Part shown: positions 1-39,034 of the stretch, in pieces
How the letters are laid out: the number at the start of each line of letters is the position of its first letter
Position numbering within the stretch: the first letter of the stretch is position 1
From: a virus
Virus genome (UHGV): UHGV-0388326
Length of the DNA stretch: 39,034 bases
Reading direction: 5' to 3' (one strand)
Notes under the pieces: generated by a model
What the model saw: the letters and a program-made list of their open reading frames with translations, nothing else
Told to the model about the DNA's origin: nothing
The model's database searches: none
Made by a program: the position numbers and the translations under genes

Positions 1-24
1 ATCCGCACTCAGTTACGCACTGGC

Positions 25-342
25 GTGAAATGCCAGCAGCACCGCAGCAGGAGGTTAACCGTGGCTAACCTGCAACTTGCCGTCAAAGGTGAATACTTCG
101 ATGCCATGATTCGCGGGGAGAAAACGGAAGAGTATCGCCTGTGTAATGACTATTGGAATAAGCGAATTATGTTCCGCGAGTATGACCGCCTGATTATCAC
201 AAAGGGATATCCGAAGCGCGACGATTCCAGCCGCAGAATTGACGTCCCGTATGACGGATATGAAATCAAGACAATCACACATCCGCACTTCGGTGATAAA
301 CCGGTAAAGGTGTTCGCGATAAAGGTAAATATTGATGGCTAA
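25..342 (+). CDS. hypothetical protein, possibly ASCH-like; may be 5'-truncated or continue from window end
   Basis: ORF with GTG at 25 and no in-frame stop in 1-24; motif KGEYFDAMIRGEKTEEYR resembles ASCH-domain signature; stop overlaps next start. Confidence 0.4.
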   Translation: MKCQQHRSRRLTVANLQLAVKGEYFDAMIRGEKTEEYRLCNDYWNKRIMFREYDRLIITKGYPKRDDSSRRIDVPYDGYEIKTITHPHFGDKPVKVFAIKVNIDG

Positions 343-673
343 ATCAGCAGCAGAGCGCAAAGCCGCTCAGAGAGCCAGACAAGCTGCATCTGGTGTGCGT
401 AAGCTGGAAATTGTGCTTGATGCTCAGGAAATTGAAATGCTGGAGCGTAACTGTGCCACGCGTCGCCCCGGGCGTGCGCCTTACGAATTTGGTGAGTATA
501 TAGCGTTACTGATCCGCCAGGATGATGCACGCGTGCGCGGGCGTATAAAATCGATCAGCAGAAAACGTTGCGGTAAGTGCGGCGGGAGAGTTCCAGTTAA
601 TTCATGCCCGTGTAATGGTGACTCGCAATGCTGGGTGACTAAAGGCTGGCATGAAACGAAATTAATAGTGTGA
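335..673 (+). CDS. hypothetical protein with C-terminal Cys cluster (putative zinc finger); positional candidate for late-gene regulator
   Basis: ATG 335 overlaps upstream stop (ATGGCTAA); C-terminus RKRCGKCGG...CPCNGDSQCW; last gene before terminator and terS. Confidence 0.45.
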   Translation: MAKSAAERKAAQRARQAASGVRKLEIVLDAQEIEMLERNCATRRPGRAPYEFGEYIALLIRQDDARVRGRIKSISRKRCGKCGGRVPVNSCPCNGDSQCWVTKGWHETKLIV

Positions 674-681
674 CATGTCAC
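670..681. repeat. 12-bp perfect palindrome GTGACATGTCAC (copy 1 of 3)
   Basis: overlaps stop codon of gene 335-673. Confidence 0.7.
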
Positions 682-722
682 GAGTAGATTATGCATGATG
701 AATTTGATGGGTTTTGAATACT

Positions 723-748
723 GCCGCCAACTATGGCGGCTTTATTTT
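723..748 (+). terminator. Rho-independent terminator-like hairpin upstream of terS
   Basis: GCCGCC-AACTAT-GGCGGC followed by TTTATTTT. Confidence 0.5.
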
Positions 749-759
749 GCATGGTACTA

Positions 760-792
760 TTACCACAACGGTAACTATTACCACGGTGGTTA
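760..792. promoter_or_regulatory. two overlapping TTACC-N5-GGTAA inverted-repeat sites abutting terS start
   Basis: 760-774 TTACCACAACGGTAA; 778-792 TTACCACGGTGGTTA (one mismatch). Confidence 0.5.
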
Positions 793-1388
793 TGATGCCT
801 GCTGAACCTAAAACCTATAAACGCAAATCAACGCAATTTAAGCCACTAACAGCAATGCAGGAGGCTTATTGCCAGTCATACATCAAAACGCCTGAAAACC
901 AGACTCAGGCAGCGATTAACGCAGGATTCTCCCCAAATACAGCGGCAGTTAAAGCCAGTGTCATGATGCGCGATGAACGCATTCAAAAACGGATTGCCGA
1001 GTTGATGGAGGAGCGCAACAAACGAATGCGCGTCAGTGCTGATTACGTTCTCATGCGCCTGGTGGAGATCGACCAGATGGACGTGATCGACATCCTCAAC
1101 GACGATGGGAGCCTTAAACCAATCCGTGAGTGGCCGAAAATCTGGCGCACTACGCTTAGTGGCTTTGATCTGTCATCGACCATCATGAACATGAACGAGG
1201 ATTCGATAGAGACAATCCTCAAAAAAATTAAATGGCCTGACAAGGTGAAGAACCTTGAGCTGATTGGTAAGCATGTTGATGTCAACGCGTTCAAAGAACG
1301 TCTGGATGTTAATGTGAATGTGACAATTGCTGATCGCATAGCAGCAGCCAGGAAGCGACTCAAAGAACGTCAGGATGGTAATCAGTGA
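792..1388 (+). CDS. terS: terminase small subunit
   Basis: Immediately precedes terL with overlapping stop/start; HTH-like region typical of small terminases; start chosen at ATG 792 (ORF track opens at 714). Confidence 0.7.
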   Translation: MMPAEPKTYKRKSTQFKPLTAMQEAYCQSYIKTPENQTQAAINAGFSPNTAAVKASVMMRDERIQKRIAELMEERNKRMRVSADYVLMRLVEIDQMDVIDILNDDGSLKPIREWPKIWRTTLSGFDLSSTIMNMNEDSIETILKKIKWPDKVKNLELIGKHVDVNAFKERLDVNVNVTIADRIAAARKRLKERQDGNQ

Positions 1389-2860
1389 CAGATACAGCGT
1401 TATCTCCTGAAGAGCAGTTGATCGAGGATATTGCAGGGTTCACTCACGATCCGCTTGGCTATGCCCTCTATGCGTTCCCGTGGGGGGAAGAGGGGACTGA
1501 ACTGGCACATGCTACCGGCCCACGTCAGTGGCAGACTGATGCGTTCCGAGAGATACGTGATCACCTGCAGAATCCAGAGACGCGCTATCAGCCGCTTATG
1601 CTGGCACGTGCTTCGGGTCACGGTATTGGTAAATCCGCATTCATCTCAATGCTGATCAACTGGGGCATGTCCACTTGCGAGGATTGTAAGGTCGTGGTGA
1701 CCGCCAACACCGACAACCAGCTACGAACGAAGACCTGGCCGGAAATTATCAAGTGGTCGAACCTTGCTATCACGAAAGACTGGTTTACCTGTACCGCTAC
1801 CGCGATGTACAGCAATGACCCAGGGCACGACAAGCGGTGGCGGGCTGACGCAATACCCTGGTCTGAGCACAACACTGAGGCATTCGCCGGACTACACAAC
1901 GAGCGCAAACGCATCATCGTGGTATTCGATGAAGCGTCGAACATTGCCGATCTGGTGTGGGAGGTAGCAGAGGGTGCGCTGACGGACGAAGACACCGAAA
2001 TCATCTGGGTGGCGTTCGGAAACCCGACGCGTAATACCGGACGTTTCCGAGAATGTTTCCGCAAATATAAACACCGCTGGAAAACTGCGCAGATTGACAG
2101 CCGGACGGTGGAAGGCACTAACAAACAGCAGTTGCAGAAATGGGTTGATGACTACGGGGAAGACAGCGACTTCGTTAAAATCCGTGTGCGTGGCATATTC
2201 CCTGATGCATCTGAATTGCAGTTTATCCCTACCGGTCTTACTGACGAGGCAATGAAACGGGTGGTAACCGCTGCGCAGGTGGCACATGCTCCTGTGATAA
2301 TCGGCGTTGACCCGGCATACTCCGGCGTTGATGACGCGGTGATATATCTGCGGCAGGGGCTGCACAGTAAGGTGCTGTGGACTGGCAACAAGACTACCGA
2401 CGATCTGATTATGGCGAAGCGTATCGCTGACTTTGAAGACCAGTATCAGGCTGACGCAGTGTTCATCGACTTCGGTTACGGTACTGGCCTGAAGTCAATC
2501 GGTGACGGCTGGGGGCGCACATGGCAACTTGTTCCGTTCGGTGGCGCGTCAACTGACCCTCAGATGCTCAACAAGCGCGGGGAGATGTTCAACTCATGCA
2601 AGACATGGCTGAGGCTGGGCGGGATGCTGGATGACCAGGAAACAGCGGACGACCTGTCGGCGGCAGAGTATAAAGTTCGAGTGGACGGTAAAATCGTTAT
2701 CGAACCGAAGGAAGATATCAAGGAGCGGCTTGGGCGTTCTCCTGGTAAAGGCGATGCGCTACTGCTGACGTTTGCTTTCCCTGTGTCAAAGCGTCTGCGA
2801 ATTCCCGGGCAGCAGAACCAGCAAGGCAAGGCCATCACAGATTACGATCCCTATGCTTAA
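1385..2860 (+). CDS. terL: terminase large subunit
   Basis: 491 aa; Walker A-like ARASGHGIGKS, acidic VVFDEAS motif, C-terminal nuclease-like region; GTG start overlapping terS stop. Confidence 0.9.
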   Translation: MTDTALSPEEQLIEDIAGFTHDPLGYALYAFPWGEEGTELAHATGPRQWQTDAFREIRDHLQNPETRYQPLMLARASGHGIGKSAFISMLINWGMSTCEDCKVVVTANTDNQLRTKTWPEIIKWSNLAITKDWFTCTATAMYSNDPGHDKRWRADAIPWSEHNTEAFAGLHNERKRIIVVFDEASNIADLVWEVAEGALTDEDTEIIWVAFGNPTRNTGRFRECFRKYKHRWKTAQIDSRTVEGTNKQQLQKWVDDYGEDSDFVKIRVRGIFPDASELQFIPTGLTDEAMKRVVTAAQVAHAPVIIGVDPAYSGVDDAVIYLRQGLHSKVLWTGNKTTDDLIMAKRIADFEDQYQADAVFIDFGYGTGLKSIGDGWGRTWQLVPFGGASTDPQMLNKRGEMFNSCKTWLRLGGMLDDQETADDLSAAEYKVRVDGKIVIEPKEDIKERLGRSPGKGDALLLTFAFPVSKRLRIPGQQNQQGKAITDYDPYA

Positions 2861-2910
2861 TCCGCTAGTGGGGATAATGTCGTTGATATCCTCTGATGAG
2901 GATAAAACAA

Positions 2911-2930
2911 AGCCAGCTCATCGGCTGGCT
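2911..2930. terminator. hairpin between convergent terL and minus-strand gene, likely bidirectional terminator
   Basis: AGCCAGC-TCATCG-GCTGGCT; U-run on minus strand (TTGTTTT), weaker GTTTG on plus. Confidence 0.5.
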
Positions 2931-2934
2931 GTTT

Positions 2935-2946
2935 GTGACATGTCAC
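2935..2946. repeat. 12-bp perfect palindrome GTGACATGTCAC (copy 2 of 3)
   Basis: immediately after terL terminator hairpin. Confidence 0.7.
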
Positions 2947-2950
2947 GGTG

Positions 2951-3289
2951 TTATTGCTCGCTTAACTTCTGCTTCAGCAAGTAACCTTCGAGCATCCAGA
3001 TTTTGTTTACAGCATTCTGCCGGGCAATCTTCCGACCAATTTCTGCATCAAAGTTTTCCGGGCTTGCACAGGCGCTCTCTCCGGTGACGGTGAAGCCATT
3101 TTGTAGAGTCAATACACAAAATGTCAGCAGAGCCAAACTGTCGTGATAGTCATCGCCAGTTGCAATAGCTCCATCAGCAGCAGTGAAGTACGTTTCCGCA
3201 AGAATAATGCTTTCGATATGGTCTGGCGTAACGCGCGGGGCGGTTTTGCCTTTCTCAACGATTTCTTTTTCGATTTGCTGGTCGTTCAT
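2951..3289 (-). CDS. conserved hypothetical phage protein (112 aa)
   Basis: ORF with GGTGAG RBS upstream of ATG 3289; family not confidently recognised (possibly N4 gp49/Sf6 gp66-like, low certainty). Confidence 0.6.
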   Translation of the reverse strand: MNDQQIEKEIVEKGKTAPRVTPDHIESIILAETYFTAADGAIATGDDYHDSLALLTFCVLTLQNGFTVTGESACASPENFDAEIGRKIARQNAVNKIWMLEGYLLKQKLSEQ

Positions 3290-3402
3290 AATCTCACCTT
3301 AAAAAAATGCCCGGCGAACCAGGCGAACTGGAAGCAATGAGTTATGCCTTCCGTGGCTGTACGGGTTTACAGCATGAAGTCATCGCAATGGCGTCCTGCT
3401 GT

Positions 3403-3443
3403 AAAAAGGGCGGTGATAGTCCTTCAAGGGAAACCATCACCGC
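3403..3443 (-). terminator. Rho-independent terminator downstream of tRNA-Arg
   Basis: minus-strand hairpin GGCGGTGAT...ATCACCGCC followed by CTTTTT. Confidence 0.6.
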
Positions 3444-3487
3444 CAAGCACCTGGAACTTCTGGCATCACGGTCCTTAGGCGTGATTC

Positions 3488-3564
3488 TGGCGTGGCATGC
3501 AGGATTCGAACCTGCGACCAACCGCTTAGAAGGCGGTTGCTCTGTCCAACTGAGCTAATGCCAC
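3488..3564 (-). tRNA. tRNA-Arg, anticodon UCU (reads AGA), CCA encoded
   Basis: Minus-strand 77 nt GTGGCATTAGCTCAGTTGGACAGAGCAACCGCCTTCTAAGCGGTTGGTCGCAGGTTCGAATCCTGCATGCCACGCCA; 7-bp acceptor stem GTGGCAT/ATGCCAC, D-arm GCTC/GAGC, anticodon loop CTTCTAA, T-loop TTCGAAT. Confidence 0.9.
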
Positions 3565-3886
3565 AACGCTGAGAGCACTTAGCCTGTTAAGGCGCCACAC
3601 TTTGTCGCGGCTCCATAAATGCTCTCATCGTTGTACCCTCGTCTCTTCCGAGGCGTCACACCGAATCGCCGGGATGGTGAATCCCCGTGCGCGGAATAAA
3701 ACCGCTCGACTTGCACATTCCGGCTACCTGGTTCGTTTGCCCGAGCAAGGGAGGGTGCCCCTTAAACGTATCCAGACCGCTATCGGCGCATGTGCCATAC
3801 GCCGTACTGCTCAAAATAAAAGCTCACTCCACCTGTTCAATTTAACGACAAGCCAGTCAGGTTAGTAACCGGAATGAACTCTTTGG

Positions 3887-3901
3887 TTACCTGAAAGGTA
3901 A
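3887..3901. promoter_or_regulatory. TTACC-N5-GGTAA site upstream of virion gene operon
   Basis: TTACCTGAAAGGTAA in AT-rich region before gene at 3992. Confidence 0.5.
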
Positions 3902-3991
3902 TAATTTGTGCGTTAAATGTCAACTATCTACGATAAATAAATCATATGTGGTTAAATTGGTAATAATTTAATTGCGTACGGAGTCATTGAT

Positions 3992-4198
3992 ATGTGCATG
4001 GGTAGCTCACCGTCAGTGCCTGCAACACCAGAAGTTCAGGCAGCACCACAGGAGCAGGATGCCGCCGTTGTTGATGCCCGCGACGAAGAAACTCGTCGCC
4101 GTCGCGCTGCTGCTGGTCGTAGTTCTACGCTGCTTACCGGTTCTCAGGGCGACACATCAACCGCTAATACCAGCGGTAAAACGCTGCTTGGTCAGTAA
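3992..4198 (+). CDS. small virion protein, T7 gp6.7-like (tentative)
   Basis: 68 aa starting MC..., low-complexity charged protein immediately upstream of portal; resemblance to T7 gp6.7 N-terminus is from memory. Confidence 0.4.
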   Translation: MCMGSSPSVPATPEVQAAPQEQDAAVVDARDEETRRRRAAAGRSSTLLTGSQGDTSTANTSGKTLLGQ

Positions 4199-4212
4199 CC
4201 GGAGTCATTGAA

Positions 4213-5892
4213 ATGGCGGAAACAACTAAAGAGCGATTGAACAAACAGTTCGCACAACTTGAAAGCGAGCGTCAGTCGTTCGAGCCGCACTGGCGCGAGT
4301 TGAGTGATTACATCAACCCGCGTGGTTCCCGCTTTCTGACTTCTGAGGTCAACCGTAACGATCGACGCAATACACGCATTATTGATTCGACCGGGACTAT
4401 GGCGGCGCGCACTCTCGCCAGCGGCATGATGTCAGGCATCACAAGCCCCGCGCGTCCGTGGTTTCGCCTGGCTACGCCAGATCCTGAAATGATGGATTAT
4501 GGCCCTGTTAAGTTGTGGCTTGAGGCGGTGCAGAACCGCATGAACGATATGTTCAATAAGTCGAATCTCTATCAGTCGCTGCCGCAGTTATACGGAAGCC
4601 TCGGCACATACAGCACTGGTGCAATGGCAGTGCTGGAAGATGACGAGGACATCATTCGCACAATGCCATTCCCGATAGGCAGTTACTACCTGGCTAACTC
4701 ACCTCGTGGCAGTGTGGACACCTGTTTTCGCAAGTTCGCTATGACTGTTCGTCAGCTTGTTCAGGAGTTCGGGCTAAATAACGTCAGCGAATCCGTAAAA
4801 AGCATGTGGGAAAGCGGCACCTACGAGAAGTGGATTGAAGTGATGCATTCGGTTTACCCGAACATTGACCGCGATACATCGAAGCTGGATAGCAAGAACA
4901 AGCCATTCAAATCGGTTTATTACGAGGTTGGTGGCGATAACGACAAGTTGTTGCGTGAGTCCGGATTCGATGAGTTTCCAATTATGGCTCCGCGCTGGGA
5001 AGTTAACGGCGAAGATGTTTATGGATCATCATGCCCGGGTATGCTGGCGCTTGGACCTGTTAAGGCATTGCAGCTTCTTCAGAAGCGCAAGTCGCAGTTG
5101 ATTGATAAAGCCACCAATCCGCCGATGGTTGCTCCGACTTCCCTCAAGAATCAGCGTGCCTCCCTTCTTCCTGGCGACATCACGTATATCGATCAGATTA
5201 CTGGTCAGGATGGTTTCAGGCCTGCTTATCTGGTTAACCCCAGTACAGCAGATCTGGTAGCAGACATTCAGGACACTCGGCAAATCATTAACAGCGCCTA
5301 CTTTGTCGATCTGTTCATGATGTTGCAGAACATCAATACCCGCTCGATGCCTGTTGAAGCGGTGATCGAAATGAAAGAAGAAAAACTTCTGATGTTGGGG
5401 CCGGTTCTGGAGCGTCTGAACGACGAATGTCTTAATCCTCTCATTGACCGCGCTTTCTCGATGATGGTGCGTAAAAACATGCTGCCGCCACCGCCTGACG
5501 CGATGGAAGGTATGCCCCTGAAGGTCGAATACATTTCCGTCATGGCTCAGGCGCAGAAGTCTATCGGCCTGTCCAGTCTGGCATCCACGGTCAACTTCAT
5601 TGGTCAACTTGCGCAAGCGAAACCAGAAGCTCTCGACAAACTCAACGTTGATCAGGCGATCGATGCATTCGCTGATATGTCCGGAGTGTCTCCAACCGTC
5701 ATTGTTCCGCAGGAACAGGTTGAGCAGACTCGCCAGCAACGGGCACAGCAGCAACAGCAGCAACAAATGATGGCGATGGGAATGGCGGCGGCACAGGGCG
5801 CCAAGACGCTAAGCGAAGCTAAAACTTCGGATCCGAGTGTTTTGTCAGCTATGGCGAATGCAGTTAGTGGTCAGGGTGGGCAATCACAATGA
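4213..5892 (+). CDS. portal (head-to-tail connector) protein, T7 gp8-like
   Basis: 559 aa; Gln-rich C-terminus QQRAQQQQQQQMMAMGMAAAQGA resembling T7 gp8 tail; position after terminase. Confidence 0.8.
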   Translation: MAETTKERLNKQFAQLESERQSFEPHWRELSDYINPRGSRFLTSEVNRNDRRNTRIIDSTGTMAARTLASGMMSGITSPARPWFRLATPDPEMMDYGPVKLWLEAVQNRMNDMFNKSNLYQSLPQLYGSLGTYSTGAMAVLEDDEDIIRTMPFPIGSYYLANSPRGSVDTCFRKFAMTVRQLVQEFGLNNVSESVKSMWESGTYEKWIEVMHSVYPNIDRDTSKLDSKNKPFKSVYYEVGGDNDKLLRESGFDEFPIMAPRWEVNGEDVYGSSCPGMLALGPVKALQLLQKRKSQLIDKATNPPMVAPTSLKNQRASLLPGDITYIDQITGQDGFRPAYLVNPSTADLVADIQDTRQIINSAYFVDLFMMLQNINTRSMPVEAVIEMKEEKLLMLGPVLERLNDECLNPLIDRAFSMMVRKNMLPPPPDAMEGMPLKVEYISVMAQAQKSIGLSSLASTVNFIGQLAQAKPEALDKLNVDQAIDAFADMSGVSPTVIVPQEQVEQTRQQRAQQQQQQQMMAMGMAAAQGAKTLSEAKTSDPSVLSAMANAVSGQGGQSQ

Positions 5893-6185
5893 CAGATTAC
5901 GAAGATGATCAACTGAAAGAAGAAAACGCCCGTAAGCAACGTGACATGGCACAGCGTGAAATTGATGACATTCGCTTTGTCATGAGCAGTGAACAGGGGC
6001 GTCGCGTTGTCTGGTCGGTGCTGGAGAAAGGCCGTGTGTTTTCCGCTATCTCACCGATGGACGCTATGGCAATGGCATTTAATGAGGGGCAACGCAATCT
6101 GGCGCTGGAACTGTTTCAGCGCGTTATGGCGCATTGCCCTGAACAGTATTTGAAGATGGCCAAAGAGGCCAGTGAACAGGAGTGA
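5889..6185 (+). CDS. hypothetical head-module protein
   Basis: 98 aa ORF translationally coupled between portal and scaffold. Confidence 0.5.
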   Translation: MTDYEDDQLKEENARKQRDMAQREIDDIRFVMSSEQGRRVVWSVLEKGRVFSAISPMDAMAMAFNEGQRNLALELFQRVMAHCPEQYLKMAKEASEQE

Positions 6186-6187
6186 TC

Positions 6188-6883
6188 ATGAATTTATTTG
6201 AGCGTTTGCTGTATCGCCGTCTTTGCAATGAGCAACCAGTCGATGGTGGAGCAGCTCCGGCTGCGTCAGAACCGTCAGCGCCTGCAGGTGATAACCCTGC
6301 TCCAGTTGGTGATCCATCACAATCGGAAGGTGATAAGCCACAACCTGTTGCTGATGGCGATAAACCTGCTGATGACAAAAAGCCTGAAAACGATAAGCAG
6401 GATGAAAAAAAGGACGGCGATAAACCAGAGGGTGCGCCTGAGAAGTACGAGTTTCAGGCTGCCGAAGGCGTAGAGCTGGATACAGAAGCGTTGAAGGAAT
6501 TCGAGCCGGTGGCGCGAGAACTTAACCTGACCAACGAGCAAGCGCAAAAGCTGGTTGATGCTTATCCGAAGATTCTGGCAGGTGTGCAGCAGCGCCAGGC
6601 AGAAGCCTGGCAGAAAACAACCGAGCAGTGGGCTGCTGATGTAAAAGCTGACAAAGAAATCGGTGGCGACAAGTTGATTTCTAACCTTAGCGCCGCACAG
6701 CGTGCGCTTGACCAGTTCGGGACACCTGAACTCAAAGAATATCTGAACACCACCGGGCTGGGTAATCACCCTGATCTGGTCAAAACGTTCGTGAAAATCG
6801 GAAAGGCGATGTCTGAAGATGGCATGGTCACCGGTGGTAATGAAGGCCAGCGTAGTGCGGCCGAAGTGCTCTATGGCAAATAA
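6188..6883 (+). CDS. scaffolding protein (tentative)
   Basis: Acidic, Pro/Asp/Lys-rich N-terminal half, helical C-terminal half, directly upstream of major capsid gene; GGAG RBS before ATG 6188. Confidence 0.6.
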   Translation: MNLFERLLYRRLCNEQPVDGGAAPAASEPSAPAGDNPAPVGDPSQSEGDKPQPVADGDKPADDKKPENDKQDEKKDGDKPEGAPEKYEFQAAEGVELDTEALKEFEPVARELNLTNEQAQKLVDAYPKILAGVQQRQAEAWQKTTEQWAADVKADKEIGGDKLISNLSAAQRALDQFGTPELKEYLNTTGLGNHPDLVKTFVKIGKAMSEDGMVTGGNEGQRSAAEVLYGK

Positions 6884-6891
6884 GAGAGGAA

Positions 6892-7884
6892 ATGACAATG
6901 GCTGTTAAAGGCTTAACTGCGCTAACGCTGGCTGACTGGGGTAAGCGCGTCGATCCAAACGGGAAAGTCGATAAGATTATCGAGCTTCTCGGTCAAACTA
7001 ACCCGATCCTTCAGGATATGCCTTTTGTCGAAGGGAACCTTCCTACCGGACACCGAACCACCATTCGTTCTGGTTTACCTTCAGCTACCTGGCGTTTGCT
7101 GAACTATGGTGTACAGCCAAGCAAATCAACCACAGTGCAGGTCACCGATTCCGTTGGCATGCTGGAAACCTATGCTGAAGTCGATAAGTCACTGGCTGAT
7201 CTGAACGGCAATACCGCCGAGTTCCGCCTGTCTGAAGACCGCGCATTTATTGAAGCGATGAATCAGCAGATGGCGCAGACACTGTTTTATGGTGATTCCA
7301 GCGTTAACCCTCAGCAGTTTATGGGACTGTCCTCCCGCTATTCCAGCCTGTCTGCGGGTAATGCTCAGAACATCATTGATGCTGGTGGCACGGGTACAGA
7401 TAACACCTCAATCTGGTTAGTGGTGTGGGGCGAAAACACCGTGCATGGCATCTTCCCGAAAGGGCAGAAGGCTGGCATCCAGATGGAAGATAAAGGCCAG
7501 GTGACACTGGAAGATGCGAATGGCGGCAAGTACGAAGGCTACCGTACCCATTACAAATGGGACAACGGACTTGCTCTGCGTGACTGGCGTTATGTTGTTC
7601 GCATTGCAAACATCGATGTCAGCAATCTTTCAGAACCTTCCTCTGCCGCAAATATTGCGAAGTTGATGGTTAAAGCACTGCATCGCATTCCAAACCGTGG
7701 CATGGGCCGCCCGGTGTTCTACATGAACCGCACTGTAGGCCAGGCTCTTGATCTACAGTCTCTGGAGAAAACATCTCTGGCTATCAGCGTAAAAGAGACT
7801 GAAGGCGAGTGGTGGACTTCATTCCGTGGTGTACCAATTCGTGAAACTGATGCGCTTCTGGAAACAGAAGCCCGCGTGGTGTAA
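6892..7884 (+). CDS. major capsid protein
   Basis: 330 aa after scaffold; position and size consistent with HK97-fold capsid of epsilon15-like phages; alternative start ATG 6898. Confidence 0.75.
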   Translation: MTMAVKGLTALTLADWGKRVDPNGKVDKIIELLGQTNPILQDMPFVEGNLPTGHRTTIRSGLPSATWRLLNYGVQPSKSTTVQVTDSVGMLETYAEVDKSLADLNGNTAEFRLSEDRAFIEAMNQQMAQTLFYGDSSVNPQQFMGLSSRYSSLSAGNAQNIIDAGGTGTDNTSIWLVVWGENTVHGIFPKGQKAGIQMEDKGQVTLEDANGGKYEGYRTHYKWDNGLALRDWRYVVRIANIDVSNLSEPSSAANIAKLMVKALHRIPNRGMGRPVFYMNRTVGQALDLQSLEKTSLAISVKETEGEWWTSFRGVPIRETDALLETEARVV

Positions 7885-7900
7885 CGCCTGTTATTAACCT

Positions 7901-7920
7901 GTGGGTCGTAACAGACCCAC
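7901..7920 (+). other. stem-loop after capsid gene (no U-run)
   Basis: GTGGGTC-GTAACA-GACCCAC. Confidence 0.3.
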
Positions 7921-7935
7921 TAATGGAGAAAGAAG

Positions 7936-8373
7936 ATGATCACCGACAAACTGTTGATGTTCTCCGAAGCTCAGGCGGTTACGAATACCGCGGCTTCTAC
8001 TGACGTAATCGATCTCGGTCCAATTGACGGAAAACGTCGTGATATCGGCGTGGGTTACCCGCTTGAGTTTTGGGCGCTGGTTAACACAGCCGCCGCGGCA
8101 AGCGGTGATGCAACTGTAAACATCCAGTTGCAGACGAGTGAGAATAACAGCTCATGGACCACTATTTATGATAGTGGCGCACTGGCAAAGACCGCCCTGA
8201 CAGCAGGTAAACGAGTTGTTTCTGCAAAGGTGCCTGCCGGTGTTCAGCGATATCTGCGTGTTAACTACTCCGTCGCAACTGGCCCACTAACGGCTGGCGA
8301 ATTCACTGCTGGTATCAGTCTTGATGTTGATGCCAATACGCCGTATCCGATCCGCTCAAAAGTAACTGGTTAA
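7936..8373 (+). CDS. virion protein, possibly capsid decoration protein
   Basis: 145 aa immediately after major capsid gene; Ala/Thr/Gly-rich. Confidence 0.4.
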   Translation: MITDKLLMFSEAQAVTNTAASTDVIDLGPIDGKRRDIGVGYPLEFWALVNTAAAASGDATVNIQLQTSENNSSWTTIYDSGALAKTALTAGKRVVSAKVPAGVQRYLRVNYSVATGPLTAGEFTAGISLDVDANTPYPIRSKVTG

Positions 8374-8374
8374 G

Positions 8375-8719
8375 GTGATATCGATGTCAGGTGAGAAACC
8401 AAGATACCGCGTTCTGCGCCTCTCTCATATCCATAACACACTGTGGCCTGAGGGGGCAGAAATCGAATACGAAGGTGAGCCTGGTAGCGCACTGGAACCT
8501 GTTAACGATGCAGCCAGACAGGCAAAAGCAAAAGTTGCAGGAAAGGTGTCAATGGCAACAACCAGCACCAAAATCATCAACGATGTGTCAGATGATGGTG
8601 AACTGGATAAGCTCCGTGAAGAGTACGAATTGCTCTTTAACGAGAAGCCACACCATAACGCCAAAGCCGAAACGCTCCGCGAGAAGATCGCAGATAAGCG
8701 TAAAGAACTGGGCGTGTAA
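8375..8719 (+). CDS. hypothetical virion-module protein
   Basis: 114 aa ORF followed by clear terminator. Confidence 0.5.
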   Translation: MISMSGEKPRYRVLRLSHIHNTLWPEGAEIEYEGEPGSALEPVNDAARQAKAKVAGKVSMATTSTKIINDVSDDGELDKLREEYELLFNEKPHHNAKAETLREKIADKRKELGV

Positions 8720-8735
8720 GCCTCGCGGATCAGAC

Positions 8736-8757
8736 AAGGGGCTTCGGCCCCTTTATT
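8736..8757 (+). terminator. Rho-independent terminator
   Basis: GGGGC-TTCG-GCCCC followed by TTTATT. Confidence 0.7.
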
Positions 8758-8769
8758 GCAGGAGTGTAT

Positions 8770-9093
8770 ATGGAACTCGTAAACCTCAAAACCGGCACTG
8801 ACAGCTACCAGGATGAGAGCGGAGAAACCAGAACTCGCGATGAATACCCGTGGGGGCTGTGCATCACTCTTAATAACGACACATTGAATAAGCTGAAGGC
8901 GCAACCTCAGGGCGTCGGAACAGAAGTGATGATAACTGCAAAGGCTGTTATTCGAGGCCTGTCTGCCAGAGAAACTGACGATGGGGTTAATCGCAGCGCC
9001 GATCTGCAGATCACTGATATGGCGATCGCTCCTGTTTCCGGGGATGTAGAAAAATCAGCGGCTGAAACCCTGTACGGCAATGGGGGTGAGTAA
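8770..9093 (+). CDS. hypothetical virion-module protein
   Basis: GGAG RBS 5 nt before ATG 8770 (ORF track opens at GTG 8764). Confidence 0.5.
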   Translation: MELVNLKTGTDSYQDESGETRTRDEYPWGLCITLNNDTLNKLKAQPQGVGTEVMITAKAVIRGLSARETDDGVNRSADLQITDMAIAPVSGDVEKSAAETLYGNGGE

Positions 9094-9698
9094 TGGCCTC
9101 TGTAGTAGAGATCTGCAATCGTGCGCTGTCCAATATTGGCAATAGCCGCAGCATTAACAGCCTGACGGAAGCCAGCAAGGAAGCGGGGGAATGTTCGCTG
9201 CACTTTGAGGCCTGCCGTGATGCTGTGCTTTCTGATTTTGACTGGAACTTTGCTACCAAACGCGTGGCGCTTGCAGATACGAGCAATCCACCGCCTGACT
9301 GGGAATATGCGTATCAGTACCCGTCCGATTGTCTGCGCATTACTGAAATTATGCTTCCTGGTGTACGCAATCCAACAGCAGCAATGCGCGTTCAGTACGA
9401 AGTTGGTGCAGACACCAACGGAACAGGAAAGTTGATCTACACAGACCAGCCGCAGGCATGGCTCAAGTATGTCTCTCGCGTTTCAGATGTGAACATGTTT
9501 GATGCCATTTTTATGGAGGCGTTGGCCTGGCGTCTTGCGGCAGCTATTAACATGGCGCTGACTGGGAATGCAGACCTCGGTACGTTTGCACTCAATATGT
9601 ACAATCGCGTGATTCTTAGTGCTGGCTCGCATAGCCAGAATGAATCACAGGAACCACAGCCACCGGTTGACGAGTTTACCATTGCGAGGTTGTCCTGA
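9093..9698 (+). CDS. tail adaptor / tail tubular protein A-like (T7 gp11-like, tentative)
   Basis: 201 aa; size and position before large tube protein; weak N-terminal resemblance to T7 gp11. Confidence 0.4.
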   Translation: MASVVEICNRALSNIGNSRSINSLTEASKEAGECSLHFEACRDAVLSDFDWNFATKRVALADTSNPPPDWEYAYQYPSDCLRITEIMLPGVRNPTAAMRVQYEVGADTNGTGKLIYTDQPQAWLKYVSRVSDVNMFDAIFMEALAWRLAAAINMALTGNADLGTFALNMYNRVILSAGSHSQNESQEPQPPVDEFTIARLS

Positions 9699-12163
9699 TG
9701 GCTATCAGTTGGATCCAGCCAAGCTTTGCCGGTGGTGAGATTGGACCGTCGTTGTACGGTCGTATCGACATGGCGAAGTACCAGGTGGCTTTGCGCAAGT
9801 GCGATAACTTTATCGTGCGGCAGTATGGCGGCGTTGAGAATCGACCGGGTACGCGTTTTGTCGGTGCCGCCAAATACCCAAATCGGAAATGCCGCCTGAT
9901 CCCGTTCCAGTTCTCGACTGTTCAGACCTATGCTCTGGAGTTCGGACACCAGTACATGCGCGTTATCAAAGATGGTGCGTTGGTGCTGAACAGCAGCAAT
10001 GTTATTTATGAAATTGCCACGCCATATACTGAAGCCGATCTGTTCCGAATTAAATTCACGCAAAGCGCAGACGTGCTTACGCTGGTTCATCCGGCATACC
10101 CGCCGAAAGAGTTGCGCCGCTATGCGCATGACAATTGGCAACTGGTTGATGTGGTAACGAAGAACGGGCCATTTGAAGATATCAATATTGACGAGTCAGT
10201 GACGGTTTATGCCAGCGCCAGCACCGGGACAATTACGTTAACGGCAAGCGCCTCTATTTTTGGCGCGGAGCAGGTAGGCAAATTGTTCTATCTGGAACAG
10301 CCAGCAGTGGATTCAGTACCGGTATGGGAAACCAGTAAGAGTACGTCGATTGGCGATATTCGCCGTGCAGACAGTAACTACTATCGCGCCGTTACAGCAG
10401 GCAAAACAGGCACTTTGCGCCCTTCGCATACAGAAGGCACATCATGGGATGGCTGGGGCGGCTCCGGTGATGATGATACTGGCATTGAGTGGGAGTATCT
10501 GCACAGTGGTTTTGGCATTGCCCGTATAACTGCTGTAAATGGCACTACTGCAACTGCTGAGGTGATTTCCTATATCCCTTCGCAGGTCGTTGGCGAGGAT
10601 AATGCCAGCTATAAATGGGCTAAATATGCCTGGAACAGTGTTAATGGTTATCCTGGCACTGTTGTTTATTATCAACAGCGTCTTTACTTCGCCGCATCGA
10701 CTGCGTTCCCTCAGACTATCTGGGCCAGCCGTACTGGGGATTATAAGGATTTTGGCAAAAGCAATCCTACGCAGGATGACGATAGAATTATCTACACCTA
10801 TGCCGGGCGTCAGGTTAATGAGATCCGCCACCTGATTGATGTCGGTTCGCTGGTGGCACTGACTTCCGGAGGTGAGTACGTCATCACCGGCGACCAGAAC
10901 AAAGTGTTAACCCCATCATCATTTGCATTCAGCTCTCAGGGATCAAATGGCTCAAGCAACGTCCCGCCAATTGCCGTGGCGAATATTGCTCTGTTCGTCC
11001 AGGAGAAAGGCAGCGTTGTCCGTGATCTGGCCTACTCATTTGATGTTGACGGCTATCAGGGGAACGACCTGACCATCCTTGCCAATCATCTTTTTCAGAA
11101 GCACAGCATTGTTGACTGGTGCTTCTCGATTGTCCCTTACTCCAGTGCCTTCTGCATTCGTGATGACGGTAAATTACTGGTGATGACCTATTTGCGTGAT
11201 CAGCAGGTTTTTGCATGGGCACCACAATCCAGTACCGGAAAATATGAAAGCACATGCAGTATCAGCGAAGGCAATGAAGATGCGGTGTATTTCGTCGTTA
11301 ACCGAACCGTTAACGGGCAAACAGTGAGATACATCGAGCGACTGTCCAGCCGTTTATTTACCAGCGATGAAGATGCTTTCTTTGTTGATTCTGGCCTTAG
11401 CTATGATGGAAGAAATACGTCTGACAGAACGATGACCATCACTGGTGGTTCTGGTGAATGGGATTACCGCGCGGAATATACAATCAGTGTTTCTGGTGGT
11501 GCGTACTTCACCAGTAGTGATGTTGGTGCGCAACTACAGTTCCCTTATACCGGAACTGATCCTGGCGATGAAGTGTCAAAAGAATTACGTTGCGACATTA
11601 TTTCTGTAACCAGCAATACCGCAGTAGTGGTTCGTGCTAACAGGAACGTCCCGCCATCCATCAGGAATGTGGCCACCACGAACTGGCAGATGGCGCGCCG
11701 GACATTTGGCGGCTTGTCTCATCTTGAAGGCCAGACCGTAAACATCCTCTCTGATGCGAACGTGGAACCACAAAAAGTGGTTTCCGGAGGTGCCGTCACG
11801 CTGGAATCACCGGGGGCTGTTGTGCACATCGGCCTGCCAATAACTGCTGAATTCGAAACACTGGATATCAACATTAACGGACAGGAAACGCTGCTGGACA
11901 AAAAACAGGTGATCCCGTCCGTTACTCTGGTTGTGAATGCCAGTCGCGGCATCTGGGCGACTACGCCCGGCGGTAAATGGTACGAATATCCACAGCGTGA
12001 ATTCGAGTTCTACGATGATCCTGTTGATGATGCTACCGGAAAAGTAGAAGTGAAACTGGACAGTAACTGGGGCAAAAACGGGCGTGTAAAAATCCGTCAG
12101 CTTGACCCGTTGCCGCTGTCTGTTCTTGCCGTTATTCCTCGCCTTACTGTTGGGGGATTCTGA
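9698..12163 (+). CDS. tail tubular protein B / nozzle-like protein (T7 gp12-like, tentative)
   Basis: 821 aa following adaptor gene, size class of T7 gp12. Confidence 0.45.
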   Translation: MAISWIQPSFAGGEIGPSLYGRIDMAKYQVALRKCDNFIVRQYGGVENRPGTRFVGAAKYPNRKCRLIPFQFSTVQTYALEFGHQYMRVIKDGALVLNSSNVIYEIATPYTEADLFRIKFTQSADVLTLVHPAYPPKELRRYAHDNWQLVDVVTKNGPFEDINIDESVTVYASASTGTITLTASASIFGAEQVGKLFYLEQPAVDSVPVWETSKSTSIGDIRRADSNYYRAVTAGKTGTLRPSHTEGTSWDGWGGSGDDDTGIEWEYLHSGFGIARITAVNGTTATAEVISYIPSQVVGEDNASYKWAKYAWNSVNGYPGTVVYYQQRLYFAASTAFPQTIWASRTGDYKDFGKSNPTQDDDRIIYTYAGRQVNEIRHLIDVGSLVALTSGGEYVITGDQNKVLTPSSFAFSSQGSNGSSNVPPIAVANIALFVQEKGSVVRDLAYSFDVDGYQGNDLTILANHLFQKHSIVDWCFSIVPYSSAFCIRDDGKLLVMTYLRDQQVFAWAPQSSTGKYESTCSISEGNEDAVYFVVNRTVNGQTVRYIERLSSRLFTSDEDAFFVDSGLSYDGRNTSDRTMTITGGSGEWDYRAEYTISVSGGAYFTSSDVGAQLQFPYTGTDPGDEVSKELRCDIISVTSNTAVVVRANRNVPPSIRNVATTNWQMARRTFGGLSHLEGQTVNILSDANVEPQKVVSGGAVTLESPGAVVHIGLPITAEFETLDININGQETLLDKKQVIPSVTLVVNASRGIWATTPGGKWYEYPQREFEFYDDPVDDATGKVEVKLDSNWGKNGRVKIRQLDPLPLSVLAVIPRLTVGGF

Positions 12164-12627
12164 TGATCGATGTTCGAATTATTCCCGCTACCGAAGAGCA
12201 TCTTCAGATGATTTTGCCGGATGTTCGTCAGGCTGATATTGACGAACTGTATGCGGTATCGCTGATGACTACCGAAGATGCGCTGCGTGTTGGTCTTCGC
12301 ACTGCGACTATGGCCTGGTCAGGGTTCGCGAACGGAGAACTGGTAACCATGTTTGGTGTATCTCCGGCGTCAATGATCGGTGGCAATGGTACGCCCTGGC
12401 TGGTCGGAACCAGCCGTATTGAAAAATATCAGAAGACATTTCTTCGCCACTGCCGCCCTGTATTGCAGCAGATGCTGGCAGTTTATCCGCGCCTGGAAAA
12501 CTATGTCGACGAGCGAAACCATGTTGCCAAAGCATGGCTGCACTGGCTTGGATTCAGGCTTGAAGAAGCCGCGCCTTATGGTGCACTTGGTCTTAATTTC
12601 CACAGATTTCACATGGAGAGCAAATAA
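12163..12627 (+). CDS. hypothetical virion protein (gp13 position)
   Basis: 154 aa, translationally coupled in structural operon. Confidence 0.5.
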   Translation: MIDVRIIPATEEHLQMILPDVRQADIDELYAVSLMTTEDALRVGLRTATMAWSGFANGELVTMFGVSPASMIGGNGTPWLVGTSRIEKYQKTFLRHCRPVLQQMLAVYPRLENYVDERNHVAKAWLHWLGFRLEEAAPYGALGLNFHRFHMESK

Positions 12628-13202
12628 TGTGCGATCCGGTTATTGCTGGTGGCGCAATGCTCGCCATGAGTGGCATTCAGGCATACACCCAGTACCAACA
12701 GGGAAAGTATGCCTCGAAGGTTGCAGAAGCGAACGCAGATATAGCCACAGCTCAGGCAAATGATGCAATAAACAGAGGTAACGCTGAAGCTGAGCAACGG
12801 CGCAGAGAGACCCGACAGCGGCTTGGTACACAGGCAGCGACAATGGGGGCTACCGGCGCTGATTTATCTACAGGTAACGCGCTGGATATATTTGGTGACA
12901 CTGCTCAGTTTGGCGCTCTTGATTCGCTAACGACGGTGAATAACGCGCAACGCGAGGCTTACGGTTATCAGGTTCAGGCTGCCAACTATAAAGCAGAAGC
13001 CAGTTCAGCCCGTAAACAGGGGAATGTGGGAGCAGCAACAACTTTACTCACTGCGCCTCTGAAGGCATACGGTGCGTACCAGATGTTTGGTGGGACGTGG
13101 AGTCCGTTCTCTAAAGGAAGTACATCTAGTGGTGGGACGCCAATGTTATCTAACTCAGGTTTTATGAATTCTGACTCCCGATTCAAAATAGGAGGTTACT
13201 GA
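12627..13202 (+). CDS. internal virion protein, T7 gp14-like
   Basis: 191 aa; N-terminus MCDPVIAGGAMLAMSGIQAY resembles T7 gp14 N-terminus (MC..A..IAISGAQA) as recalled. Confidence 0.5.
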   Translation: MCDPVIAGGAMLAMSGIQAYTQYQQGKYASKVAEANADIATAQANDAINRGNAEAEQRRRETRQRLGTQAATMGATGADLSTGNALDIFGDTAQFGALDSLTTVNNAQREAYGYQVQAANYKAEASSARKQGNVGAATTLLTAPLKAYGAYQMFGGTWSPFSKGSTSSGGTPMLSNSGFMNSDSRFKIGGY

Positions 13203-15715
13203 TGCCTGTTGTTCCTACTACATCCGGACGCCAGGTTGAGAGCCGTGGAGTTCAGTCAGCAGGCTTGCAGACGTTTTCTCAGCCAGGTATTGGTGATGCT
13301 TTTGTTCGGGCAGGGACAGAGGCAATTGATGTTTTGGGGCAGGCAAAACAGCGTGCCAATATCGCTCTGGCTCAGGAGGCATCTCTTAACCTCAGTCAGA
13401 TAAGCAGTGATCTGCTGAATAACCCTGAAACAGGTTTGCTTAACCTGAAAGGGAAAAATGCTATTGGAAAAGGCCATGAGTATACGCAGCAGTTTGATGC
13501 TCAGGTCGAACAACTGGCTATGTCGCTGCCGGATGAACAGGCTCGTAATGCTTTCATGCAGCAGGCGCAGCAGCAGCGCATTCAGTTCACTACACAGGCC
13601 GGGCGGCACGAGATAGGGCAAATAAATGCATACGAAGAAGGCCAGTTTCAGGCTACGCTGCTGAACAATGGTAAAAATGCCGCAGCATTGTATGGCGACA
13701 ACGCCGCATACGTATTGGCTAATAAGCAAACTTTCCAGCAAATTGAGGATTACGGCATTGCGCATGGCTGGAGCGACGAGCAAATCCAGGCCAAGAAAGT
13801 CGAGTTTAAAGAGAAGGTTGCTGATGCTGCATTGTCACAGTGGTCGGCAAACAATGCGAGCGCATTCATCCAAAGTAATGGCGAATTAAGTGATACTGCT
13901 TCTGGAGCTCGCCGTGCTGTAGCAGATAGTGGCTCTTCCGAGCGTGTCCGTGGCATACGCAACAATAACCCCGGAAATCTCGAATACAGCAAAACTAATC
14001 CGTGGGTAGGCCAGACCGGTGATGATGGTAGATTTGCTAAATTCGAAACACCTGAACACGGGATTCGTGCATTAGGGCGGAACCTGATGTCGTATCAGCG
14101 GCAGGGTATTGATACCGTCAGCGAGATAATTAATCGCTGGGCACCGCCTACTGATAAAAATGACACTATGTCGTATATCAAAGCAGTGTGCGAACAACTT
14201 GGCGTTTCTGCTGATGAGCCTCTCGATGCATCAAATCCTGATACCCTTAAGGCGCTTTGTGCAGCCATTATCCATCATGAGAACGGTAGCCAGCCATACA
14301 GTGATCAGCAGTTAACTGCTGGTGTCAGTGCAGCACTTGGTTTATCAACAATTCCAACCAACACCAAACGCTATACCGGTAATGCAGCATTCGATGCGGC
14401 ATCTCCTGAGTCGCAGGCAAGTTTTATGCGACAGGCGGATCAACTGCGTCGGCAGCAGCAGGCTGAATATAAAACGATGATTGACAGCCAGGTTCGCGAT
14501 GCGACAGCTGCGTATATGCGTGGCGTTGAATTTCCTAACCCACCTGGTGAGGCTGATTTTATTGCAGCTTATGGAGTCAGAGAAGGAAACCTGCGATATA
14601 CCGAGTTCAGAAATACGCAAATCGCCGGACAGTATATAGGCTCTTTCCGCAACATGCCGACAAGCAGCATTACAGCATATGTTGAGCAATTACGCCCGGA
14701 TACTGGTGAGACAGGGGATGGTTATGCGGCACGAGCCGCTCTTTATGACAACGTTGTGTCGGCTGCAAGTCAGGTGATAAAGCAGCGACAGGCTGATCCT
14801 GTACAGTTCTCTCTTGCCGCCGGACAGGCAAAGCCTATCGACATGAGCAATAAGGATAACTTTGGACAGAGCGTTGCCTTGCGTGCTGCTCAGGTCAGTG
14901 ACCTTGCTAAGTCATATGGCACTCCACTGACGTTCTTTTCCAAAGACGAGGCCAATCAGATCGGTGTTTTCTTTCGTGATGCGCCCGTTTCCCAACAGGC
15001 AGCATATCTCGATACCATCAGGCAGAGCACTGGTGGTGGGCAGGTGTATATGTCAGCACTACAGCAGATCAGTGCCAACGCTCCATCTGCTGCCGTTGCC
15101 GGGATACTGATGGATAAGCCAGGTGGTATTTTGGCAGAAAAAAACTGGTTTAATCCGGATGTTTCCGTGTCTCCTGAAACCGCTGCGCAGACAATTCTTG
15201 CTGGCGCGGCGGCTCGTAAAGGTACTGATGACGCGAAAGGTATTCCGATGCCTAAAGATGCTGATCTTCGCCTTGAGTTTTCTGACATGGTGAAGGATGC
15301 ATTTGCTGGTGATGCTCAGGGGGCATCAATGGCATACGAGATCGCAAAGGACTATTACGCTGGTGTGATGGCGAAAAAAGGCGTGGTATCAGGCGAAATT
15401 GACAATGATATCTGGAAACAGGCTGTTAACGTAGCTACAGGTGGCGTGCATGACTATAACGGAATGGGGAATGTTCTTTTGCCGTGGGGAATGTCTGCAG
15501 AGCAATTCGATAAGCAGGTTAATCAGGCTTGGAATGAACAAGTTGTCGGCACCGGGATAAAAACACCGCCTGGTCAGTATGGTTTGCAAAGTTACGGCGA
15601 TAGTCAGTACCTGGTGAAACTTGGTACTGGTTATCTGCTGAAAGATGATGGTTCTCCTGTTGTTCTTGATCTGACACAGAAGCGTCAGAGATTCTCCGGA
15701 GATATTCCGCAATGA
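13202..15715 (+). CDS. internal virion / ejection protein (large)
   Basis: 837 aa in gp15 position; contains conserved-looking motif GIRNNNPGNLEYS...W. Confidence 0.55.
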   Translation: MPVVPTTSGRQVESRGVQSAGLQTFSQPGIGDAFVRAGTEAIDVLGQAKQRANIALAQEASLNLSQISSDLLNNPETGLLNLKGKNAIGKGHEYTQQFDAQVEQLAMSLPDEQARNAFMQQAQQQRIQFTTQAGRHEIGQINAYEEGQFQATLLNNGKNAAALYGDNAAYVLANKQTFQQIEDYGIAHGWSDEQIQAKKVEFKEKVADAALSQWSANNASAFIQSNGELSDTASGARRAVADSGSSERVRGIRNNNPGNLEYSKTNPWVGQTGDDGRFAKFETPEHGIRALGRNLMSYQRQGIDTVSEIINRWAPPTDKNDTMSYIKAVCEQLGVSADEPLDASNPDTLKALCAAIIHHENGSQPYSDQQLTAGVSAALGLSTIPTNTKRYTGNAAFDAASPESQASFMRQADQLRRQQQAEYKTMIDSQVRDATAAYMRGVEFPNPPGEADFIAAYGVREGNLRYTEFRNTQIAGQYIGSFRNMPTSSITAYVEQLRPDTGETGDGYAARAALYDNVVSAASQVIKQRQADPVQFSLAAGQAKPIDMSNKDNFGQSVALRAAQVSDLAKSYGTPLTFFSKDEANQIGVFFRDAPVSQQAAYLDTIRQSTGGGQVYMSALQQISANAPSAAVAGILMDKPGGILAEKNWFNPDVSVSPETAAQTILAGAAARKGTDDAKGIPMPKDADLRLEFSDMVKDAFAGDAQGASMAYEIAKDYYAGVMAKKGVVSGEIDNDIWKQAVNVATGGVHDYNGMGNVLLPWGMSAEQFDKQVNQAWNEQVVGTGIKTPPGQYGLQSYGDSQYLVKLGTGYLLKDDGSPVVLDLTQKRQRFSGDIPQ

Positions 15716-17514
15716 GTTACTTTGGCCTTAATCCAGTAAACCAGAATCAGCAGCTTGACGAAGCAGCATCAAATCCAGCTGGCTTTAACAGCGATGTTGG
15801 TTTTTTCGACAATGCTGTAGGAGCGGCATTGTCTGGTTTGTACTCCGGGCTGGTGGCAAAGCCAGAACAGTTGCTATGGGCAGGGATGGATAAAATCGTA
15901 TCCCCGATTGCTCAGCTTGTTAACGAAAACACCTCGCTCAATGACACTTCAGTTTCATACATTGCTGAGCAGAGAAAACTAGCAGAGCAGCAGGTTAAGC
16001 GGCTGACGCCTGATGCCGCGACAACCGGAACCGCCGGGCAGGTCCTTTATGGGTTGTTCGATATGGGCGGGCAGGCTGTTGTCGGTACAACGCTCGGTGG
16101 TCCGGTCGGAGGTGCTGCGGCGGTAACTTCTCTACAGGGTTTTTCTGAGTTTGAACGGCTGACAGCACAGGGTGTTGATTTCAGGACGGCGCAGGAAGCG
16201 GGATTAGTGCAGGGTATTACTGCTGGTGCCGGAACACTGATCCCTATGAGCCTCGGGTTACGTGCTGGTGGTGCGCTGGCGGAAGGTGTGGCGGCTCAGC
16301 TTGCGCGGACGGGTGAAAGTTCAGTGCGACGCGCCGCAGCAACAGCAGTACGTGCAACGCCAGATATTGCCTATGCCGCAGGTACAAATATTGCGTTCGG
16401 TATGGCACAGCGTGGGCTTACTGCAAAAACGCTTCGTGATGGTGGCTATAGCGAAATGGCTAGCCAGTATGATGTGTTGGATCGACAGGCAATTGCTATT
16501 GATGCTGTTCTTGGGGTGGCGTTTGGTGGTGTCGGCAGATTTATTAACTCTCGCGGCGAGTCTACAAGCGCACCAAATTTTTCACCAGTTGATATCGATG
16601 CTGCACTGGCGGCGAATGCCGCTCATCATGCTGAAATTGATATTGCGCCCGGCGTGCCGATCAACGTGCTTTCGCGCAATTCTCACATTCAGGCTCTGCG
16701 AAAAGCTATGTCTGATGTTAGCCAGGGGAGACCTGTAGACGTTGCCAGCATTGTTGAGTCTGCATCTTTCAGTGAAATTCCTGGGCGCAAGAGTCTGCTG
16801 TCTCAGGCAGTTAATGAGGCTCTGTCATCTGTAGATGATGGAGCAACGGCGCGCGCTATAGAAAATCGGTTGCTTGAAGAACAGGCCGCGCAGCTTTTGC
16901 CGCGTGGCGATAGACAGGTTTACCAGTCTGAAATCGCTAATAGCCAACGAATTATTGAAAATCTCACTGAACAGCGCGCACAAATTCTTGCAGAAGAGCC
17001 AACCGGCAGCGGTAAAGCTTTGTCTCGTGCTCGATCAGATAAACAGGCCAGACTTCGCGATATTGAGCAACGAATCCGGCAGGCACAAGAACGCCTGGAA
17101 TTTTCCCGTAACGCGTTGGCACCGCACGAGCCTGGCGGTCAGTTTTTTGAAGCTCGAGCAGAACTGGCTCGGAGACAACAGGCAGAAAGTGAACTTAATG
17201 CTCAGGCTGTTTCATTCTATAAAACAGCAGAGGTCAGGACGCCAGACGAAGTAGCTCCTTTTGAGCCTGATAAAATATTGCAACAGGCAGAACAAAAAAT
17301 GATGGCGGATCAGGCGGGAGATATTGATCTGCGCATAGCTGAAGACTCGCTGCTTGAATCACCTGACATGATAATCACCGTGCTGGATGATGATGGTAAT
17401 CCACAATCGCGCAGCGCGCGTGAAGTACTGGATGAAGCGAACAGGGAAAGTGAGCAGGCAATACAGGATTCAAGCCTGTTTGATGTAGCTGTGGCGTGTT
17501 TCTTGAGAGGTTAA
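15712..17514 (+). CDS. internal virion / ejection protein with Gly/Ala-rich hydrophobic segments
   Basis: 600 aa; stretches GGPVGGAAAVTS and ITAGAGTLIPMSLGLRAGGALAEGVAAQLA suggest membrane insertion. Confidence 0.5.
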   Translation: MSYFGLNPVNQNQQLDEAASNPAGFNSDVGFFDNAVGAALSGLYSGLVAKPEQLLWAGMDKIVSPIAQLVNENTSLNDTSVSYIAEQRKLAEQQVKRLTPDAATTGTAGQVLYGLFDMGGQAVVGTTLGGPVGGAAAVTSLQGFSEFERLTAQGVDFRTAQEAGLVQGITAGAGTLIPMSLGLRAGGALAEGVAAQLARTGESSVRRAAATAVRATPDIAYAAGTNIAFGMAQRGLTAKTLRDGGYSEMASQYDVLDRQAIAIDAVLGVAFGGVGRFINSRGESTSAPNFSPVDIDAALAANAAHHAEIDIAPGVPINVLSRNSHIQALRKAMSDVSQGRPVDVASIVESASFSEIPGRKSLLSQAVNEALSSVDDGATARAIENRLLEEQAAQLLPRGDRQVYQSEIANSQRIIENLTEQRAQILAEEPTGSGKALSRARSDKQARLRDIEQRIRQAQERLEFSRNALAPHEPGGQFFEARAELARRQQAESELNAQAVSFYKTAEVRTPDEVAPFEPDKILQQAEQKMMADQAGDIDLRIAEDSLLESPDMIITVLDDDGNPQSRSAREVLDEANRESEQAIQDSSLFDVAVACFLRG

Positions 17515-17519
17515 ATTAA

Positions 17520-19994
17520 ATGAGACAGGAATGTATACAAGCGGTCCAGCAGGCGGCGCAGCGCACGTTAACGGCGCGAGAAATACAGAACATTGAAGAC
17601 CGCATTTATCGAAATATGCGCTCCATTGCTCGTGATGACCCGATGTCGTGGAGACAACTTTCCGAATCAGAGCGGCTATATCGTGCAGCACAATTGGCAT
17701 CTGAAGAATTACAGCGAGAAGCGGCATTAAAGAAACGTCGTGTGGCCCTCACTATAGCCGCACGTCAGAGATTGGATAAATTTATCAATAGCTATCAAGG
17801 GGCTGATGGGAAACTTGGCGCTCTTAACCGTACTATTGCTTTTAATGCAGACGGTAAATCGAATTTCCTCTCTGTTGAGTCCAGAACAAAAGCCACTCGT
17901 GATTATGCATTGAGTCAATTGCAAGAGGCATTTGAAGCAGTTGATCCTCGCTTTTTTGGCCTGTTTGAAGATGAAGCTGGCGTGCGTGACCTGGTATATG
18001 AAATGCGAGGGCAAAATACTGGCAATGCTAAAGCAAGAAAAGGTGCTAAGGCGTGGAGAGAAGTTACAGAGCTGCTGCGCCGCCGGTTTAATGATGCTGG
18101 TGGAGACATTGGCTATCTCGAAAACTGGGGGATCCCTCAACATCATTCTATGGAAAAGGTTGGGGCGGTATCAAAGGATAAGTGGGTTGGCGATGTTATA
18201 GGTAAGCTGGATCGCAAATATTATACCCGAGCCGATGGACAACTGATGAACGATGCCGAGTTGTCTGCATTTCTTGGAGAGGCTTATAACACGATCGCTA
18301 CTGGTGGGCTGAATAAGCTTACTGATACCGGAATGCGAATTTCCGGCGCACGTGCTAACCGTGGTAATGCATCACGACAGATACATTTCAAAGATGCAGA
18401 TTCCTATCTCCAATATCAACAACTTTATGGTGATCGCTCTCTATGGGAAATCATGGTCGGTCACTTGGAAGGTATCAGTAAAGATATTGCTCTGGTGGAA
18501 ACATATGGTCCAAACCCCGATCATGTTTTCCGCTCCCTTCTTGATCAGGTTAAGGCAGAAACGGCAACAGCTAACCCGAGTAAAACCGGTAGCGTCGAGC
18601 GTCTGGCGAACAAAACAGAGAACTTGTACAACTTTATTTCCGGAAAGACACAGCCTGTAGCGAATCCGCACATCGCGCGATGGTCTGACAATATCCGCAA
18701 CTGGCTGGTTGCCAGCAGACTCGGATCCGCGTTGCTGTCATCGTTCTCTGATCTTGGAACCATGTATCTGTCTGCGAAGGTTACCAACCTTCCAATGAAC
18801 CAGTTATTTCGCAACCAGCTTGAAGCTATGGACCCAACGAACCGTACTGAGCTTGCGCGGGCGCGCCGCGCTGGCCTGGCGATGGAATCTCTACTTGGCA
18901 GCGTTAACCGCTGGGCGATGGATAATATGGGGCCGTCTGTGTCTCGTTGGGCGGCAACGGCGGTAATGCGTGCCAGTGGGCTTACAGCATGGTCAGATGC
19001 GCACAAGCGCGCCTATGGCGTAACCATGATGGGAAGCCTGGGAGAAGTAGTGTCACGGACACCAGACCTTCGTAGCCTCGATGACTCTGATTTTCGTATC
19101 CTGAAAAGCAAAGGGATTACTGACACAGACTGGAGCGTATGGAAGCTGGCGCAACAGGAGGACTGGGGGAACGGTAATAATACGATGCTGACACCGGAAA
19201 GCATTATGCGTATCCCTGATTCAGCAGTTAAACATCTTGGTGAGCCTGAACGTGTGAAATTTGAGGCAATGCGTAAACTGCTCGGTGCCGTAACTGAAGA
19301 AGTTGATATGGCTGTTATTACACCGGGCGCACGTGAACAGATGTTCGTAGGGTCTGGTCTTCAGCGTGGAACATGGAAAGGTGAATTAACGAGAAGTGTT
19401 TTCCTGTTTAAATCGTTCCCTATCTCGGTAGTTATGCGTCACTGGCATAGAGCTATGGGGATGCCGTCTGCTGGTGGGCGTGCGGCATATATAGCAACGT
19501 TTTTAGCAAGCACAACCATGCTTGGTGCTCTTTCCATGCAGATTACTGATCTTATTAATGGGAGAAATCCAAAAGAAATGACCGGTGACAACATGGTTAA
19601 ATTCTGGATAAATGCATTTTTAAAAGGTGGTGGGGCAGGGTTGTATGGTGATTTTCTTTTCTCTGACCACACCAGGTACGGGAGCGGCGCACTAGCGTCG
19701 ATGCTTGGCCCGGTAGCTGGTCTGGTTGATGACGTAGTGAAGATTGCTCAGGGCATACCGTTAAATGCTGTGGAAGGGAAGAATGAGCAGACTGGTGGTG
19801 ATTTGGTTAAGCTTGGGAAAGGTTTGATGCCTGGTGCGAATCTCTGGTATTTGAAGGCGGCTCTCGATCACATGATCTTTAACCAGATGCAGGAGTATTT
19901 TTCACCAGGCTATTTGCGTAAAATGGAGCAACGTTCAAAGAAAGAGTTTAACCAGACATACTGGTGGCGACCTCAGGATGTCACTCCGCAATAA
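17520..19994 (+). CDS. internal virion / ejection protein (large)
   Basis: 824 aa, last gene of structural operon before accessory cluster. Confidence 0.5.
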   Translation: MRQECIQAVQQAAQRTLTAREIQNIEDRIYRNMRSIARDDPMSWRQLSESERLYRAAQLASEELQREAALKKRRVALTIAARQRLDKFINSYQGADGKLGALNRTIAFNADGKSNFLSVESRTKATRDYALSQLQEAFEAVDPRFFGLFEDEAGVRDLVYEMRGQNTGNAKARKGAKAWREVTELLRRRFNDAGGDIGYLENWGIPQHHSMEKVGAVSKDKWVGDVIGKLDRKYYTRADGQLMNDAELSAFLGEAYNTIATGGLNKLTDTGMRISGARANRGNASRQIHFKDADSYLQYQQLYGDRSLWEIMVGHLEGISKDIALVETYGPNPDHVFRSLLDQVKAETATANPSKTGSVERLANKTENLYNFISGKTQPVANPHIARWSDNIRNWLVASRLGSALLSSFSDLGTMYLSAKVTNLPMNQLFRNQLEAMDPTNRTELARARRAGLAMESLLGSVNRWAMDNMGPSVSRWAATAVMRASGLTAWSDAHKRAYGVTMMGSLGEVVSRTPDLRSLDDSDFRILKSKGITDTDWSVWKLAQQEDWGNGNNTMLTPESIMRIPDSAVKHLGEPERVKFEAMRKLLGAVTEEVDMAVITPGAREQMFVGSGLQRGTWKGELTRSVFLFKSFPISVVMRHWHRAMGMPSAGGRAAYIATFLASTTMLGALSMQITDLINGRNPKEMTGDNMVKFWINAFLKGGGAGLYGDFLFSDHTRYGSGALASMLGPVAGLVDDVVKIAQGIPLNAVEGKNEQTGGDLVKLGKGLMPGANLWYLKAALDHMIFNQMQEYFSPGYLRKMEQRSKKEFNQTYWWRPQDVTPQ

Positions 19995-20003
19995 GGAACA
20001 ACA

Positions 20004-28439: not shown

Positions 28440-28454
28440 TTACCTTAAAGGTAT
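28440..28454. promoter_or_regulatory. TTACC-N5-GGTAA-like site upstream of int
   Basis: TTACCTTAAAGGTAT (one mismatch), nested between inverted GACGGTAT repeats. Confidence 0.4.
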
Positions 28455-28496
28455 ACTCTCATACCGTCATGAAAATGGTTTCTATACGGGTGAATT

Positions 28497-29747
28497 GTGC
28501 TTACCGATACAAAATTAAAAAACCTCAAGCCGCAGGACAAACTGTACAAGGTCTCCGATCGTGACGGGCTGTATGTAGCTGTGCTTACGTCAGGCACGGT
28601 CTCGTTTCGCTATGACTACCGTATCAACGGTCGCCGCGAAACACTGGTAATCGGGCAGTATGGGCGTGACGGTATCAGCCTGGCAGAAGCGCGAGAAGAA
28701 CTGATTGCTGCAAAGAAGCTGCTTAAAGCAGGTCAGTCGCCGGCTACGGCTAAACGTGACGGTATCAAAAAGATTCGTGGTGCCGAGACGTTTGCGGTAC
28801 ATACCGACAGTTATATGAAACACGTCATCTTGGCTGACAGTACCCGCGCAATGAAGCAGGCGGTGATCGACCGTGACATACTTCCGGTTCTTGGCAACAA
28901 AATGATGGCTGAAATTACCACATCGATGGTTCGTGATTTGTGTGACCGGATTGTCGAACGCGGTGGTCGGGCAACAGCAGTACAGGCCAGGGAGATCATC
29001 AGCAGCGTATACCGTCACGCCAATGACCGTGGTCATGGTTTGTTTAATCCTGCGGCTGATATTAAGCCTTCATCTATCGCCATATTTAAACCACGAGAGC
29101 GAACGCTGACACCAGAAGAAATTGGTCTTTTCTTCCGCACGCTGGATGCCATTGGTGCTATGGGCACTATGAAAATGGCTTTAAAACTGCTGCTTATCAC
29201 TATGGTTCGTAAGGGCGAATTCACCAATGCAACGTGGGATGAAATAGATTTTAAAAAATGGACATGGACAATTCCTTCAGACCGCATGAAGGGAAGCCGG
29301 GCGCATGTTATTTACCTGCCTAAACAGGCACAGGATATATTGGTCGGGTTGCAGATGTGCGCTGGTGGAAGTGAATATCTGGTTCCTGGTCGTTACAATT
29401 TCCGGAAGCCATTATCTAATGCCGCGCTGAACTCTCTGATCGACAGAACGGTGAAAATAATAAATGAAGATGGTGAGCATATTCAGGATTTTACCGTACA
29501 CGATATGCGCCGTACAGCCAGTACGTTGTTGCATGAGGCTGGTTATCCTTCAGACTGGATTGAAAAGGCTCTGGCACATGAGCAGAAAGGTGTGCGCGCC
29601 GTATATAACAAAGCGGAATACGCCAGACAGCGCGCCTACATGTTGCAGCAGTGGGCCGATATGATTGATTCCTGGATTAACGGCGAGCATACGGATCTGA
29701 TTCCGTTCTCCCCGTCGAAGTTTGAGAAGTGGATGGCGGGGGAATAA
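28497..29747 (+). CDS. int: tyrosine integrase
   Basis: 416 aa; N-terminus LTDTKLKNLKPQDKLYKVSDRDGLYV typical of P4-type integrases; C-terminal catalytic region with conserved R...HxxR...Y pattern; GTG start. Confidence 0.85.
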   Translation: MLTDTKLKNLKPQDKLYKVSDRDGLYVAVLTSGTVSFRYDYRINGRRETLVIGQYGRDGISLAEAREELIAAKKLLKAGQSPATAKRDGIKKIRGAETFAVHTDSYMKHVILADSTRAMKQAVIDRDILPVLGNKMMAEITTSMVRDLCDRIVERGGRATAVQAREIISSVYRHANDRGHGLFNPAADIKPSSIAIFKPRERTLTPEEIGLFFRTLDAIGAMGTMKMALKLLLITMVRKGEFTNATWDEIDFKKWTWTIPSDRMKGSRAHVIYLPKQAQDILVGLQMCAGGSEYLVPGRYNFRKPLSNAALNSLIDRTVKIINEDGEHIQDFTVHDMRRTASTLLHEAGYPSDWIEKALAHEQKGVRAVYNKAEYARQRAYMLQQWADMIDSWINGEHTDLIPFSPSKFEKWMAGE

Positions 29748-29750
29748 CGT

Positions 29751-29945
29751 TTAATTATTCTGCTGATTTTCTTCCATCTCGGCTTCTGCTGCCAGTGATT
29801 CAATTTTGTCTGCGAATATTGCTGACAGCGTTGCAAATTCAGCATCAGTGACAGCGGGAATTGGAACAAACCTGATCCCGCTGTGTGCAAGCATGTTTGC
29901 AGTTTCAAGGCATTTCCTTAAATCTGCTGGTGATGCCCGGTTCAT
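29751..29945 (-). CDS. hypothetical protein (64 aa), last gene of early-left operon
   Basis: ATG overlaps methyltransferase stop (ATGA); acidic C-terminus. Confidence 0.45.
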   Translation of the reverse strand: MNRASPADLRKCLETANMLAHSGIRFVPIPAVTDAEFATLSAIFADKIESLAAEAEMEENQQNN

Positions 29946-30592
29946 GCTGCACGCTCCCGCCCCTGGTTGTCTGTTGGTGACAGCGGAGCATTGCTGAATG
30001 CATTTGTTAATCTGGCAATATCCAACGCGTATCCAGGGTGTAGTTGCACTGCCGGGTCTTCGCACTGATTACCCCAAACATCGAAGCCATGAGACGACTG
30101 GCGGGCGAACAGTTCAATGCGAGAAACATCGCCTAACAATTGCACAAGTTTTTCACGAACGACATCTGGTTTTCTTGAATGCTCAAGCCGCGGTGCGGTA
30201 AATGACTGAACGATCCCTGCATTAATGCGCGGAGGTAGTTTTCCCTTTACTGCAAACAGGCAATCTTCACTATTGGCGCGAGTCATGTGACCCATACCCA
30301 TAACCAGTTTATCTGGTTGTCGACTACCACATTTTATCCACGTGAATCCCTTCATGGTCATCAGACGGAATCCCCAGGCTTCAACAACTTTTAGTGCTTC
30401 GAGTGGTTGTGTTGGCACCCACCACATGGCCAACAGACAGTTTTCATCGGCCAAATCCCACACAGGAAGGCGGCAGATATCCATCACACTCATAACCGGA
30501 TATTTAAAACCGGCACCGCGATTACCATCTGCGGCTTTGTCCCGGTATACCCAGGGTGGATCTGCATAGATTAGTGTGTATTTCTTAGTCAT
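29942..30592 (-). CDS. DNA N6-adenine methyltransferase, MT-A70-like
   Basis: 216 aa; N-terminal IYADPPW motif characteristic of MT-A70 family. Confidence 0.7.
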   Translation of the reverse strand: MTKKYTLIYADPPWVYRDKAADGNRGAGFKYPVMSVMDICRLPVWDLADENCLLAMWWVPTQPLEALKVVEAWGFRLMTMKGFTWIKCGSRQPDKLVMGMGHMTRANSEDCLFAVKGKLPPRINAGIVQSFTAPRLEHSRKPDVVREKLVQLLGDVSRIELFARQSSHGFDVWGNQCEDPAVQLHPGYALDIARLTNAFSNAPLSPTDNQGRERAA

Positions 30593-30836
30593 AAACCACC
30601 CCGCAACATCCTATACCGCTATAGTCGCCACGGCGAAGGCCGTTACTTTTTGTGATACATTGGTCCCTGCGAACCGCGATCCTTGCACGCTCAACATCAC
30701 CAGAAGCAACATCCATACACTGAAGCCAAAGGTGAGCGGCAATGCGGAACTGCCCTTTTTTCTCTCTTTCAATCGCGCGTTTTTCGATCTCTATCGCCGC
30801 AGGAGTAACGGCGACAATCTTTGACGGACTGCGCAT
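30585..30836 (-). CDS. small regulator, PerC-like (tentative)
   Basis: pattern KKGQFRIAAHLWLQCM...ERARIAVRRDQC resembles PerC-family proteins as recalled; start uncertain (30836 or 30851). Confidence 0.4.
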   Translation of the reverse strand: MRSPSKIVAVTPAAIEIEKRAIEREKKGQFRIAAHLWLQCMDVASGDVERARIAVRRDQCITKSNGLRRGDYSGIGCCGVVYD

Positions 30837-30993
30837 TGAAACCTTGTTCATGTGATATTTTTCAAGTCGGCTTAACTTTCTCACTTAATCCAACCCTCTC
30901 TGAAAATTAATGCCAGCAGATAAAGCCATGCTGAAACAGAGGCCAGGAATAAGTACCATCCTGACCATTTGCTCCAGTGCCTTAGCAGCACAC

Positions 30994-31242
30994 TCATGCT
31001 GCGTTGCTCACAGGACGATATACACGTTGCTGAACAGGAGGCTTTTTACCCTGGAACTCTGCCGGGCTTGCTGCCTGACGTTCATCAAGCCAACGCTCAA
31101 CTTCATCACGGTTCCATGCGCAGCGTTTATCGGTGATATACCAGCGTTTAGGAAATTCCCCTGCGCGCTCCATACGGTCGATAGTGCTCCATGACAGTGG
31201 CACCACCGCCAGGAGTTCCTTCTTACCTAATGCACCTTTCAT
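30994..31242 (-). CDS. AlpA-family HTH protein (excisionase/regulator-like)
   Basis: 82 aa; LSWSTIDRMERAGEFPKRWYITDKRCAWNRDEVERWL matches AlpA/Xis-like HTH pattern; GAGG RBS. Confidence 0.65.
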   Translation of the reverse strand: MKGALGKKELLAVVPLSWSTIDRMERAGEFPKRWYITDKRCAWNRDEVERWLDERQAASPAEFQGKKPPVQQRVYRPVSNAA

Positions 31243-31291
31243 AAATACCTCTCTTGGTTGCAGTGCGGCGCGCGTGGCGCCGCGGTGGTGG

Positions 31292-32233
31292 TTACATAGA
31301 TGTTTCGTTTAATTCTTCCCGACGAACGCTGTAAACGTCGGTGGCTTTTGCCAGCAGTTCGTCATCATCTGAAAGTTTTTGTGCAATGTATTTGTAAGCC
31401 TTATCCAGTTCGGAGACAGTGCTGTAATTCATCGCTGCGCTGGTAAAGGCCATCAGCATTTCTTCTGGATCACGGCTATCCGCTTTACGAGTTTGCTCAT
31501 CAGGCTTTTTCACTGGTTTAGCGTTGATCAGACTGTTCATTCCCGCAGCAGTGGTCGTTTGCGGAGTAATGTCTCGCTCAACGCGCGGTGCCGTTTCCTG
31601 TAACTCGTCTGGTGTGTAGACGCCCATGATTACGTCAGGACAGTGCAAGCGAGACCAGCGTTTTGTCGCAAGGTATGCGAGTTGTTGTTTCGGATCACTG
31701 GCCCAAAGTGTGGAGTTTCTTACCTGTGCTTGAGACAGCATTAACTCAAGCACTCGAGGTTGATCCTCGCCCTTCATGGTTGCCCATACGCGAACACCGC
31801 AGCCTTCTTCGTCTTTTAGAGTCCAGCCTGGTGCGATATATGGATTGCCGTTTTTGGATGTTTTCTCAACAAACTTACCGATCACGCGTTCCCACGGCCC
31901 GAACCACTCGTAGTTGATGCGATCTTTTGTTGGCGACATCGTTGAGATAACTGCGTTTACTAATTGGGCTTCATAACCTAGCGTGCCGTTCACAACATGG
32001 GTTTTCTGAGCCACGGCAAACGGGTTCATTCCCCACTGCGCAGCCTGCATTGCCACGGCCATGCAATCAGCTGGTTTCCCGGCGAGGTGCGCCGGTACCG
32101 TTACGCGGCTTTGCGCCATTACCTCGGCGAATTTCATCAGTTGGTTCAAGCCGTCTGGGCTGAAAATAGTTGCAGCAGTTCCAGCGATTGCTGTGTCTAC
32201 TGGTGCGTTGATGTTTGCGATGTCGTTGCTCAT
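31292..32233 (-). CDS. single-strand annealing protein (RecT/Red-beta superfamily, tentative)
   Basis: about 313 aa directly downstream of exonuclease gene with ATGA overlap; weak resemblance to Bet/RecT core. Confidence 0.5.
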   Translation of the reverse strand: MSNDIANINAPVDTAIAGTAATIFSPDGLNQLMKFAEVMAQSRVTVPAHLAGKPADCMAVAMQAAQWGMNPFAVAQKTHVVNGTLGYEAQLVNAVISTMSPTKDRINYEWFGPWERVIGKFVEKTSKNGNPYIAPGWTLKDEEGCGVRVWATMKGEDQPRVLELMLSQAQVRNSTLWASDPKQQLAYLATKRWSRLHCPDVIMGVYTPDELQETAPRVERDITPQTTTAAGMNSLINAKPVKKPDEQTRKADSRDPEEMLMAFTSAAMNYSTVSELDKAYKYIAQKLSDDDELLAKATDVYSVRREELNETSM

Positions 32234-33051
32234 ATGTACATATCCTGTTTGCGTGCCCACTCAGGGCGTTTAATGATTTCCACACCGCCCCATTCATCAT
32301 TTATGCGGCATTCGTGATAGGTATTCAGATCCCGGCGGAACAGAGCGTTCCCGGCATCGACATCCGGCGCATCCAGCTCGAACACGCGTACCGGATACCG
32401 ACCACAATCAATGCTTTCGCTCACGGCAAGAAAGAAAAAACCATGCGGCTGACCAGTAACCCTCATTGCGCCTTCGCGGTACATTGCGTCCTGCACGTGG
32501 TAGCGGAATTCCTCGATGTGGCGTGCAAAACGGTCCATATCTGCAACCTTTTTTACGTCGACGATCACGTTGTGCTCGTTCAGCCATTTGTCTGGACGAA
32601 TGCGGCACAACTCACCAGTCTCTTCATCATTCCAGTACATTGATGCTTCGCAGTAACCAGGTGCTTCCAGCATCCAGCGTGCCGCCGGGTGAGCCATTGC
32701 GCTATCACGCATCAGCTCCAGTTTCCGCCACTGCTCGGCATCAAGTACCGTAATCCCCATATCCGCTACATCACGAAGAAATGCTTCTTCGTCAGCTTTA
32801 CCTTGTTTCGTCCGACGATCGAACTTCGGTGAAACAATGAAGCGTTTGTCGAATTCTCCAGGCTCCAGAAGCAGACAGTGCAATGCGGTTCCAATATCCA
32901 GTGCAGACTTTTTCTCTTCGTCTTCTGGTGCTGCCTGGACCCATTTAAGAAGCGCCGGATTCTTGGCAACCATGTCCAGTTGCGACTTACTCACGCCGTC
33001 ACCGGCGTGGTAGTCTTCGTTGCTGATGTCGAAATAAATTCCCGGTTTCAT
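32230..33051 (-). CDS. exonuclease, PD-(D/E)XK superfamily (exonuclease VIII/RecE-like)
   Basis: 273 aa; N-terminus GIYFDISNEDYHAG and downstream D...E.K pattern; paired with SSAP. Confidence 0.6.
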   Translation of the reverse strand: MKPGIYFDISNEDYHAGDGVSKSQLDMVAKNPALLKWVQAAPEDEEKKSALDIGTALHCLLLEPGEFDKRFIVSPKFDRRTKQGKADEEAFLRDVADMGITVLDAEQWRKLELMRDSAMAHPAARWMLEAPGYCEASMYWNDEETGELCRIRPDKWLNEHNVIVDVKKVADMDRFARHIEEFRYHVQDAMYREGAMRVTGQPHGFFFLAVSESIDCGRYPVRVFELDAPDVDAGNALFRRDLNTYHECRINDEWGGVEIIKRPEWARKQDMYI

Positions 33052-33347
33052 GCCGCGTCCCTCTGTCCATCAAGCTGATCCGCCAGATCCCAGCGGGCGA
33101 TAATTGCCATTGCCTCTCGCCGATAGGCATCCATCAGTTCTTCGAACTCAGGGCTGTCTTTAGCAGCCTCCAGTACTTCCTGACGAACGCCTTTGCCTGT
33201 TACAACGTCAAAAGTTGAGGACAGTTGATGAAGTCGGATGCTCTCAATCAGTTCAACTTGTCGGTCATATAGCTGTTCTGACAGGCGGTAGTCCTTGTCG
33301 AATGCCAGCATGATTTTTTGAAGATTTTTCTGCTGATTAACGTTCAT
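33048..33347 (-). CDS. hypothetical early protein
   Basis: GGGAGGG RBS before ATG 33347. Confidence 0.55.
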   Translation of the reverse strand: MNVNQQKNLQKIMLAFDKDYRLSEQLYDRQVELIESIRLHQLSSTFDVVTGKGVRQEVLEAAKDSPEFEELMDAYRREAMAIIARWDLADQLDGQRDAA

Positions 33348-33349
33348 TA

Positions 33350-33502
33350 TCAGCCCTCCCATATCTCGTTATCGTTGGCTACATCGCGAGCTTCTTTGCT
33401 GACGAAAGCCCACTTAATGCCTTCCTGTAAGGTGCGGAACTTCCAGCTCATGAATCCGCATGCAGTAACGCAGTACCAACCGTTGATGATTTTCCACTGC
33501 AT
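33350..33502 (-). CDS. small hypothetical protein (50 aa), first gene of early-left operon
   Basis: Trp-rich MQWKIINGWYC...; GAGG RBS 9 nt upstream; below ORF-track size threshold; found by manual translation. Confidence 0.35.
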   Translation of the reverse strand: MQWKIINGWYCVTACGFMSWKFRTLQEGIKWAFVSKEARDVANDNEIWEG

Positions 33503-33521
33503 AACTTGTTACCTCGGTCTG

Positions 33522-33598
33522 TTACCGTTGAGGTAATAATTATGCGTATCTGGTTTGATGTCAATAGATATGAGTTAAAAAAATTACCCGTTAGGTAA
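33522..33598. promoter_or_regulatory. OL-like region with two TTACC-N5-GGTAA operators
   Basis: 33522-33536 TTACCGTTGAGGTAA; 33584-33598 TTACCCGTTAGGTAA; between repressor terminator and early-left operon. Confidence 0.6.
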
Positions 33599-33611
33599 TC
33601 GAATAGGCAAT

Positions 33612-33634
33612 AAAAAAGCCGCCATAAGGCGGCT
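33612..33634 (-). terminator. Rho-independent terminator downstream of repressor gene
   Basis: minus strand AGCCGCC-TTAT-GGCGGCT followed by TTTTTTA. Confidence 0.65.
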
Positions 33635-33655
33635 TACTTACTGAAAAATATGATT

Positions 33656-34240
33656 TTATTGTTTGTTTTTTTCGTTCTGGTTGATGACAAATTCAATGTA
33701 ACTTTCGATCTTTGCCTTCTCTGTTTCAGGTAACAATGCGTAGCGCGAGCGGTCATAGTTGATAGTTGCAGGATCATGCGGATGAATCAGTAGTTCATAT
33801 CCGTGACGCCCGAATGCAGATGCAACATTCTCCAGGGTGGAAATGGAAACGCTGACCTCATTGTTTAACAGGCGGCTTATTGTCACCTGGGCGACGCCGG
33901 ATGCGCGGTGAAGTTTTCCCTGAGTTGAAAGGTCGCGGCTTTCACTCATCCAGCGTTCCAGGTTGTGAGCCGCCAGTTGACCAATGTCGCTTGGTCCGAC
34001 AGGCTGAAAACCTTCCTGAGAAAGCGAGCGATCGATATCAAGCCAGTTACGGGGTTTATTGGCGGCAGCTTCAATTTTTCGCGCAACCTGGTCGCCGATA
34101 ACCTTCTTGCCAAGAGCCCAGCGGTTTACCAGATTTGCCTGAGTTCCAAGTTTTTCAGCCATCCGCGTCTGAACACCATTGAATTCACGGTCGATCAAGT
34201 CGTTGAGATTTTGCCTGCGGACGTCCTGGATACTTTTCAT
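33656..34240 (-). CDS. prophage repressor candidate, tandem HTH (XRE-like) domains, no peptidase S24 domain evident
   Basis: 194 aa; HTH-like segments MAEKLGTQANLVNRWALGKK and ASGVAQVTISRLLNNEVSVSISTLENVASAFG; located between operator arrays in lambda cI position. Confidence 0.6.
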   Translation of the reverse strand: MKSIQDVRRQNLNDLIDREFNGVQTRMAEKLGTQANLVNRWALGKKVIGDQVARKIEAAANKPRNWLDIDRSLSQEGFQPVGPSDIGQLAAHNLERWMSESRDLSTQGKLHRASGVAQVTISRLLNNEVSVSISTLENVASAFGRHGYELLIHPHDPATINYDRSRYALLPETEKAKIESYIEFVINQNEKNKQ

Positions 34241-34295
34241 TTTCTGGAAAATCGCCTCATATCTGAATCAGAAGATGATTCAATTTAAAGCAATA

Positions 34296-34358
34296 TTACC
34301 CAACAGGTAAATGCACCTCATGGGTAACTATCCTTGATTTTTGTTACCTTATAGGTGA
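34296..34358. promoter_or_regulatory. OR-like region: three tandem TTACC-N5-GGTAA operators between divergent repressor and cro-like genes
   Basis: 34296-34310 TTACCCAACAGGTAA; 34313-34327 GCACCTCATGGGTAA; 34344-34358 TTACCTTATAGGTGA. Confidence 0.65.
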
Positions 34359-34394
34359 ATATTTATTATCTGAAATAAATATCAGGCAATAGCT

Positions 34395-34625
34395 ATGAGC
34401 GATAACGGACATTTCGATTTCAAAAAGCACTGGCTTGCACTTACTCCGGATGAGCGTGAAGCCTTCGCACAGGAAGCCGGAACGACGAGTCACTATATCC
34501 AGACTCACTTAACAGGTAAGCGCAAAATGCCAGGTAAGGTATTGATGGATGGGCTTTTTAAAGCCTGTAAATCAAGACAATGGCTGCGCTCAAAAGCAGA
34601 ACTGGCATACTTCTTCTACTCATGA
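34395..34625 (+). CDS. Cro/CII-like small HTH regulator (tentative)
   Basis: 76 aa, first gene rightward of operator array; HTH-like LTPDEREAFAQEAGTTSHYIQTHLTGKRK. Confidence 0.45.
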   Translation: MSDNGHFDFKKHWLALTPDEREAFAQEAGTTSHYIQTHLTGKRKMPGKVLMDGLFKACKSRQWLRSKAELAYFFYS

Positions 34626-34647
34626 TATCCAGCCACAACCCTCTGTA

Positions 34648-34672
34648 GACCGCCATCCGGCGGTCTTTTCAT
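34648..34672 (+). terminator. tR1-like terminator after cro-like gene
   Basis: GACCGCC-ATCC-GGCGGTC followed by TTTTC. Confidence 0.6.
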
Positions 34673-34680
34673 ATCTATTC

Positions 34681-34695
34681 GTACCTCAAAGGTAA
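34681..34695. promoter_or_regulatory. TTACC-N5-GGTAA-like site
   Basis: GTACCTCAAAGGTAA (one mismatch). Confidence 0.4.
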
Positions 34696-34775
34696 TAAAA
34701 AACCAAATATGGTTGATCTTTTTTTTGTGTCAGCACAAAATAACCGTAATCCCAATACTAATAACAGGGCTTACC

Positions 34776-34976
34776 ATGGAAATCATTACACGTATTGATG
34801 CCGCAAAGCGCGGACTTAAACGCTACTACACCGGAAAAACATGTAAGCACGGACATGACAGTGAACGCTGGGTTTACAACGGACACTGTGTTGAGTGCAC
34901 CATGGAATCAAACCGTCGTATCAGGGCAGAGATTAAGCAGATCATGATTAATTCCTCCCCACAACATTCAAGCTGA
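34776..34976 (+). CDS. small Cys-rich (zinc-binding?) protein
   Basis: 66 aa; CKHGH...CVEC; ATG 34776 chosen over track start 34713. Confidence 0.45.
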   Translation: MEIITRIDAAKRGLKRYYTGKTCKHGHDSERWVYNGHCVECTMESNRRIRAEIKQIMINSSPQHSS

Positions 34977-34991
34977 TAGCGGAGATTAATC

Positions 34992-35807
34992 ATGAGCAGA
35001 CATGCAACAGATTGGGCCTGGGAGACAGATCCAGGTAGCTCGTCATTAAAGCTCATACTGCTCTCGATGGCTGACAGAGCCGATGAATATAACCTCTGCT
35101 ACCCCAGCATAGAACGCCTCGTTAAAGACACTTGCCTGAATAAAAAAACCGTGCAGGCCGGACTTATATCGCTCATGAAAATGGGGCTTATTTCAGATAC
35201 CGGGGAGAGAAAGGGAGCGACAAAAAGAGTGCGGGTTTTCTCTCTTAATATAACCAAAAACGGGAACATTAAAGGCAACCGAGAGGGGGGCAATGAACCC
35301 GAAAACGGTAATGTTACCGAAAACGGGAATATACCCAAAAACGGGATGTTGAATGATCCCAAAAACGGGATGTTGAATGATCCCAAAAACGGGATCCAGA
35401 ACCAGTCATATAACCAGTCATTTAACCAAGAGAGGGAGAGCAGGACAAAAAACGGGGATTCTGTGCATCATGACCCCGGCGCAAACAACGCCGTGATGAA
35501 TAACTTTGTTCCTCCTGGTGGGTCAGGGCAATTAGGCAAATTTGTCATGCATGAACAATGGCAGCCATCAGATGACTTTCTTCGGAAAAGCTCATTGCAG
35601 GGGATCTACCTGGACAGTCTGCCAACGGCACAGGAACTTGCAGAGTTCAGAATTTACTGGATGGCTGAGGGTAAGGCATACCATCAGGCACAGTGGGAGC
35701 AGAAGCTGGCAAGGCGGCTGCAGATTAGCAGACAGAAGCAATCAACATTACCTGATAACAACGTTCCGCACTGGAACAGCCCTGAAGCATGGGAGGATTT
35801 CTTGTGA
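34992..35807 (+). CDS. replication initiator (lambda O-like role) with internal iterons
   Basis: N-terminal winged-helix-like region LKLILLSMADRADEYNLCYPSIERLVKDT; internal repeat array; followed by P-like gene. Confidence 0.6.
   Translation: MSRHATDWAWETDPGSSSLKLILLSMADRADEYNLCYPSIERLVKDTCLNKKTVQAGLISLMKMGLISDTGERKGATKRVRVFSLNITKNGNIKGNREGGNEPENGNVTENGNIPKNGMLNDPKNGMLNDPKNGIQNQSYNQSFNQERESRTKNGDSVHHDPGANNAVMNNFVPPGGSGQLGKFVMHEQWQPSDDFLRKSSLQGIYLDSLPTAQELAEFRIYWMAEGKAYHQAQWEQKLARRLQISRQKQSTLPDNNVPHWNSPEAWEDFL
35256..35393 (+). repeat. iteron array (putative ori) inside replication initiator gene
   Basis: About six copies of AAAACGG(G/T)A at roughly 20-bp spacing, including perfect tandem CCCAAAAACGGGATGTTGAATGAT x2. 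Confidence 0.6.
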
Positions 35808-36589
35808 ACAACGTTTTTACCGCGATACAAAACCGTGACGGAGAAGCCCTTTCTCGCATGTCAGGTTATGAGCATCAGTACGTCAACAATGACAATGTGG
35901 TGAACATGTCAGCAGAGAGGCTTGTTGATACCCTTTTTAAACAGCTGAAACAACTGTTTCCGGCGGCAGTGGTAACCAACCTGAAGACGCCAGAGCAGGA
36001 AGTTGCTGCAAAACAGCAGTGGATTGCTGCGTTTGCCGAAGGGGGGATCCGAACCCGTGAACAGGTTTCTGCTGGTATGCGCCACGCCCGCGCCAGTGAG
36101 TCTCCGTTCTGGCCGTCTCCAGGGCAATTTATCAAGTGGTGCAAAGACAGCAAGATGGTTCTTGGCGTCACCATTGACGATGTGATGGCGGAGTTTCACC
36201 GGTACAGCAAGGAAAAAAGTTTATATCCTGGTGGTCCCGAAAGATTCCCGTGGCGACATCCGGTTATGTACTGGGTTGTATGTGATACCCGCCGTGCAAT
36301 GTATCAGCGCCAGCTTAGCGAGATTGAGGTTGAGAAACACGCGCGCAGGCTGCTCGATGATTGGGCGAAAAAGGTGGCTTCCGGACAGCAGATACCCGAT
36401 CCGGTGATCAGCATACAGGCAAAGCCAGAACCCATGAGTACGCCTCCGGACACAGGGAGAGACGTTTACCACCCGCCAGGGCGAAGTTTCGGGTGCATGC
36501 CTAACGCCGCCACCCTGGGGGGAATAACACCGGCGCAGTGGCTGATGGAGGAATACAGGCGGGGAAAGGCGGCAGGATTTATCAAGTAA
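35789..36589 (+). CDS. replication protein P-like (helicase loader)
   Basis: segment EVAAKQQWIAAFAEGGIRTREQVSAGMRHARASESPFWPSPGQFIKWCKD closely parallels lambda P as recalled (RRQWVLAFRENGITTMEQVNAGMRVARRQNRPFLPSPGQFVAWCRE). Confidence 0.75.
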   Translation: MGGFLVNNVFTAIQNRDGEALSRMSGYEHQYVNNDNVVNMSAERLVDTLFKQLKQLFPAAVVTNLKTPEQEVAAKQQWIAAFAEGGIRTREQVSAGMRHARASESPFWPSPGQFIKWCKDSKMVLGVTIDDVMAEFHRYSKEKSLYPGGPERFPWRHPVMYWVVCDTRRAMYQRQLSEIEVEKHARRLLDDWAKKVASGQQIPDPVISIQAKPEPMSTPPDTGRDVYHPPGRSFGCMPNAATLGGITPAQWLMEEYRRGKAAGFIK

Positions 36590-36626
36590 TACCAGCGCGA
36601 TAGCGCATTTTTTTACGTCTCGATGA

Positions 36627-36703
36627 TTACCTGCTGGGTAATAAAATATTCTAAAATCTATTGATTTCGTGTCTTATGTGGTTTTTAATTACCTAAGAGG
36701 TAA
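36627..36703. promoter_or_regulatory. two TTACC-N5-GGTAA sites upstream of DUF1064 gene
   Basis: 36627-36641 TTACCTGCTGGGTAA; 36689-36703 TTACCTAAGAGGTAA overlapping the RBS, ATG at 36707. Confidence 0.5.
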
Positions 36704-36706
36704 ATC

Positions 36707-37054
36707 ATGAGAAAACAGATACAGGCTCTTGGTCGACTCAAAACAGGCCAGATGAACAAAACAGAATCTGCGTATTGCCAGCACCTTGAGCAGCGTAAAC
36801 GTGCAGGGGAAATCGCCTGGTATCGATTCGAGGGTATCAAGCTGCGGTTAGCTAATAACACGTTCTATACGCCCGATTTCGCTGTGATGCTCGCCACCGG
36901 CGAGATGGAGCTGCACGAAGTGAAAGGGGGATTCTGGACCGATGACGCCAGAGTGAAAACCAAAGTCGCCGCAGATCAGTATCCGTTCCGAATCATCGGG
37001 GTAACGGTTAAGCCAAAGAAAGCAGGTGGTGGCTGGAACATCGAAGAGTTCTGA
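36707..37054 (+). CDS. DUF1064-like protein (PD-(D/E)XK fold nuclease-like)
   Basis: 115 aa; YTPDF...ELHEVKG pattern as in DUF1064 family. Confidence 0.5.
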   Translation: MRKQIQALGRLKTGQMNKTESAYCQHLEQRKRAGEIAWYRFEGIKLRLANNTFYTPDFAVMLATGEMELHEVKGGFWTDDARVKTKVAADQYPFRIIGVTVKPKKAGGGWNIEEF

Positions 37055-37115
37055 ATCGACGATCTTTTTAGTTATCAATGTAATCAATAAGTTATGTGGA
37101 TAAGCGAGGGTAAAG

Positions 37116-37745
37116 ATGGACGGTAATATCAAAGGGTTAGTTTCCGCCGGGCATGAGATGGCTTCGGAACTGAAAGCAGAATGTGGTGCCGTTGATATGC
37201 GCAGTGTGGCAAAGCTGATCAGCGATTTGGCAACGCAACTGGAAGTGCAACTGGTGCGTGCTAATGCGCTGGCGGCGGAGAATGCGGGGCTGAAGGCTGG
37301 GGCTATGTATTTCTCATATGGCTCTGAATTTAGTTTCGAGTGTCACAAAACTGCTGAGGAGGCTATCGCTGCTGCTGAGGCTGCAATTGACGACTATAGA
37401 GGCGATGCTTGCGATGGATGGAGCGAAGAGGTCGAAAGCATTTGCTGGGGGGTAATTATTCAGCAGGCAACCAAGGTCGGTGAACGCAAGAAGAGGAAAT
37501 GCGACAGAGTATCACCATGGATTGAAAGAGTTTGTGATTATGAGCTTCGACCTAATGTCGAAACCCCAGCCACCGACGCTTTCCTGGCTGAAGTTCGGGC
37601 GCAGGGGGTGGATATGGCTCGTAACGCGATGATTGATTTTGTTGATGGTGAAGTTGGGCCAAACAAGAACGTTCCGGGGCTGATTAGAGGCGCAGAGATA
37701 TGCGTAAGTATTGCTGAACAGCTTCGCAAAGGAGGCAACCAGTGA
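37116..37745 (+). CDS. hypothetical protein
   Basis: 209 aa ORF in nin-like region. Confidence 0.5.
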   Translation: MDGNIKGLVSAGHEMASELKAECGAVDMRSVAKLISDLATQLEVQLVRANALAAENAGLKAGAMYFSYGSEFSFECHKTAEEAIAAAEAAIDDYRGDACDGWSEEVESICWGVIIQQATKVGERKKRKCDRVSPWIERVCDYELRPNVETPATDAFLAEVRAQGVDMARNAMIDFVDGEVGPNKNVPGLIRGAEICVSIAEQLRKGGNQ

Positions 37746-38365
37746 GCGAAATTAATTACCAGGCACTGCGTGAGGCGGCGGAACGTGCAATTCCAGCAAT
37801 GGAACGCCTGTTAATGTTGCCAGCTGATGATGATTTGTTAAGTGAACAGGAACTTAAAGATTACGGTGTGGATATTGATGCGCTCAACGCCTTCAAATTT
37901 CTGGCCGGACCAGAAACCGTGCTGGCACTACTGGATGAACGGGAAAGAAACCAGCAATACATCAAACTCCGTGACCAGGAGAACGAGGATATTGCTCTAA
38001 CGGTAGGGAAGCTGCGTGTTGAGCTGGAAGCCGCAGAGAAGCGCAACGCAAAATTACAAAGCGAGAATGCATACATCCGCAACCGGTTCAAAGAACTGGA
38101 CCTGTTAATGGGGAAAAACATTCTGGTCATGCAGGCTGCCATTATCGAATGGCAGGCAACTGGCGACGCTAAGAGCGGACTGGCATGGATTTATAACACA
38201 CTGTTTGGCCCTGGCGAATTACCGGACGAATCTGAGAAAGATGCTCAGGCCTACTTTAATCGCAAATATGCACCGATTGACGAAAAGCTTATGGCGCTTC
38301 ACAAGTGGTTTTGGGAACAAAGTGAAGCTGAGCGCGCTGCTGGCATTCGCATCAAAGGAGAGTGA
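37742..38365 (+). CDS. Ead/Ea22-like protein
   Basis: N-terminus MSEINYQALREAAERA matches recalled Ea22-like start. Confidence 0.55.
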   Translation: MSEINYQALREAAERAIPAMERLLMLPADDDLLSEQELKDYGVDIDALNAFKFLAGPETVLALLDERERNQQYIKLRDQENEDIALTVGKLRVELEAAEKRNAKLQSENAYIRNRFKELDLLMGKNILVMQAAIIEWQATGDAKSGLAWIYNTLFGPGELPDESEKDAQAYFNRKYAPIDEKLMALHKWFWEQSEAERAAGIRIKGE

Positions 38366-38366
38366 T

Positions 38367-38564
38367 ATGGATAAAAACACCACTGCTTACTGGAGTCTTT
38401 CACTTGATACCGAATGTCCCAAATGTGGTCACAATTTCGATCTGCTTTGTGATCCAGATTTCTGGGAGTTTTCTGGAGCTAAACAGGCATGTGAAGAAAT
38501 AAAAGGTTACGAAACATGCTGTCCAGAATGTAACCATGAATTTAAAACAGATTTCGTGTATTGA
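38367..38564 (+). CDS. small zinc-ribbon protein
   Basis: 65 aa; CPKCGH...CPECNH; ATG 38367 with GGAG RBS (track ORF opens at 38205). Confidence 0.5.
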   Translation: MDKNTTAYWSLSLDTECPKCGHNFDLLCDPDFWEFSGAKQACEEIKGYETCCPECNHEFKTDFVY

Positions 38565-38574
38565 GGCATAACAA

Positions 38575-39034
38575 ATGACCACTATTACCAAAGAACGTAT
38601 TGAATTGTTCATTAAAAATCCGCTTGAAAACGGGCTTACTCGTGGCGAACAAATGGAACTGGCACGGATTGCGCTGGCATCGCTGGAAGCAGAGCCTGTA
38701 AGCCAAACTTACAACTTGCCAGAATTAATCGAAGGCATGGAAGTTTCCATTGATGTAAGCACTTGTGATGCTGATTTAGGTAATCGCTATTTCGGTACCG
38801 TCACCGAGGCGTTAGAACTTGATACAGCCAAGAATGGTTACATCCTCCTGGTTCAGGACGCAGAGCCAAACTTCGATGTAAATGGCAACTCTCCGGGAAC
38901 TCCGGATGGTTGGATAAGCTGTAGTGAGCGAATGCCGGATAAGTTAATTCCGGTAATTGTCATGTATGAAGACGGTGAAATGTGGTCTGCAATGTGGAAT
39001 GGCAATCGCTGGGATGATGGCACCGAATATCCGG
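38575..39034 (+). CDS. DUF551-like protein, 3'-truncated by window end
   Basis: ATG 38575 with GAGG RBS; open to window end; C-terminal W...SERMPDKLIPVIVMYEDGEMWSAMWNG pattern typical of DUF551; not in ORF track because incomplete. Confidence 0.55.
   Translation, partial: MTTITKERIELFIKNPLENGLTRGEQMELARIALASLEAEPVSQTYNLPELIEGMEVSIDVSTCDADLGNRYFGTVTEALELDTAKNGYILLVQDAEPNFDVNGNSPGTPDGWISCSERMPDKLIPVIVMYEDGEMWSAMWNGNRWDDGTEYP

What the first reader, a model, noticed from the sequence alone, without database searches (positions are those of the whole stretch)
335..794. Late-control junction: Cys-rich protein, terminator and operator sites immediately upstream of terS
The 112-aa gene 335-673 ends in a Cys cluster (CGKCGG...CPCNGDSQCW) and is the last gene before the packaging/virion operon. 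It is followed by the palindrome, a terminator-like hairpin (723-748) and two TTACC-N5-GGTAA sites abutting the terS start. This resembles the lambda Q / PR' / tR' arrangement, in which late transcription needs antitermination or activation. The small protein is a positional candidate for that regulator, though much smaller than lambda Q.
Basis: inference. Interest (0 to 1): 0.5.

Follow-up and report, generated by a model that had tools for sequence, protein, structure and literature searches.

The report
Early-operon end before phage packaging genes
This is the boundary between the early genes and the DNA-packaging genes of an epsilon15/phiV10-type temperate phage: a terminator followed by prophage-repressor binding sites, an arrangement already annotated in epsilon15. 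The small Cys-rich protein is a ribbon-helix-helix DNA binder that travels with its own 12-bp palindrome and is not a lambda-Q-like antiterminator.

Summary
One correction: the second TTACC-N5-GGTAA site has a mismatch (GGTTA).

The window is a near-complete phiV10/epsilon15-like (Uetakevirus) genome. The epsilon15 RefSeq record annotates the same junction: gp49 "transcriptional regulator", a rho-independent terminator, and a "repressor" site before terS.

The TTACC-N5-GGTAA sites are two of 15 such sites scattered through the window (0.67 expected by chance). They cluster around the SPC32H-type repressor gene, so they are immunity operators. The first one abuts a conserved extended -10 element (TGnTAnTAT, 57 of 58 junction variants). 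This suggests that terS has its own repressor-controlled promoter downstream of the terminator, so antitermination need not be invoked.

The 112-aa protein has no Q or Ogr similarity. It is a ribbon-helix-helix fold with four conserved Cys. The family also occurs in N15 and ZF40, which have their own Q-like genes, in P2-like Yersinia phages and in lambdoid phages, none of them next to terS.

The unexpected result is that GTGAC-NN-GTCAC follows the gene in 143 of 158 distinct contexts. Three exact copies sit in this genome, each just upstream of an intrinsic terminator. This is probably the protein's binding site. Its role is unknown.

The parts
335..673 (+). gp49-family gene, 112 aa: basic N-terminal helix, ribbon-helix-helix core, C-terminal Cys4 module. 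Last gene of the early-right operon.
670..681 (.). 12-bp palindrome GTGACATGTCAC with the TGA stop inside its left arm. Probable binding site of the gp49-family protein (copy 1 of 3).
   Evidence: GTGAC-NN-GTCAC follows the gene in 143 of 158 unique contexts across five phage groups.
682..722 (+). Variable spacer. In Klebsiella and Enterobacter relatives this position holds a LexA-box promoter plus a 109-aa gene. Here it may be a decayed remnant.
   Evidence: The promoter-like match GTGACA-18-CATGAT at 670-699 is at chance level: 4 found in the region, 4.0 expected.
723..748 (+). Intrinsic terminator T1 that ends the early-right operon.
   Evidence: Annotated as a rho-independent terminator at the same place in epsilon15. 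Identical or near-identical hairpin in E. coli and Salmonella relatives and in Klebsiella phage ST512-KPC3phi13.3; absent where the LexA-box gene is inserted.
752..760 (+). Predicted extended -10 promoter element TGgTACTAT (here called P_terS). Its last T is the first base of O1. Inferred transcription start about 766-768.
   Evidence: TGnTAnnAT abuts O1 in 57 of 58 junction variants (six sequence versions). Variation falls only at n and at hexamer position 3. The single exception has AATAAT in the same place. None of the other 14 operators in the window has this element.
760..774 (.). O1, a perfect Rep operator (TTACC-N5-GGTAA).
   Evidence: The equivalent epsilon15 site at 12-27 is annotated protein_bind 'repressor'. 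Conserved in all Uetakevirus junctions examined.
778..792 (.). O2, an imperfect Rep operator (TTACC-N5-GGTTA) that covers the terS ribosome-binding site GGTGG (785-789).
   Evidence: epsilon15 has TTACT-N5-GGTAA at the same place. The site is degenerate in Klebsiella relatives.
795..1388 (+). terS (small terminase), followed by terL at 1385-2860.
   Evidence: Terminase_2 at 1e-29. phrog_51 and phrog_2.
2935..2946 (.). Palindrome copy 2. It lies between the stop of the minus-strand gene 2951-3289 and the terminator hairpin 2911-2930 downstream of terL.
   Evidence: Same arrangement in epsilon15 (position 2142) and in Klebsiella phage Kp4865-1 (position 15252).
20421..20432 (.). Palindrome copy 3. 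It starts 3 nt after the last virion-operon ORF (20004-20417) and ends 2 nt before the GC-rich core of the terminator stem at 20433-20450.
   Evidence: The epsilon15 equivalent at 19517 overlaps the gp18 stop and precedes the annotated terminator 19531-19556.
33656..34240 (-). Rep, the prophage repressor inferred to bind O1 and O2 and the 13 other TTACC-N5-GGTAA sites.
   Evidence: PDB 5D50 (SPC32H Repressor) at E = 1.9e-41. HTH_3 domain. Operators flank the gene at 33522, 33584, 34296 and 34344. PL- and PR-like promoters overlap them.

Best explanation
The region is the 3' boundary of the early-right operon of a Uetakevirus, joined to a repressor-controlled start of the packaging operon. It has three layers.

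(1) Terminator. T1 (723-748) stops transcripts that come from the cro/replication side.

(2) Promoter and operators. Just downstream lies a weak sigma-70 promoter of the extended -10 type (TGgTACTAT, 752-760). Two operators for the SPC32H/epsilon15-type repressor overlap it. O1 covers roughly -7 to +8, and O2 covers the leader and the terS ribosome-binding site. In a lysogen Rep therefore shuts off terS-terL directly. It would do the same at its other operators in front of the portal, tailspike, lysis, integrase and early units. Rep inactivation, by the LexA-controlled antirepressor known from this phage group, would free all of them. No dedicated antiterminator is required.

(3) The small protein. 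The 112-aa product is a ribbon-helix-helix protein with a Cys4 (probably zinc) module. It most likely binds, as a dimer or a dimer of dimers, the inverted 7-bp units TGTGACA/TGTCACA that overlap its own stop codon. Gene and site move together as a cassette between unrelated phages. In this genome the two extra copies also lie directly upstream of terminators at operon ends. The most likely role is that the bound protein marks or reinforces transcription-unit boundaries, for example as a roadblock backed by a terminator.

Shown: the sequence features, their conservation, the gene-site linkage, the fold and the repressor homology. Inferred: Rep binding, promoter activity, protein-palindrome binding and the boundary role.
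For: Genome identity and existing annotation.

Operators:
- 15 sites against 0.67 expected.
- The same motif is curated as 'repressor' sites in epsilon15. There are 15 sites each in epsilon15 and in Klebsiella phage Kp4865-1, and none in the lambdoid phage Omnitron.
- The Rep homologue matches PDB 5D50 at 1.9e-41.
- PL (TTGACA-17-AATTAT) and PR (TTGTTA-17-TATTAT) overlap operators. At PL the -10 hexamer abuts the operator exactly as at terS.

Promoter: TGnTAnnAT is conserved in 57 of 58 junction variants, with changes only at the non-critical positions.

Terminator.

Protein:
- RHH fold.
- YbfE-like weak hits.
- No Q or Ogr match.

Gene-site linkage:
- 143 of 158 contexts. In 132 of them the stop codon lies inside the palindrome.
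- Copies within one genome share the centre dinucleotide in 81 of 94 comparisons.
- The second site of N15-type phages, inside repA, is intact in all 44 homology-recovered segments (from 43 loci) even though nearby wobble positions vary.

Palindrome next to terminators: all 3 copies here and all 3 in epsilon15, plus Kp4865-1 and Omnitron.
Against: - No binding, transcript-mapping or reporter data exist for any step.
- The extended -10 hexamer is only 4 of 6 (TACTAT) and has no -35. Its last three bases (TAT) may partly reflect a flank preference of the operator (TATTACC).
- A promoter controlled only by Rep would fire early after infection, which leaves late timing unexplained.
- No Q-like gene was found among the early genes tested. 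The only other activator candidate is a PerC-like protein at 30585-30884. The gp49 protein therefore remains one of few candidates for any late control.
- In ZF40 and N15 the extra palindromes lie inside coding regions and not at terminators, so the boundary role does not generalise.
Confidence: 0.6

Rival explanations
1. The 112-aa protein is a Q-like late regulator. It binds the palindrome next to a promoter upstream of T1 (or loads onto RNA polymerase there) and lets transcription pass T1 into terS. It may also act at the two other palindrome-terminator pairs. That would join all plus-strand late genes into long transcripts.
For: - The order gene, DNA site, terminator, late genes resembles lambda Q, QBE/PR', tR'.
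- All three palindromes lie just upstream of terminators, at points where read-through on the plus strand would link terS-terL, the virion operon and the tailspike gene.
- No Q homologue was found among the early genes tested.
- A promoter-like match GTGACA-18-CATGAT overlaps the palindrome.
Against: - No similarity to any Q or Ogr family. The fold is RHH.
- The family sits away from late genes in phages that have their own Q-like gene, N15 and ZF40, and in P2-like and lambdoid phages.
- The promoter-like match is at chance level (4 found, 4.0 expected) and is not conserved in position in epsilon15.
- Palindromes 2 and 3 lie 2-4 nt from the hairpins, which leaves no room for a promoter.
- T1 is missing in Enterobacter and Klebsiella relatives that still carry the gene, the palindrome and O1.
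- The distance from palindrome to terminator varies: 41, 4 and 2 nt.
Confidence: 0.12
2. The protein is an ordinary repressor or activator of whatever promoter lies just downstream of its gene. In Klebsiella and Enterobacter relatives that is the LexA-box promoter, which starts 8 nt after the palindrome. In this genome that promoter has decayed and the site is a leftover. The other copies regulate unrelated promoters.
For: - In L004, L012, L014 and L015 the palindrome is followed 8 nt later by TTGACT, a 17-nt spacer and a LexA box.
- P2-like Yersinia phages also have a LexA box downstream of the gene.
- RHH proteins are typically repressors.
- The family shows weak similarity to the LexA-regulated YbfE.
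Against: - In N15 and Chlobot the palindrome is followed directly by the next gene's ribosome-binding site, with no promoter.
- Copies 2 and 3 lie between convergent genes, next to hairpins.
- The N15 and ZF40 extra copies are inside coding regions.
- The site is perfectly conserved here even though the LexA promoter is absent.
Confidence: 0.15
3. The palindrome and protein act on DNA and not on transcription. Possible roles are control of replication, site pairing or looping, or segregation, comparable to RHH centromere-binding or copy-control proteins.
For: - A binding site immediately downstream of the gene is typical of centromere-binding proteins (general knowledge).
- In N15-type plasmid-prophages the second site lies inside the replication gene repA and is invariant.
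- One record names a homologue 'RepB-like replication regulatory protein'.
Against: - Integrating phages such as epsilon15 and phiV10 need no partition system.
- No ParA-like partner lies next to the gene.
- Only 2-3 sites occur per genome.
- The association with terminators in Uetakeviruses would be left unexplained.
Confidence: 0.13

Closest known systems
The same junction in Salmonella phage epsilon15 (RefSeq NC_004775.2): gp49 'transcriptional regulator', rho-independent terminator 39646-39672, 'repressor' site 12-27, then terS
   Same: - Same gene (79% aa identity).
- Same palindrome over the stop codon.
- Same hairpin.
- Same pair of operators and same terS start.
- Same three palindrome positions in the genome.
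   Different: - The spacer between palindrome and terminator is 22 nt in epsilon15 and 41 nt here.
- The mismatch in O2 is in the other half-site.
- The record does not annotate the palindrome, the second operator or any promoter.
Lambda Q / PR' / tR' late antitermination module
   Same: - A small regulator gene is the last gene before the late genes.
- A DNA site right after the gene is followed by an intrinsic terminator.
   Different: - No sequence or fold relationship to Q.
- No supported promoter or sigma-dependent pause element.
- The site also occurs at operon 3' ends and inside genes.
- The family coexists with true Q-like genes in N15 and ZF40.
- A promoter candidate lies downstream of the terminator.
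Salmonella phage SPC32H Rep/Ant switch (PDB 5D50), and phage repressors with many dispersed operators (P1 C1, mycobacteriophage L5 gp71; recalled from the literature)
   Same: - Rep homologue at E = 1.9e-41.
- Palindromic operators, often in pairs, which suits a tetramer (PMC9638917, read).
- A LexA box lies in front of the probable antirepressor gene.
- Operators stand in front of almost every transcription unit.
   Different: - Rep binding to the terS sites has not been shown here.
- L5 stoperators are asymmetric and orientation-dependent, whereas these sites are symmetric.
[not shown]
   Same: - RHH fold.
- The palindrome reads as two inverted 7-bp units, TGTGACA and TGTCACA, whose core GTCAC resembles ATCAC.
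   Different: - Omega has no Cys4 module.
- Omega sites are arrays in promoters, not single pairs at gene 3' ends.
- No sequence homology was detected.
E. coli YbfE, 'LexA regulated protein' (NCBIfam NF008671), a predicted CopG-type protein
   Same: Weak similarity over the basic helix, strand and first helix. Four of six diverse family members match, best E = 0.004.
   Different: - The scores are far below the family cut-off (14 bits against 62).
- YbfE lacks the Cys4 tail.
- The function of YbfE is itself unknown.

Membership tests
Lambda-type Q antiterminators | Sequence or fold homology to a Q family (Pfam Q-type families; solved Q structures) | tested here: not met
   [not shown]
Lambda-type Q antiterminators | The binding element is embedded in a late promoter with a promoter-proximal pause, upstream of a terminator | tested here: not met
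   The only promoter-like match (670-699) is at chance level. It is not conserved in register in epsilon15. Palindromes 2 and 3 abut hairpins and leave no room for a promoter.
Lambda-type Q antiterminators | The gene is consistently placed directly upstream of the late operon it controls | tested here: not met
   This holds only in Uetakeviruses. Elsewhere the gene lies before xis/int, ninB or a LexA-box gene, or in mid-operon. N15 and ZF40 carry separate Q-like genes.
Lambda-type Q antiterminators | Terminator read-through depends on the protein | not testable with these tools
   Needs reporter assays or Term-seq.
P2 Ogr/Delta zinc-finger late activators | Homology to the Ogr/Delta zinc-finger family | tested here: not met
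   No Pfam match. The family occurs as an extra gene in P2-like Yersinia phages.
Ribbon-helix-helix (CopG/Arc/MetJ) DNA-binding proteins | Strand-helix-helix core fold | tested here: met
   [not shown]
Ribbon-helix-helix (CopG/Arc/MetJ) DNA-binding proteins | Binds short repeated or palindromic DNA subsites as a dimer or higher oligomer | tested here: inconclusive
   A 12-bp palindrome co-travels with the gene in 143 of 158 contexts, and the centre dinucleotide agrees among copies in one genome.
epsilon15/SPC32H Rep operator set | Sequence matches the operator motif curated in epsilon15 (ATTACC-N5-GGTAAT) | tested here: met
   O1 is perfect and O2 has one mismatch. All seven curated epsilon15 'repressor' features carry the motif.
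epsilon15/SPC32H Rep operator set | The cognate repressor gene is present and is flanked by clustered operators | tested here: met
   Rep at 33656-34240 matches 5D50 at 1.9e-41. Operators lie at 33522, 33584, 34296 and 34344 and overlap PL- and PR-like promoters.
epsilon15/SPC32H Rep operator set | Rep protein binds the site | not testable with these tools
   Needs EMSA, footprinting or ChIP.
Intrinsic (rho-independent) terminators | GC-rich hairpin followed by a U tract, at the end of a transcription unit | tested here: met
   Seven-pair stem with 6 GC pairs, tail TTTATTTT. Free energy -15.8 kcal/mol, z = -4.4. It lies 50 nt after the last early gene. It is conserved in E. coli and Salmonella relatives but dispensable in others. 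No covariation is available because the stem hardly varies.
Extended -10 sigma-70 promoters | TGn immediately upstream of a TAnnnT hexamer | tested here: met
   TGgTACTAT at 752-760. TG, T1, A2, A5 and T6 are invariant in six sequence versions (57 of 58 variants). Promoter activity is not testable here.

The most novel reading that the evidence does not exclude
The gp49-family gene and its stop-codon-embedded palindrome GTGAC-NN-GTCAC form a mobile 'regulator plus site' cassette that has not been described. The RHH/Cys4 protein binds 2-3 identical sites placed inside transcription units. In Uetakeviruses these lie directly upstream of the terminators that close the early, packaging and virion operons. 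The protein would control whether RNA polymerase stops or passes there. That would be a protein-programmed operon-boundary system: a roadblock-assisted terminator or, less likely, a site-specific antiterminator that works through DNA and not RNA.
Probability: 0.25. Interest if true: 0.65.

Novelty: new member of a known kind. Interest (0 to 1): 0.4.

Why it matters
The junction itself is ordinary and already annotated in epsilon15. It fits a model in which this phage group controls its packaging genes by direct repressor binding at a small promoter placed behind a terminator, not by a lambda-style antitermination cascade.

Two points go beyond that.

(1) One repressor appears to gate nearly every transcription unit, through 15 operators. 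This bears on how phiV10-type phages, which are used as E. coli O157 reporter phages, and epsilon15-type phages switch on late genes.

(2) A widespread enterobacterial phage protein with no assigned function now has a specific, testable DNA target. The family covers Uetakeviruses, N15-like, P2-like and lambdoid phages, with hundreds of protein clusters. In this genome the target has a striking placement beside terminators. A gel-shift assay and a terminator reporter would settle whether this is a new way of setting operon boundaries.

Tried and rejected
- Literature. The epsilon15 genome paper and the two SPC32H Rep/Ant papers are not in the held library, so published operator sequences could not be quoted. 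I used the epsilon15 RefSeq annotation instead. The ZX5 paper has nothing on operators or late control. No held paper contains GTGACATGTCAC, and a keyword search for similar modules found nothing relevant.
- First structure model. The 29-sequence alignment gave pLDDT 65.6, and its Foldseek matches were meaningless. It was replaced by a model from a 50-sequence alignment.
- A sigma-70 promoter with both hexamers between T1 and terS. The scan found none, and manual -35 candidates (TTGCAT) have 19-20 nt spacers. Rejected in favour of the extended -10 reading.
- The promoter GTGACA-18-CATGAT over the palindrome. It is at chance level and is not conserved.
- The inserted 'UmuD-like' gene of relatives as the SPC32H antirepressor. 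It has no PDB match to 5D50. The probable ant gene of this genome lies behind the LexA box at 22798-22817.
- The spacer 682-722 as a relic of the LexA-box promoter. The alignment is suggestive only.
- Covariation in T1. The stem is nearly invariant, so the test has no power.
- Defence-system models (PADLOC). No match.
- Contig ends 246 nt after the gene in Pantoea-type contigs. These are prophage boundaries after an excisionase gene, not genome termini.
- The first N15 repA conservation test was circular, because sequences had been selected by the motif. It was redone by homology.
Full report
WHAT THE WINDOW IS. The first 1.4 kb and the last 14 kb match phiV10, TL-2011b, the O157 typing phages 9 and 10, ZX5 and related Escherichia phages at 93-99% identity. 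Similar prophages occur in over two thousand complete E. coli genomes. The window is therefore an almost complete, permuted genome of a phiV10/epsilon15-type temperate podovirus (genus Uetakevirus). Rightward early genes run off the right end and continue at position 1. They end with the 112-aa gene and are followed by terS, terL and the virion genes.

CHECK OF THE OBSERVATION. All the listed features are present.
- The ORF runs from ATG 335 to TGA 671-673.
- The palindrome GTGACATGTCAC lies at 670-681 and contains the stop codon.
- The hairpin 723-740 with the tail TTTATTTT is found by the terminator scan. It folds at -15.8 kcal/mol, with z = -4.4.
- TTACCACAACGGTAA (760-774) is a perfect TTACC-N5-GGTAA site.
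- The second site (778-792) reads TTACCACGGTGGTTA, so it has one mismatch. It covers the GGTGG ribosome-binding site and the first of two in-frame ATGs.
- Comparison with epsilon15 suggests that terS starts at ATG 795.

THE JUNCTION IS ALREADY ANNOTATED IN A RELATIVE. The epsilon15 RefSeq record lists, in the same order: gp49 'transcriptional regulator, similar to N15 gp46', a rho-independent terminator (39646-39672), a protein-binding site labelled 'repressor' (12-27), and terS. The two sequences are collinear through the palindrome, the hairpin and both operator-like sites.

THE TTACC-N5-GGTAA SITES ARE PROPHAGE-REPRESSOR OPERATORS.
- With at most one mismatch the motif occurs 15 times in the window against 0.67 expected. 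None of 100 shuffles reaches 15.
- Nearly all of the sites lie between genes. Two are downstream of the repressor gene, where a TTGACA-17-AATTAT leftward promoter abuts one of them. Two lie between the repressor and cro, where TTGTTA-17-TATTAT spans one. The others precede the replication genes, the nin-like genes, the portal operon, the tailspike, the lysis cassette and the integrase.
- All seven sites curated as 'repressor' in epsilon15 are ATTACC-N5-GGTAAT. epsilon15 and the Klebsiella Uetakevirus Kp4865-1 each carry 15 such sites, whereas the lambdoid phage Omnitron has none.
- The window's repressor (33656-34240, minus strand) matches the solved SPC32H repressor at E = 1.9e-41. That protein binds palindromic sites as a tetramer (PMC9638917, read).

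Binding of Rep at 760-792 is therefore a well-grounded inference, though it has not been shown.

A PROMOTER CANDIDATE DOWNSTREAM OF THE TERMINATOR. The nine bases before and including the first T of O1 read TGgTACTAT, an extended -10 element.
- Among 58 distinct junctions from related phages and prophages, 57 keep TG-n-TA-n-n-AT in that exact register.
- The six sequence versions differ only at n and at hexamer position 3.
- The one exception has AATAAT in the same place.
- No other operator in the window has this element.
- The geometry, with the last base of the -10 hexamer being the first base of the operator, is the same as at the leftward early promoter.

I infer a weak promoter that starts near 766-768 and is occluded by Rep at O1 and O2.

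Caveats: the hexamer is only 4 of 6, there is no -35, and the TAT may partly reflect the flank preference of the operator.

As a by-product of the tandem symmetric sites, the leader can fold into a hairpin that buries the ribosome-binding site (-16.9 kcal/mol, z = -3.1). I attach no function to this.

THE TERMINATOR IS REAL BUT NOT UNIVERSAL. The hairpin is identical or nearly identical in E. coli and Salmonella relatives and in one Klebsiella phage. It is absent in Enterobacter and Klebsiella relatives. Those carry, between the palindrome and O1, a LexA-box promoter (TTGACT, 17 nt, then TACTGTTTAAATATACAGTA) and a 109-aa gene. In those phages transcription from the inserted promoter meets only the operator before terS. 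Passage of T1 is therefore not a conserved requirement of this junction.

THE 112-AA PROTEIN.
- It belongs to phrog_536 (4.6e-54) and has no Pfam family.
- A profile search of all PDB sequences finds nothing.
- Four of six diverse members weakly match the NCBIfam model for YbfE, the 'LexA regulated protein' (best E = 0.004).
- With a 50-sequence alignment AlphaFold2 gives pLDDT 89.3.
- Cys79, 82, 91 and 99 are conserved (CX2C-X8-C-X7-C).
- There is no match to Q-type or Ogr-type families.

WHERE THE GENE FAMILY LIVES. It lies next to terS only in Uetakeviruses. Elsewhere it is found:
- before ninB, three genes upstream of a Q-like gene, in Pectobacterium phage ZF40;
- after replication gene A in P2-like Yersinia phages;
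- six genes downstream of the Q-like gene 40 in N15;
- before xis and int in Pantoea phage AH07 and its relatives;
- in the leftward early operon of the lambdoid phage Chlobot.

The gene is thus a portable delayed-early accessory gene. In at least two phages it coexists with a genuine Q-like antiterminator.

THE PALINDROME BELONGS TO THE GENE.
- I collected about 280 loci from five subfamilies and located each gene's stop codon.
- Of 158 distinct downstream contexts, 143 have an exact GTGAC-NN-GTCAC within a few bases of the stop. In 132 of those the TGA lies inside the left arm. Most exceptions are truncated genes or one-mismatch variants.
- This holds down to 32% protein identity.
- The centre dinucleotide differs between subfamilies: AT, CT, GC, TG.
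- Extra copies in the same genome mostly share the centre, in 81 of 94 comparisons.
- N15 has a second GTGACTGGTCAC inside repA. All 44 homologous repA segments, recovered from 43 N15-like loci, keep it intact while nearby wobble positions vary.
- ZF40 has three identical copies.

The simplest reading is that the palindrome is the binding site of the protein. It can be read as two inverted 7-bp units, TGTGACA and TGTCACA. From memory, this is how the RHH repressor omega reads its ATCAC heptads.

THREE COPIES HERE, EACH BESIDE A TERMINATOR. Exact copies lie at 670-681, 2935-2946 and 20421-20432.
- Copy 2 lies 4 nt after the stop of the minus-strand gene 2951-3289 and 4 nt before the hairpin 2930-2911.
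- Copy 3 starts 3 nt after the last virion-operon ORF and ends 2 nt before the GC-rich core of the stem at 20433-20450.
- epsilon15 has copies at the three equivalent places. Kp4865-1 keeps the one after terL. Omnitron has gene, palindrome, 22 nt, then terminator.
- The three scans predict 57 terminator-like sites in 39 kb. By my own estimate, the chance that three random positions all fall within 45 nt upstream of one is about 3 in 10,000. It is far lower if only the strong sites are counted.

In ZF40 and N15, however, the extra copies lie inside genes and not at terminators.

MECHANISM.
- Most likely (0.6): T1 ends the early-right operon. terS-terL are transcribed from their own small promoter, which Rep shuts off through O1 and O2 as part of genome-wide repression. 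The RHH/Cys4 protein binds the palindromes.
- The role of that binding is open. I favour a boundary or roadblock function at operon ends.
- Other possibilities are local promoter control, suggested by the LexA-box promoter that starts 8 nt after the site in relatives, or a DNA-level role, suggested by the repA site in N15.
- Q-like antitermination is unlikely (about 0.12), though it cannot be excluded. No Q homologue was found among the early genes tested, and the only other activator candidate is a PerC-like protein at 30585-30884.

NOVELTY AND VERDICT. The junction, its terminator and its repressor site are known from the epsilon15 annotation, so the finding as stated is largely ordinary. 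Two things appear not to be described in the literature I could search. One is the gene-palindrome linkage across five phage groups. The other is the pairing of palindrome and terminator in Uetakeviruses. Overall interest is 0.4.

Noticed in passing
window 760, 778, 3887, 21415, 22475, 22855, 26263, 28440, 33522, 33584, 34296, 34344, 34681, 36627, 36689: Fifteen TTACC-N5-GGTAA sites (up to one mismatch) lie in front of almost every transcription unit. One repressor appears to gate early, late, lysis and integration genes directly. Pairs are spaced 18, 48 and 62 bp apart, which would suit a tetrameric repressor.
   Followed up: partly
window 34647-34695 and about 36600-36703: Two further junctions of the type 'terminator followed by Rep operator(s)' lie inside the rightward early region, after cro and after the replication genes. 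They mirror the design before terS. At 36689 the operator contains the ribosome-binding site of the next gene, as O2 does at terS.
   Followed up: partly
window 22798-22817: A near-consensus LexA box (AACTGTATATTTATACAGTA) lies upstream of a small minus-strand ORF that ends at 22521. This is probably the SOS-controlled antirepressor known from SPC32H-type phages. A Rep operator lies at 22855.
   Followed up: partly
window 3488-3564 (minus strand): A tRNA-Arg (anticodon TCT) gene lies in the minus-strand island between terL and the portal operon.
   Followed up: no
window 2951-3289 (minus strand): A 112-aa gene convergent with terL shows weak sequence similarity to the solved anti-CBASS protein Acb4 (PDB 9e4w, E = 0.0012, residues 56-97). 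It belongs to phrog_322, of unknown function.
   Followed up: no
window 30585-30884 (minus strand): A PerC-family transcriptional activator homologue (Pfam 2.5e-07; phrog_868) lies in the leftward early operon. It is the only other candidate for a positive regulator in this genome.
   Followed up: no
L012 1783-2189, L014 and L015 at the equivalent place, L004 2672-2995: In Enterobacter and Klebsiella Uetakeviruses a LexA-box promoter plus a small gene is inserted between the palindrome and the terS operator. The gene is 109 aa and 'UmuD-like' in three of the phages, and a different 85-aa gene in the fourth. The three with the UmuD-like gene lack the T1 hairpin, so an SOS-induced transcript would run straight at terS.
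   Followed up: partly
L281 / N15 record position 33237: N15 carries a second copy of its palindrome variant (GTGACTGGTCAC) inside the 5' part of the replication gene repA. It is intact in all 44 homologous segments from 43 N15-like loci. ZF40 has extra copies inside gp08 and near the end of its cII-like gene.
   Followed up: partly
window 750-800: Because O1 and O2 are tandem symmetric sites, the predicted terS leader folds into a nested hairpin that pairs ACCAC with the GGUGG ribosome-binding site (-16.9 kcal/mol, z = -3.1). It may be a by-product of the operators, or it may damp terS translation.
   Followed up: no
window 61-342: The gene upstream of the 112-aa gene is a 93-aa ASCH-like protein (phrog_625). 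It overlaps the 112-aa start by 8 nt. In Stx-converting phages it lies next to Ea-type accessory genes, so the end of the early operon is a mosaic of portable accessory genes.
   Followed up: no

What the first reader, a model, noticed from the sequence alone, without database searches (positions are those of the whole stretch)
670..681. Three copies of a 12-bp perfect palindrome GTGACATGTCAC at operon boundaries
Found at 670-681 (overlapping the stop of the gene just upstream of terS), 2935-2946 (directly after the terL terminator hairpin) and 20421-20432 (between the lipoprotein stop and its terminator). Three identical 12-mers in 39 kb is far above chance (expectation roughly 0.005). All three are at 3' ends of transcription units and two abut terminator hairpins. 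It could be a protein-binding site (regulator, terminase, methyltransferase target containing CATG) or an RNA processing/antitermination signal.
Basis: seen in the sequence. Interest (0 to 1): 0.65.

Follow-up and report, generated by a model that had tools for sequence, protein, structure and literature searches.

The report
Portable phage palindrome at gene ends
The three identical 12-base palindromes are real and belong to a previously undescribed, widely shared phage DNA signal (GTGAC-NN-GTCAC) that sits on the stop codon of an uncharacterised small DNA-binding-type protein gene in many unrelated phages and probably serves as that protein's docking site to control where transcription ends.

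Summary
Observation confirmed: GTGACATGTCAC occurs exactly at 670, 2935 and 20421, and in none of 100 shuffles. The window is a phiV10/epsilon15-like temperate podophage (Uetakevirus).

All three copies are perfectly conserved at the same positions in epsilon15, SPC32H, Tyrion and phiV10, while the flanks diverge or are replaced. Each shows the order: ORF stop (inside the motif or up to 7 nt before it), motif, intrinsic terminator.

The motif (consensus GTGAC-NN-GTCAC) travels with one gene family: window 335-673, epsilon15 gp49, N15 gp46, PHROG 536. In more than 200 loci from at least six phage lineages, that gene's TGA stop lies inside the motif or within about 20 nt of it. These lineages are Uetakevirus, lambda-like, ZF40, N15-like, P2-like Yersinia phages and Pantoea AH07. 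N15 carries three copies of its own centre variant.

The protein has no Pfam or PDB match. Weak structural evidence points to a ribbon-helix-helix fold plus a Cys4 zinc ribbon.

Best reading (confidence about 0.5): the motif is the operator of this protein, acting as a roadblock or termination-control site at gene 3' ends. It is not cos or pac, not the Rep operator, and not a CATG methylation target. It is one base shorter than matS.

Caveat: two HK97-like phages carry the motif without the gene.

The parts
670..681 (.). Motif copy 1, GTGACATGTCAC. Positions 2-4 are the TGA stop of the gp49-like gene.
   Evidence: Same position in epsilon15, SPC32H and Tyrion and in 14 of 21 genomic homologue loci.
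2935..2946 (.). Motif copy 2, between the terL terminator hairpin and the stop of a variable minus-strand gene.
   Evidence: The gap to the minus-strand stop codon is always 4 nt, for at least 3 unrelated ORFs.
20421..20432 (.). Motif copy 3, between the last ORF of the structural operon and its terminator.
   Evidence: Present in 74 of 80 related loci. At least 4 unrelated upstream ORFs end inside the motif or up to 7 nt before it.
28176..28187 (.). Degenerate fourth copy, GTGACATGGCAT. Its TGA is the stop of the Rz-like lysis gene.
   Evidence: SPC32H has GTGACATGTCAT at the same place. Whether it is functional is unknown.
335..673 (+). Candidate cognate regulator gene (112 aa; epsilon15 gp49, phiV10 p55, N15 gp46; PHROG 536). 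It has a basic N-terminal helix, a putative ribbon-helix-helix and a C-terminal Cys4 zinc ribbon.
   Evidence: for the family. for the weak RHH fold signal. No Pfam, NCBIfam or PDB sequence hit.
723..740 (+). Intrinsic terminator-like hairpin plus T-run, 41 nt downstream of copy 1 and upstream of the terS promoter and operators.
2911..2930 (-). Terminator hairpin next to copy 2. The T-run is on the minus strand; on the + strand it follows terL.
20433..20450 (+). Intrinsic terminator hairpin immediately after copy 3.
2951..3289 (-). Variable accessory gene (Pfam Phage_gp49_66) whose stop lies 4 nt before copy 2.
20004..20417 (+). Variable 137-aa ORF (PHROG 8691) whose stop lies 3 nt before copy 3.

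Best explanation
GTGACATGTCAC is one form of a two-fold symmetric double-stranded DNA site with consensus GTGAC-NN-GTCAC. I propose it is the operator of the small protein encoded at window 335-673 (epsilon15 gp49 / N15 gp46 family). That protein is probably a dimeric ribbon-helix-helix protein with a C-terminal zinc ribbon.

Gene and site form a portable unit, with the gene's own TGA stop inside the left half-site. Uetakeviruses carry extra copies at the 3' ends of other transcription units, each in the order ORF stop, site, intrinsic terminator.

Inferred mechanism (not shown): the bound protein blocks or modulates elongating RNA polymerase at gene ends. This would insulate operons, for example keeping early-right transcription out of terS and keeping convergent transcription apart. 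Because the stop codons lie in the shadow of the roadblock, it could also truncate mRNAs before their stop codon, as LacI does at O3 of lacI. That would give autoregulation and shut-off of the end-of-operon genes.

Shown: the sequence, its conservation, the gene-site linkage and the adjacency to terminators. Inferred: binding by this protein, and the roadblock mechanism.
For: 1. Chance is excluded.
2. Perfect conservation at three syntenic sites in phiV10, epsilon15, SPC32H and Tyrion, with divergent or replaced flanks. Mosaic junctions fall exactly at the motif edges.
3. Gene-site linkage:
   - 14 of 21 genome loci at 54-86% aa identity, including 7 of 11 contexts that are not Uetakevirus.
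   - Lambda-like Chlobot has a single copy in 46 kb, 7 nt after the gene.
   - ZF40, and Pantoea AH07, N15 and a Yersinia P2-like phage.
   - 49 of 49 N15-like loci and 51 of 55 Yersinia-type loci.
4. Multiple copies occur in genomes that carry the gene. ZF40 has 3. N15 has 3 copies of its own centre variant, GTGACTGGTCAC, two of them oriented alike relative to transcription. N15 and phiV10 share the host E. coli yet use different centres, which favours a phage-encoded binder.
5. The half-sites are invariant and the centre varies, with no compensatory stem changes in 39 non-redundant contexts. The RNA hairpin is only -1.2 kcal/mol. Both points fit a DNA site better than an RNA structure.
7. 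Terminators lie next to all three copies.
8. There is a precedent for an operator at the 3' end of the regulator's own gene acting as a roadblock with SsrA tagging: LacI-O3 (PMC3711431).
Against: - No binding data exist.
- Two complete HK97-like phage genomes carry an exact non-coding copy at the stop of a cro-like gene but have no family gene (hmmsearch found nothing at E<=10). These are SaltyDalty and AsXd-1.
- Nine IMG/VR loci have the motif at a lambda-like tail gpM stop, with no family gene in the stretch held.
- In the Providencia-type subfamily the motif is not at the gene's stop. It lies 0.3-1.5 kb upstream, at other gene junctions.
- Centres are mixed within two Uetakevirus-like prophages, L091 and L093.
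- An intrinsic terminator just downstream of a roadblock is partly redundant.
- ZF40's extra copies lie inside annotated CDSs.
Confidence: 0.5

Rival explanations
1. The motif is bound by a conserved host (Enterobacterales) protein rather than a phage protein. It could, for instance, be a near-matS site for MatP or the target of an uncharacterised host factor, which many temperate phages place at gene ends.
For: - The motif equals the E. coli consensus matS, GTGACATTGTCAC, minus one central base. matS is GTGAC[AG]N[TC]GTCAC (PMC3603311; PMC8669397).
- The motif occurs in HK97-like phages that lack the gp49-family gene and at a lambda-like tail gene junction.
- The same 12-mer is kept across hosts from Escherichia to Xenorhabdus and Pectobacterium.
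Against: - The spacer is 2 bp rather than 3, so the matS definition is not met.
- Prophages avoid matS, and these phages integrate at guaA (PMC9782041 abstract), which to my knowledge lies outside the Ter macrodomain. Ectopic MatP sites there would be expected to be harmful.
- N15-like phages of E. coli use GTGACTGGTCAC at all three sites while E. coli Uetakeviruses use AT centres. One host factor does not explain that difference.
- The overwhelming linkage to one phage gene would remain unexplained.
Confidence: 0.15
2. The motif is primarily a recombination 'boundary' or linker sequence. Together with the adjacent terminator it would form a short conserved island that serves as a homology anchor, or a specific crossover point, for exchanging gene cassettes between phages. 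On this reading its presence next to gp49-like genes reflects cassette structure and not regulation.
For: - Mosaic junctions fall exactly at the motif edges at all three copies, with unrelated genes ending 0-7 nt from it.
- The motif supplies the TGA stop for several unrelated ORFs.
- The boundary-sequence model exists in the literature (PMC3233612).
- These phages encode RecE/RecT-type recombinases.
Against: - Twelve bp is very short for homologous exchange.
- A passive homology anchor need not be a perfect palindrome, nor keep invariant half-sites with a free centre across 35%-identical gene subfamilies.
- No recombinase is associated with it.
- Junctions at a conserved functional element are expected anyway, because selection retains the element while the flanks turn over.
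Confidence: 0.15
3. The element acts in RNA. It would be a nut-like or 3'-end signal (GUGACNNGUCAC) just upstream of terminators, recognised by the arginine-rich N-terminus of the gp49-like protein or by a host factor, to cause antitermination or transcript processing or stabilisation.
For: - Position just upstream of terminators in the direction of the adjacent ORF.
- The N-terminus MAKSAAERKAAQRARQ is arginine-rich. Its resemblance to the arginine-rich motifs of lambdoid N proteins is my recollection only.
- In ZF40 and the HK97-like phages the copies lie downstream of the early promoters or cro, like nutL and nutR.
- Two N15 copies share their orientation relative to transcription.
Against: - The hairpin is worth only -1.2 kcal/mol and is not formed in the minimum-free-energy fold of the copy 3 context.
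- No covariation in the stem across 39 contexts.
- On the + strand, copy 2 lies after the terL terminator.
- The motif also sits where no terminator follows, in N15, Chlobot and AH07.
Confidence: 0.1
4. It is a packaging (pac/cos) site or a methyltransferase or restriction target.
For: Copies 1 and 2 flank terS-terL. The motif contains CATG and GTGAC, and an MT-A70-type methylase gene is present in these phages.
Against: - Genomes of this group are circularly permuted.
- The motif follows a non-terminase gene into phages with unrelated cos terminases.
- The central CATG is not conserved between subfamilies.
- With only 3 sites per genome it cannot define a methylase specificity.
Confidence: 0.02

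Closest known systems
LacI-O3 roadblock at the 3' end of lacI (Abo et al. 2000; Semsey et al. 2013, PMC3711431)
   Same: The operator of a regulator lies at the 3' end of the regulator's own gene. In lacI, binding blocks RNA polymerase, yields a truncated mRNA without a stop codon, and leads to SsrA tagging and autoregulation. Here the stop codon lies inside the palindrome or within about 20 nt upstream of it, in more than 200 loci.
   Different: Binding and truncation are untested here. The protein is unrelated to LacI. Extra copies sit at the ends of other operons, next to intrinsic terminators. The gene-site unit is mobile between phage lineages.
matS / MatP (GTGAC-RNY-GTCAC, 13 bp)
   Different: The spacer is 2 bp, not 3. 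There is no significant sequence similarity (hhalign). The site is on a phage rather than in the Ter macrodomain, and prophages avoid true matS.
Uetakevirus Rep repressor operators (ATTACC-N5-GGTAAT; annotated in epsilon15)
   Same: Both are multi-copy palindromic protein sites in the same genomes.
   Different: The sequence is different and so is the location. Rep-type sites lie at promoters, 15 in the window against 0.67 expected. The 12-mer lies at 3' ends.
Lambdoid nut sites and Q-type antitermination
   Same: Short cis elements associated with terminators and with a small basic, zinc-containing phage regulator encoded at the end of the early operon.
   Different: There is no boxA/boxB-like structure, no stable hairpin, and no promoter-proximal pause context. 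N15, ZF40 and Chlobot already encode Q-like proteins.
Conserved 'boundary sequences' between lambdoid phage modules (Susskind & Botstein; Clark et al. 2001, as cited in PMC3233612)
   Same: A short conserved sequence lying exactly at gene and module junctions.
   Different: This one is a perfect palindrome with invariant half-sites, tied to one gene family, and present in Uetake-, N15-, P2- and ZF40-type phages. No paper in the searched library contains the 12-mer.

Membership tests
matS (MatP binding site) | 13-bp sequence GTGAC[AG]N[TC]GTCAC | tested here: not met
   The window motif is 12 bp with a 2-bp spacer. No GTGAC-N3-GTCAC was found in the window or its relatives (regex GTGAC.{0,6}GTCAC). 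Definition taken from PMC3603311.
matS (MatP binding site) | Bound by MatP; concentrated in the Ter macrodomain | not testable with these tools
   Needs EMSA or ChIP. The phage integrates at guaA, which lies outside Ter by my own knowledge.
SlmA-binding site (GTGAGTACTCAC; consensus recalled from memory) | 12-bp palindrome with G at position 5 and C at position 8 | tested here: not met
   The motif has C5 and G8 in every copy. The consensus itself was not checked in a paper.
Uetakevirus Rep operator | ATTACC-N5-GGTAAT at promoters | tested here: not met
   The epsilon15 annotated sites read ATTACC..GGTAAT. The window has 15 TTACC-N5-GGTAA sites, none overlapping the 12-mers.
Operator of an adjacent transcription factor | Two-fold symmetric site conserved beyond its flanks | tested here: met
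Operator of an adjacent transcription factor | Co-occurrence with the candidate regulator gene across lineages | tested here: met
   Exceptions: SaltyDalty and AsXd-1 lack the gene.
Operator of an adjacent transcription factor | Specific binding by the protein | not testable with these tools
   No binding assay is available, and structure prediction is limited to a single chain.
Ribbon-helix-helix DNA-binding proteins (for the gene product) | Beta-strand, helix, helix fold that dimerises | tested here: inconclusive
Roadblock operator of the LacI-O3 type | Operator overlapping or just beyond the 3' end of the regulator's own ORF | tested here: met
   The TGA stop is inside the motif in the window and in most homologue loci. 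Offsets range from -4 to +21 nt.
Roadblock operator of the LacI-O3 type | Truncated non-stop transcripts and SsrA tagging when the protein is bound | not testable with these tools
   Needs 3'-end mapping and tmRNA-tag detection.
nut/boxB-type RNA antitermination site | Stable stem-loop whose stem covaries between phages | tested here: not met
   -1.2 kcal/mol with z about 0. The stem bases are invariant in 39 contexts.
cos/pac packaging site | Defines the genome ends or packaging start; recognised by the cognate terminase | tested here: not met
   Tyrion is circularly permuted. The phiV10 and Tyrion record ends at the motif simply follow the last gene's stop. The motif is present in phages with unrelated terminases.
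Lambdoid boundary (linker) sequences | Short conserved sequence at module junctions | tested here: met
Lambdoid boundary (linker) sequences | Acts as a preferred crossover point | not testable with these tools
   Needs recombination assays or a fine-scale breakpoint census.

The most novel reading that the evidence does not exclude
The gp49/gp46-family protein and GTGAC-NN-GTCAC form a mobile 'stop-codon operator' module. By docking on a site that contains or shadows the stop codon of end-of-operon genes, including its own, the protein would stall RNA polymerase before the stop codon is transcribed. This would convert those messages into non-stop mRNAs, so that their products are tagged by tmRNA and destroyed, while also sealing operon boundaries. 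Phages would use this portable switch to shut off accessory and early genes at a set time. A further possibility is cross-talk between co-resident prophages, since the HK97-like phages carry the site without the gene.
Probability: 0.12. Interest if true: 0.8.

Novelty: new variant of a known kind. Interest (0 to 1): 0.62.

Why it matters
If the reading is right, it assigns a function to a hypothetical protein family. The family has about 1000 clusters at 90% identity and is widespread in prophages of Escherichia, Salmonella, Klebsiella, Citrobacter, Yersinia, Pectobacterium and others. It also assigns a function to a cis element that punctuates their genomes.

It would add a regulator to the poorly understood gene-expression programme of epsilon15/phiV10-type phages, which are used for O157 typing and detection and for structural work. 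It would also offer a natural second example of an operator at the 3' end of the regulator's own gene, after lacI-O3.

The finding explains why mosaic junctions in these phages fall at one precise 12-mer. The near-identity to matS makes a simple, testable question: does one base of spacing separate host chromosome organisation from phage regulation? Even if the binder turns out to be another factor, the motif is a useful annotation landmark for gene ends in temperate enterobacterial phages.

Tried and rejected
- cos site. The phiV10 and Tyrion records begin or end inside the palindrome, which suggested physical ends. But the phiV10 record is simply cut after the last gene's stop, and Tyrion is circularly permuted.
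- Rep operator. The sequence is different.
- CATG methylation target. The centre is not conserved.
- lambda Ea8.5 homology, recalled from memory because the Chlobot homologue sits in the ea/b region. No PDB sequence hit supports it, so it was dropped.
- Beta-strand and motif covariation. The Providencia subfamily has an altered putative beta-strand and initially showed no motif. This was rejected when exact motifs were found 0.3-1.5 kb upstream in 23 of 29 such loci.
- Homology to MatP. hhalign was not significant; only fold-level and half-site resemblance remain.
- Promoter -35 role. GTGACA resembles TTGACA, but one weak hit at copy 1 is not conserved in other contexts.
- Use of the central ATG as a start codon. 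This holds only in SaltyDalty-type phages, where annotation gives TGA-C-ATG as a stop-start junction. In the window it would give only a 7-codon ORF.
- Direct census of the 12-mer in public collections.
- The 14-mer scan.
- BLAST of two gene-less contexts against the phage records. No match.
- The epsilon15 genome paper (PMC2698709) is not held.

Full report
**1.

GTGACATGTCAC occurs exactly three times, at 670-681, 2935-2946 and 20421-20432. None of 100 dinucleotide-preserving shuffles produced a single copy.

Relaxing to two mismatches adds two near-copies:
- 5941, GTGACATGGCAC, inside a CDS.
- 28176, GTGACATGGCAT, at the Rz-like stop codon.

The window is a temperate Uetakevirus. It is about 97% identical to E. 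coli O157 typing phages 9/10 and phiV10 over the terminase region, and about 80% identical to Salmonella phage epsilon15.

**2. Local anatomy.**

Every copy has the same order when read in the direction of the neighbouring ORF: stop codon, palindrome, intrinsic terminator.
- Copy 1 contains the TGA stop (671-673) of ORF 332-673. It is followed 41 nt later by the hairpin at 723-740 and a T-run.
- Copy 2 lies 4 nt after the stop of the minus-strand gene 2951-3289. On that strand it is followed by the hairpin 2930..2911 and TTGTTTT. The same hairpin follows terL on the + strand.
- Copy 3 starts 3 nt after the stop of ORF 20004-20417 and abuts the hairpin at 20433-20450.

The three hairpins differ in sequence. 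Only the 12-mer is shared.

**3. Conservation.**

Epsilon15, SPC32H, Tyrion and phiV10 keep the exact 12-mer at the same three positions. The flanks differ or are replaced.
- Copy 2, in 80 IMG/VR loci with about 99% identical terL. The DNA to its right comprises several unrelated minus-strand genes, each stopping 4 nt before the motif.
- Copy 3, present in 74 of 80 loci. At least four unrelated upstream ORFs end either with the motif's own TGA or 2-7 nt before it.
- BLAST alignments to relatives break at the motif.

The motif is therefore a conserved island sitting exactly on mosaic junctions.

**4. The key finding: the motif travels with one gene.**

The ORF that ends in copy 1 is 112 aa. It corresponds to epsilon15 gp49 and phiV10 p55, and belongs to PHROG 536, labelled 'transcriptional regulator'. 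It has no Pfam, NCBIfam or PDB sequence match.

Evidence from one genome per species (21 loci, 54-86% aa identity):
- 14 loci have GTGACATGTCAC, or a variant differing only in the central dinucleotide, at the stop or within 10 nt of it.
- 7 of those are among the 11 loci with no terS/terL downstream.

Evidence from unrelated phage types:

| Phage or group | Motif at or near the gene's stop | Other copies |
|---|---|---|
| Chlobot (lambda-like) | exact, 7 nt after the gene | none; single copy in 46 kb |
| ZF40 (Pectobacterium myovirus) | exact, 2 nt after the stop | two more exact copies flanking cI-cro-cII |
| Pantoea AH07 | GTGACCTGTCAC | - |
| N15 gene 46 | GTGACTGGTCAC | see below |
| Yersinia P2-like phage | TGTGACGCGTCACA | - |
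| IMG/VR N15-like loci | 49 of 49 | - |
| IMG/VR Yersinia-type loci | 51 of 55; the four exceptions are truncated genes | - |

The consensus from 39 non-redundant contexts is Y-GTGAC-NN-GTCAC-R. The half-sites are invariant and the centre is free, with AT in 28 of 39.

N15 holds three copies of its own variant. One is at the gene 46 stop. One lies between the gene 33 stop and a terminator, in the same orientation relative to transcription. One is inside repA. Three matches to one 12-mer in 46 kb are expected about 0.006 times.

N15 and phiV10 both infect E. coli but use different centres. That favours a phage-encoded reader over a host factor.

**5. The protein.**

The family comprises about 1000 clusters at 90% identity, all named 'hypothetical'. 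Conserved features:
- a basic N-terminal helix (AERKAAQRARQ);
- a segment with a strand-helix-helix pattern (RKLELVLD.QE.EML.RN...RRPGR.PY...EYI.LLIR);
- a C-terminal CxxC-x8-10-C-x7-C motif.

I treat this as suggestive only. hhalign against MatP is not significant.

**6. What it is not.**
- Not cos or pac. Tyrion is circularly permuted. The record ends that fall in the motif are annotation choices. The motif also occurs in cos phages with unrelated terminases.
- Not the prophage repressor operator. That motif is ATTACC-N5-GGTAAT in epsilon15. It occurs 15 times in the window at promoter regions, against 0.67 expected.
- Not a CATG methylation target, because the centre varies.
- Not matS. The definition, GTGAC[AG]N[TC]GTCAC with consensus GTGACATTGTCAC, needs a 3-bp spacer. 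Prophages avoid true matS.
- Not a convincing RNA structure. The hairpin is worth -1.2 kcal/mol, no better than shuffles. The stem never covaries.

**7. Complications.**
- Providencia-type subfamily. The motif is not at the gene's stop, but an exact copy lies 0.3-1.5 kb upstream at other gene junctions in 23 of 29 loci. The linkage persists, but this killed my idea that the putative beta-strand specifies the motif.
  - 33 contain the family gene and 8 more are Uetakeviruses.
  - The rest include chance matches in high-GC viruses and coding coincidences. In frame the motif reads V-T-C-H in CxxCxGxG zinc fingers and in Q-like proteins.
  - Two genuine non-coding contexts remain without the gene nearby. 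One is a lambda-like tail gpM stop, motif, hairpin, then gpL (9 loci). The other is the stop of a cro-like gene in HK97-like phages.
- Two complete genomes of that last kind have no family member, even at hmmsearch E<=10, while positive controls scored 1e-48 or better. These are SaltyDalty and AsXd-1.
- Two Uetakevirus-like prophages mix centres between their copies.

The motif can therefore exist without the gene. Possible reasons are a relic of recombination, regulation in trans by a co-resident prophage, or a different binder.

**8. Mechanism.**

I commit to the operator model. A dimer of the gp49/gp46-family protein reads the two GTGAC half-sites on duplex DNA.

The recurrent placement gives the functional clue. 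The site sits on or just after stop codons: the regulator's own, and those of at least ten unrelated ORFs across copies 2 and 3, the Providencia-type junctions, gpM and cro. It also sits just before terminators.

A protein bound there would stall RNA polymerase with its active site upstream of the stop codon. This is documented for LacI at O3, which truncates lacI mRNA and leads to SsrA tagging (PMC3711431). A 2026 study reports that DNA-binding proteins block polymerase and ribosomes, with rescue by trans-translation (PMC13584721 abstract).

In the Uetakevirus the model would give:
- autoregulation of the regulator;
- a conditional barrier between the early-right operon and terS;
- separation of convergent units at copies 2 and 3.

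These steps are inference. An antitermination role, with the protein loading onto polymerase just before the terminators, is the main mechanistic alternative within the same binding model.

**9. Novelty.**

No paper in the searched library contains the 12-mer, and the family has no curated annotation. As a class, a palindromic operator with a cognate small regulator is ordinary. Four things are unusual:
- the stop codon embedded in the operator, conserved across at least six phage lineages;
- the 3'-end and terminator placement;
- the role as a fixed mosaic junction;
- the one-base difference from matS.

I rate it a new variant of a known kind, with interest about 0.6.

Noticed in passing
window 760-774, 778-792, 3887-3901, 21415-21429, 22475-22489, 22855-22869, 26263-26277, 28440-28454, 33522-33598, 34296-34358, 34681-34695, 36627-36703: TTACC-N5-GGTAA palindromes occur 15 times against 0.67 expected. 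They sit at promoter regions: upstream of terS, gp3, the tailspike, the lysis genes and int, and in the immunity region. They match the 'repressor' sites annotated in epsilon15, which suggests the prophage repressor controls late operons directly.
   Followed up: partly
window 28176-28187: Degenerate copy GTGACATGGCAT, whose TGA is the stop of the Rz-like gene at the end of the lysis cassette. It is conserved in epsilon15, and SPC32H has GTGACATGTCAT at the same place. It may be a fourth, weak site.
   Followed up: partly
window 5941-5952: One-mismatch copy GTGACATGGCAC inside the CDS 5889-6185, conserved in phiV10 and in IMG/VR relatives. Its significance is unknown, and it may be conserved only because it is coding.
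   Followed up: no
window 3488-3564 (-): tRNA-Arg (anticodon tct) in the variable region between terL and the portal operon. Several relatives annotate the same tRNA.
   Followed up: no
window 24000-27000: A marked drop in G+C, to 0.34-0.40, around the minus-strand ORF 25119-26210. In relatives this is the position of the O-antigen modification (lysogenic conversion) genes, so it is probably horizontally acquired cargo.
   Followed up: no
L087 3336-3420; L088 3336-3420: In Pseudocitrobacter and Citrobacter werkmanii prophages, the motif at the gp49-like stop is followed within 40-60 nt by a LexA-box-like TACTGT-N8-ACAGTA. This suggests an SOS-controlled promoter, possibly for an antirepressor, placed right after the site.
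   Followed up: no
L498 18870-18881 (Escherichia phage SaltyDalty): Here the motif G-TGA-C-ATG-TCAC carries both the annotated stop of the cro-like gene and the annotated ATG start of the next gene. A GAGG lies 6 nt upstream of that ATG, so this is a stop-start junction inside the palindrome.
   Followed up: partly
L499 7723; L386 898; L415 1969; L383 2807: When in frame, the 12-mer encodes Val-Thr-Cys-His. It recurs inside CxxCxGxG-type zinc-finger coding regions of DnaJ-like and Q-like proteins. Any genome-wide census of the motif must mask these coding coincidences.
   Followed up: partly
L207 and L162, about 25-45 nt downstream of the motif (Yersinia P2-like prophages): An additional half-site-like GCGTCAC or GTGTGACGT follows the full site. 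It may be an auxiliary half-operator in that subfamily.
   Followed up: no
L390, L416, L407, L408 (high-GC IMG/VR contigs): In these high-GC viral contigs the exact 12-mer sits among further GTGACA or GTGAC repeats within 20-30 nt. This could be an unrelated iteron-like arrangement or a distant relative of the same system.
   Followed up: no

What the first reader, a model, noticed from the sequence alone, without database searches (positions are those of the whole stretch)
3403..3564. Phage-encoded tRNA-Arg(UCU) as an independent minus-strand unit between terminase and head genes
A complete cloverleaf with CCA encoded and its own terminator lies antisense to the structural operon. It differs from the host argU sequence I recall, so it is not simply a captured attB fragment, and int is 25 kb away. 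It would supply the rare AGA codon; its placement inside the late region on the opposite strand is unusual.
Basis: seen in the sequence. Interest (0 to 1): 0.45.

Follow-up and report, generated by a model that had tools for sequence, protein, structure and literature searches.

The report
Phage tRNA-Arg fused to unannotated RNA
The tRNA-Arg(UCU) is real but already annotated in relatives of this phiV10/epsilon15-type phage, and it is not a stand-alone unit because it is joined with no spacer to the 3' end of a widespread, unannotated ~240-nt structured RNA that sits behind repressor-controlled early promoters in many enterobacterial phages.

Summary
A 77-nt tRNA-Arg(UCU) with encoded CCA lies at 3488-3564 (-), followed by an intrinsic terminator at 3444-3409. 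It differs from host argU at 13 of 77 positions, and the 10 stem differences are compensatory. attP and int lie about 25 kb away, and the phage integrates at guaA. The phage uses AGA about 4.8 times more than a host sample, in tail, tailspike and accessory genes and not in head genes. The tRNA itself is ordinary and is already annotated in sister phages and E. coli prophages.

The "independent unit" reading is not supported. Nucleotide 1 of the tRNA is also the last base pair of a conserved, pseudoknotted RNA (about 3565-3812, -). That RNA has strong covariation support, no Rfam match, and no annotation in the 1,064 of 5,426 complete E. coli genomes that carry it. In lambdoid phages it starts about 45 nt into the PL transcript. 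In P1 it lies between trnI and ban. Here it follows an operator-bearing promoter-like site.

The tRNA is an optional 3' add-on (29 of 47 Uetakevirus-type loci). The tRNA alone is low interest. The upstream RNA is the interesting part, and its function is unknown. A put-like leader or a stable early RNA are my leading guesses.

The parts
3488..3564 (-). tRNA-Arg(UCU), 77 nt, CCA encoded, discriminator G73, A20 present, anticodon loop CUUCUAA identical to argU
   Evidence: ARAGORN. Rfam tRNA 73.3 bits. Arm-by-arm comparison with argU: 64/77 identical, stem differences paired. Eight variants in relatives all keep the cloverleaf.
3400..3444 (-). Intrinsic terminator T1: 14-pair hairpin GGCGGTGATGG...CTATCACCGCC followed by CTTTTT
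   Evidence: Pattern scan. Base of stem and U-tract conserved, distal stem varies with compensation in 16 distinct relatives.
3463..3485 (-). Conserved small hairpin AUCACG-CCUAAGGAC-CGUGAU in the tRNA 3' trailer (possible processing or protective element)
   Evidence: Folds of 16 distinct trailers. Function not tested.
3565..3630 (-). 3' domain of the upstream structured RNA: long closing stem (CAACGAUGAGAGCA...UGCUCUCAGCGUUG) around a variable insert. Its last pair uses G3564, which is tRNA nucleotide 1
   Evidence: 41 distinct 3' domains among 93 copies, inserts about 20-180 nt. Stem of 14-17 bp kept in all 26 distinct variants, with several pair types per position. Fold of the co-transcript, z=-4.39.
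3631..3804 (-). Core of the upstream structured RNA: hairpin H1, helices H2/H3, variable hairpin, H4 with loop-downstream pseudoknot, H5, and near-invariant 19-mer GGUAGCCGGAAUGUGCAAG
   Evidence: Covariance model R1: 141.5 bits, E=3.7e-41, the only strong copy in the window. 92.6% of cells paired against 29-46% for slid controls, 17 of 34 pairs with double-sided changes, 0/500 shuffles reach the observed values. No Rfam match at E<=5 or in four other phage contexts.
3813..3840 (-). Proximal promoter candidate TTGAAC-16-TATTTT, whose -10 ends 8 nt before H1 (8/12 match, below the scan threshold)
   Evidence: Read from sequence. The same 8-9-nt distance class appears with 9-10/12 promoters in five other loci. 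Inferred, not shown.
3887..3930 (-). Distal promoter candidate TAGATA(3930-3925)-18-AATTAT(3906-3901), abutting a perfect repressor operator TTACCTTTCAGGTAA (3901-3887)
   Evidence: Operator palindrome TTACC-N5-GGTAA: 15 sites against 0.67 expected. The same AATTAT|TTACC junction occurs at the phage's PL, TTGACA-17-AATTAT at 33564-33536. Close relatives have TAGACA-18-AATTAT 97 nt before H1. Epsilon15's record annotates a repressor site at the equivalent place.
3309..3324 (-). Second terminator-like hairpin T2 (GCCTGGTTCGCCGGGC + ATTTTTTT), ending about 10 nt before the RBS of the next minus-strand ORF
   Evidence: Pattern scan. Epsilon15's record annotates the equivalent stem-loop as a rho-independent terminator.
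2951..3289 (-). 112-aa ORF of the N4 Gp49 / Sf6 gene 66 family, co-directional with the tRNA (function unknown)
   Evidence: Pfam PF13876, E=1.8e-34. phrog_322, unknown function.
2911..2930 (.). Hairpin terminator between the terminase operon (+) and the minus-strand module
   Evidence: Pattern scan. Annotated as a terminator in phiV10.

Best explanation
The feature is a genuine, functional-looking, argU-type tRNA-Arg(UCU) carried by a phiV10/epsilon15-type temperate podovirus (genus Uetakevirus). It is not a self-contained gene. It is the 3' cargo of a minus-strand noncoding unit laid out as promoter/operator (about 3930-3887, plus a proximal candidate at 3840-3813), then a ~240-nt conserved pseudoknotted RNA (3812-3565), then the tRNA (3564-3488), then intrinsic terminator T1 (3444-3409). 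RNase P cleavage at the tRNA 5' end would both mature the tRNA and create the 3' end of the upstream RNA. The mature tRNA most likely decodes AGA (and, less well, AGG) for the phage's AGA-rich tail, injection, tailspike, O-antigen-modification and early genes. Shown here: the tRNA, the terminator, the zero-spacer junction, the structured RNA, the operator site and the codon bias. Inferred: co-transcription, repression in lysogens, RNase P processing, aminoacylation and the benefit to translation.
For: tRNA. It has 64/77 identity to argU. The D stem, T arm and anticodon loop are identical, and A20, C35, U36 and G73 are present. The acceptor and anticodon stem differences are paired. Eight natural variants keep the fold. 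Codon demand: AGA is 7.55 and AGG 4.37 per 1000 in the phage against 1.57 and 0.71 in 50 kb of E. coli processed the same way. By block, AGA is 0 in terminase/head, 8.7 in tail/injection, 19.7 in tailspike/O-antigen genes and 6.6 in early/lysis genes. The tRNA-less relative epsilon15 has AGA at 4.21 per 1000. Junction: homology between the window and tRNA-less phages runs through GUUGUGG, whose GUGG forms tRNA nucleotides 1-4, and the closing stem pairs G1. No promoter-like site lies between 3565 and 3830 on the minus strand. Upstream control: a perfect operator lies at 3887-3901, attached to the same -10/operator junction as PL. Terminator. The tRNA is an add-on to the RNA: 29 of 47 Uetakevirus-type loci have it, 18 have the RNA alone, and no lambdoid copy has it.
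Against: There are no transcript data, so co-transcription and repression are inferred. Both promoter candidates in the window match only 8/12 of consensus. An unrecognised promoter inside the RNA element cannot be excluded. Epsilon15 (natural deletion) and 18 relatives live without the tRNA, so any translational benefit is dispensable. The codon comparison with epsilon15 is a single pair. The head genes beside the tRNA contain no AGA.
Confidence: 0.7

Rival explanations
1. One reading: the tRNA is an independent transcription unit with its own promoter and terminator, expressed constitutively, including in lysogens.
For: It has its own terminator. tRNA genes are often expressed from weak or atypical promoters that consensus scans miss. 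The proximal candidate TTGAAC-16-TATTTT (3840-3813) carries no operator, so at least some constitutive transcription of the RNA-tRNA unit is possible.
Against: There is no spacer between the conserved RNA and tRNA nucleotide 1. No promoter-like site lies at 3565-3830 on the minus strand. The 240 nt upstream are under RNA-structure constraint, not promoter-like.
Confidence: 0.12
2. The main role of the tRNA is structural. It acts as an RNase P handle that defines the 3' end of the upstream RNA (tRNA punctuation), and decoding is secondary.
For: The junction has no spacer. In P1-type contexts a tRNA(CAU) sits 14 nt before the 5' end of the same RNA, sometimes inside a tRNA array. From general knowledge, the P4 CI and P1 C4 RNAs are matured by RNase P.
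Against: 18 of 47 Uetakevirus-type loci and all lambdoid copies have the RNA without any tRNA. The tRNA keeps every ArgRS identity element, an unaltered anticodon loop and an encoded CCA, which a mere cleavage handle would not need. AGA enrichment gives a sufficient reason for a decoding role.
Confidence: 0.12
3. The tRNA is an anti-defence spare that replaces host tRNA-Arg(UCU) depleted or cleaved by a host anticodon nuclease or toxin during infection.
For: Acceptor and anticodon stems have diverged from argU while the function-defining parts are kept. From general knowledge, phage tRNAs that evade tRNA-targeting defences have been described. Early, repressor-controlled expression would fit.
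Against: The anticodon loop, the usual nuclease target, is identical to the host's. The phage carries only one tRNA species. No known defence targeting tRNA-Arg(UCU) was linked here. Codon bias already explains the tRNA.
Confidence: 0.07
4. The tRNA is a decaying remnant or pseudogene captured from a host or another phage and is not used.
For: It is dispensable: epsilon15 and 18 relatives lack it.
Against: It has a high tRNA score. All stem differences from argU are compensatory. Eight variants in relatives all remain foldable, with a G or A discriminator. The terminator is conserved.
Confidence: 0.03

Closest known systems
E. coli argU (dnaY) tRNA-Arg(UCU)
   Same: Same length (77 nt), anticodon and anticodon loop, D stem, T arm, A20, G73 and CCA. 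64/77 identical.
   Different: 3 of 7 acceptor pairs and 2 of 5 anticodon-stem pairs are replaced by other Watson-Crick pairs, and there are 2 variable-loop changes and 1 D-loop change. It is phage-borne and is not the phage's att site (attB is guaA; PMC9782041).
tRNA-Arg genes annotated in sister phages (E. coli O157 typing phages 9 and 10, phiv142-3, Salmonella SPN9TCW, SPC32H, SPC32N, Klebsiella ST512-KPC3phi13.3) and in E. coli prophages
   Same: Same gene at the same place between terminase and portal. 100% identical copies are annotated tRNA-Arg in RefSeq E. coli chromosomes.
   Different: None of substance. RefSeq phiV10 and ZX5 omit the tRNA and place a hypothetical CDS over it.
Rare-codon tRNAs of other temperate coliphages (P1 trnI; ileZ-argN-argO of Stx phages, the latter from general knowledge)
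   Same: Phage-borne tRNAs for the rarest E. coli codons (AGA, AUA). P1 trnI is adjacent to the same structured RNA.
   Different: In P1 the tRNA precedes the RNA. Here it follows it, with no spacer.
HK022 putL RNA (cis-acting, protein-independent antiterminator)
   Same: By position only, for the upstream RNA. In lambdoid phages it lies immediately downstream of the operator-controlled PL, after cI, like putL (PMC9378689). No phage protein partner is conserved next to it.
   Different: put is about 70 nt with two stem-loops and occurs twice (putL, putR). This RNA is 190-250 nt or more with a pseudoknot and a variable 3' domain, and occurs once per phage. There is no sequence or model match in HK022. 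Antitermination was not tested.
P1/P7 C4 and P4 CI antisense RNAs, and isrK
   Same: Phage RNAs processed from early-operon leaders. From general knowledge, they are matured by RNase P.
   Different: These families are recognised by Rfam elsewhere in this same window (22254-22438) and do not match the RNA upstream of the tRNA.

Membership tests
Bacterial elongator tRNA-Arg(UCU) (argU type) | Canonical cloverleaf scoring above tRNA model thresholds | tested here: met
   ARAGORN call. Rfam RF00005 73.3 bits against a gathering score of 29, model positions 1-71.
Bacterial elongator tRNA-Arg(UCU) (argU type) | Anticodon UCU in a 7-nt loop, with ArgRS identity elements A20, C35, U36 and an A/G73 discriminator (identity set from established literature) | tested here: met
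   Loop CUUCUAA identical to argU. D-loop AGUUGGACA keeps A20. Discriminator G, or A in some relatives.
Bacterial elongator tRNA-Arg(UCU) (argU type) | Aminoacylation with arginine and use on the ribosome | not testable with these tools
   Needs acid-urea northern blots or tRNA-seq of infected cells.
Phage tRNA as codon-usage supplement | Cognate codon over-represented in phage genes relative to host | tested here: met
   AGA 7.55 against 1.57 per 1000, and AGG 4.37 against 0.71. Concentrated in tail, tailspike, O-antigen and early genes. Epsilon15, which lacks the tRNA, has 4.21.
Phage tRNA as codon-usage supplement | tRNA expressed when the codon-rich genes are translated, with a fitness effect on deletion | not testable with these tools
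   No transcript or phenotype data. Epsilon15 is a viable natural deletion.
tRNA fragment at a phage attachment site (attP/attB remnant) | Lies at or next to attP/int and shares identity with the host target tRNA | tested here: not met
   attP core at 28290-28306 and int at 28497-29747. attB is the guaA 3' end (PMC9782041). The tRNA is complete and 13 nt different from argU.
Independent transcription unit (own promoter plus own terminator) | Promoter between the preceding functional element and the gene | tested here: not met
   No spacer to the conserved RNA. No promoter-like site on the minus strand within 3565-3830. A consensus scan only, so weak or atypical promoters are not excluded.
Independent transcription unit (own promoter plus own terminator) | Intrinsic terminator downstream | tested here: met
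HK022 put-type antiterminator RNA (considered for the upstream RNA) | Located in the nascent transcript just downstream of an early, repressor-controlled promoter | tested here: met
   cdtI phage: TTGACA-16-CATAAT with an OR-type operator in its spacer, about 45 nt before the RNA. Promoter-like sites are enriched upstream, 39/114 against 6 and 10 in controls. Operator at 3887-3901 in the window.
HK022 put-type antiterminator RNA (considered for the upstream RNA) | About 70 nt, two stem-loops, homologous to putL/putR, two copies per phage | tested here: not met
   Different size and architecture. No hit in the HK022 immunity region with nhmmer, blastn or the covariance model. The only 16-nt match is inside nun. 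One copy per record.
HK022 put-type antiterminator RNA (considered for the upstream RNA) | Causes read-through of downstream terminators by binding RNA polymerase | not testable with these tools
   Needs in vitro transcription or terminator-reporter assays.
Any curated Rfam 15 family (for the upstream RNA) | Covariance-model match | tested here: not met
   No match at E<=5 over 2850-4250 apart from the tRNA. None over the homologous element in cdtI, SopranoGao, P1 or mEp390 at E<=1.

The most novel reading that the evidence does not exclude
The ~240-nt RNA fused to the 5' end of the tRNA (window about 3565-3812, minus strand) is a previously undescribed family of enterobacterial phage RNAs. 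It is pseudoknotted, has a near-invariant 19-mer, carries a variable 3' domain, and is placed at the very start of repressor-controlled early transcripts. On this reading it acts on a conserved host machine. It could be a protein-independent, put-like modifier of RNA polymerase, which would make the 'terminators' after the tRNA (T1, T2) conditional and gate the downstream PF13876 gene. Alternatively it could be a stable early RNA matured by tRNA-processing enzymes. The tRNA would then be cargo of this unit and not a gene in its own right. My sub-estimates are as follows. It is a real structured RNA: above 0.95. It is undescribed in the literature: about 0.6. It is specifically an antiterminator: about 0.25.
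Probability: 0.5. Interest if true: 0.72.

Novelty: already known. Interest (0 to 1): 0.38.

Why it matters
The tRNA by itself matters little. It is one more rare-codon tRNA on a temperate phage, already annotated in sister genomes. The practical points are that RefSeq phiV10 and ZX5 mis-annotate it as a protein gene, and that it should be expected to switch on with derepression rather than in lysogens.

The more useful result is what it is attached to. This is a strongly covarying RNA that is absent from Rfam, present in about one fifth of complete E. coli genomes and in P1-like plasmids, and located where lambda has nutL and HK022 has putL. If it proves to be a new polymerase-modifying or otherwise host-directed early RNA, it would add a second example to a class known from essentially one phage, and it would explain how N-less lambdoid prophages read through their early operons. 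The tRNA junction offers a ready-made experimental handle, because RNase P defines the RNA's 3' end.

Tried and rejected
(1) att-site remnant: rejected (attP at 28290, attB is guaA, PMC9782041).

(2) The upstream 240 nt as a small protein gene: rejected. Annotated ORFs over it disagree in strand and frame between records. Indels are not in threes, and substitutions are compensatory in helices.

(3) The upstream RNA as degenerate tRNAs (an ileZ-argN-argO-like array): ARAGORN and Rfam find no tRNA there.

(4) Homology to HK022 put: none. The 16-nt hit lies inside the nun coding sequence.

(5) A conserved protein partner next to the RNA: none found. The only recurrent neighbour is an upstream cI-type repressor gene. 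The first downstream protein in cdtI is acidic and not N-like, and PHROG functions are unknown.

(6) Literature search by sequence strings and by topic found no description of the RNA. The P1 genome paper could not be opened.

(7) TTGACA at 3923-3918 as the -35 for AATTAT: spacing is only 11 nt, so I replaced it with TAGATA-18-AATTAT, by analogy with relatives.

(8) A boxA/boxB-like reading of the RNA's 3' end: noted but not pursued, because the boxA-like bases are buried in the closing stem.

(9) Antisense target search for the variable insert: not feasible with these tools. The same insert also occurs in unrelated phage types, which argues against a phage-specific cis target.

Full report
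WHAT THE WINDOW IS. The 39-kb window is a complete or nearly complete genome of a phiV10/epsilon15-type temperate podovirus (genus Uetakevirus). The 1.5 kb around the finding is 96.9% identical to Escherichia phage vB_EcoP_ZX5 and about 97% identical to phiV10 and E. coli O157 typing phages 9 and 10. The large terminase gene (1385-2860, +) and the portal gene (4213-5892, +, PF12236) flank a 1.35-kb gap.

ARAGORN reports a single tRNA in the window, tRNA-Arg with anticodon TCT, at 3488-3564 on the minus strand. Rfam's tRNA model scores 73.3 bits over its full length. The 3' CCA is encoded. Among relatives, the base of this hairpin (GGCGGUG/CACCGCC) and the U-tract are constant while the distal stem is replaced by other self-complementary sequences, as expected of a real intrinsic terminator.

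A direct comparison with host argU (locus L132) gives 64/77 identities. The D stem, T arm and anticodon loop are identical, and A20, C35, U36, G73 and CCA are present. Three acceptor pairs and two anticodon-stem pairs are exchanged for other Watson-Crick pairs. Eight natural variants in relatives all retain the fold. This is a functional-looking tRNA and not a pseudogene.

IT IS NOT AN ATT REMNANT. The attP core ATTGAGTGGGAATGATT, described for ZX5, phiV10 and epsilon15, occurs once, at 28290-28306 and next to the integrase gene at 28497-29747. The bacterial site is the 3' end of guaA (PMC9782041).

IT IS ALREADY KNOWN. The same gene is annotated as tRNA-Arg in typing phages 9 and 10, phiv142-3, SPN9TCW, SPC32H, SPC32N and a Klebsiella prophage record. 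100%-identical copies are annotated tRNA-Arg in RefSeq E. coli chromosomes, and about 500 of 5,426 complete genomes hold a copy at 95% identity or more. RefSeq phiV10 and the ZX5 record lack the tRNA feature and instead carry a hypothetical plus-strand CDS over it.

CODON DEMAND. I applied the same greedy ORF procedure to the phage and to 45 kb of E. coli chromosome. AGA is 7.55 per 1000 in the phage against 1.57 in the host sample, and AGG is 4.37 against 0.71. The distribution is uneven. There are 0 AGA in 2,454 terminase and head codons, 8.7 per 1000 in the tail and injection genes, 19.7 in the tailspike and O-antigen-modification genes, and 6.6 in the lysis, integration and early genes. 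Epsilon15, which lacks the tRNA, has AGA at 4.21 per 1000 with the same AGG level. A supply role for AGA is therefore plausible, but it does not serve the head genes next door. It is also dispensable, since epsilon15 and 18 other relatives lack the tRNA.

THE TRNA IS NOT AN INDEPENDENT UNIT. The 430 nt upstream of the tRNA on its own strand carry no annotated gene. They nevertheless match, at 70-83% identity, unannotated DNA in unrelated phages: cdtI, Stx2c-converting phages, Ayreon, 2H10, P1, P7, D6, SopranoGao and mEp390. They also match 1,064 of 5,426 complete E. coli genomes (965 chromosomal places and 276 on plasmids), with nothing annotated under the match.

Alignment of 47 non-redundant copies shows an RNA-like conservation pattern. 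On a MAFFT alignment of 29 cores, RNAalifold predicts 31 pairs, 13 of them with double-sided changes. An explicit model has hairpin H1, helices H2 and H3, hairpin H4 whose loop CACC pairs with a downstream GGUG, and hairpin H5. For this model, 92.6% of cells are paired against 29-46% when partners are slid by 1-3 columns. Seventeen of 34 pairs show double-sided changes, the covariation score is 0.323 against at most 0.081 for the slid controls, and 0 of 500 shuffles reach the observed values.

A 19-mer, GGUAGCCGGAAUGUGCAAG, is unchanged in 20 of 21 enterobacterial genomes that were found with a different probe. A covariance model built from 21 cores finds one strong copy in the window (3631-3804, minus strand, 141.5 bits). 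It scores 125-154 bits in the 21 independent loci and 35 bits on a truncated remnant in epsilon15. It finds nothing significant in HK022 or in 50 kb of E. coli chromosome. Rfam 15 has no match in the window (E<=5) or in four other phage contexts, and text searches found no description.

THE JUNCTION. After H5 comes a 3' domain. It is a 14-17-bp closing stem (CAACGAUGAGAGCA...UGCUCUCAGCGUUG), kept in all 26 distinct variants with several pair types at most positions. The stem encloses an insert of about 20-180 nt that differs completely between phages (41 distinct 3' domains among 93 copies). The element ends in the conserved GUUGUGG. In tRNA-less phages a hairpin follows. In the window and 28 other loci, GUGG forms nucleotides 1-4 of the tRNA, and the last pair of the closing stem uses tRNA G1. 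No promoter-like site lies between 3565 and 3830 on the minus strand. The simplest reading is a single precursor that RNase P cuts at U3565/G3564. This reading is inferred.

WHERE THE UNIT STARTS. In phage cdtI, the cI stop is followed by a terminator and then TTGACA-16-CATAAT. The promoter's spacer holds a copy of the operator that occurs three times between cI and cro. This is PL/OL, and the RNA begins about 45 nt into the PL transcript. About 64 loci have a cI-type gene immediately upstream and co-oriented. Across 114 distinct loci, promoter-like sites lie within 160 nt upstream on the same strand in 39, against 6 and 10 in two controls. They fall into distance classes of about 8-9 nt and about 55 nt before H1. 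In P1 the RNA lies between trnI and ban, inside the C1-controlled ban operon.

In the window, the repressor (33656-34240, HTH_3) has operators of the form TTACC-N5-GGTAA, with 15 sites against 0.67 expected, scattered over the genome. One perfect site, at 3887-3901, abuts an AATTAT -10 exactly as at the phage's own PL. Close relatives have TAGACA-18-AATTAT there, and the window has TAGATA. A second, operator-free candidate (TTGAAC-16-TATTTT) ends 8 nt before H1. Both candidates match 8/12 of consensus, so their use is inferred. Epsilon15's curated record independently places a repressor site at the equivalent position.

THE TRNA IS THE OPTIONAL PART. The tRNA-Arg(UCU) follows the RNA only in Uetakevirus-type loci (29 of 47). 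A tRNA(CAU) precedes it in P1-type loci (12 of 16, plus 5 loci of unclassified context). No lambdoid copy has a tRNA. Epsilon15 carries a clean deletion from inside H2 to just beyond T1, removing the RNA core, the tRNA and the terminator. P1 CRISPRi data score trnI, ban and dbn as non-essential (PMC10695390). The module is accessory.

DOWNSTREAM. After T1 comes a second terminator-like hairpin (3324-3309) that ends about 10 nt before the RBS of a 112-aa ORF of the N4 Gp49 / Sf6 gene 66 family (PF13876). A bidirectional hairpin at 2911-2930 follows. Expression of that ORF from the upstream promoters would need read-through of two terminators.

WHAT THE UPSTREAM RNA MIGHT DO (INFERENCE ONLY). 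Several features point to interaction with a conserved host machine. These are its position at the start of early, repressor-controlled transcripts, its near-invariant single-stranded segments, the lack of any conserved phage protein neighbour, and its presence across unrelated phage types. The closest functional analogy by position is HK022 putL (PMC9378689), but it fails the membership tests on size, architecture, copy number and homology. A stable early RNA matured by tRNA-processing enzymes is equally possible, given the flanking tRNAs. I put about 0.25 on antitermination.

VERDICT. The tRNA is real, functional-looking and already known, and its interest alone is low. The noteworthy finding is the unannotated structured RNA to which the tRNA is fused.

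Noticed in passing
window 3565-3812 (-): A ~240-nt conserved, pseudoknotted RNA directly upstream of the tRNA. It is absent from Rfam 15, unannotated in the 1,064 of 5,426 complete E. coli genomes that carry it, and shared with lambdoid, P1-like, SopranoGao-type and Uetakevirus phages. It has a near-invariant 19-mer, GGUAGCCGGAAUGUGCAAG.
   Followed up: yes
window 760, 778, 3887, 21415, 22475, 22855, 26263, 28440, 33522, 33584, 34296, 34344, 34681, 36627, 36689 (15-bp sites): The repressor operator palindrome TTACC-N5-GGTAA is scattered over the whole genome (15 sites against 0.67 expected), giving a P1-C1-like dispersed regulon rather than a lambda-like OL/OR pair.
   Followed up: partly
window 22254-22438 (-), with ORF 21495-22220 (-): A C4 antisense RNA (66 bits) and isrK (63.5 bits) lie upstream of a Bro-N-domain ORF, with an operator at 22475-22489. 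This is a P1/P7-type immI (antirepressor control) module in a podovirus.
   Followed up: no
L001 (phiV10 NC_007804) 2672-2923; L003 (ZX5) 2012-2263: Public records annotate a plus-strand hypothetical CDS over the minus-strand tRNA and have no tRNA feature. This is likely mis-annotation.
   Followed up: yes
L155 (epsilon15) about 2600-2720: Epsilon15 has a clean deletion from inside helix H2 of the RNA to just past terminator T1, so it lacks the RNA core, the tRNA and T1. Its annotated 'RNaseIII' site overlies the remnant hairpin H1.
   Followed up: yes
window 3309-3324 (-) and 2951-3289 (-): A terminator-like hairpin ends about 10 nt before the RBS of the PF13876 (Gp49/gene 66 family) ORF, so that ORF seems to depend on terminator read-through.
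   Followed up: partly
window 3572-3590 (-); L005 2480-2500 (-): The 3' strand of the RNA's closing stem (UGCUCUCA, or UGCUCUUU in other copies) resembles boxA. In lambdoid copies a 5-bp hairpin follows about 10 nt later, which is nut-like. The boxA-like bases are predicted to be base-paired.
   Followed up: no
L014, L101, L105, L134 (variable inserts of the 3' domain): Some variable inserts contain T-arm-like motifs (GGTTCGATTCC), which hints at tRNA-derived or tRNA-mimicking modules.
   Followed up: no
window 3463-3485 (-): A conserved 6-bp hairpin (AUCACG...CGUGAU) lies immediately after the tRNA's CCA and before the terminator.
   Followed up: no
L004 (P1) 2489-2668 (-): P1 carries the RNA core, without the variable 3' domain, between trnI and ban, 14 nt after the tRNA's CCA. 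Nothing is annotated there in the richly annotated P1 record.
   Followed up: partly

What the first reader, a model, noticed from the sequence alone, without database searches (positions are those of the whole stretch)
29751..30592. MT-A70-type adenine methyltransferase in the early-left operon, translationally coupled to a small unknown protein
The DPPW-motif methyltransferase is an orphan (no restriction partner seen) and is expressed early, consistent with self-protection against host restriction or with regulation. Its stop overlaps the start of a 64-aa acidic protein (ATGA), suggesting a functional pair. The target site is unknown; the CATG-containing palindrome GTGACATGTCAC is one speculative candidate.
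Basis: partly seen in the sequence, partly recalled or inferred. Interest (0 to 1): 0.4.

Follow-up and report, generated by a model that had tools for sequence, protein, structure and literature searches.

The report
Known phage adenine methylase plus Orf63-like gene
This is the already-annotated MT-A70 methyltransferase of a phiV10-like E. coli prophage, followed by a homologue of lambda's small Orf63 protein; the two genes are neighbours that nature often separates, so the finding is ordinary, although the enzyme family's true substrate (GATC in DNA or 16S rRNA) is still disputed.

Summary
A 216-aa MT-A70 methyltransferase with a DPPW motif lies at 29942-30592 (-). Its stop overlaps (ATGA) the start of a 64-aa acidic ORF at 29751-29945 (-).

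The window is a phiV10-like Uetakevirus, and these genes are phiV10 p33 and p32. The same methylase allele (at least 95% nt identity) is in 538 of 5,426 complete E. coli genomes.

The small protein is not unknown. It is DUF1382 and is 50% identical to lambda Orf63, which has a solved structure and a pro-lytic phenotype.

The "functional pair" reading is not supported:
- 167 of the 538 genomes lack a contiguous DUF1382; in sampled cases a phosphatase gene sits there with the same 4-nt overlap.
- Only 1 of 80 species-level homologue loci has DUF1382 nearby.
- Lambda has Orf63 and no methylase beside it.
- About half of adjacent phiV10 gene pairs overlap.

The enzyme is 82% identical to Stx-phage M.EcoPA8orf6770P. 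That family is reported both as GATC-specific (M.EcoGV; Serratia phage BZS1 p32) and as a 16S rRNA methylase that needs PNB-2, which this window lacks.

My best reading is an orphan, Dam-like GATC DNA adenine methylase. The proposed CATG palindrome target has no support. Novelty: already known.

The parts
29942..30592 (-). MT-A70 family N6-adenine methyltransferase, 216 aa (equivalent to phiV10 p33). It is a bare catalytic core with a roughly 40-aa variable C-terminal tail.
   Evidence: Pfam PF05063 E 3.8e-22. PHROG 359 'DNA methyltransferase' E 4.7e-120. PADLOC MTase_II E 4.7e-77. AlphaFold model pLDDT 72.7, with METTL3 as top Foldseek hit at TM about 0.65. 82% identical over aa 1-187 to M.EcoPA8orf6770P. 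40% identical to the GATC-specific BZS1 p32.
30551..30562 (-). Codons for the catalytic motif IV, DPPW (residues 11-14).
   Evidence: Read directly from the sequence. P12 and W14 are invariant and D11 and P13 are at least 90% conserved in 17 homologues; in the 45-sequence set W14 stays invariant and D11 and P12 are at least 90% conserved.
29751..29945 (-). DUF1382 / lambda Orf63-like protein, 64 aa (equivalent to phiV10 p32). Its start overlaps the methyltransferase stop as ATGA.
   Evidence: Pfam PF07131 E 1.3e-30 over the full profile. PHROG 292. PDB 8DSB E 5.8e-13. 50% identity to lambda orf63 over 62 aa. 49% identity to phage PA8 gp4.
30585..30884 (-). PerC-family small regulator (equivalent to phiV10 p34). 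By analogy with phiV10 the likely start is the ATG at about 30851. Its stop overlaps the methyltransferase start by 8 nt.
   Evidence: Pfam PerC E 2.5e-7. PHROG 868 E 1.8e-61. Overlap sequence ATGACTAA. A PerC-like gene lies upstream on the same strand in 22 of the 78 homologue loci analysed.
30881..30997 (-). 38-aa membrane protein (equivalent to phiV10 p35), in the same operon.
   Evidence: PHROG 17484 E 4.7e-27; phiV10 annotation.
30994..31242 (-). AlpA-family regulator and probable excisionase (equivalent to phiV10 p36), in the same operon.
   Evidence: Pfam Phage_AlpA E 3.1e-5; PHROG 66 E 2e-16.
28497..29747 (+). P4-type tyrosine integrase, convergent with the operon. Its stop codon lies 3 nt from the DUF1382 stop codon.
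   Evidence: Pfam Phage_integrase, Arm-DNA-bind_3 and Phage_int_M. Sequence. Related prophages sit next to guaA.
33536..33564 (-). Sigma-70 promoter-like site (TTGACA, 17 nt spacer, AATTAT; 10 of 12 matches). It could drive the leftward operon that ends with the methyltransferase and DUF1382.
   Evidence: Consensus scan only. It lies just downstream of the terminator-like hairpin at 33616-33635 (-) that follows the repressor ORF at 33656-34240. Not tested experimentally.

Best explanation
The window is a phiV10-like temperate podovirus (Uetakevirus). The finding covers two independent accessory genes at the far end of its leftward operon, next to the integrase.

The first gene is a bare-core MT-A70 (beta-class) methyltransferase with an intact DPPW/SRKP catalytic set and no restriction partner. 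I think it most likely methylates N6 of adenine in GATC on DNA, as a phage Dam mimic. It would act on phage DNA, and possibly host DNA, when the operon is transcribed.

The second gene is a homologue of lambda Orf63. Lambda Orf63 is a small dimeric protein that binds an amphipathic helix and shifts the lysis-lysogeny balance. It acts without any methyltransferase.

The ATGA overlap is the ordinary tight packing of this operon, not a mark of a two-subunit enzyme.

Shown here: gene identities, family membership, fold, synteny statistics, and the absence of PNB-2 and of any nuclease. Inferred: GATC specificity, DNA as the substrate, and the timing of expression.
For: Identity:
- The region is 98-99% identical in nucleotides to phiV10, ZX5 and EC.W1-9. 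These records annotate an adenine methylase, a DUF1382 protein and a PerC-like activator.
- RefSeq gives the same three names in E. coli chromosomes.

Enzyme:
- Full-length MT-A70 match.
- Catalytic and SAM-site residues are conserved in 17-45 homologues: W14, N107, D110, S139, K141, P142 and E160 are invariant in both sets and D11 is at least 90% conserved.
- The fold is METTL3/MTA1-like.

GATC on DNA:
- The Serratia phage BZS1 p32 MT-A70 enzyme, 40% identical, made plasmid DNA from a dam- host MboI-resistant and DpnI-sensitive (PMC7556043).
- The same paper cites the Tn1549 MT-A70 enzyme as GATC-specific.
- M.EcoGV is listed with GATC specificity (PMC6602927 Table 3). PMC10810198 calls it 'highly similar' to M.EcoPA8orf6770P, which is 82% identical to the window enzyme.
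- PADLOC's Type II methyltransferase model matches at E 4.7e-77.

Independence of the two genes:
- The methyltransferase allele is in 538 of 5,426 E. coli genomes, the DUF1382 allele in 373, and the two are contiguous in 371.
- In strain ML35 a Ser/Thr phosphatase gene follows the same methyltransferase with the same 4-nt overlap.
- DUF1382 lies within 2.5 kb of the methyltransferase in only 1 of 80 species-representative loci.
- Lambda, 933W and BP-4795 have DUF1382 after DUF1317/orf60a with no methyltransferase.
- 24 of 45 same-strand gene pairs in phiV10 overlap.
Against: - No activity data exist for this protein or for phiV10 p33.
- The purified 82%-identical enzyme showed no GATC-specific and almost no DNA methyltransferase activity in vitro. 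With PNB-2 it preferred 16S rRNA by more than 13-fold (PMC10810198).
- The GATC result for M.EcoGV came from plasmid overexpression, which can give off-target methylation (caveat raised in PMC10810198).
- I could not compare the M.EcoGV sequence directly, because Fang et al. 2012 is not held.
- All solved MT-A70 relatives work as hetero-oligomers, so a partner may be needed.
- GATC is only mildly under-represented in the window (145 observed, 195 expected), which says nothing either way.
- The methyltransferase-DUF1382 order recurs in two unrelated phage groups, phiV10-like and Stx2a. This leaves some room for a functional link.
Confidence: 0.6

Rival explanations
1. The enzyme is mainly an RNA methyltransferase, like its Stx-phage homologue. 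With a partner protein it methylates 16S rRNA and tunes translation and spontaneous prophage induction.
For: - 82% identity over aa 1-187 to M.EcoPA8orf6770P.
- That enzyme in complex with PNB-2 prefers 16S rRNA and 30S subunits and raises spontaneous induction (PMC10810198).
- A follow-up preprint reports candidate sites at 16S positions 832, 1098, 1100, 1132 and 1190.
- The nearest solved structures by fold search are the RNA methyltransferase METTL3.
Against: - PNB-2, said to confer the rRNA preference, is absent from the window (tblastn).
- The upstream PerC-like protein is not homologous to PNB-2 (hhalign probability 0.6%).
- PNB-2 accompanies only 2 of the 78 homologue loci analysed.
- The C-terminal tail that the authors link to PNB-2 binding differs here after residue 187.
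- The proposed benefit, protecting ribosomes from Shiga toxin, cannot apply to a phage without stx.
- The rRNA claim rests on a SAM-consumption assay and nanopore signal differences.
Confidence: 0.17
2. The methyltransferase and the DUF1382 protein form a functional pair. The Orf63-like dimer would bind the methyltransferase, for example its C-terminal helix, and direct or regulate it.
For: - ATGA coupling.
- The same gene order occurs in the Stx2a phages PA8 and F723, where the genes overlap by 41 nt.
- This DUF1382 allele is almost always next to this methyltransferase: 371 of 373 genomes.
- Lambda Orf63 binds an amphipathic helix, and the model has a short helix at residues 192-199 of the tail.
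- The PA8 co-expression plasmid's reverse primer ends at the gp4 (DUF1382) stop, so gp4 was present in the published 'two-subunit' preparation.
Against: - 167 of 538 E. coli genomes keep the methyltransferase, tail included, without a contiguous DUF1382.
- A Salmonella relative has the same tail followed by an unrelated 59-aa gene.
- Only 1 of 80 loci from other species has DUF1382 nearby.
- Lambda Orf63 is active with no methyltransferase.
- The methyltransferase is 82% identical between the two phage groups but DUF1382 only 49%, and the junctions differ, which suggests separate modules.
- Overlapping neighbours are the norm in this genome.
Confidence: 0.07
3. The enzyme is an anti-restriction methylase with a non-GATC target, such as the CATG-containing palindrome GTGACATGTCAC.
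For: The enzyme has no restriction partner. The palindrome is strongly over-represented: 3 exact copies against 0.07 expected.
Against: - A 12-bp site present only 3 times would protect nothing.
- All three exact copies sit in intergenic spots at transcription-unit boundaries, which fits a regulator binding site.
- Tested relatives are GATC-specific. BZS1 p32 did not block Hin1II (CATG) cleavage (PMC7556043).
- CATG and ACATGT counts are close to expectation.
Confidence: 0.04

Closest known systems
phiV10 p33 (adenine methylase) and p32 (DUF1382 protein), with the same genes in ZX5, EC.W1-9, TL-2011b and hundreds of E. coli prophages
   Same: The same genes, order and overlaps, at 96-100% nucleotide identity. 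They are already annotated as MT-A70 methyltransferase, DUF1382 and PerC-family regulator.
   Different: Nothing of substance. The window phage differs from phiV10 elsewhere, in the tail spike, the O-antigen acyltransferase and the right-end accessory genes.
M.EcoPA8orf6770P (gp5) of Stx2a phage PA8, with PNB-2 (gp6) and gp4
   Same: The catalytic core is 82% identical over 187 aa, including DPPW. A DUF1382 homologue lies immediately downstream. Both sit at the integrase-proximal end of the leftward operon.
   Different: There is no PNB-2 here; a non-homologous PerC-like gene is upstream instead. The C-terminal tail is unrelated. The phage carries no stx, so the reported rRNA targeting and ribosome protection may not carry over.
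Prokaryotic Dam-like MT-A70 methyltransferases: Serratia phage BZS1 p32, Tn1549 M.EfaBMDam and M.EcoGV
   Same: Same family and size (about 200-220 aa), orphan status and position near the integrase. In BZS1 a gene annotated in the GenBank record as an ANR-family regulator lies directly upstream.
   Different: Only 40% identity to BZS1 p32, which carries a 23-aa insertion in the loop that is short here at about residues 88-101. Specificity is not tested for this protein.
Lambda Orf63 (exo-xis region; PDB 8DSB)
   Same: 50% identity over the full length. E36 and K47 are conserved. Same size and acidic C-terminus.
   Different: It follows a methyltransferase here rather than orf60a, and there is no orf61. 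Position 54 is Glu here, and the K54E change abolished lambda Orf63's pro-lytic effect, so the phenotype may differ.

Membership tests
MT-A70 family (Pfam PF05063), beta-class N6-adenine methyltransferases | Full-length match to the family profile above the curated cutoff | tested here: met
   79.5 bits against a cutoff of 23.9; profile positions 1-172 of 172.
MT-A70 family (Pfam PF05063), beta-class N6-adenine methyltransferases | Catalytic motif IV, DPPW, plus conserved C-terminal SAM-site motifs | tested here: met
   DPPW at residues 11-14. The NSEDC, SRKP and IELF blocks are conserved in 17-45 homologues and align with MTA1 and METTL3.
MT-A70 family (Pfam PF05063), beta-class N6-adenine methyltransferases | METTL3-like Rossmann fold | tested here: met
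   AlphaFold pTM 0.74. Foldseek top hits are METTL3 (E 9e-13, TM 0.64-0.66) and MTA1.
MT-A70 family (Pfam PF05063), beta-class N6-adenine methyltransferases | SAM-dependent methyl transfer to adenine N6 | not testable with these tools
   Needs enzyme assays or methylome sequencing.
Dam-like (GATC) prokaryotic MT-A70 subgroup | Homology to a member with experimentally shown GATC specificity | tested here: met
   40% identity, E 2e-48, to BZS1 p32 (PMC7556043). The link to M.EcoGV is indirect, through the 82%-identical PA8 enzyme (PMC10810198).
Dam-like (GATC) prokaryotic MT-A70 subgroup | Methylation of GATC in DNA | not testable with these tools
   GATC counts in the window are uninformative.
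M.EcoPA8orf6770P-PNB-2 16S rRNA methyltransferase holoenzyme | Orthologous catalytic subunit | tested here: met
   82% identity over aa 1-187.
M.EcoPA8orf6770P-PNB-2 16S rRNA methyltransferase holoenzyme | PNB-2 specificity subunit encoded directly upstream | tested here: not met
   No tblastn hit in the window. The upstream PerC-like protein is unrelated to PNB-2 (hhalign probability 0.6%).
M.EcoPA8orf6770P-PNB-2 16S rRNA methyltransferase holoenzyme | STEC-type C-terminal roughly 27 residues, which the authors link to PNB-2 | tested here: not met
   Similarity ends at residue 187 and the tails are unrelated.
M.EcoPA8orf6770P-PNB-2 16S rRNA methyltransferase holoenzyme | Carried by an Stx-encoding lambdoid phage | tested here: not met
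   The window is a phiV10-like podovirus with no stx.
Lambda Orf63 / DUF1382 | Full-length match to PF07131 and to the solved Orf63 sequence | tested here: met
   E 1.3e-30 over positions 1-60 of 60. 50% identity to lambda Orf63. PDB 8DSB.
Lambda Orf63 / DUF1382 | Position in the exo-xis block between orf60a and orf61 | tested here: not met
   Here it lies between the methyltransferase and the convergent integrase.
Lambda Orf63 / DUF1382 | Pro-lytic activity that depends on K54 | tested here: inconclusive
   The window protein has E54. K54E was inactive in lambda, but Glu is the commoner residue in the family.
Type II restriction-modification system | Cognate restriction endonuclease gene next to the methyltransferase | tested here: not met
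   The neighbours are PerC-like, DUF1382 and integrase genes. No nuclease domain in the variable regions, no PADLOC hit other than MTase_II, and none in the phiV10 annotation.

The most novel reading that the evidence does not exclude
The small MT-A70 core needs a neighbouring small protein to choose its substrate, as PNB-2 does in Stx phages. In phiV10-like phages that role would fall to the Orf63-like DUF1382 dimer or to the PerC-like protein encoded directly upstream. This would tie the unexplained pro-lytic effects of exo-xis proteins, or the PerC/ANR regulators, to nucleic-acid methylation.
Probability: 0.08. Interest if true: 0.6.

Novelty: already known. Interest (0 to 1): 0.18.

Why it matters
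As a discovery it matters little. The genes are annotated in phiV10 and in about 10% of complete E. coli genomes, and both families have published experimental work.

The residual interest is that the family's substrate is contested: GATC in DNA or 16S rRNA. The phiV10-like allele is a natural version that lacks both PNB-2 and Shiga toxin, which makes it a clean comparator. If it methylates GATC on its own, rRNA targeting in Stx phages is a derived property conferred by PNB-2. If it does not, the 'Dam-like' labels for hundreds of prophage genes in databases are doubtful.

Tried and rejected
- The viral-contig scan with the methyltransferase returned 80 near-identical (97-100%) phiV10-like copies. 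It was useless for synteny, so I switched to species-dereplicated genomes.
- I tested whether the upstream PerC-like protein is a hidden PNB-2 homologue. hhalign gave probability 0.6%, so I rejected the idea.
- I tested whether the methyltransferase's C-terminal tail co-varies with DUF1382. It does not: the same tail occurs with an unrelated 59-aa gene in Salmonella and with a phosphatase gene in E. coli ML35.
- I counted 4-mer and 6-mer palindromes to look for an avoided or favoured target. GATC has a ratio of 0.74 and CATG 0.90. Nothing was diagnostic.
- I tried to read Fang et al. 2012 for M.EcoGV. The paper is not held, so I relied on PMC6602927 Table 3 and PMC10810198.
- NCBIfam has no model for the methyltransferase or for DUF1382.
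- BZS1 p33 and p31 show no BLAST similarity to the window's PerC-like and DUF1382 proteins.

Full report
**What is in the sequence**

The methyltransferase runs from 30592 to 29942 on the minus strand and is 216 aa. It begins MTKKYTLIYADPPW. The next ORF runs from 29945 to 29751 and is 64 aa, with an acidic C-terminus. Its ATG shares two bases with the methyltransferase TGA (ATGA), and a GGGAG lies 8 nt upstream.

The methyltransferase start is itself overlapped, by 8 nt, by the stop of the upstream gene (ATGACTAA). A tyrosine integrase converges on the operon from the other strand, and its stop codon is 3 nt from the stop of the small ORF.

**What the window is**

The region is 98-99% identical in nucleotides to Escherichia phage phiV10 and its relatives ZX5, EC.W1-9 and TL-2011b. 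The whole window is a circular permutation of phiV10 at 95-98% identity, apart from three replaced segments.

In phiV10 these genes are p34 (PerC-family activator), p33 (DNA methyltransferase) and p32 (DUF1382 family protein). RefSeq uses the same three names in E. coli chromosomes. The feature is therefore already annotated.

**The methyltransferase**

- It matches Pfam MT-A70 over the whole profile (E 3.8e-22), PHROG 359 and PADLOC's Type II methyltransferase model (E 4.7e-77).
- The DPPW motif and the NSEDC, SRKP and IELF blocks are invariant or nearly so in 17 to 45 homologues.
- An AlphaFold model (pLDDT 72.7, pTM 0.74) is closest to METTL3 and then to the ciliate DNA methyltransferase MTA1.
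- The protein is a bare catalytic core. Residues 95-108 and the last 14 residues are predicted with low confidence.
- Homologues at 60-87% identity are widespread in Enterobacterales. Most are about 195-200 aa, and their C-terminal tails vary.

**The small protein**

It is not unknown. It matches DUF1382 over the full profile (E 1.3e-30) and the solved chain 8DSB. It is 50% identical to lambda Orf63 across 62 residues.

[quoted passage not shown] It promotes lytic over lysogenic development, binds an amphipathic helix in a hydrophobic cleft, and showed no binding to a test dsDNA (PMC10869804). E36 and K47 are conserved in the window protein. Position 54 is Glu, and K54E abolished lambda Orf63's effect.

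**Is it a functional pair?**

Five tests say no.

1. Overlaps are the rule in this genome. In the phiV10 annotation 24 of 45 same-strand neighbouring pairs overlap, 12 of them by 4 nt.
2. E. coli genomes separate the two genes. Among 5,426 complete genomes the methyltransferase allele (at least 95% nt identity) is in 538 and the DUF1382 allele in 373. The two are contiguous in 371. So 167 genomes keep the methyltransferase without a contiguous DUF1382. In the sampled rows the homology break is within 1-3 nt of the methyltransferase stop codon, and most carry a Ser/Thr phosphatase gene downstream. In strain ML35 that gene overlaps the methyltransferase by the same 4 nt.
3. Other species lack the pairing. 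In 80 species-representative genomes with a homologue, a DUF1382 gene lies within 2.5 kb in only one, a Raoultella strain.
4. DUF1382 works elsewhere without a methyltransferase. In lambda, 933W, VT2-Sakai and BP-4795 it follows DUF1317/orf60a.
5. The tail does not track DUF1382. A Salmonella relative carries a methyltransferase with the same C-terminal tail but is followed by an unrelated 59-aa gene.

One fact points the other way. The methyltransferase-then-DUF1382 order also occurs in the Stx2a phages PA8 and F723, where the two genes overlap by 41 nt. There, however, the methyltransferase is 82% identical to the window enzyme and the DUF1382 only 49%, and the junctions differ. That looks like module shuffling in an accessory region similar to lambda's exo-xis region.

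**What the enzyme does**

The published evidence on relatives conflicts.

For GATC in DNA:
- The MT-A70 enzyme p32 of Serratia phage BZS1 is 40% identical. It made plasmid DNA from a dam- host MboI-resistant and DpnI-sensitive, while HinfI and Hin1II (CATG) still cut (PMC7556043).
- That paper also cites the Tn1549 MT-A70 enzyme as GATC-specific.
- M.EcoGV is listed with GATC specificity (PMC6602927 Table 3).

For 16S rRNA:
- M.EcoPA8orf6770P of Stx phage PA8 is 82% identical over residues 1-187. Purified alone, it had almost no activity on DNA, including unmethylated GATC DNA.
- With PNB-2, the product of the gene directly upstream, it preferred 16S rRNA and 30S subunits. The intact gene raised spontaneous prophage induction (PMC10810198).
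- A preprint adds candidate 16S positions and proposes that the enzyme protects ribosomes from Shiga toxin.

The window lacks PNB-2. Its upstream PerC-like protein is unrelated to PNB-2, its C-terminal tail differs from the PA8 enzyme's, and the phage has no stx. PNB-2 accompanies only 2 of the 78 homologue loci analysed.

I therefore favour a Dam-like GATC DNA methyltransferase as the general activity of this clade. rRNA targeting would be a property that PNB-2 adds in Stx phages. This is inference. I put about 0.55-0.6 on DNA/GATC and about 0.17 on RNA.

**Orphan status and expression**

No nuclease domain appears in the neighbours, in the segments that differ from phiV10 or in the phiV10 annotation.

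A promoter-like site lies at 33536-33564 (-), just past the terminator-like hairpin that follows the repressor ORF. The scan found no promoter-like or terminator-like site on the minus strand between that promoter and 29751. This fits a single leftward operon: two small ORFs, an exonuclease, RecT, AlpA, a 38-aa membrane protein, the PerC-like gene, the methyltransferase and DUF1382. Early expression is plausible but not shown.

**The palindrome**

GTGACATGTCAC occurs three times exactly, against 0.07 expected. All three copies are intergenic and sit at transcription-unit boundaries. This fits a protein binding site. Nothing links it to the methyltransferase, and a tested relative did not protect CATG.

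**Verdict**

The small protein has a known family and a solved structure. Novelty is 'already known'. Interest is low. The one open point is the disputed substrate of the enzyme family, for which this PNB-2-free allele would be a useful test case.

Noticed in passing
window 670-681, 2935-2946, 20421-20432 (exact copies); 5941-5952 (one mismatch): The 12-bp palindrome GTGACATGTCAC occurs 3 times exactly, against 0.07 expected. All exact copies are intergenic and lie at transcription-unit boundaries: before the small terminase gene, just after the terminator hairpin that follows the large terminase gene, and just before another terminator hairpin. The phiV10 GenBank record was linearised inside the first copy. 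This is probably a regulator binding site.
   Followed up: partly
window 30585-30884 (-); loci L086-L165; L171 11704-11886: A PerC-like gene lies upstream of the MT-A70 gene on the same strand in 22 of the 78 species-representative loci analysed, directly adjacent in 14. This holds in both the roughly 70%-identity and the roughly 43%-identity methyltransferase clades. In the GATC-specific phage BZS1, the gene directly upstream is annotated in the GenBank record as an ANR-family regulator, but Pfam and BLAST gave no match for it here. This association is much more frequent than the one with DUF1382 and has no explanation yet.
   Followed up: partly
L004 (phage PA8) 2056-2268 (-), with the primers quoted in PMC10810198 Methods: The reverse primer of the published PNB-2 plus methyltransferase co-expression plasmid ends at the stop of gp4 (…TSPIA*), which is the DUF1382/Orf63 homologue. 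The 'two-subunit' preparation therefore also encoded this roughly 8-kDa protein, which the paper does not mention.
   Followed up: partly
window 19997-22230, 23500-26260, 37297-39034: These three segments do not align with phiV10. They include the C-terminal part of the tail spike (ORF 22974-25085), a different Acyl_transf_3 O-antigen acyltransferase (25119-26210, minus strand), a Bro-N protein, and an Ead/Ea22-like gene near the right end. This suggests a different host serotype specificity.
   Followed up: partly
window 31292-33051 (-): The exonuclease (32230-33051) and RecT (31292-32260) are separate, overlapping ORFs here. phiV10 p37 is annotated as a single RecE-RecT fusion of 1,761 nt.
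   Followed up: no
window 29745-29753: The stop codons of the integrase (+) and the DUF1382 gene (-) are 3 nt apart. No terminator-like hairpin lies between the convergent genes, so leftward transcripts would run antisense into int.
   Followed up: no
L002 (Stx2a_F723) 2801-3004 compared with L004 (PA8) 2851-3282: The gene upstream of the identical methyltransferase differs between two Stx2a phages. It is 67 aa in F723 and 143 aa (PNB-2) in PA8, and the two share only the last roughly 21 residues. Even among Stx phages, then, the proposed specificity subunit is replaced.
   Followed up: partly
L167 2325-2504 and L169 1843-2001: In Salmonella and Enterobacter relatives a DUF1317 gene (the lambda orf60a family) sits upstream of the methyltransferase. 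This operon end therefore behaves like lambda's exo-xis accessory region, with the methyltransferase as one interchangeable cassette.
   Followed up: no

What the first reader, a model, noticed from the sequence alone, without database searches (positions are those of the whole stretch)
34296..34358. Genome-wide family of a 15-bp inverted repeat TTACC-N5-GGTAA in nearly every promoter region
At least 16 copies by eye: 760-774, 778-792, 3887-3901, 21415-21429, 22475-22489, 22855-22869, 26263-26277, 28440-28454, 33522-33536, 33584-33598, 34296-34310, 34313-34327, 34344-34358, 34681-34695, 36627-36641, 36689-36703. All lie in intergenic regions, none seen inside long coding regions. Three tandem copies sit between the divergent repressor and cro-like genes and two sit at the head of the early-left operon, which is the classic operator arrangement. 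The surprise is that the same site also precedes late genes (terS, virion operon), ant, the LexA-boxed gene, the acyltransferase/lysis divergent region and int. That suggests either one repressor silencing almost the whole genome, or a promoter element for a phage-specific factor.
Basis: seen in the sequence. Interest (0 to 1): 0.85.

Follow-up and report, generated by a model that had tools for sequence, protein, structure and literature searches.

The report
Repressor operator sites scattered across prophage
The repeated 15-bp palindrome is real and is almost certainly the binding site of this phiV10/epsilon15-type phage's lysogeny repressor, copied in front of most transcription units; the same sites are already annotated as repressor-binding sites in the epsilon15 GenBank record, so it is a sound but essentially known feature.

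Summary
TTACC-N5-GGTAA occurs 10 times exactly (0.05 expected) and 15 times with at most 1 mismatch (0.67 expected). All 16 listed coordinates are correct, and all lie in the 8% of the window that is non-coding.

The window is a phiV10-like temperate podophage (genus Uetakevirus). The same palindrome occurs 13-18 times per genome, at orthologous positions, in epsilon15, SPC32H, Tyrion, BUCT554 and BUCT711. The epsilon15 GenBank record already annotates seven copies as 'protein_bind: repressor', including those before terS, the portal operon and the tailspike gene.

The repressor (33656-34240, minus strand) is a full-length homologue of SPC32H Rep (PDB 5D50), described in the literature as a tetramer inactivated by a LexA-controlled antirepressor; that antirepressor is also present here.

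Conserved promoter geometry supports direct repression:
- Sites cover the start point of PL, of the terS promoter and of an immI-like c4/ant operon.
- One site lies between the -35 and -10 of PR.
- Pairs exactly 62 bp apart bracket PL and a second rightward promoter in all six lineages.

Some "late-gene" sites may instead serve divergent leftward promoters (tRNA-Arg, ant, oac). A separate conserved element, CATATGTGGTT, marks the probable late promoters.

Verdict: a dispersed operator regulon, already known in kind and by annotation; binding remains untested here.

The parts
760..774 (.). Operator, terS-proximal pair, site 1 (TTACCACAACGGTAA)
   Evidence: Exact match. Abuts a conserved extended -10, TGnTA(C/G)TAT, at 752-760 (A5). 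The epsilon15 orthologue is annotated as repressor-binding.
778..792 (.). Operator, terS pair, site 2 (1 mismatch); overlaps the terS RBS, with ATG at 795
   Evidence: The 18-bp spacing to site 1 is conserved in epsilon15.
3887..3901 (.). Operator between tRNA-Arg (minus strand) and the portal operon (plus strand)
   Evidence: Exact match and invariant in 7 genomes (A3). An invariant minus-strand TTGACA (3923-3918) lies 17 nt from TACCTT inside the site. tRNA-Arg lies at 3488-3564 on the minus strand.
21415..21429 (.). Operator upstream of two small minus-strand genes (21079-21297, 20711-21088)
   Evidence: Exact match. On the minus strand TACTAT abuts the site. A weak 2-mismatch site lies at 21369.
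22475..22489 (.). Operator over the start point of a leftward promoter (TTTGCA-18-TATATT, 22518-22489) driving isrK-like RNA, C4 antisense RNA and the Bro-N antirepressor
   Evidence: Bro-N Pfam match, E 3.6e-19.
22855..22869 (.). Operator in the divergent ant/tailspike region; abuts TTGCAA, the candidate -35 of the LexA-boxed ant promoter
   Evidence: The epsilon15 orthologue is annotated as repressor-binding.
26263..26277 (.). Operator in the divergent oac/lysis region (1 mismatch, TCACC)
   Evidence: conserved in 6 genomes although the left flank and cargo genes differ (A6).
28440..28454 (.). Operator 43 bp upstream of int, 134 bp right of the attP core; its right half, GGTAT, forms a possible -10 (TATACT)
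   Evidence: The same mismatch is conserved in phiV10, epsilon15, SPC32H and Tyrion. The attP core lies at 28290-28306.
33522..33536 (.). OL-proximal operator; the last T of the PL -10 (AATTAT) is the first T of the site
   Evidence: TTGACA-17-AATTAT, 33564-33536, minus strand; A9.
33584..33598 (.). OL-distal operator, 62 bp from the proximal one, upstream of the PL -35
   Evidence: The 62-bp (63 in BUCT711) spacing holds in all lineages.
34296..34310 (.). OR site nearest the repressor gene
   Evidence: A7.
34313..34327 (.). Middle OR site, degenerate here (2 mismatches)
   Evidence: It is a perfect site in epsilon15 and SPC32H.
34344..34358 (.). OR site between the -35 (TTGTTA, 34341-46) and -10 (TATTAT, 34364-69) of PR
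34681..34695 (.). Operator just after the terminator that follows the cro-like gene, before the replication genes (1 mismatch, GTACC)
   Evidence: terminator at 34647-34666. The same mismatch occurs in phiV10 and Tyrion.
36627..36641 (.). Distal operator of a second rightward promoter module ('PR2'), just after a terminator
   Evidence: A8. The epsilon15 orthologue is annotated as repressor-binding.
36689..36703 (.). Proximal operator of PR2. The -10 (TTTAAT, 36684-89) ends on its first T; it overlaps the RBS and start of the DUF1064 gene (ATG 36707)
   Evidence: A8, with -35 TTGATT at 36661-66 and a 17-nt spacer. The 62-bp spacing to the distal site is conserved.
33656..34240 (-). Rep, the lysogeny repressor: N-terminal CI-type HTH domain followed by dimerisation and tetramerisation domains
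   Evidence: PDB 5D50 chain A, E 4e-42, residues 1-190. N36-LVNRW41 is invariant (A1). 100% identical to the phiV10/ZX5 repressor, which blocks lytic growth when overexpressed (PMC9782041).
34395..34625 (+). Cro-like small regulator; probable second ligand of the same sites
   Evidence: phrog_35 'transcriptional repressor', E 8.7e-13. 59-84% identical across the genus, with invariant AGTTSHYIQ (A2).
22521..22778 (-). Small antirepressor Ant, with a LexA box at 22800-22815
   Evidence: PDB 5D50 chain E, E 4e-47. LexA box CTGTATATTTATACAG.

Best explanation
The 15-bp palindromes (extended consensus ATTACC-N5-GGTAAT, half-site centres 10 bp apart) are the operators of the phage's lysogeny repressor Rep (33656-34240, minus strand). 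At least at OR, the Cro-like protein probably binds them too. One HTH dimer would read the two ACC/GGT cores on one face of the helix. According to the literature on its SPC32H homologue, Rep is a tetramer carrying two DNA-binding pairs, so one tetramer could hold two operators. This would explain the conserved 62-bp pairs (about 6 helical turns) that bracket PL and PR2, and the 17-18-bp tandems at OR and terS. Where promoters can be recognised, the site covers the -10/+1 junction (PL, PR2, terS, the c4/Bro-ant operon) or the -35/-10 spacer (PR). Bound Rep would therefore exclude RNA polymerase. In a lysogen one protein would thus directly shut off early-left, early-right, replication, packaging, int and both antirepressor operons. 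Induction would occur when LexA cleavage releases the small Ant, which removes Rep from DNA. What is shown: enrichment, intergenic restriction, conservation, promoter overlap, and homology of Rep and Ant. What is inferred: which protein binds, tetramer bridging, and the effect at the portal, tailspike and lysis sites.
For: Enrichment is 200-fold and restricted to non-coding DNA. There are 13-18 sites per genome (about 0.5 expected) at orthologous positions in six lineages from four host genera. Half-sites are invariant while spacers and flanks vary. The arrangement is triple at the rep/cro divergent region and double at the head of the early-left operon. Promoter overlaps are listed. Rep is a full-length homologue of SPC32H Rep. 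Its N-terminal domain is more conserved than the rest (54% against 39% identity to epsilon15) and has an invariant NLVNRW helix. That domain is also related to the DNA-binding domains of lambdoid CI repressors. Papers state that SPC32H Rep binds palindromic sites as a tetramer, with DNA-binding pairs from different dimers, and that its architecture is of a looping type (PMC9638917; PMC9986798). The identical repressor abolishes lysin and holin transcription when overexpressed (PMC9782041). The epsilon15 GenBank record annotates the orthologous sites as repressor-binding.
Against: No binding data could be read for any site in this phage. The primary SPC32H and epsilon15 papers are not in the library. 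At the portal, tailspike and lysis units the site lies about 65-80 bp upstream of the inferred late start, too far for simple occlusion. oac is a lysogenic-conversion gene expected to be ON in lysogens, yet it has a site in its upstream region. The motif is identical across repressors only 42% identical. This is explained by the conserved helix, but it would equally fit the better-conserved Cro-like protein as the main ligand.
Confidence: 0.85

Rival explanations
1. The dispersed sites are mainly targets of the Cro-like lytic regulator (34395-34625) rather than of Rep. It would turn down or coordinate transcription units during lytic growth, and Rep would matter only at OR and OL.
For: The Cro-like protein is more conserved (59-84%) than Rep (42-78%), matching the invariance of the motif. 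It matches a 'transcriptional repressor' PHROG. Sharing operators between CI and Cro is the rule in lambdoid phages (established knowledge).
Against: This reading is not exclusive of the main explanation. The paired 62-bp geometry fits a tetramer with two DNA-binding pairs, as described for Rep, better than a 76-aa protein. Sites at int, ant and the c4/Bro-ant operon make most sense as lysogenic silencing.
Confidence: 0.08
2. The palindrome is a promoter or upstream activating element for a phage-specific transcription factor, for example the regulator encoded just before terS (332-673).
For: At the portal, tailspike and lysis units the site lies at a conserved, indel-free distance upstream of a conserved late-promoter-like block. 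The half-site GGTAAT recurs in the putative -10 region of two of these units.
Against: The same element sits over +1 or inside core promoters at PL, PR, PR2 and terS. It occurs at lysogenic (int, rep) and early units and is a perfect palindrome. The three late units share a different motif (CATATGTGGTT), which is the better late-promoter candidate. The operator-to-motif distance differs between units (56, 44, 47 bp).
Confidence: 0.04
3. A host regulator binds the sites. Seven of the 16 contain a perfect ACCT-N3-AGGT, the palindrome recognised by the E. coli antitoxin MqsA.
For: There are 7 matches to ACCT-N3-AGGT against 0.36 expected. This MqsA palindrome is documented in PMC5422877. By eye, MqsA's DNA-binding residues Asn97 and Arg101 (PMC5422877) align with invariant Rep residues N36 and R40.
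Against: Nine sites lack the T/A at positions 6 and 10. The conserved flanks are TT/AA, not MqsA's TAACCT/AGGTTA. BLASTP finds no Rep-MqsA alignment. The classic operator layout around rep/cro points to a phage protein. The resemblance more likely reflects a shared recognition code.
Confidence: 0.02
4. The repeats act as RNA or DNA hairpins (terminators, processing sites) rather than as protein-binding sites.
For: Each can form a 5-7-bp hairpin (-3.3 to -5.9 kcal/mol).
Against: The hairpins are weak and have no U-tract. Across about 70 copies the stem sequence itself is invariant, with no compensatory changes. Real terminators lie next to several sites.
Confidence: 0.01

Closest known systems
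Repressor-binding sites annotated in Salmonella phage epsilon15 (GenBank AY150271.2 / NC_004775.2) and the Rep-Ant switch of Salmonella phage SPC32H (PDB 5D50, 5D4Z)
   Same: Same genus, same gene order and the same 15-17-bp palindrome at orthologous positions: terS, portal, ant/tailspike, OL and PR2 are annotated as 'repressor' sites in epsilon15. Rep and Ant are homologous, and a LexA box lies upstream of ant.
   Different: Rep here is only 42% identical. This lineage adds sites at a c4/isrK/Bro-ant operon (22475), at 21415 and at 34681. The epsilon15 record annotates 7 sites, while 14-15 are detectable, including OR, int and the lysis region. Binding to the dispersed sites has not, to my knowledge, been shown experimentally.
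Phage P1 C1 repressor and its many operators dispersed over the genome, including Op51 at the immI (c4-icd-ant) operon
   Same: One primary repressor has more than 10 operators scattered over the genome. These include one at the promoter of an operon encoding a C4 antisense RNA followed by an antirepressor (Rfam C4 hit at 22254-22337).
   Different: P1 operators are asymmetric 17-mers and C1 is unrelated to Rep (from general knowledge, not tested here). Here the sites are palindromes read by a CI-type HTH.
Lambda-type OR/OL operators
   Same: There is a triple operator between divergent repressor and cro-like genes and multiple operators at PL. The Rep N-terminal domain resembles lambdoid CI DNA-binding domains.
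   Different: There is no S24 autocleavage domain; induction is by antirepressor. Operators also occur outside the immunity region.
Mycobacteriophage L5 gp71 'stoperators'
   Same: A single repressor has tens of sites genome-wide that silence the prophage.
   Different: Stoperators are asymmetric, oriented with transcription, and lie within operons to block elongation. Here the sites are symmetric and restricted to promoter-bearing intergenic regions.

Membership tests
Uetakevirus (epsilon15/SPC32H-type) Rep-Ant lysogeny switch | Rep homologue with an N-terminal DNA-binding domain plus dimerisation and tetramerisation domains | tested here: met
   phmmer against PDB 5D50_A gives E 4e-42 over residues 1-190; the C-terminal fragment 5D4Z gives E 4e-20.
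Uetakevirus (epsilon15/SPC32H-type) Rep-Ant lysogeny switch | Small (about 86 aa) antirepressor homologous to SPC32H Ant | tested here: met
   Window 22521-22778 (minus strand) against 5D50_E gives E 4e-47, near full length.
Uetakevirus (epsilon15/SPC32H-type) Rep-Ant lysogeny switch | LexA box at the ant promoter | tested here: met
   CTGTATATTTATACAG at 22800-22815, 21 bp upstream of the ant start codon, conserved in 7 genomes.
Uetakevirus (epsilon15/SPC32H-type) Rep-Ant lysogeny switch | Rep physically binds the palindromic operators and is displaced by Ant | not testable with these tools
   Only secondary statements were available (PMC9638917; PMC9986798). The primary papers are not held.
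epsilon15 annotated repressor-binding site family | ATTACC-N5-GGTAAT at orthologous intergenic positions | tested here: met
   The epsilon15 features at 12-27, 2931-2947, 19895-19911, 32479-32632 and 35906-35922 carry the same motif. They align with window sites 760, 3887, 22855, 33522/33584 and 36627.
Lambda CI-type repressor (RecA-stimulated autocleavage) | C-terminal Peptidase_S24 / LexA-like cleavage domain | tested here: not met
   Pfam finds only HTH families (HTH_3 at 106-147; a weak YdaS-like HTH at 21-61) and no S24 domain.
P1 C1 dispersed-operator regulon | Primary repressor operator at the promoter of a c4 RNA-antirepressor operon | tested here: met
   Operator 22475-22489 abuts the -10 of the promoter-like site at 22518-22489. 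Downstream lie isrK-like and C4 RNAs and a Bro-N protein. This rests on position only; regulation is untested.
P1 C1 dispersed-operator regulon | Asymmetric 17-bp operator and a C1-family repressor | tested here: not met
   The sites are perfect palindromes. Rep matches SPC32H Rep and CI-type HTH domains. No direct comparison with C1 was run.
Mycobacteriophage stoperators | Asymmetric sites inside transcription units, oriented with transcription | tested here: not met
   The sites are palindromic, and none lies in coding sequence or in short intra-operon gaps.

The most novel reading that the evidence does not exclude
The portal, tailspike and lysis units each carry a composite module: an operator at a fixed, indel-free distance upstream of a separate conserved late-promoter element (CATATGTGGTT-N7-TAnnAn, with no -35). 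This leaves open that the palindrome is dual-use. Bound by tetrameric Rep it would silence, by looping to half-sites in the late -10 region. Bound by the Cro-like protein or another phage factor it would help to fire the late promoters. Together with the own promoter of terS, this would mean the group runs its late genes from several independently gated promoters rather than from a lambda-style single antiterminated late transcript.
Probability: 0.12. Interest if true: 0.55.

Novelty: already known. Interest (0 to 1): 0.28.

Why it matters
This Rep occurs 100% identical in at least 80 IMG/VR contigs, with 317 confirmed relatives, and phiV10-type phages are used as O157 reporter and typing phages. 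Knowing that one repressor has about 16 operators gives a complete candidate map of what is silenced in the lysogen: packaging, int, replication and two antirepressor operons. It also makes the tetramer-looping model proposed from the SPC32H structure testable on natural 62-bp operator pairs. As a discovery it adds little, because the motif and its interpretation are already in the epsilon15 annotation.

Tried and rejected
- The primary papers could not be read: Kropinski 2007 (epsilon15 genome), Kim & Ryu 2013 and Kim et al. 2016 (SPC32H Rep/Ant) are not held. A literal search for the motif in the paper library found nothing.
- I looked for an independent link between the Rep DNA-binding domain and the motif outside the genus, without success. 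The search for homologous proteins with the N-terminal domain returned only fragments of the same protein. The search for related loci returned 80 loci, all 100% identical. The only distant phage fetched (Pseudomonas PseuP_224 cI, 39% over 65 aa) has no such sites, which is uninformative at that distance.
- AlphaFold on the single Rep sequence gave pLDDT 45, so it was not used and no fold search was run. Alignment A1 could not be submitted because it contains sequences from other records.
- BLASTP of the Rep N-terminal domain against MqsA gave no alignment. The N36/R40 to N97/R101 correspondence is therefore only a by-eye HTH alignment.
- The hairpin/terminator reading was rejected.
- A canonical sigma-70 promoter could not be assigned at the portal, tailspike, lysis or 34681 sites.

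Full report
**What the window is.** Megablast places the window at 97-98% identity, over most of its length, to Escherichia phages phiV10, phiv142-3, PAS61 and ZX5. It is about 76-81% identical to Enterobacter phage Tyrion and Salmonella phage epsilon15. These are temperate podophages of the genus Uetakevirus. The window is a complete or near-complete genome of that type. Window position 674 corresponds to phiV10 position 1.

**The observation.**
- TTACC-N5-GGTAA occurs 10 times exactly (0.05 expected from shuffles) and 15 times with at most 1 mismatch (0.67 expected; no shuffle came close).
The 16th (34313-34327) has two mismatches. It sits 2 bp from the site at 34296, and its counterpart is a perfect copy in epsilon15 and SPC32H.
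- With a hand-curated gene map, all 16 sites fall in the 8.1% of the window that is non-coding.
- 11 of 20 intergenic gaps of 30 bp or more have a site. The nine without are convergent gene ends or short gaps inside operons.
- The two terS sites lie inside the terS CDS as annotated for phiV10. The alignment shows a conserved ATG at window 795, which is where epsilon15 and Tyrion start the gene.
- In 69 sites from five genomes, mismatches occur only at the outer positions. A3, C4, G12 and T13 never vary. The spacer is A/T-rich, and positions 6 and 10 favour T and A.

**It is a genus-wide, already annotated feature.**
- The same palindrome occurs at orthologous positions as follows (about 0.5 expected in each genome):

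| Genome | Sites with at most 1 mismatch |
|---|---|
| phiV10 | 14 |
| epsilon15 | 15 |
| SPC32H | 18 |
| Tyrion | 15 |
| BUCT711 (Klebsiella) | 13 |
| BUCT554 (Enterobacter) | 14 |

- The shared positions are two sites before terS, one before the portal operon, one between ant and tailspike, and one between the conversion genes and the lysis cassette. There is also one before int, two or three at the head of the early-left operon, three between rep and cro, and two before the DUF1064/RuvC gene.
- The epsilon15 GenBank record carries seven 'protein_bind, repressor, lysogeny' features. Each proved to be ATTACC-N5-GGTAAT. They include the sites before terS, the portal operon and the tailspike gene.
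- In the alignments of each region, the half-sites are invariant while spacers and flanks vary. Upstream sequence is often unalignable (A3-A9).

**The protein.**
- The ORF at 33656-34240 (minus strand) is 100% identical to the phiV10/ZX5 repressor. Overexpressing that repressor abolishes free-phage production and cuts lysin and holin transcripts by 99.97% or more (PMC9782041).
- It is a full-length homologue (E 4e-42) of SPC32H Rep, PDB 5D50.
- Secondary literature describes SPC32H Rep as follows. It has an N-terminal DNA-binding domain, a middle dimerisation domain and a C-terminal tetramerisation domain. It binds palindromic sites as a tetramer whose DNA-binding pairs come from different dimers. 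The two pairs are about 100 Å apart, and the tetramer is disassembled by a tetrameric antirepressor (PMC9638917; PMC9986798).
- The antirepressor is present here at 22521-22778 (minus strand), with E 4e-47 to 5D50 chain E. A perfect LexA box lies 21 bp upstream of its start.
- Rep has no S24 cleavage domain.
- Across the genus the Rep N-terminal domain is better conserved than the rest (54% against 39% identity to epsilon15). N36-L-V-N-R-W41 is invariant, which accounts for one operator sequence being shared by repressors only 42% identical.
- The N-terminal domain also resembles the DNA-binding domains of lambdoid CI proteins such as H-19B, SfV and BP-4795, at 33-42% identity with weak E-values.
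- The divergent Cro-like gene (34395-34625) is even more conserved and probably shares the sites.

**Promoter geometry.**
- *PL.* A TTGACA-17-AATTAT promoter (33564-33536, minus strand) has the last T of its -10 as the first T of the proximal operator. The distal operator lies just upstream of the -35. This layout is conserved in all seven genomes (A9).
- *PR2.* The pair 36627/36689 is the same module pointing rightwards: terminator, distal operator, CTATTGAtt (-35), 17 nt, TTTAAT, then a proximal operator that also covers the RBS and ATG of the next gene (A8).
- *Pair spacing.* In both modules the centre-to-centre distance is 62 bp (63 once) in all six lineages. That is about six helical turns, as expected if one tetramer holds both sites with the promoter between them.
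- *PR.* It reads TTGTTA-17-TATTAT, with operator 34344 lying between the two hexamers and overlapping the -35.
- *terS.* A conserved extended -10 (TGnTA(C/G)TAT, 752-760) again ends on the first T of the first operator. The second operator covers the RBS (A5). This unit sits just after a terminator (723-740), so the packaging operon appears to have its own Rep-gated promoter.
- *Operator 22475.* It abuts the -10 of TTTGCA-18-TATATT. That leftward promoter leads into an isrK-like RNA and a C4 antisense RNA (Rfam, above the gathering thresholds), followed by a Bro-N antirepressor-like gene. The arrangement parallels P1 immI, which is controlled by C1 at Op51.
- *Operator 22855.* It abuts a TTGCAA that is the candidate -35 of the LexA-boxed ant promoter.
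- *Operator 28440.* Its conserved 'mismatch' creates TATACT, a possible int -10.

**Where the simple model is weak.**
- At the portal, tailspike and lysis units I found a second, separate conserved block to the right of the operator. It starts 56, 44 and 47 bp from the operator start and reads CATAT(G/A)TGGTT-N7-TAATAA/TAATAG/TATGAT. There is no -35, and it is invariant across the genus.
- This is the likeliest late-promoter element. It puts the operators at about -65 to -80, too far for occlusion.
- In these three regions the operator is better placed for a leftward promoter:
  - an invariant minus-strand TTGACA lies 17 nt from TACCTT inside operator 3887, pointing at tRNA-Arg(UCU) at 3488-3564;
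  - the ant promoter lies beside operator 22855;
  - a possible oac promoter lies at 26263.
- Direct Rep control of late genes is thus positionally supported for terS only and is open for the rest. A site upstream of oac, a conversion gene expected to be expressed in lysogens, is unexplained.

**Rivals.**
- A promoter-element reading is disfavoured by the palindromic symmetry, the variable placement and the existence of the separate late motif.
- Hairpins are weak (-3.3 to -5.9 kcal/mol) and lack U-tracts, and the stems show sequence conservation rather than covariation.
- Seven sites contain ACCT-N3-AGGT (0.36 expected), the palindrome bound by the E. coli antitoxin MqsA (PMC5422877).
- By eye, MqsA's DNA-binding residues Asn97 and Arg101 line up with the invariant Rep residues N36 and R40. 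BLASTP sees no similarity (MqsA sequence verified).
- I treat this as a shared recognition code and a low-probability lead for host cross-talk.

**Verdict.** The closest parallels are the epsilon15/SPC32H Rep system (membership met on every testable feature) and, functionally, the dispersed C1 operators of P1. Binding itself was not testable here.

Noticed in passing
window 3943-3953, 22899-22909, 26310-26320 (weaker copies 36673-36683 and 34701-34710 on the minus strand): A second conserved intergenic motif, CATAT(G/A)TGGTT, is followed 7 nt later by a -10-like hexamer (TAATAA, TAATAG, TATGAT) with no -35. It is invariant in 6-7 Uetakevirus genomes upstream of the portal, tailspike and lysis operons and is a candidate activator-dependent late promoter. 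ATATNTGGTT occurs 7 times against 0.26 expected.
   Followed up: partly
window 22254-22337 (-) and 22362-22438 (-): There are Rfam hits above the gathering scores to C4 antisense RNA (66 bits) and isrK Hfq-binding RNA (63.5 bits). They lie between a Rep-controlled promoter and a Bro-N antirepressor-like gene (21495-22220, minus strand). This is a P1 immI-like second antirepressor module, in addition to the LexA-controlled small Ant.
   Followed up: partly
window 3488-3564 (-): A tRNA-Arg (anticodon TCT) was found by ARAGORN and Rfam. It overlaps the plus-strand ORF 3307-3558, which corresponds to phiV10 'hypothetical protein' p04, so that ORF is probably spurious.
   Followed up: partly
window 714-794: The phiV10 RefSeq terS start (equivalent to window 714, a TTG) is probably wrong. 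The conserved ATG at 795 matches the epsilon15 and Tyrion starts and leaves a terminator, an extended -10 and two operators upstream.
   Followed up: yes
window 35246-35398: Six iteron-like direct repeats of about 18-24 bp (core CCCAAAAACGGGA, itself partly palindromic) lie inside the replication-initiator gene (34992-35807). This is a likely origin of replication, as in lambda O.
   Followed up: partly
window 22800-22815 and 22521-22778 (-): A perfect LexA box (CTGTATATTTATACAG) lies 21 bp upstream of a small Ant that is very similar to SPC32H Ant (E 4e-47), although Rep is only 42% identical to SPC32H Rep. The antirepressor is thus far more conserved than its target.
   Followed up: partly
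window 28290-28306: The attP core ATTGAGTGGGAATGATT, as reported for phiV10, epsilon15 and ZX5, is present. The int-proximal operator (28440) lies 134 bp to its right, within what would be the attP arm. In epsilon15 an annotated Int arm site (26873-26882) overlaps the first base of the orthologous operator at 26882-26896.
   Followed up: no
window 3889-3899, 22477-22487, 26265-26275, 28442-28452, 34346-34356, 34683-34693, 36691-36701: Seven operators contain a perfect MqsA-type palindrome, ACCT-N3-AGGT (0.36 expected). Host antitoxin MqsA could in principle recognise them.
   Followed up: partly
window 22899-22936: The tailspike late-promoter block is itself a long imperfect palindrome: CATATGTGGTT-N16-AACCAGATATG, centred on GGTAATAG.
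   Followed up: no

What the first reader, a model, noticed from the sequence alone, without database searches (positions are those of the whole stretch)
35256..35393. Iteron array inside the replication initiator gene (putative origin)
About six AAAACGG(G/T)A repeats at roughly 20-bp spacing, with one 23-bp unit perfectly duplicated, lie within the O-like gene and encode a repetitive Asn/Gly/Pro-rich linker (PKNGMLNDPKNGMLND). This mirrors lambda ori inside the O gene. The repetitive unit could also vary in copy number between relatives.
Basis: partly seen in the sequence, partly recalled or inferred. Interest (0 to 1): 0.4.

Follow-up and report, generated by a model that had tools for sequence, protein, structure and literature searches.

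The report
Phage replication origin inside initiator gene
The repeats are real and are most likely the replication origin of a phiV10-like temperate E. coli phage, lying inside the gene of the protein that binds them, as in phage lambda; this is a well-supported but fairly ordinary finding.

Summary
Six exact AAAACGG(G/T)A cores lie at 35257-35394, with spacings of 45, 18, 18, 24 and 24 bp, against 0.57 expected in the whole window. They sit inside gene 34992-35807.

The window is a phiV10-like Uetakevirus. The gene is not a Pfam lambda-O homologue. It has an HTH_36 winged-helix N-terminus and a DnaT-like C-terminus, and a lambda-P-like loader gene follows it.

Comparative evidence shows that the DNA is selected, not the peptide:
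- In 80 prophages from different species that share the N-terminal domain, CCNRAAAACGG occurs 92 times in the gene, 5 times elsewhere on that strand and once on the other strand.
- It always lies just after the HTH domain, and it occurs in all three reading frames.
- The last repeat is a dyad whose arms covary.
- Three 12/13-nt AAYC boxes follow it, often in different frames, in sequence richer in A+T than the gene.
- The repeats travel with the N-terminal domain, not with the C-terminus or the loader. Phage GF-2 joins this module to a lambda-O C-terminus at the point where ori-lambda ends.

Copy number ranges from 4 to about 11 in close relatives.

Verdict: a lambda-style iteron origin, a new member of a known kind, and untested experimentally.

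The parts
34992..35807 (+). Replication initiator gene (271 aa): N-terminal HTH_36 winged helix, repeat-encoded linker, DnaT-like C-terminal domain
   Evidence: ORF. Pfam HTH_36 aa 18-67 (E 1.8e-10) and DnaT aa 184-252 (E 1.1e-15). PHROG 1032 'replication initiation protein' E 4.6e-108. 99.8% identical to the gene of phage phiv142-3 and 97.6% to that of phiV10.
34992..35249 (+). Coding region of the N-terminal winged-helix DNA-binding domain (aa 1-86), the presumed iteron reader
   Evidence: AlphaFold2 model of aa 1-95 has pLDDT 84, with helices 3-11, 17-28, 40-47, 51-63 and a beta wing 67-72/81-85. Foldseek against PDB finds only generic winged-helix regulators (MarR/Fur/PerR type, TM 0.5-0.6).
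35236..35275 (.). Modestly AT-rich patch around iteron 1 (70-73% A+T); one of two candidate unwinding sites
   Evidence: 30-nt stability profile: among the 4-5% least stable 30-mers of the window.
35253..35266 (+). Iteron 1 (ACCAAAAACGGGAA), 45 bp upstream of the next; weak dyad
   Evidence: Present in most close relatives.
35298..35311 (+). Iteron 2 (CCCGAAAACGGTAA), 18-bp unit
   Evidence: This unit type is gained or lost in relatives (L006, L007).
35316..35329 (+). Iteron 3 (ACCGAAAACGGGAA), 18-bp unit
35334..35347 (+). Iteron 4 (CCCAAAAACGGGAT), first 24-bp unit
35355..35372 (+). Iteron 5 as a dyad, GATCCC-AAAAAC-GGGATG (5 of 6 arm pairs); 24-bp unit
35379..35396 (+). Iteron 6, the terminal one, a perfect dyad GATCCC-AAAAAC-GGGATC
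   Evidence: The terminal-iteron dyad is conserved and its arms covary across 42 unique family members.
35397..35432 (+). Three 12-nt AAYC boxes (CAGAACCAGTCA TATAACCAGTCA TTTAACCAAGAG). This is a second conserved DNA element, positionally equivalent to lambda's AT-rich region and the candidate unwinding element
   Evidence: TRF 12-bp x2.4. The box follows the last iteron in 71 of 85 loci. Box spacing is 12+13 or 13+12 nt in most loci, so copies change reading frame. The stretch is 63-67% A+T here. In the family, the 48 nt after the last iteron are more AT-rich than the gene in 54 of 55 unique loci.
35445..35458 (+). Degenerate seventh motif copy (ACAAAAAACGGGGA); polymorphic and probably not functional
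   Evidence: Absent as an exact core in most of the 78 close relatives scored (all layouts without a final 63- or 75-bp interval) and in L004, L006 and L007.
35529..35786 (+). Coding region of the DnaT-like C-terminal domain (aa 180-265); presumed ssDNA contact and/or loader contact
   Evidence: phmmer against PDB: DnaT C-terminal domain chains 6AEP, 9ZBT, 4OU6, 4OU7 and 2RU8, E 1e-18 to 7.5e-21. This domain co-varies with the P-like gene in phage Tyrion.
35804..36589 (+). Lambda-P-like helicase loader gene (GTG start overlapping the initiator stop, as annotated in relatives; an alternative ATG lies at 35789)
   Evidence: Pfam Phage_lambda_P E 1e-56. PHROG 109 'P-like helicase loader' E 1.3e-92. 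Annotations of relatives.

Best explanation
The array is the iteron part of the phage's origin of replication, embedded in the gene of its own initiator.

Proposed course of events:
1. After infection or induction, rightward early transcription produces the 271-aa initiator and the P-like loader.
2. Initiator dimers use the N-terminal winged helix to bind the six dyad repeats (35253-35396). These have an A-tract centre and sit on average two helical turns apart, so binding would build a bent nucleoprotein complex like the lambda O-some.
3. The duplex opens next to the array. The most likely place is the three conserved 12-nt AAYC boxes at 35397-35432. The AT-rich patch at 35236-35275 is the alternative.
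4. The DnaT-like C-terminal domain holds single-stranded DNA and/or docks the P-like protein, which delivers host DnaB.

What is shown: the repeats exist, the domains and gene order are as stated, selection acts on the DNA, the repeats are linked to the N-terminal domain, and the layout is positionally equivalent to ori-lambda.

What is inferred: binding, bending, the site of opening, the roles of the C-terminal domain and the loader, and origin activity itself.
For: 1. Non-random array: 6 exact cores in 138 bp against 0.57 expected in 39 kb.

2. Context: the array lies between an HTH_36 domain and a DnaT-like domain of a 'replication initiation protein', followed by a Phage_lambda_P gene.

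3. DNA, not peptide, is conserved:
- In 80 prophage loci from different species that share the N-terminal domain, CCNRAAAACGG occurs 92 times in 68.7 kb of initiator genes. It occurs 5 times in 328.7 kb of flanks on the same strand and once on the opposite strand.
- All sites lie at gene nt 261-649.
- They are read in frames 0/1/2 63/23/6 times, as PKNG, xQKR(D/N) or PKT(E/D). Eighteen loci use at least two frames. Phages GF-2, PPompW and Vibrio H20 show the same.

4. Dyad with covarying arms, as expected for sites bound by a dimer: the CC/GG pairs are invariant, and the three outer pairs are 71-79% complementary with 3 pair types each. There are 195 complementary cells against 161.6 +/- 4.6 in shuffles, maximum 177 of 2000.

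5. Rare codons build the dyad: CCC is 5.8% of Pro codons elsewhere in the window but 4 of 4 in the array. GGG is 18.8% elsewhere but fills 5 of the 6 iteron Gly positions.

6. Modularity:
- Phage Tyrion has an 86%-identical P-like protein and a 49%-identical initiator C-terminus, but an unrelated N-terminus and unrelated repeats.
- Phage GF-2 has this N-terminus, these iterons and the AAYC boxes fused to a lambda-O C-terminus. That C-terminus is 62% identical to O aa 156-299 (E 2e-67), and the junction falls exactly where lambda's AT-rich region ends.

7. Layout matches ori-lambda: lambda's iterons TCCCTCAAAACGAGGGA lie at O-gene nt 349-433, spaced 20/24/23 bp, right after the Phage_rep_O domain (PMC7466680).

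8. A second conserved DNA element follows the last iteron in 71 of 85 loci. Its copies are 12+13 nt apart, so their frame changes, and the region is AT-enriched in 54 of 55 unique loci.

9. An 8.46-kb circular E. coli plasmid record carries only this type of initiator, with 3 exact motifs in the gene, plus a P-like gene as replication functions.

10. Domesticated chromosomal homologues with the same protein architecture (DopC/DopE) are reported to lack iterons (PMC5509034).
Against: - No experiment on this phage group was found in the searchable literature.
- The window has no lambda-grade AT-rich tract. The best candidates are 63-73% A+T, only in the top 4-8% of least stable 30-mers.
- Among 42 collinear close alleles, third-codon-position variability in the iteron cores (3/24) is not clearly lower than in the rest of the gene (18/85 and 19/127).
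- GC skew is uninformative, because its minimum coincides with the switch in transcription direction.
- Units 4-6 are recent duplicates, so the codon statistics are not independent.
- The plasmid record may be an assembly artefact.
- Covariation counts are inflated by relatedness.
Confidence: 0.8

Rival explanations
1. The repeats are binding sites for the initiator (or another early protein) that serve control rather than initiation. They would act in autoregulation, as a transcriptional roadblock, or in copy-number control by handcuffing. The true origin would lie elsewhere, for example in the intergenic regions at 34630-34780 or 36590-36710.
For: All the evidence for DNA-level selection and for linkage to the N-terminal domain fits any initiator-binding site. 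Iterons in plasmids are known to do both jobs (established knowledge; PMC4980987). The window lacks a strong AT-rich tract next to the array. A perfect DnaA box lies 1.7 kb away at 37095-37103.
Against: In GF-2 the module replaces ori-lambda exactly, iterons plus AT-rich region, in front of a lambda-O C-terminus. A conserved, AT-enriched second element always follows the last repeat. No comparable repeat cluster exists elsewhere in the window. DnaA boxes are not enriched.
Confidence: 0.1
2. The array is a slippage-prone, low-complexity coding repeat. It merely provides a flexible Asn/Gly/Pro-rich linker between two protein domains, and the DNA has no function of its own.
For: The repeats are in frame. 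They encode a plausible flexible linker: residues 90-95, where it begins, are the only low-confidence (pLDDT <50) segment of the aa 1-95 model. Whole 18- and 24-bp units are gained and lost freely among close relatives, giving 4 to about 11 copies. Variability at synonymous sites is not clearly reduced.
Against: The same 11-nt DNA word is used in three reading frames, giving three different peptides, often within one gene. It is strand- and position-specific (92 against 5 against 1). It is built from the rarest Pro codon. It forms a dyad with covarying arms. The adjacent AAYC boxes are spaced 12+13 nt and so shift frame.
Confidence: 0.04
3. The dyads act as RNA or single-stranded-DNA hairpins, for example mRNA structures that pace translation between domains, or priming signals, rather than as duplex binding sites.
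For: RNA folding of 35240-35440 gives -56.3 kcal/mol against -40.1 +/- 3.6 for shuffles, z = -4.57. The arm covariation is also what base pairing would produce.
Against: Any array of dyads folds well, so the z-score does not discriminate. There is no Rfam match. Mismatched arm positions are not preferentially G-T wobble. Several relatives have perfect 16-bp palindromes such as GTCCCAACGTTGGGAC, which is typical of sites bound by a dimer. The repeats are tied to a winged-helix domain of the MarR/Fur-like class, which binds palindromes as a dimer.
Confidence: 0.03

Closest known systems
ori-lambda with the O and P genes of phage lambda, and the 6-iteron origins of Stx phages 933W and P27
   Same: Both have direct repeats with dyad symmetry and an A-tract centre: lambda TCCCTCAAAACGAGGGA, here (G)ATCCC-AAAAAC-GGGAT(C). 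In both they are spaced about two helical turns apart, lie inside the initiator gene immediately after its DNA-binding domain, and are followed by a second origin element and then by a P-type loader gene. Iteron number differs between relatives and changes the protein length in both cases (PMC7466680).
   Different: The initiator does not hit Pfam Phage_rep_O and has no BLASTP similarity to O. Its C-terminus is DnaT-like rather than O-like. There are 6 repeats in 18- and 24-bp units. In place of a roughly 40-bp, very AT-rich tract there are three 12-nt AAYC boxes of only 63-67% A+T.
DopC/DopE of Alteromonadales and Oceanospirillales (Brezellec et al. 2017, PMC5509034)
   Same: The two-gene architecture is identical: an HTH_36 N-terminus plus a DnaT C-terminal motif, followed by a Phage_lambda_P-family protein. 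The authors link the N-terminus to that of lambda O by HHpred.
   Different: DopC/DopE are chromosomal, domesticated genes, and the authors report no iteron-like sequences within the dopC locus. The gene here is in a phage and carries a full array.
E. coli primosomal protein DnaT
   Same: The C-terminal 85 residues match the DnaT C-terminal DNA-binding domain (PDB 4OU6, 4OU7, 6AEP, 2RU8, 9ZBT; E about 1e-20).
   Different: Only that domain is shared. The N-terminal half is a winged helix plus repeat linker. This protein is a phage initiator, not a replication-restart factor, so database names such as 'primosomal protein I' are misleading.
Iteron plasmids (RK2 TrfA, pPS10 RepA, F RepE, R6K pi) and their origins
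   Same: Winged-helix initiators bind phased direct repeats next to an unwinding element made of repeated 13-mers (established knowledge; review PMC4980987). The 12/13-nt AAYC boxes resemble such 13-mers in position and period.
   Different: No plasmid Rep Pfam family is matched. The origin is inside the initiator gene. The repeats are dyads, which suggests dimer rather than monomer binding. The loader is P-like.
Edwardsiella phage GF-2 'replication initiation O-like' gene with its P gene
   Same: It has the same N-terminal domain (56% identity), the same kind of iterons (GATCCCAAAATTGGGA, 24-bp period, plus one copy in another frame) and the same CAGAATCAGTCA box.
   Different: Its C-terminus is a true lambda-O C-terminus (62% identical to lambda O aa 156-299), which makes it a natural hybrid between the two module types.

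Membership tests
Lambda-type origin (iterons inside the initiator gene) | Four or more direct repeats of about 18-20 bp with internal dyad symmetry, spaced about two helical turns apart | tested here: met
   Six repeats with spacings 18, 18, 24, 24 (mean 21 bp) plus one at 45 bp. Arm match is up to 6/6, in GATCCC-AAAAAC-GGGATC. Lambda for comparison: 4 repeats spaced 20/24/23 bp.
Lambda-type origin (iterons inside the initiator gene) | The repeats lie within the initiator ORF, directly after its DNA-binding domain | tested here: met
   The array covers gene nt 262-405, and the winged helix ends at about aa 86. In lambda the array covers gene nt 349-433, and the Phage_rep_O domain ends at aa 115.
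Lambda-type origin (iterons inside the initiator gene) | An adjacent AT-rich DNA-unwinding region | tested here: inconclusive
   In the window there are only 63-67% A+T at 35398-35433 and 70-73% at 35236-35275. Across the family, the 48 nt after the last iteron average 66% A+T against 55% for the gene, and are higher in 54 of 55 loci.
Lambda-type origin (iterons inside the initiator gene) | The initiator gene is followed by a helicase-loader gene | tested here: met
   Phage_lambda_P E 1e-56; its start overlaps the initiator stop.
Lambda-type origin (iterons inside the initiator gene) | The repeats specify replication together with the cognate N-terminal domain (module specificity) | tested here: met
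   This was tested by comparison only. The repeats follow the N-terminal domain and not the C-terminus or the loader (Tyrion; GF-2; 80 loci).
Lambda-type origin (iterons inside the initiator gene) | The initiator binds the repeats, and the fragment supports autonomous replication | not testable with these tools
   This needs EMSA or footprinting and a mini-replicon assay. The only hint is the 8.46-kb circular plasmid record of a relative that has no other rep gene.
Lambda O protein family (Pfam PF04492 Phage_rep_O) | An N-terminal Phage_rep_O domain | tested here: not met
   There is no hit at E <= 0.01, whereas lambda O hits at 5.7e-36. BLASTP between the two proteins finds nothing significant. 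The only remote links are PHROG families named 'O-like' and the HHpred link reported in PMC5509034.
Primosomal protein DnaT | Full-length similarity to DnaT, including its N-terminal domain | tested here: not met
   Only aa 180-265 align, to residues 85-170 of the 179-residue DnaT chain 9ZBT_D. The N-terminal half is HTH_36.
Plasmid iteron Rep proteins (Rep_3 / RepA WH1-WH2 type) | A Rep-family domain with two winged helices | tested here: not met
   There is no Rep Pfam hit. The model shows a single winged helix, and Foldseek finds only generic MarR/Fur-type folds.
DopC/DopE-type pair (HTH_36-DnaT_C plus P-like) | The domain architecture of both proteins | tested here: met
   HTH_36 + DnaT, then Phage_lambda_P. 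The architecture is as described in PMC5509034.
DopC/DopE-type pair (HTH_36-DnaT_C plus P-like) | A chromosomal, domesticated gene without iterons | tested here: not met
   The gene lies in a 39-kb phage genome and carries six iterons.

The most novel reading that the evidence does not exclude
HTH_36-type phage initiators across Gamma-, Beta-, Alpha- and Deltaproteobacteria may share one conserved two-part intragenic origin: CCC-N6-GGG dyad iterons followed by three AAYC boxes at 12/13-nt spacing. The iterons would be evolutionarily related to lambda's (ATCCC..AAAAC..GGGAT against TCCCTC-AAAAC-GAGGGA). The AAYC boxes would be a sequence-specific unwinding or single-strand-binding element, analogous to oriC 13-mers or DnaA-trios, that has not yet been described for phage origins.
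Probability: 0.3. Interest if true: 0.55.

Novelty: new member of a known kind. Interest (0 to 1): 0.35.

Why it matters
**Annotation.** It places the replication origin of the phiV10/epsilon15-like (Uetakevirus) phages. Related prophages sit in about 8% of complete E. coli genomes (424 of 5426). It also gives a simple sequence rule for finding the origins of a large, widely distributed family of prophages: CCC-N6-GGG repeats right after an HTH_36 domain, then AAYC boxes. These genes are currently mislabelled 'primosomal protein' or 'DnaT'.

**Practical use.**
- It predicts which fragment should make a lambda-dv-like mini-replicon.
- It predicts replication-incompatibility groups among prophages.
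- It explains length polymorphism and frameshift-prone alleles of the gene.

**Concept.** It is a clean natural example of DNA-level constraint overriding the reading frame. It also extends the lambdoid rule that the N-terminus and iterons form one exchangeable module and the C-terminus and loader form another, now to a different initiator family.

Tried and rejected
- **GC skew**. The cumulative minimum at about 33-35 kb coincides with the divergent transcription switch, so it says nothing about the origin.
- **DnaA boxes**. There are only 2 in the window (4.2 expected) and none near the array, so no case can be made for DnaA involvement.
- **Rfam**. No RNA family is matched. The RNA folding z-score of -4.57 is an automatic consequence of the dyads and was not used as evidence.
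- **Synonymous-site variability among close relatives.** The first attempt was invalid, because equal-length alleles had different unit layouts. The corrected test on 42 collinear alleles is underpowered: cores 3/24 against 18/85 and 19/127. It does show that no site varies in gene nt 344-426.
- **Protein search with the 90-aa N-terminus**. It returned only short fragments. The full-length search returned only near-identical E. coli proteins, so it added copy-number range but no diversity. Diversity came from the genome-contig scan instead.
- **Foldseek of the N-terminal model**. It gave only generic winged-helix matches (best E 5e-3), so there is no specific structural relative.
- **Promoter/terminator scan**. 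Counts are at the chance level. The two 'terminators' at 35342-35385 on the minus strand are just iteron dyads followed by the complement of the A-tract.
- **Literature searches**. No paper was found that describes this origin. The original phiV10 and epsilon15 genome papers are not in the searchable library, so prior mention there cannot be excluded.
- **Pac, cos or recombination site.** This was considered and dropped. Nothing supports it: the terminase genes are elsewhere, and the repeats are tied to the initiator domain.
Full report
**What is in the sequence**

The region 35253-35396 holds six copies of a 14-nt word, CC(C/G)(A/G)AAAACGG(G/T)(A/G)A.
- The exact core AAAACGGKA occurs 7 times in the 39,034-bp window, 6 of them here. 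Dinucleotide-preserving shuffles give a mean of 0.57 and a maximum of 3.
- The longer pattern finds the same six sites plus a weaker seventh at 35445-35458.
- Start-to-start spacings are 45, 18, 18, 24 and 24 bp.
- Tandem Repeats Finder reports an 18-bp unit x2.8, a 24-bp unit x2.6 with 100% matches (35334-35395), and a 12-bp unit x2.4 directly after it at 35400-35428.
- Each unit is a small dyad. The last is perfect: GATCCC-AAAAAC-GGGATC at 35379-35396.
- All copies point the same way and lie in ORF 34992-35807, where they encode ...TKNGN...PENGNVTENGNIPKNGMLNDPKNGMLNDPKNGIQNQS....

**What the locus is**

The gene is 99.8% identical to that of Escherichia phage phiv142-3 and 97.6% identical to that of phiV10, both in genus Uetakevirus. 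Related prophages occur in 424 of 5426 complete E. coli genomes.

The protein has three parts:
- An N-terminal Pfam HTH_36 domain (aa 18-67). An AlphaFold2 model of aa 1-95 (pLDDT 84) shows a winged helix with a beta-hairpin wing. Foldseek finds only generic dimeric winged-helix regulators.
- The repeat-encoded linker.
- A C-terminal domain homologous to the DNA-binding C-terminal domain of primosomal protein DnaT (Pfam E 1.1e-15; PDB 4OU6, 6AEP and 9ZBT at E about 1e-20).

The protein does not match Pfam Phage_rep_O and shows no BLASTP similarity to lambda O. The next gene (35804-36589) overlaps the stop codon and belongs to the Phage_lambda_P family (E 1e-56). Upstream lie a divergently transcribed repressor-like gene and two small early genes, the same arrangement as in phiV10 and epsilon15.

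**Is the DNA or the peptide under selection?**

This is the key question, because in-frame duplication of a linker would also make such repeats. Distant relatives answer it.

*Phages that share only the N-terminal domain.* Edwardsiella GF-2, Vibrio H20, Acinetobacter AP22 and E. coli PPompW are 46-56% identical to the window's protein in that domain. All carry the same DNA word, repeated with a 24-bp period, right after the domain. GF-2, PPompW and H20 each have an extra copy in a different reading frame (ACC CAA AAA CGG GAT and GAC CCA AAA ACG GAA).

*Eighty prophage loci, one per species, from Gamma-, Beta-, Alpha- and Deltaproteobacteria.*
- CCNRAAAACGG occurs 92 times in 68.7 kb of initiator genes, 5 times in 328.7 kb of same-strand flanks and once on the opposite strand.
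- All sites lie at gene nt 261-649.
- Frames 0, 1 and 2 are used 63, 23 and 6 times, giving PKNG/PENG, xQKR(D/N) or PKT(E/D).
- Eighteen loci use at least two frames within one ORF.

A peptide repeat cannot do this. A protein-binding DNA word can.

*Within the window.* The array is built from the phage's rarest Pro codon: CCC is 5.8% of Pro codons elsewhere but 4 of 4 in the array. GGG is 18.8% of Gly codons elsewhere but fills 5 of the 6 iteron Gly positions. The caveat is that units 4-6 are recent copies.

**Dyad symmetry**

I aligned the terminal repeat of 42 unique family members, using the conserved box that follows it as the anchor.
- The inner CC/GG pairs are invariant.
- The three outer arm positions are 71-79% complementary, with three different Watson-Crick pair types each.
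- Examples are GATCCC..GGGATC, GTACCG..CGGTAC, ACACCC..GGGTGT and ACCCCC..GGGGGT. There are also perfect 16-bp palindromes such as GTCCCAACGTTGGGAC.
- Complementary cells number 195 of 294, against 161.6 +/- 4.6 in column shuffles (maximum 177 of 2000). Relatedness inflates this figure.

Symmetric sites with an A-tract centre, spaced on average 21 bp apart, are what lambda O dimers bind and bend (PMC7466680).

**A second element**

In 71 of 85 loci the last repeat is followed at once by C(A/G)GAAYC(A/T)NYCA and two more AAYC boxes. In the window these are CAGAACCAGTCA TATAACCAGTCA TTTAACCAAGAG at 35397-35432.
- In most loci the three boxes are spaced 12+13 or 13+12 nt, so successive copies lie in different frames. 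This too is a DNA-level feature.
- The variable bases are more alike between boxes of one locus than between loci: 3.67 against 3.10 +/- 0.10 of 5.
- The 48 nt after the last repeat are more AT-rich than the gene in 54 of 55 unique loci (66% against 55%).

In the window itself the enrichment is weak. The box region is 63-67% A+T, and a second patch around repeat 1 (35236-35275) is 70-73% A+T.

**Modularity and positional equivalence with ori-lambda**

*Enterobacter phage Tyrion (same genus).* Its P-like protein is 86% identical. Its initiator C-terminus is 49% identical, with the same tail VPHWNSPEAWEDFL. Its N-terminus is unrelated and its linker holds unrelated repeats, GGATCAGGGA x2.

*Phage SPN1S.* It also has a different N-terminus, and its repeats are GTCCGC/GCGGAC clusters.

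*Phage GF-2.* It has the window's N-terminal domain, iterons and AAYC boxes joined to a genuine lambda-O C-terminus. That C-terminus is 62% identical to O aa 156-299 (E 2e-67). In lambda, the iterons occupy O-gene nt 349-433 and the AT-rich tract runs to about nt 474, which is aa 158. The GF-2 junction therefore falls exactly at the end of ori-lambda.

So the block 'HTH_36 domain + CCC-N6-GGG repeats + AAYC boxes' substitutes for the block 'O N-terminal domain + iterons + AT-rich region'. This is the classic lambdoid rule that the N-terminus and iterons form one module and the C-terminus and loader form another.

The iterons themselves look alike: lambda ATCCCTC-AAAAC-GAGGGAT against the window's GATCCC-AAAAAC-GGGATC.

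**Copy-number variation**

Close relatives differ by whole 18- or 24-bp units.
- Genes of 792 to 864 bp occur in complete genomes and phages, with 5-8 cores.
- Among 78 IMG/VR relatives the window's layout is the commonest, and copy numbers run from 4 to 9.
- One 311-aa protein has eight PKNGMLND units, which means about 11 repeats.

The lambda and Stx phages offer a parallel: 4 against 6 iterons, which adds 13 residues to O (PMC7466680).

**Most likely mechanism**

- *Shown:* the anatomy, the domains, the gene order, the DNA-level constraint, and the module linkage.
- *Inferred:* initiator dimers bind the six dyads through the winged helix and bend the DNA into an O-some-like complex. The neighbouring AAYC boxes (or, less likely, the AT patch at 35236-35275) open. 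The DnaT-like domain contacts single-stranded DNA and/or the P-like protein, which brings host DnaB. Theta replication then follows.

Two side observations fit this picture.
- An 8,461-bp circular E. coli plasmid record (NZ_CP148379.1) consists of a dicA/cro/YdaT control region, a PPompW-type HTH_36-DnaT initiator with three exact CCCAAAAACGG words in the gene, a P-like gene, and cargo. It has no other replication gene, which makes it a natural analogue of lambda dv, if the record is sound.
- The domesticated chromosomal pair DopC/DopE has the same protein architecture but is reported to have no iterons (PMC5509034).

**Rivals**

- *Binding sites used only for control, with the origin elsewhere (0.1).* This cannot be excluded without an assay, but it is disfavoured by the GF-2 substitution and by the conserved AT-enriched element.
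- *A pure peptide linker (0.04).* This is contradicted by the frame data.
- *RNA or ssDNA hairpins (0.03).* These are not needed: there is no Rfam hit, and the folding z-score of -4.57 is inherent to any array of dyads.

**Weak points**

- There is no experimental evidence.
- The window has no strong AT tract.
- Synonymous variability in close relatives is not discriminating.
- GC skew is uninformative.
- DnaA boxes are absent nearby.

**Comparison and novelty**

The kind of element is classical: an iteron origin inside its initiator gene, followed by a loader gene. It is known from lambda, P22-type and Stx phages. From my own knowledge, and not tested here, it is also known from SPP1 and several lactococcal phages.

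This initiator is not a member of the Pfam lambda-O family. It is not DnaT, although databases name it 'primosomal protein'. It is not a plasmid Rep.

I found no paper describing the origin of phiV10/epsilon15-like phages or the family-wide iteron/AAYC grammar. The original genome papers are not in the searchable library, so prior mention cannot be ruled out.

I classify it as a new member of a known kind, of moderate-to-low interest (0.35).

The most novel reading still open has a probability of about 0.3. It holds that one conserved two-part origin grammar is shared by HTH_36 initiators across Proteobacteria and is related to lambda's, and that the 12/13-nt boxes are a sequence-specific unwinding or single-strand-binding element.

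Noticed in passing
window 35397-35432; also L011, L098, L101, L103, L121, L134 and others: Three AAYC boxes follow the last iteron in 71 of 85 family loci. They are spaced 12+13 or 13+12 nt, so successive copies change reading frame, and in Acinetobacter an A-run follows them (GAATCTAAAAATAAAAA). Their variable bases are more alike within a locus than between loci.
   Followed up: partly
window 35355, 35379, 35393: Three GATC (Dam) sites lie within 42 bp, created by the iteron arms GATCCC/GGGATC. The window average is one per 269 bp. Clustered GATC sites at origins can matter (SeqA), but here they may be a by-product.
   Followed up: no
L176 = NZ_CP148379.1 (8,461-bp circular E. coli plasmid record), initiator at 6048-7088 (-): The record looks like a natural lambda-dv-like mini-replicon. 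It has dicA-like, cro-like and YdaT genes, an HTH_36-DnaT initiator with three exact CCCAAAAACGG words on the coding strand, a P-like gene, an AAA/HNH pair, DUF5677, hokD and rem. It has no other replication gene. It could be an assembly artefact.
   Followed up: partly
L178 = NZ_CP079771.1 (and NZ_CP079768.1), 41,027-bp circular 'plasmids': Whole phiV10-like phage genomes, with integrase, lysis and terminase genes, are deposited as circular plasmids of duck E. coli isolates.
   Followed up: partly
proteins P0001-P0004 (97-158 aa), relatives of window 34992-35807: Many database alleles of the initiator are truncated inside the array. For example, P0002 ends ...ENGIYPKTGC, which is an iteron read in another frame. 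The A5 runs in each iteron may be hot spots for frameshifts or sequencing errors.
   Followed up: no
L002 = phage BP9 (PP488543.1) 132-138 kb; PH444 (PP350014.1) about 91-92 kb: A 138-kb Vequintavirus record and a 115-kb phage record each contain a phiV10-like immunity/replication block. These are probably chimeric assemblies or contaminating prophage DNA.
   Followed up: no
window 37095-37103 (-): A perfect DnaA box, TTATCCACA, lies in the intergenic space after the DUF1064 gene, 1.7 kb right of the array. DnaA boxes are not enriched in the window (2 against 4.2 expected).
   Followed up: no
window about 24000-27000: A low-GC block (0.34-0.37 against about 0.50 elsewhere) is likely horizontally acquired cargo.
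   Followed up: no
L013 (Salmonella phage SPN1S) 1583-1634 and 1862-1902; L014 (phage Tyrion) 1928-1951: Initiators of the same genus with other N-terminal domains carry other repeat sets. SPN1S has GTCCGC/GCGGAC clusters at two places in its gene and has no P-like gene next to it. Tyrion has GGATCAGGGA x2. These are candidate iterons of other specificity groups.
   Followed up: partly
window 35335-35417 (gene nt 344-426): Among 42 collinear alleles of close relatives, no position varies across this 83-nt stretch (iterons 4-6 and the first AAYC boxes). About 9% of positions vary elsewhere in the gene. This could reflect constraint or repeat homogenisation.
   Followed up: partly
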